The position numbers were made by a program, and so were the translations under genes. A DNA stretch of 11,447 bases from Candidatus Sysuimicrobiota bacterium. Its GTDB lineage: Bacteria > Sysuimicrobiota > Sysuimicrobiia > Sysuimicrobiales > Sysuimicrobiaceae. The notes under the pieces are model-generated. The model saw nothing but the letters and a program-made list of their open reading frames with translations, was not told where the DNA came from and searched no databases. The stretch lies in NCBI GenBank assembly GCA_040289515.1, contig PSLI01000050.1:1-11447 (forward strand), written 5' to 3'. This document shows positions 1 to 11,447 of the stretch, one piece after another (within the stretch, counting starts at the first letter, position 1; each line of letters begins with the position of its first letter).

Positions 1-2
1 CA

Positions 3-101
3 GCCCTGCATCGCTCCCTGGAGTTTTACAACACCGCCGGCCGCACCTCGGCTACCGCACCCGCGGCCGAACACCCGCCGATCCGTTCTGGGAAGCTGTA
101 G
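3..101 (+). CDS. possible 3' end of an upstream gene (partial, product unknown)
   Basis: Frame 3 is open from the window edge (ALHRSLEFYNTAGRTSATAPAAEHPPIRSGKL) to TAG at 99-101, with mostly G/C third positions. It is followed immediately by GGAGG (102-106) and ATG 114. No recognisable motif. Confidence 0.3.
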   Translation, partial: ALHRSLEFYNTAGRTSATAPAAEHPPIRSGKL

Positions 102-113
102 GGAGGCGTTACG

Positions 114-926
114 ATGACCCGGCTAATTATGCTACAGGTCTATACACCCTTACGATACGGGACGCCCAAGCCCTGCCCACCGTATGTTTGCAGCCGCGCA
201 CGTGGCGCGCTCCAGCCCTGCCCGCCCGTCGCCTCCCACGCCCCGATTGAGCTTCCAGCCAGACCCGGGCCTCACCCGCGATTCCTACAAGCCAGCGGCC
301 GAGCCGTGCTATTCGACCTTGATGGCACCCTTGTCGACTCCTTCCACCTTCTGACCGCCGCCTTTGCCCACGCACTCCGGCAGGTTTTAGGTCGGGAGCC
401 CACCGAGCAAGAACTCCATCGAAATTGGGGCGCCCCCCTTCGCCTCCGAGCCGCCGCCGTCGCCCCGGAACAGGCCGCCGAAGTGGTCCGCCTCTACGAG
501 CGCTACTACGAGCAGCACCAGGAAGCTATCAAACCATTCCCGGGCATCCCCGAGTTATTACGAGCCCTGCGGCACGACGGCTTCCGCCTCGCTGTCGTCA
601 CGTCCAAAAGCCGCCACCGCGCCCTCTTTACCTTGCAAGCCTGCCGTATCCTCCACCTGTTCGACCGCGTGATCTGCGAAGAAGACGCCCCGCGCCCGAA
701 GCCGGCACCTGAACCCGTCTATCAAGCGCTCCGATGCCTTCGAGCTCCCGTCCGCAAAACGTGGATGGTCGGGGACGCGCCCATCGACATTCTAGCTGCG
801 CGTGCCGCTGGAGTGCGCACCGTGGCCGCTCTCTGGGGGACACGTGAGCGCGACGCGGTGCTCGCCCTACGCCCCGATTATATTGCTTCCCTCCCCTCCG
901 ACGTGCTCAAAGCTGTCCGCGGATAG
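114..926 (+). CDS. HAD-superfamily (subfamily IA) hydrolase, PpaX/phosphoglycolate-phosphatase-like
   Basis: Motif I AVLFDLDGTLVDS, motif II VVTSK, motif III KPAPEP, motif IV MVGDAPIDILAARAAG, plus the typical ALWG...LRPDYI tail. GGAGG lies 7 nt before ATG 114. The first ~60 aa are Pro-rich and outside the domain, so the true start is uncertain. Confidence 0.88.
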   Translation: MTRLIMLQVYTPLRYGTPKPCPPYVCSRARGALQPCPPVASHAPIELPARPGPHPRFLQASGRAVLFDLDGTLVDSFHLLTAAFAHALRQVLGREPTEQELHRNWGAPLRLRAAAVAPEQAAEVVRLYERYYEQHQEAIKPFPGIPELLRALRHDGFRLAVVTSKSRHRALFTLQACRILHLFDRVICEEDAPRPKPAPEPVYQALRCLRAPVRKTWMVGDAPIDILAARAAGVRTVAALWGTRERDAVLALRPDYIASLPSDVLKAVRG

Positions 927-1960
927 ACCGCACATCGCACAATCCGAAATGAGACTTCCTCCCCTAATGCTGGCGCCTGCCCTACGCCAACTGTCCACAG
1001 GAGCCGCCCGCCGGGGACATCCCCAACACAGTCCACCCGATCCCCCCTATACACCCGCCGCACGACTCGTCCCCGCAGCTCCCCTGCCACGTCGCTGACC
1101 ACCCACTCCGGTCGCACGCACAGCCACACCGGCCCGCGCAGCGGTTCAGCCCACGGTACCTCGACCTGCTGTCCATCTCCCAAAACCACCTGCACGCGAC
1201 CTTCCTGCCAGGCCACCGCTTCCCCTTCCAAAAAACTTGCCCTCCCCACGAATCCCGCCACAAAAGGTGTTCGCGGCTTTTCGTACACCTCCTGCGGGCT
1301 CCCTATCTGCTCGATCTGCCCTTCTCGCATCACCGCCACGCGATCCGACATCGCCATTGCCTCCACCTGATCATGCGTAACGTACAGCACCGTAAAACCC
1401 AGCCGCCTCTGAAGCTCCGCAATCTCGTCCCGCAGCTCCTCCCTCAGTCGCGCATCAAGGTTACTCAGGGGCTCGTCCAGCAACAACACTGCCGGCTCCC
1501 CAACCAACGCCCGCGCCAGAGCTACCCGCTGCTGCTGTCCCCCCGACAGTTCGCCCGGATAACGATCCGCCACCTGCTGAAGACGTACTAGCTCCAGCGC
1601 TCGTCGTGTCCGTAGCTCAAGCTCCCTCCGTGTCACCCTCCTACACCGAAGCGGATAGGCGACGTTCTGAAACACAGTCATGTGCGGCCACACCGCGTAG
1701 CTCTGAAACACCATAGCCATTCCACGACGCTCAGGCGGCACCTGCCACTCGGGAGTGGACAGAACCCGTCCCTCAACAATAACGCGCCCTTCTGTCGGCC
1801 GCACAAACCCCGCAATTATGCGCAACGTCGTTGTCTTGCCGCACCCCGACGGCCCCAGAAGACTTACAAACTCACCATCGTCGACCGTTACGTCAAGTCC
1901 TCTAATCACCCACGCATCGTTATAGCGCTTGCCCAACCTCTCCACAACCACTCCCGCCAT
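878..1960 (-). CDS. ABC transporter ATP-binding protein (FbpC/AfuC/PotA-like, C-terminal TOBE-type region)
   Basis: Walker A GPSGCGKT, Q-loop VFQSYAVWPHMTV, signature LSGGQQQRVALARAL, Walker B LLLDEPLSNLD, H-loop VTHDQ. Starts 1 nt after the permease stop. Confidence 0.95.
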   Translation of the reverse strand: MAGVVVERLGKRYNDAWVIRGLDVTVDDGEFVSLLGPSGCGKTTTLRIIAGFVRPTEGRVIVEGRVLSTPEWQVPPERRGMAMVFQSYAVWPHMTVFQNVAYPLRCRRVTRRELELRTRRALELVRLQQVADRYPGELSGGQQQRVALARALVGEPAVLLLDEPLSNLDARLREELRDEIAELQRRLGFTVLYVTHDQVEAMAMSDRVAVMREGQIEQIGSPQEVYEKPRTPFVAGFVGRASFLEGEAVAWQEGRVQVVLGDGQQVEVPWAEPLRGPVWLCVRPEWVVSDVAGELRGRVVRRVYRGDRVDCVGDVPGGRLLWTVGVGQAPALGEEVSFRIVRCAVYPRTALSTSEGREAI

Positions 1961-1961
1961 C

Positions 1962-3698
1962 TCACGCCATCCACTCTTTCTTTGCTGTCTTCACCATCAG
2001 CACGTGTCCGCCTAGCAGCAGCACTGTTACAACGAACGACAGTGCCGCACTCAACGCGATCTTCCCTTCCTCATGCAACCCGTAAATTACCACGCCGATT
2101 GTCTCGTTTCCTACGGAATACAGCAGGACGGACAACGTGAGCTCCGCCACGGCGGGTATGAACACAAGGACCCATGCGGAGCGCACGCTTGGCCACATTA
2201 TCGGTACCACAACATCCACAACTGCCCGACCAGCACCCGCGCCTGCAATCCTCGCTGCCTCTTCCAGCGACGCGTGTACCTGCGCCAGCCCCGAAGACGC
2301 AGTGCGAAGCCCAATCGCCACAAAGCGCGTAACGTACGCTGCCAGCAGAATCCAAGCCGTATCGTAGAGGCGAATATTCACAACCGGAATCGGCCGCGCA
2401 TATGCCAGAATCAGCGCTACTGCCACCACGGTCCCCGGGACGGAGTAGGGAATTGCCAATGCACCCTCGAGCACTTGCGCCGCTCGCCACCGCGCGCGCT
2501 CCGATAGGTACGCTACCGCTACCGCCAACAGCACAACCAGCGTTGCAGCCCCTGCCGCTAGCATCAGGCTGTTGCGCAAGGCCCGCCCGACCTTCGGTAT
2601 TCCAAAAAGCACCGTCTGATAGTGCTCAACCGTCAGGTTTTCCGGACCTACCGGCACTCCGTACGCCCGGGTAAGCGACGTTAGCAACAAAGCCCCTAGC
2701 GGCAAAACCGTCGCAATTCCCACAACCGCGGCCACAAAAACCCCCGCCGCCCATCGCCAACGTCCCAGCTCGATACGCCCGCCCCCACCTCCCTGCCCAG
2801 TCACAACCGCGAAGCGACCACCTCCCCGCCCCACCAACCCTCGCTGCAAAACAAGGGCCAGCCCTGCCGGCGCCGCCAGCAGCACGGACAAGGCTGCAGC
2901 CGCCCGCAAATTGTCCGGCGTCCCGAAGCTCAGCACCGTCGCATAGATGCGTGTCGGCAGAACAAAATAACGAGCCGGGAATCCCAGTATCGCAGGAATC
3001 CCAAAATTGGCTAGTGACGACACCCACAGGAGCAGCGCCCCCGAACCAATCGCCGGTAAAACCAGCGGCACCACCACGTCGCGCATCACCTGCAAAGGCC
3101 GCGCGCCCGCCATCCGCGCTGCCTCCTCCAGCGCCGGATTCATGCGTTCGAGCGCCGCCCGAACCACTACATACGGGATCGGGTACCCGTACAGGGTCAG
3201 CACAAACACGATGCCAGCCGGGCCGTAAATTACCGCCAGCGGCGTCCCAAACCCTGACACCTGCATCCACAACCGGTTTAGATAGCCCACCGGGCTCAGC
3301 AAATACACCCATGCCATGGCACCGATGAAGGGCGGAATCATGTAGGGCAGCAGAAGCGCTGTGTGCCACGCACGCGCAGCTGGCAGGTCCGTCCGGCTCG
3401 TCAGCCACGCTAAGATCACGCCTAGAAACGTACCCGCAGCTGTAGCAGCCGTAGCCACCGCGACGCTATTCACAAACGCCTGCCGCACTGCGGCCTCCGA
3501 CAGCGCCCGAGCGTAGTGCCCAAGGCTCACACGCCCCTCCGCCACGAGCGAACTGCCCAACAACACCACGGATGGGTACACAATTAACCCGCTGATCACC
3601 CCCACAAAGATCCAACCCACAGCGCCCCCCGCCCGAACTGGCAGACCCGCCGCGTAACCGTCCCGCCCTGCCCCTCGCCACGTGACGAGCTCGTTCAT
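1962..3698 (-). CDS. ABC transporter permease with two fused TM domains (FbpB/AfuB/ThiP-like)
   Basis: 578 aa and highly hydrophobic. Two EAA loops (ALEEAARMAGARPLQVMRDVVVP and SLEEAARIAGAGAGRAVVDVVVP), plus PYMIPPFIGAMAW and NFGIPAILG segments typical of this family. Confidence 0.93.
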   Translation of the reverse strand: MNELVTWRGAGRDGYAAGLPVRAGGAVGWIFVGVISGLIVYPSVVLLGSSLVAEGRVSLGHYARALSEAAVRQAFVNSVAVATAATAAGTFLGVILAWLTSRTDLPAARAWHTALLLPYMIPPFIGAMAWVYLLSPVGYLNRLWMQVSGFGTPLAVIYGPAGIVFVLTLYGYPIPYVVVRAALERMNPALEEAARMAGARPLQVMRDVVVPLVLPAIGSGALLLWVSSLANFGIPAILGFPARYFVLPTRIYATVLSFGTPDNLRAAAALSVLLAAPAGLALVLQRGLVGRGGGRFAVVTGQGGGGGRIELGRWRWAAGVFVAAVVGIATVLPLGALLLTSLTRAYGVPVGPENLTVEHYQTVLFGIPKVGRALRNSLMLAAGAATLVVLLAVAVAYLSERARWRAAQVLEGALAIPYSVPGTVVAVALILAYARPIPVVNIRLYDTAWILLAAYVTRFVAIGLRTASSGLAQVHASLEEAARIAGAGAGRAVVDVVVPIMWPSVRSAWVLVFIPAVAELTLSVLLYSVGNETIGVVIYGLHEEGKIALSAALSFVVTVLLLGGHVLMVKTAKKEWMA

Positions 3699-3701
3699 CT
3701 T

Positions 3702-4712
3702 CTACTGCACTCCGAACAACTCGCTGAATGTCTTTCTGATCTCCTCTCGCCACTGGTCGATATGATCTAGGTTCGGGAAAATCACCTTCAATCGCTCCGC
3801 TTCAGGTACGCCTGCCGGGTACGGAATCCCCGGCAGCACCGGGATGTAGCTCCGCTGCGCGAACAGGCTCTGGGCCTCAGGTGTATACAAAAAGTCCACG
3901 AACGCCTCCGCCGCCGGAAGGTTCTGAGTTCCCTTCACAATCGCCACCGGCGTCGGCACCAACAGCGAACCCTCTTGGGGCCATATGTGGTCCACCGGCG
4001 ACCCACGTCCCTTGGCCGCACGAACAAAGAAGTCCACTACCTGCGCTATGCTAATCTCCCCGGATGCCAGCTTTTGCAGCACATCCCCATTGCTACGCAG
4101 CACCTGCGTTTCATTCTCTCGCAGCTTCCGATAGTAGGCCCAGCCGAACTCTCGCATGCTGACGAAGGTCCCCACGTGCGCGAGTGCAGCGCCGGACACA
4201 AACGGATTTGGAATCCCGACCCGACCTCTGTAACGCGGCAGGGTTAGGTCCCACCAACTGCTCGGCCGAAATCGAACATGATTTGTGTTAAAAGCGACTA
4301 CGTTAAAGATCAGGCGGACCTCGTGGTACCGATTTCCGTCATAGTGGTACCGGCCGGGCACCCGTCGCCCTGACGGAGGGGAGTAGGAAACCAGCAGGTC
4401 CCGGCGTGCTAGATCCCGCAAAAAAGCTATGTCTGCAAACCACAACACGTCCGCCTGGATACGCCCGGTCTGCATCTCCGCCTGAATCCTCGCCACCACC
4501 GGCCCAGACCCTGCGCGAAATACCCGCACGGTAACGTTCGGATACCGCCGGTTGAAAGCCTGGACGATTAAGTTGACATCGTCTTCCGACTCCGATGTAT
4601 ACAGGGTCACCGTCCCGCCGGGCCCCGGTGCCCCGAGGCCCGATCCGACCAGTACTGCGCTCAATACCGCTCCAGCCAACAAGCTCCACGGCCACCGGCC
4701 CACACGTGACAT
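3702..4712 (-). CDS. ABC transporter periplasmic substrate-binding protein (FbpA/AfuA/PhnS-like fold; ligand probably not Fe3+)
   Basis: Signal-peptide-like N-terminus with no lipobox Cys. Family motifs VTLYTS, RAGSGPVVARIQAE, ADVLW, PSSWWDL...YRG, PNPFVSG, WPQEG, AEAFVDFL. Start placed at ATG 4712 because GGAGGTG (4725-4719) is a properly spaced RBS; the ORF track's GTG 4721 lies inside that RBS. Confidence 0.92.
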   Translation of the reverse strand: MSRVGRWPWSLLAGAVLSAVLVGSGLGAPGPGGTVTLYTSESEDDVNLIVQAFNRRYPNVTVRVFRAGSGPVVARIQAEMQTGRIQADVLWFADIAFLRDLARRDLLVSYSPPSGRRVPGRYHYDGNRYHEVRLIFNVVAFNTNHVRFRPSSWWDLTLPRYRGRVGIPNPFVSGAALAHVGTFVSMREFGWAYYRKLRENETQVLRSNGDVLQKLASGEISIAQVVDFFVRAAKGRGSPVDHIWPQEGSLLVPTPVAIVKGTQNLPAAEAFVDFLYTPEAQSLFAQRSYIPVLPGIPYPAGVPEAERLKVIFPNLDHIDQWREEIRKTFSELFGVQ

Positions 4713-4733
4713 ATCCTTCACCTCCCCCGAATG

Positions 4734-5948
4734 TTAAAGTGGCCGCCCTTCAGCACATCCTCCTGCTCCAGCTACAACTTCCTGCCACAGCTCCTCAAAC
4801 CGCCCCTTGTTCCATCGCGCCAACTCTTCGCCCGGGCTCATAGAGAAACCCTCCAGGACCACACAACCTGAATAGTCCCCGAGCGCCCGCAGCGCACTCA
4901 CCAGGTCCCGTCGCCCCTGCCCGAGCGGGAGATGTAGCCGCGCCTCATCCGCATCGCTGAAGTGCACATGCACGACCGGATCCAGGCTCCGCACGAACGC
5001 CGCTTCGTTTTCACCCCAAGGAATGTGCGCCACATCCAGGGTGATGCCAACGTTGGAGCGCCCAACTGCCCGTACCAACGCATTCGCCTGTTCTGGATAG
5101 ACGACCAACTCCCCCTGCCGCGGCTCCATGTGTTCGATCGCGAGCTGCACCCCCAGCTGCATGGCGTGATCCGCGAGTTCCTGCAAGACCCCTACCAAGG
5201 TATTCCAGTAAACTGCCCCCTCGTCGTGCGGAACGGTTACGTGACCGGGGTGAAGGGCCACTACCCCCGCCCCCACCTGACTGGCGAGTTCCAGGGATTC
5301 ATGCAACTCTCGAACAGAGGCCTGCCGGATGGCCTCCAGCCGTGACGCCGGGTTGAGGTCCCAGCTGAAGGCATGCAGCGTCAGTACCAGCCCCAGCTCA
5401 TGAGCCGTTCTCCGGACCGCGCTCGGGTCGACTCCCTCCCGCCGCAGCGAAAACGCCCAAAGCTCCACCCCGTCGTATCCTAGCTCCTTGGCCCGCCGCA
5501 ACACGTCCAGGGTTTCCTGCGCCCAGAGAACCGGCGCGCTCAGCAGGAGCCGGAACGCACGACGTGCGGGCGGAGACTCTCGCGGCCCGACCCTCAAAGG
5601 AGTCGAGCGACGGCGGACCCCTGCCCCACGTAGGATGTCCAGCGTCGTCCGCAGCTCGGCCGCCACACGGAAAGGTTTGGTGACCACCCGTCCCGGGAAC
5701 GTGGTCAGAAAACGACCCGGGTAGTGCAGCGCTTCCCCGCCCAGTTCCAATGGCTTCGCCACCACGCGTCGTACCAGGCTGCCCACATATTCTTCCACGA
5801 ACTGGAGCGTATCTACGACCGTACCGCGTCCGCAAACAACACACGTGATCCGCGACTGTCCGCCTGCTTGCGGTGCCACCAGGTGCCAGGTAAGACGCCC
5901 ACAGCGCGCGCACTGCAGCTGTACCTCGTAACGCTCCGCCACACCCAT
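4734..5948 (-). CDS. Sugar-phosphate isomerase/epimerase (xylose-isomerase-like/AP_endonuc_2 TIM barrel) fused to an N-terminal zinc-ribbon domain
   Basis: The C-terminal ~270 aa carry GYDGVELW, LTLHA, ALHPG, LAIEHM, TLDVAH, HVHFSD, HLPLGQG and VVLEG, including the E/D/H/E metal ligands. The N-terminal ~105 aa carry CARC-x5-H-x13-CVVC. Start placed at ATG 5948, overlapping the E2 stop (TGATG); GTG 5951 and 5978 are alternatives. Confidence 0.85.
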   Translation of the reverse strand: MGVAERYEVQLQCARCGRLTWHLVAPQAGGQSRITCVVCGRGTVVDTLQFVEEYVGSLVRRVVAKPLELGGEALHYPGRFLTTFPGRVVTKPFRVAAELRTTLDILRGAGVRRRSTPLRVGPRESPPARRAFRLLLSAPVLWAQETLDVLRRAKELGYDGVELWAFSLRREGVDPSAVRRTAHELGLVLTLHAFSWDLNPASRLEAIRQASVRELHESLELASQVGAGVVALHPGHVTVPHDEGAVYWNTLVGVLQELADHAMQLGVQLAIEHMEPRQGELVVYPEQANALVRAVGRSNVGITLDVAHIPWGENEAAFVRSLDPVVHVHFSDADEARLHLPLGQGRRDLVSALRALGDYSGCVVLEGFSMSPGEELARWNKGRFEELWQEVVAGAGGCAEGRPL

Positions 5949-7015
5949 CACGATTCCTGCCCCACACGTTGCAACCACCGGTCCAAGCTCTCCAGAAACC
6001 TGGCTCCGTCCGCACCATCCGCCACCCGGTGGTCCAGCCCCAAGGTCACGTCACATACGGGGCGTACGGCCAAAGCATCCCCAACCGCCCACGGTCGGAG
6101 CCGCACCGCCCCAACCGACAGGATGGCGGTCTGCCCGGGCACCACCAGTGACGTGAATCGATCCACACCCAGCATGCCGAGGTTGGATACGGTAAACACC
6201 GCGTCGCGCACGTCCTCCAGGGTCAACCGATCCTCCCGGGCCCGCTGCACCAGGTTCCGTAGCTCAGCATCCAGCATCGAAAGCGTCTTTCGATCCGCGT
6301 CGCGAAGCACTACCAGCTGAAGCCCCTGCGGACTGTCAACTGCTACCCCTATGTGGATTCCTTCGTGCACGACTCCCTGCGGCGTCGTCCGAAGCCTCGG
6401 GTTCTCCCTTAGAGCTCGAGCCGTCGCCCACACCAGCGCTGCAGTGTATGACACTTCCCCTCGAGCTCGACTCGCGTGAGACACGTCCAGCGTCCGCGTC
6501 AGGTGTACCTGCGGAATCTCGCGGGCGCTCTCCACCATGCGCTCGGCCACCACCCGGCGCCGCCCCTCCGAAACTCCGCGCACGCGCCGCGCCTCCACTG
6601 CCGCCCGCACGTCCACCTCCGTAATCCTGCCTCCCGGTCCGCTCCCCTGCACCGTCGCCAGGTCGATCCCTTCCTCCCGGGCTAGCCGCCGCGCTGCCGG
6701 TGTGGCGGCGACCATACCGCCGCCGCCTTGCTCGGCGCCGGCGGACGTTGCCAAAACCTCTTCCTGCAACACCTCTCCCGGCTCCACAATGTAAGCCATC
6801 ACGCCCGTCACAGGGACTCTGTCACCCGGCCGCGCTCGGACGCCTGCCAAAATGCCGCTGGCAGGAGCCTCAACCTCCATGTTGACCTTGTCGGTCATCA
6901 CCTCCACCAGAGGCTCGCCCGCCTCGACCCATTCACCCTCCTCGCGCAACCAGCGAACTACGGTCGCCTCCTCCATGGTCATATCGAGCTTCGGGAGAAT
7001 CACAGGTCGAGACAT
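5948..7015 (-). CDS. Dihydrolipoamide acyltransferase (E2) of a 2-oxoacid/acetoin dehydrogenase-like complex
   Basis: One lipoyl domain (LPKLDMTMEEATVVRW...EVMTDKVNMEVEAP), a peripheral subunit-binding domain (ATPAARRLAREEGIDLATVQGSGPGGRITEVDV), and catalytic motifs TVSNLG and DHRVADG. ATG 7015 is preceded by GAGGG; 355 aa. Confidence 0.93.
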   Translation of the reverse strand: MSRPVILPKLDMTMEEATVVRWLREEGEWVEAGEPLVEVMTDKVNMEVEAPASGILAGVRARPGDRVPVTGVMAYIVEPGEVLQEEVLATSAGAEQGGGGMVAATPAARRLAREEGIDLATVQGSGPGGRITEVDVRAAVEARRVRGVSEGRRRVVAERMVESAREIPQVHLTRTLDVSHASRARGEVSYTAALVWATARALRENPRLRTTPQGVVHEGIHIGVAVDSPQGLQLVVLRDADRKTLSMLDAELRNLVQRAREDRLTLEDVRDAVFTVSNLGMLGVDRFTSLVVPGQTAILSVGAVRLRPWAVGDALAVRPVCDVTLGLDHRVADGADGARFLESLDRWLQRVGQES

Positions 7016-7022
7016 TCGTCCC

Positions 7023-8006
7023 TCACGCGACCAGTACCTGCCGAACGGCCTGGACGATGTCTTCTTCCTGCGGAACTGCCGCCCGTTCCAACCGCCGATT
7101 GTAGGGTATTGGGCACTCCGCCCCCCCAAGCCGTACCACCGGCGCCTGCAAATAGTACAGCGCATCACTCTCCGCGATTAGGGCAGCGATTTCGGCGCCC
7201 ACGCCCAACGTTTTCACGCCCTCGTACACAATCACCACCCGCCCCGTCTTTTGCACGGACTGAATGATCGTGTCCGTATCCAGGGGGCGCAAAGTGCGCG
7301 GGTCTACCACCTCGACGGAGATTCCCTCGTCCGCGAGTCGCTCTGCAGCCGCAAGCGCCCGCGGGACCATCCCAGACGTCGCCACCACTGTCACGTCTCG
7401 CCCCTCCCGCTTCACATCCCCGCGCCCCAGCGGTATCTCGTACGGCTCCTCCGGCACATCTCCCCGAGTCCGGTACAGTAGCTTGTGCTCCACGAAAATC
7501 ACCGGGTTGGGATCCCGGATGCTCGCCAAAAGCAAACCCTTAGCGTCTCTCGGTGTGCTGGGGCTGACCACCTTCAAGCCCGGGACATGCACAAACCAAG
7601 CCTCCAGGCTCTCCGAATGTTGAGCCGCGGCTCCTGTGCCAGCGCCCGCCGGAGTCCGCACCACCAAGGGTACCTGCGCCCGCCCGCCGAACATATACCG
7701 AATCTTCGCTGCCTGGAGGACCAGCTGCTCCATACAAAGAGTGATGAAGTCCATGAACTGGATCTCCAGCACCGGCCGCAACCCCGTGAGCGCCGCACCG
7801 ATGCTGCAGCCCGTGATCGCAGCTTCGGAAATGGGAGTGTCGCGCACCCGCTCAGGCCCGAAACGTTCCAGCAGTCCGTCTGTTACCCCGAATGCCCCCC
7901 CATACGTACCAATATCCTCCCCCAGGAGTATTACGGTAGGATCCTCCTCCATGGCCTGCCGCAGCGCCTCCCGGACGGCCTCTGCGTAGCTAAGGACCCT
8001 GCTCAT
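7023..8006 (-). CDS. ThDP-dependent dehydrogenase E1 beta subunit (PdhB/AcoB family)
   Basis: [81 protein letters not shown] overlap with the E1alpha stop. Confidence 0.96.
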
Positions 8007-8971
8007 GCGTACACCGCCTCCAGCAATGCAGCGGGATCCGGTTCGGGGCTTGCCTCAGCGAACCGCACGGCCTCTTCTACCTGCTCCCGTACCTCCCTCA
8101 CAAGCCGTTCGTACTCCCCTCCACCAAAAACCCCACTGCTCTCCAACAGTCGTCGCAGCTGCTCGATCGGATCCCTCGCCCGCCAGCGCTGCACCTCTTC
8201 CCTGCTCCGGTACCGCTGTCGGTCGCTTTTGCTGTGACCGCGATACCGATACGTTACACACTCGAGAAGGGTCGGCCCATGGCCCTGCCGCGCTCTCGCT
8301 ACAGCCTCCTGTGCAGCCGCAAAGACCGCCAGGACATCCATCCCGTCCACGGTCCGTCCGGGAATACCGTAAGCACACGCCCGATCCGCAATCCGCTCTA
8401 CCCGCATGGATTGCCGCACCGGCATAGACATGGCGTATTGATTGTTTTCACAGACGAACACCACCGGCAACTCCCAGATGCTGGCCAGGTTGAGAGACTC
8501 GTGAAAAGCGCCTTCGTTCGCGGCACCGTCCCCGAAAAAGGCTACGCAAACTTGCCCGGTCCGTCGTATCTGGATGGACAGTCCGACGCCGGCCGCGATG
8601 GGCAAACCGCCTGCCACGATACCATTTGCACCCAGGTTGCCACTCTCAAGATCCGCAATATGCATGCTTCCGCCCCTGCCGCGGCAGTAGCCGGTCTCCT
8701 TACCCAAAAACTCCGCCATCATGCGCCGCACGTCCGCTCCCTTCGCCAGGCAGTGGCCATGTCCGCGATGTGTGCTCAGAATGTAATCGTCCGGGCGCAA
8801 AGCCTCACATATCCCCACGGCCACCGCTTCCTGCCCGATGCTCAGGTGCATGGTCCCATGCACAAGCCCCGCACCGTAAAGCTCCTCCGCCTTTTCCTCA
8901 AACGCCCGGATGAGCAGCATGGTCCGCAGCATGGCCCGCAGCCGCTCAGCCGGCAGTGCCTCTACCATCAC
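8003..8971 (-). CDS. ThDP-dependent dehydrogenase E1 alpha subunit (PdhA/AcoA family)
   Basis: [27 protein letters not shown], ThDP-binding motif GDGAANEG...ENN, active-site loop [21 protein letters not shown]; start is GTG 8971 or ATG 8968. Confidence 0.96.
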
Positions 8972-9939
8972 CGTCCCACCTCCAGCTCGGACCTAGCCCT
9001 CTTCAGGATCGTTCGCGCCACAAGGTGATCCGTGACCAGCACGTCTATCAGTCCCCCGTGGAGAAGCCCCAGGATGGCTTCCGCCTTTTCCAGTCCGCCC
9101 GCCACGGCAACAACCGTTGGGATCCGCCGCAGATCCTCCAACTGCACGGCGACAATGCGCCGCTGTAGAAGATCGTCCACGGGCAGCCCGTCGAGCGTGT
9201 ACGGGCGTGTGCACACATCCCCTACGGCTCCCCGTTGCCGCAACCCGGCCAGCTCCTGCGCGGAAAAATAGCCACTTTGCACCAGCGTGGAGGAGGGGAC
9301 GAGTGCTCCCACTCCCACCAGCGCTACCTGGGCACGCCGCGCCAAGTCCAGAACACGTCGGATGCCGGGATCCGAGTACAACGCCTCCTGCACCTCGGGG
9401 CTCGCGACGACTGCGGGAGCGTGCAGGAAGTGGGCCCGCCCCTGGTGGACCTGCGCAAGCCGGCGGGCCAAGTCATTGGCGTGCACACCTGGCGCCACTT
9501 GACCTACCCCACCTACCAGGGGCACGGTCGTGGTGCGTAGCGCTCGGTGTCGAACGTGCTGGACCACCTCGTTCAGCGTGGTGCCCCAGGAAATCCCCAC
9601 CACTTCCCCACCCTTGAGGCAGCGATCCAAGTACCGTGCCCCCGCCTGCCCGAGCGCCCGCCGCGTCAAGCTCGGAGACTCGCTGTGGCCAGTGACTACA
9701 ATGGCCTCCCGCAGCCTAAACCGCTCCTCCAGCTCCCACGCAAGCTCGTGATGGGATCCCTCCGGGGGGTTGACCTCGATCCGAACGATGCCCTCCGTCC
9801 GCGCCCGCTGGAGCAGACGCGATACCGTCGGACGTGAAAGCCCGAGCCGCTCCGCGATCTCCTGTTGCGTAAGGTCCCGCAGGTAGTACAGGTCTGCGAG
9901 CCTCGCCATCAGCTGCCGGTCGTCCTCCCTCGGCGTCAC
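8968..9939 (-). CDS. SorC/DeoR(Bacillus)/LsrR-family sugar-binding transcriptional regulator
   Basis: N-terminal [39 protein letters not shown]. Sugar-binding domain with [40 protein letters not shown] and DVLVTD. GGAG RBS and GTGA overlap with the upstream stop. Confidence 0.95.
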
Positions 9940-11222
9940 ACCAGAACTCCAGAAAGTACGAGTACGTCCTGCAACCGCCTGAGCTGAACCACTATGCTCT
10001 CCTCGTTCAGCTGCACGTCGTCGTAGGTCAGCACTTCTCCCTTGCGGATTTCTCTTCGAGTCCGCGCACCGCTCACGATCCCTATCGGGACCGCTCCTGC
10101 GGCACGTGCTCGCTCCGCTTCATCTGCCAGCCCGTACACGGTCTCCCCCCCGATTCCGTCCAGCTCTTCTCCCGAGGCCAGGTCGCGCTTAGCGACAGCC
10201 ACGCACTCCACAAGGGGCGCACCCTGTGCCTGCATGGTCACCTCACCGTCGAGAACGGCCCGCGCGACCGACAGGGGCACTTCCAGATTGGCCAGGTGGA
10301 ACGGCCGGTACAAGGCGTAATACGGCCCCGAGCCCATCCGCAGGTACTCCAGGTCCCGACGGATGCTCTCGTCATCCGCCCGGACGACCACGAACACCCC
10401 CGGCGCTACATTTCCGATGGCATAGTCCACTACGCCCCGGCGGGTCAAAATTCCACCGTTCGCCTCCGGCACGAAGACCCGTACCAGCTCGTCCCGGCTC
10501 ACCACCGGGCCGTGCATGCCGGCGCAGTCCACCGTAAGGCCCGTCGCGTTTCCCAGCGCAGCCATTTCCATCATGGTCTTGGTGCCATCCACGAAAGCTG
10601 CGAGCATACGAGGGCTCATCCCCCATCGGGCCGCCTCCGAGGACACGGTCGCCGGCGTCGCGTCGCGATCCAGACGGTTGTTCTTCCCTTTCCCGGCGCA
10701 AACCACTTCCAACCCCATCGCCCGCGTGAAGTCTACCATTTCGCACAGGACCGCGGGCTCGTCCCCCAGCCCGACCGTGTACGCCGTCTCCGCGGCTCGA
10801 AACAGGTAAGCTAGGATCGGTCCCACGGTGGCGTCCAACTCGACGTTCATCGTTACGAGCGTCTTGCGTTCCCGCAACGTCAACAGCGCGATCCGGCACC
10901 CGCCCTCGGGGTCACCCGTGGCCTCCACAACCGCCTGCGCCGCGCTCACGACCACCGAAGGCTCCGAAGCCAGCGCCACTCTCCCGTCCTCCACCACTCT
11001 CCAGGCCTCATCCGTGCTCTGTACAAACTCTCCCACTAATCCCGTAGCGTTTACCGCTTCCCAGGCTCGCTGTGGCACCCGGTCGCAAACCGCGACCACT
11101 CGCACCCCCGGCAGACGCGTCAGCTGTCTAATCACACCACTTCCCATCTGGCCGGCCCCCACCACCGCCACTCGAATCGGCCGGCCCTGCCGATCCAGCG
11201 CACGCAACCGGCTGAGAATCAT
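9936..11222 (-). CDS. NAD(P)-dependent oxidoreductase with C-terminal SAF domain (COG4091, 'predicted homoserine dehydrogenase'-like; function unknown)
   Basis: Rossmann motif VAVVGAGQMG; NVELDATVGP, GDEP, AGKGKNN, FVDGTKTMMEMAALGNATGL and YRPFHL segments; SAF-type C-terminus VAVAKRDL..GEELDGIGG...PIG...IRKGEVLTYDDV. GGAAGG lies ~10 nt upstream of the ATG. Confidence 0.88.
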   Translation of the reverse strand: MILSRLRALDRQGRPIRVAVVGAGQMGSGVIRQLTRLPGVRVVAVCDRVPQRAWEAVNATGLVGEFVQSTDEAWRVVEDGRVALASEPSVVVSAAQAVVEATGDPEGGCRIALLTLRERKTLVTMNVELDATVGPILAYLFRAAETAYTVGLGDEPAVLCEMVDFTRAMGLEVVCAGKGKNNRLDRDATPATVSSEAARWGMSPRMLAAFVDGTKTMMEMAALGNATGLTVDCAGMHGPVVSRDELVRVFVPEANGGILTRRGVVDYAIGNVAPGVFVVVRADDESIRRDLEYLRMGSGPYYALYRPFHLANLEVPLSVARAVLDGEVTMQAQGAPLVECVAVAKRDLASGEELDGIGGETVYGLADEAERARAAGAVPIGIVSGARTRREIRKGEVLTYDDVQLNEESIVVQLRRLQDVLVLSGVLV

Positions 11223-11255
11223 ACTCGCAGACCTTCCCGGCTGTTCTTGTCCGTC

Positions 11256-11291
11256 ATGTTGAACATTTGTTCAGCGCTGAAATAATGTTGC
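11256..11291. promoter_or_regulatory. Probable operator of the operon's SorC/DeoR-family repressor (tandem palindromic boxes)
   Basis: Perfect inverted repeat TGAACA-TT-TGTTCA at 11260-11273 and a degenerate copy TGAAAT-AA-TGTTGC at 11278-11291. This is an AT-rich island in a GC-rich window, beginning ~38 bp upstream of the first gene. Assignment to this regulator is inference. Confidence 0.65.
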
Positions 11292-11352
11292 TTCGCGAGT
11301 AGGTTCATGGGTGCTGTCACGGAACGCAAGGGGATCACATGTTCGCCTTAAC

Positions 11353-11447
11353 TGGACTTGGCCCGGTTTCGTGAAGCAGGCGGAGCGGGACGCGGGGCTG
11401 CGTAGCGACGGGCTGACCACGGCGGAGCGGGAGGAGCTGCGGCGGGA
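11353..11447 (+). mobile_element. IS3-family insertion sequence remnant (putative left IR joined to a mid-orfA fragment; runs off the window)
   Basis: 11371-11447 reads VKQAERDAGLRSDGLTTAEREELRR, matching the W-V-x-Q-A-E-x-D-x-G...LTT-x-EREEL-x-x segment of IS3/IS51-group OrfA. It is preceded by TGGACTTGGCCCGGTTTCGTG, which resembles TG-starting IS51-group terminal repeats. The OrfA HTH is missing, and base skew flips to G-rich here. Confidence 0.7.

Follow-up and report, generated by a model that had tools for sequence, protein, structure and literature searches.

The window analysed, a stretch of 11,447 nt, constitutes the entire contig C17 as binned into a Candidatus Sysuimicrobiota genome (1.99 Mb searched) and has a GC content of 0.637, compared with about 0.70 in most contigs; contigs from sequencing runs span it piecewise. 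ORF calls and direct reading of the junctions revealed an operon of nine intact ORFs, all on the minus strand, from 11222 to 878 (Table 1). The genes are joined by start/stop overlaps (GTGA at 9936–9939, GTGA at 8968–8971, ATGA at 8003–8006 and TGATG at 5946–5950) or separated by gaps of 7 nt (E1beta/E2, with the E2 start at 7015), 21 nt (TIM barrel/solute-binding protein, the latter starting at 4712), 3 nt and 1 nt, every junction of the first-pass annotation being confirmed. The lack of a kinase, aldolase or transketolase, also reported there, holds for the ten window proteins scanned with domain and family profiles. Features not previously listed were a HAD phosphatase on the plus strand, a zinc-ribbon domain fused to the TIM barrel and an operator palindrome.

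Table 1. Genes and other features of the window.
Feature	Position	Strand	Evidence
HAD phosphatase (PpaX-like), convergent	114..926	+	PF13419 E 3e-41; DLDGT at nt 315
ABC ATPase with TOBE domain, 360 aa	878..1960	-	profile matches
Fused two-domain ABC permease, 578 aa	1962..3698	-	PF00528 twice
Solute-binding protein, AfuA/2-AEP/FbpA group	3702..4712	-	PDB matches 8X1A, 4R72, 6WCE
AP-endonuclease-2-family TIM barrel, predicted MEcPP ring-opening phosphohydrolase	4734..5546	-	PF01261 E 2e-41
Zinc-ribbon (CxxC..CxxC) and helical domain, N-terminal fusion to TIM barrel	5546..5948	-	no Pfam match
E2 acyltransferase, 355 aa	5948..7015	-	lipoyl lysine (TDK), E3-binding domain, catalytic DHR
E1beta, 327 aa	7023..8006	-	PF02779 and PF02780
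E1alpha of dedicated ThDP dehydrogenase	8003..8971	-	PF00676; HGT (38-40), GHSKSD (245-250)
SorC/DeoR-family repressor, 323 aa	8968..9939	-	PF04198 E 3e-71 and HTH
DXR-II (DRL), DXP/MEP reductoisomerase type II, 428 aa	9936..11222	-	PF21135, PDB match, residues
Putative operator TGAACA-NN-TGTTCA	11260..11273		palindrome 37 nt upstream of first gene

The complete order DXR-II, SorC, E1alpha, E1beta, E2, TIM barrel and solute-binding protein was also found in loci L033, L110–L112, L114 and L115, so that the grouping of these genes is above chance. Gene identities, residues, neighbourhoods and the conservation of the operator are direct observations.

The COG4091 protein, previously taken for a generic oxidoreductase, is by its sequence a DXR-II with an NAD-type cofactor site. 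It contains the DRL_cat domain (PF21135, E 9e-67) along with a Rossmann domain at the N terminus and a SAF domain at the C terminus, and its sole PDB matches were 3UPL/3UPY (E 8e-101). Its membership rests on this match and on residues: 14 of the 15 positions checked were identical (Y322 is replaced by F), and those that set the family apart from DLO1/DLO2 were conserved (Gly121=G108, Thr229=T216, His250=H237, Lys191=K178, Lys193=K180 and Arg320=R306). Position 47 is D or E in 102/102 loci (D47 in the window) and falls at Ala-Arg-Arg in 3UPL; an acidic residue at this position is taken here to denote an NAD-type site. A housekeeping role was ruled out, since DXR-I is present in the genome. The treatment of all PF21135 matches of the family as orthologues was also discarded, 7 of the 9 others being DLO-like paralogues with 37–45% identity and other contexts; paralogues in L020–L025 have Ala at position 121 and either Ser or Leu at position 229, matching the DLO2/DLO1 descriptions.

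The DXR-II locus survey comprised the best 80 of 546 confirmed matches and leans, therefore, towards relatives. Within these best 80, DXR-II was adjoined by a glucitol-type PTS in 55 loci, SorC in 48, E1 in 47 and IspD in 12, in agreement with the recurrent co-occurrence anticipated from the window. The expected exchanges of modules were also observed: the PTS of those 55 loci stands in place of the ABC importer, ABC plus kinase genes were found in Rhizobium, MFS plus FGGY kinase genes in Priestia, and aldolase plus transketolase replace E1/E2 in Ligilactobacillus.

E1alpha, E1beta and E2 are encoded in the operon, and E3 away from it (C8:81276-82661). The motif GHS[KR]SD was present in 62/62 E1alpha proteins from DXR-II/TIM loci and differed in six comparison E1alpha proteins. 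The operon E1alpha belongs, on this residue pattern, to a dedicated set and is predicted to cleave DXP. In the reverse direction, 31 of the best 35 E1alpha matches in 730 plasmid records lay at most 10 kb from a listed DXR-II match, both being paired by accession. The E1alpha phylogeny, a quick tree that includes long-branch paralogues, was not taken as evidence of monophyly. The loop motifs are HGTMHL and GHSKSD, versus GF.HL in PdhA and, in the human enzyme, GHSMSD. The protein also lacks GHFEGD and the locus a sigma-54 activator, acetoin-type markers that were defined from two Enterococcus loci of presumptive aco identity. Rhizobial copies have their own E3, plus an aldolase or lipoyl synthase. 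Among 26 TIM-module loci, a catalytic E2 was found in 10, a lipoyl domain only in 4, E1 without E2 in 5 and neither in place in 7; operon-type E1alpha was unmatched by the window query in four DXR-II genomes.

The repressor has the HTH and PF04198 sugar-binding domains of the SorC/DeoR family and is accompanied by the palindromic operator. This palindrome is unique at ≤1 mismatch across the genome, and a site with ≤2 mismatches was present in the 150 nt preceding DXR-II in 12/16 related loci, compared with 3/1753 control windows; in the window alone the signal is weak (27/200 shuffles gave a ≤2-mismatch site). It is likely the site of the SorC-type repressor, binding being deduced from sequence. 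The promoter scan found a sole site, on the plus strand, overlapping the operator. Both the palindrome and the convergent HAD phosphatase belong to the locus.

The solute-binding protein, permease and ATPase are of the Fe3+/2-AEP/AfuA group. The leading PDB matches of the binding protein were 8X1A, AfuA 4R72 and the pyridoxal-5-phosphate binder 6WCE, and the best NCBIfam match of the permease was PhnU2, under the cut-off. R66, S/T69 and S173 were conserved in 47/47 binding proteins, and D227 and R322 in 46/47. In positions mapped by hand from the alignment, the AfuA residues Ser37 and probably Asp206 are kept, whereas His205, Glu229 and Thr150 are replaced; judged by these residues, the protein is not a glucose-6-phosphate binder. 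Its predicted ligand is a phosphorylated polyol, likely 2-C-methyl-D-erythritol 2,4-cyclodiphosphate (MEcPP).

The TIM barrel had been read as an epimerase or isomerase, an assignment at odds with its endonuclease-IV-type histidines, which are foreign to ketose epimerases. Invariant residues in 77 sequences were H192, H233, E272, D305, H308, H329, H339 and E366. Ketose 3-epimerases (DPE/DTE/UlaE) have a single-metal Glu/Asp/His/Glu site with a substrate Arg. The four metal residues are kept, yet H192, H233 and H339 are additional, the aligned epimerases carrying other residues; the genome encodes its own endonuclease IV, a true Nfo, on C14, with histidines that match H233 and H339 in the alignment. 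The barrel is not itself an endonuclease IV (TIGR00587 26 vs 130 bits); of the metal ligands of that enzyme, it lacks the DRH aspartate. The top NCBIfam epimerase match reached 50 bits against a cut-off of 300. In the fold search, the nearest structure to the model was MJ1311/3WQO (Z 31.0, rmsd 2.2 over 257 residues), and ketose epimerases (Z 27.7–29.8) ranked above endonuclease IV (Z 24.4–24.8), fold similarity not telling hydrolase and epimerase apart. Overall, a multi-metal phosphohydrolase seems a better reading of the protein than an epimerase. The Atlas returned only generic AP_endonuc_2 clusters and no structure, and identities in the plasmid search did not exceed 33% among the 15 matches listed. 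The zinc-ribbon region was modelled as a beta-ribbon with two long helices; its top Atlas match, 'putative Bh protein' (0.87), is a lead only, and stand-alone homologues occur in PTS-type DXR-II operons (a cluster of 16 loci).

Within the phylum, the TIM barrel tracks DXR-II, being present in 19/21 genomes with DXR-II and 5/52 others. In 44 dereplicated groups, the neighbours of the TIM-ABC module included HAD (13), PHP (11) and SurE (7) genes, with any phosphatase in 25; RpiB was found in 5/44 and glycerol-1-phosphate dehydrogenase-like genes in 4/44. The module travels, then, with three unrelated phosphatases, and it occurs with SurE/PHP also in loci without DXR-II. The HAD genes beside it are mostly convergent. 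That of the window has a probable true start near 300 and overlaps the 3' end of the ATPase gene; being convergent, it is not co-transcribed with the operon, and its product is a candidate for removal of the 2-phosphate. In five loci (three groups, all of one clade), the TIM gene is immediately preceded by an IspG barrel gene, and in L163 and L165 the IspG FeS half is convergent downstream of TIM-ABC, the module lying between the split-IspG halves. IspG is the enzyme that uses MEcPP. The window TIM shares W196 and D332 with these IspG-adjacent proteins, in contrast to a sister clade. A sister TIM-ABC clade is found next to GH4 glycosidase and PfkB kinase genes, so that the module can serve other sugars. 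The 27-row TIM group received an SH-aLRT of only 90 in a quick tree.

Taken together, these data suggest a catabolic route in which both the substrates and the flux direction are deduced from sequence. The ABC transporter would import MEcPP, and the TIM barrel would open its ring, leaving a product that a phosphatase would convert to MEP. DXR-II, operating in reverse, would convert MEP and NAD+ to DXP, and E1/E2, with E3 supplied in trans from contig C8, would convert DXP to acetyl-CoA and glyceraldehyde-3-phosphate (GAP). DXP is a methyl-ketol like acetoin, and ThDP attack at C2 would therefore release GAP, the two-carbon unit passing to the lipoyl arm. A phosphorylated intermediate would act on the SorC repressor and switch the operon on. 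Since the identity of DXR-II points to the MEP/DXP substrate family, the predicted product is acetyl-CoA and not the (hydroxy)acyl-CoA of the first-pass annotation; its proposal of an undescribed phosphorylated-polyol pathway with alpha-ketol cleavage by E1/E2 was retained, and its oxidoreductase, product and TIM assignments were not. The core route from MEP through DXP to acetyl-CoA and GAP is considered probable, and the whole route with MEcPP as the imported compound has about even chances. DXR-II membership, the DXR-I already present in the genome, the acidic residue, the E1/PTS/SorC/IspD neighbours, the plasmid E1alpha matches near DXR-II, GHS[KR]SD, the TIM/DXR-II co-occurrence, the phosphatase neighbours, the IspG link, W196/D332, the extra TIM histidines and the export of MEcPP by plants and bacteria argue for the route. 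Against it stand the frequent loss of E2/E1, the four DXR-II genomes with no operon-type E1alpha match, the lean of the 80 loci towards relatives, the TIGR03182 result given below, the epimerase-leaning fold ranks, the missing DRH Asp, the restriction of the IspG link to one clade, the SH-aLRT value, the GH4/PfkB sister clade, the convergent HAD gene, the lack of wild-type release and the equilibrium of the DXR reaction, which favours MEP.

Because pathways diverge at MEP, this import could also supply isoprenoid synthesis here, the genome being without DXS. Import and enzymes might be mainly anabolic, MEcPP/MEP being scavenged for isoprenoids, with reverse DXR-II supplying DXP for cofactors and E1/E2 acting as an optional overflow or making DXP from pyruvate/acetyl-CoA and GAP. 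In the phylum, DXR-I was matched in 70/73 genomes, and DXS passed the cut-off in 2/73; the window genome has DXR-I, IspD, IspF and IspG, and HMG-CoA reductase was not found in it. These figures, with the loss of E2 or E1 in 16/26 TIM-module loci, make scavenging a strong rival, and the IspD neighbours in the best 80 of 546 loci, as well as the DXP made by a mutant E. coli AceE (PMC3424233), point the same way. However, DXR-II is missing from 52/73 genomes and operon-type E1alpha from 53/73, so this could not be a DXS bypass general to the phylum. The repressor, the importer and the NAD-type site suit catabolism, and the complete E1/E2 of the window and the rhizobial copies with their own E3 and aldolase or lipoyl synthase also count against this mainly anabolic reading, which is considered rather unlikely. 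The operon E1 had also been considered as a phylum-wide substitute for DXS and was rejected, as it is present in only 20/73 genomes (at least 70% identity). It is unlikely, too, that the core is correct but the importer takes a linear phosphate (MEP, DXP, a methylthreitol phosphate or 1-deoxy-ribulose 5-phosphate), the TIM barrel being an epimerase/isomerase that funnels a stereoisomer to DXP; the first-pass annotation had read the TIM gene as such an enzyme. The best NCBIfam matches are epimerases, all well under cut-off, the fold-search lists are full of ketose 3-epimerases, and the RpiB and glycerol-1-phosphate dehydrogenase-like neighbours would fit, but epimerases lack the three invariant histidines, and the phosphatases in 25/44 groups and the IspG link would be left unexplained; the module is also found with SurE/PHP where DXR-II is absent.

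It is quite unlikely that the substrate is some other polyol phosphate, branched or 1-deoxy, with DXR activity as an in vitro side reaction of a plain dehydrogenase or other branched-sugar enzyme. The in vitro activity of DXR-II is below that of DXR-I (PMC3847144), some loci have neighbouring genes for a class II aldolase, a galactitol-type PTS and a zinc dehydrogenase, and the Ligilactobacillus replacement of E1/E2 is compatible with this, but the reported substrate-anchoring residues are invariant, and IspD and IspG point to MEP-pathway compounds. As for E1/E2 being an ordinary pyruvate/acetoin dehydrogenase, by chance beside an uptake system, E1alpha marginally passes the pyruvate dehydrogenase equivalog TIGR03182 (406.3 vs cut-off 393.85 bits) and the PRK09212 cut-off is also passed; this is highly improbable, however, given three further E1 sets in the genome, motifs unlike GHSKSD in sigma-54-activator-linked acetoin-type E1alpha (GHFEGD) and one annotated PdhA (GHMLAY), and the DXR-II neighbours of the plasmid matches.

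The favoured MEcPP route would explain the scattered occurrence of 'redundant' DXR-II among bacteria, and its import–isomerise–cleave logic matches known sugar catabolic operons. MEcPP is a stress metabolite that plants and bacteria build up and export (PMC11192765, PMC3487848); the wild-type strains in PMC3487848 released no pathway intermediates, and efflux drains engineered isoprenoid strains (PMC3487848), in which an importer could recover MEcPP. A 2024 review asks how MEcPP leaves and enters cells (PMC11192765), and for entry the ABC system offers a concrete candidate, the binding protein and repressor being candidate sensors. MEcPP hydrolase and DXP dehydrogenase would be two new enzyme activities. 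Literature searches, in which few subscription journals were covered, found no catabolic DXR-II role, MEcPP importer or MEcPP hydrolase, in agreement with the earlier view of a conserved, apparently undescribed pathway, whose conservation the recurrent loci support. Tentatively, with somewhat less than even confidence, the locus may represent the first dedicated MEcPP uptake-and-breakdown system. In it, the ABC importer would work with a cyclic-diphosphate hydrolase of a new family, a reductoisomerase running in reverse on NAD and a dehydrogenase complex for DXP. On this view, DXR-II would have been catabolic first and later borrowed for biosynthesis, and a DXS-less phylum would be partly fed by neighbours' MEP intermediates.

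Compared with the DXR-II/DRL family (3UPL, 3UPY, PMC3847144), the window protein has the same domain layout and retains G121, Y161, E174, F178, K191, K193, T229, H250 and R320, but its cofactor site bears the acidic residue where 3UPL has Ala-Arg-Arg, and it lies in a repressor-controlled uptake operon of a genome also having DXR-I. In PMC3847144 the family is treated as biosynthetic, the terms 'catabol' and 'sorbitol' being absent from its text; 11 members of the clade are reported there to produce MEP, and some of their genomes contain no further gene of the MEP pathway or have the mevalonate route alone. The E1alpha/E1beta/E2 architecture is that of AcoABC(L). Acetoin dehydrogenase cleaves a methyl-ketol to acetyl-lipoamide and an aldehyde, and methyl-ketol cleavage is predicted here, but with GHSKSD and HGT instead of GHFEGD and PGF, with a SorC repressor instead of a sigma-54 activator, and with no E3 in the operon.

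Endonuclease IV, CbiR and MJ1311 (3WQO) are, like the window TIM, barrels with His, Asp and Glu as metal ligands, and CbiR hydrolyses small-molecule phosphodiesters with an AP endonuclease 2 fold (PMC7733943). The window TIM differs as a subfamily of its own (SWDLN motif) with a fused zinc ribbon and no DRH aspartate, with 24% identity to the uncharacterised MJ1311 and 44 bits against the CbiR cut-off of 105. The importer is of the same binding protein/fused permease/ATPase class as AfuABC (PMC4546632, 4R72); the Ser37 equivalent is S/T in 47/47 and Asp206 is likely D227, whereas the His205 and Glu229 equivalents are hydrophobic, Thr150 is mostly Ala and two near-invariant arginines are added. 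No PTS was found elsewhere in the genome with four locus-derived query sets. The glucitol PTS is reportedly a known entry route of methylerythritol, a finding said to go back to Testa in 2004. PTS-type DXR-II operons, compared here along with the glucitol PTS operon srlAEB-gutM, share the DXR-II, E1/E2 and SorC core and the zinc-ribbon protein with the window, in which entry is by ABC importer, TIM barrel and phosphatase, so the substrate would be already phosphorylated; this entry arm, the AfuA-like importer with the TIM barrel, is what is new in the window locus.

The nine co-oriented genes of the first-pass annotation were confirmed as intact on the minus strand, from 11222 to 878, with overlaps and gaps matching those described. 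The window corresponds to contig C17, and the genome holding this contig was 1.99 Mb in size and 96.7% complete. Near relatives of the encoded proteins that carry a name are assigned to Armatimonadota or Ca. Sysuimicrobiota, which makes Sysuimicrobiota the probable phylum. Three elements overlooked in that annotation are included in the following table.

Additional features of the contig and position of the TIM barrel gene
Feature	Position	Strand or orientation	Remark
HAD phosphatase	114-926	convergent to operon	missed in first-pass annotation
Zinc-ribbon domain			fused to TIM barrel; missed in first-pass annotation
Palindrome TGAACA-NN-TGTTCA	11260-11273		missed in first-pass annotation
Sigma-70-like site	11259-11286	+, directed away from operon	overlaps palindrome
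TIM barrel (AP-endonuclease-2 family)	4734-5546	-	

The palindrome was the sole site in the 1.99 Mb genome with at most one mismatch; allowing up to two mismatches, 12 of 16 related loci had such a site ahead of their first gene, versus 3 of 1753 control windows. Homologues of the zinc ribbon were stand-alone proteins in PTS-type operons; the route proposed below gives the fused domain no part. The G+C fraction of the contig (1-11447) was 0.637 and GC3 ranged from 0.67 to 0.77, versus 0.88-0.93 in two core genes, which points to horizontal acquisition, mis-binning being less likely. The closest orthologues belonged to the same family (68-87% identity).

The first operon gene matched PF21135 (DRL_cat), and its PDB matches were 3UPL and 3UPY only (E 8e-101). 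PMC3847144 presents DXR-II as an alternative DXP-to-MEP reductoisomerase and lists the residues separating it from its paralogues DLO1 and DLO2; 14 of the 15 positions checked were retained in the window protein. Residues D167, E168, K191, K193, K228, T229 and E232 were invariant across 81 related loci. D167, E168, K228, E232 and H323 are among the residues with a role in DXR-II. By its sequence, the gene is assigned to DXR-II; DXR-I is present elsewhere in the same genome. The second Rossmann strand ended in Asp or Glu in all 102 loci covering the position and in Ala-Arg-Arg in 3UPL. Since an acidic residue at this place is a mark of NAD binding, NAD would be the cofactor, and such a site fits MEP oxidation. 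The distribution of DXR-II is still described as patternless in a 2026 review (PMC13001223). In six loci of the same genus (L020-L024, L026), the genes next to a DLO2-like paralogue encode a peptide ABC transporter and a protein resembling creatininase.

Among the best 80 of 546 confirmed DXR-II matches in named genomes, the neighbours were E1 (47), glucitol-type PTS (55), SorC (48), IspD (12) and an ABC binding protein of the window type (6). Within these 80, 39 loci measured at least 15 kb, with E1 in 25/39 and PTS or window-type ABC in 33/39. The DXR-II loci were distributed over Chloroflexota, Spirochaetota, Bacillota, Actinomycetota and Sysuimicrobiota, and in Pseudomonadota on plasmids. 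When the search was reversed and started from E1alpha, 730 plasmid records were covered; of the 35 best matches, 31 had a DXR-II match no more than 10 kb away, counting the 40 DXR-II matches listed of 112. From the remaining four, one checked adjoins the oxidoreductase and one checked does not. Judged from these neighbourhoods, the DXR-II and E1 core is conserved. Exchange of modules around it had been proposed as a supporting check in the first-pass annotation and was observed: entry was by PTS, ABC plus kinase, or MFS plus FGGY kinase, and E1/E2 was replaced once, by aldolase and transketolase. That case, a Ligilactobacillus salivarius plasmid (L175), carries DXR-II, glucitol PTS, fructose-6-phosphate aldolase and transketolase, without E1/E2. 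Methylerythritol reportedly enters Salmonella through the glucitol PTS. Most loci of the PTS type had SrlE as two separate ORFs (many of L040-L105; 89 ORFs, 51 loci). Loci L110 and L068 have two entry routes in one operon, with the glucitol PTS upstream of DXR-II and the TIM barrel and ABC importer downstream.

The motif GHS[KR]SD was present in 62/62 E1alpha proteins from DXR-II or TIM loci and in 0/6 comparison proteins; the basic residue beside the catalytic histidine may make contact with a phosphate. The E2 retained its lipoyl lysine and catalytic motif, and E3 is encoded on another contig (C8). Enzymes of the AcoAB type cleave methyl-ketols such as acetoin; DXP is also a methyl-ketol, so this chemistry would yield acetyl-CoA and GAP. 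Against this reading, E1alpha passed the pyruvate dehydrogenase cut-off by a narrow margin. In ten loci (L029, L031, L123, L127, L189; L028, L032, L117, L131, L170), E1 was intact, whereas E2 had been lost or shortened to a separate lipoyl domain (about 85 aa), possibly a shuttle to a housekeeping E2.

The ABC importer and TIM barrel form the entry arm, which is the new part of the locus. As neither kinase nor PTS is encoded, the imported compound should be already phosphorylated. The nearest relatives of the binding protein were AfuA and a protein that binds pyridoxal phosphate; two of its arginines are near-invariant. Compared with the AfuA residues named in PMC4546632, it has the equivalent of Ser37 but lacks the sugar-ring His205 and Glu229. 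The TIM barrel model was confident (pLDDT 90.5) and was closest to the uncharacterised MJ1311 (Z 31.0); the fold search placed epimerases above endonuclease IV, fold alone being insufficient for function. H192, H233 and H339 were invariant in 77 sequences and missing from aligned ketose epimerases. In a weak alignment (probability 29%), H233 and H339 fell opposite histidines in the endonuclease IV encoded by the same genome, and H192 corresponded by motif only. CbiR, of the same superfamily, is a small-molecule phosphodiesterase according to PMC7733943. In the phylum, the barrel (matches of at least 317 bits) was found in 19/21 genomes with DXR-II versus 5/52 others.

From the metagenome scan came 61 TIM loci; clustering at 90% identity placed 59 of them in 44 groups, with the binding protein in 34 groups, DXR-II in 15 and DUF47/PhoU-like genes nearby in four. 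Phosphatase genes were present in 25/44 and fall into three families unrelated to each other (HAD 13, PHP 11, SurE 7); the PHP proteins resembled, below cut-off, bisphosphate phosphatases and a cyclic-phosphate diphosphodiesterase. In L146-L162, TIM, SurE, ABC and PHP genes occur without DXR-II within the locus, an arrangement suggestive of using the same imported compound as a phosphate source. The IspG barrel gene was immediately upstream of the TIM gene in five loci (three groups, one clade), and the FeS half was convergent after the module in L163 and L165. In these loci and L164, IspG is encoded in two parts, one gene for the barrel only and another for a degenerate barrel with the FeS half, and the module lies between them (L165:9060-9893 (+), 17435-18568 (-)). 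W196 and D332 were common to the IspG-linked barrels and the window barrel, and not to a sister clade (R/H196, G332). The sister clade occurs with RpiR, GH4 glycosidase and PfkB kinase (L176, L188, L179, L177, L178, L187, L160) and may be a second uncharacterised sugar-phosphate system; its GH4 and PfkB neighbours count against 2-C-methyl-D-erythritol 2,4-cyclodiphosphate (MEcPP) as substrate.

MEcPP is the substrate of IspG. Because a metal hydrolase and a phosphatase are needed to reach MEP, and IspG could use the compound directly, the imported compound is likely MEcPP. In the likely route, with substrates and reaction direction that we infer from gene identities, residues and neighbourhoods, MEcPP would be imported by the ABC system and the TIM barrel would open its ring, yielding the 2,4-bisphosphate; the 2-phosphate would be removed by the HAD phosphatase or the barrel itself, DXR-II would convert MEP and NAD+ to DXP, and E1/E2/E3 would convert DXP, CoA and NAD+ to acetyl-CoA and GAP. 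According to PMC11192765 and PMC3487848, MEcPP builds up during stress and both plants and bacteria export it, its route into cells being listed as an open question; counting against its supply, wild-type strains of one study released no intermediates (PMC3487848).

A serious rival is uptake for isoprenoid biosynthesis, maybe the main use where E1/E2 decayed (PMC3424233 bearing on the rival and PMC11604079 on the host). Among 73 phylum genomes at least 85% complete, which include kin that do not count as independent, incomplete genomes and two flagged unpublished (G029, G024), DXR-I was matched in 70/73 versus DXS above cut-off in 2/73 (for the genome studied, C38:28148-29275), and the MEP pathway apparently operates in this phylum on DXP from an unrecognised source. 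The genome studied has IspD, IspF and IspG, and no HMG-CoA reductase was found in it. Catalytic E2 was retained in only 10/26 TIM-module loci and E1 was missing at the locus in 7/26, also in favour of biosynthetic use. However, DXR-II is absent from 52/73 genomes, which rules out the locus as a general DXS bypass of the phylum.

A catabolic role for DXR-II, an MEcPP importer or an MEcPP hydrolase was not found in the full-text literature covered, most subscription journals lying outside it. The components of the locus belong to known families and its logic follows that of operons for sugar catabolism; if the MEcPP route is true, the substrate and two enzyme activities would be new.
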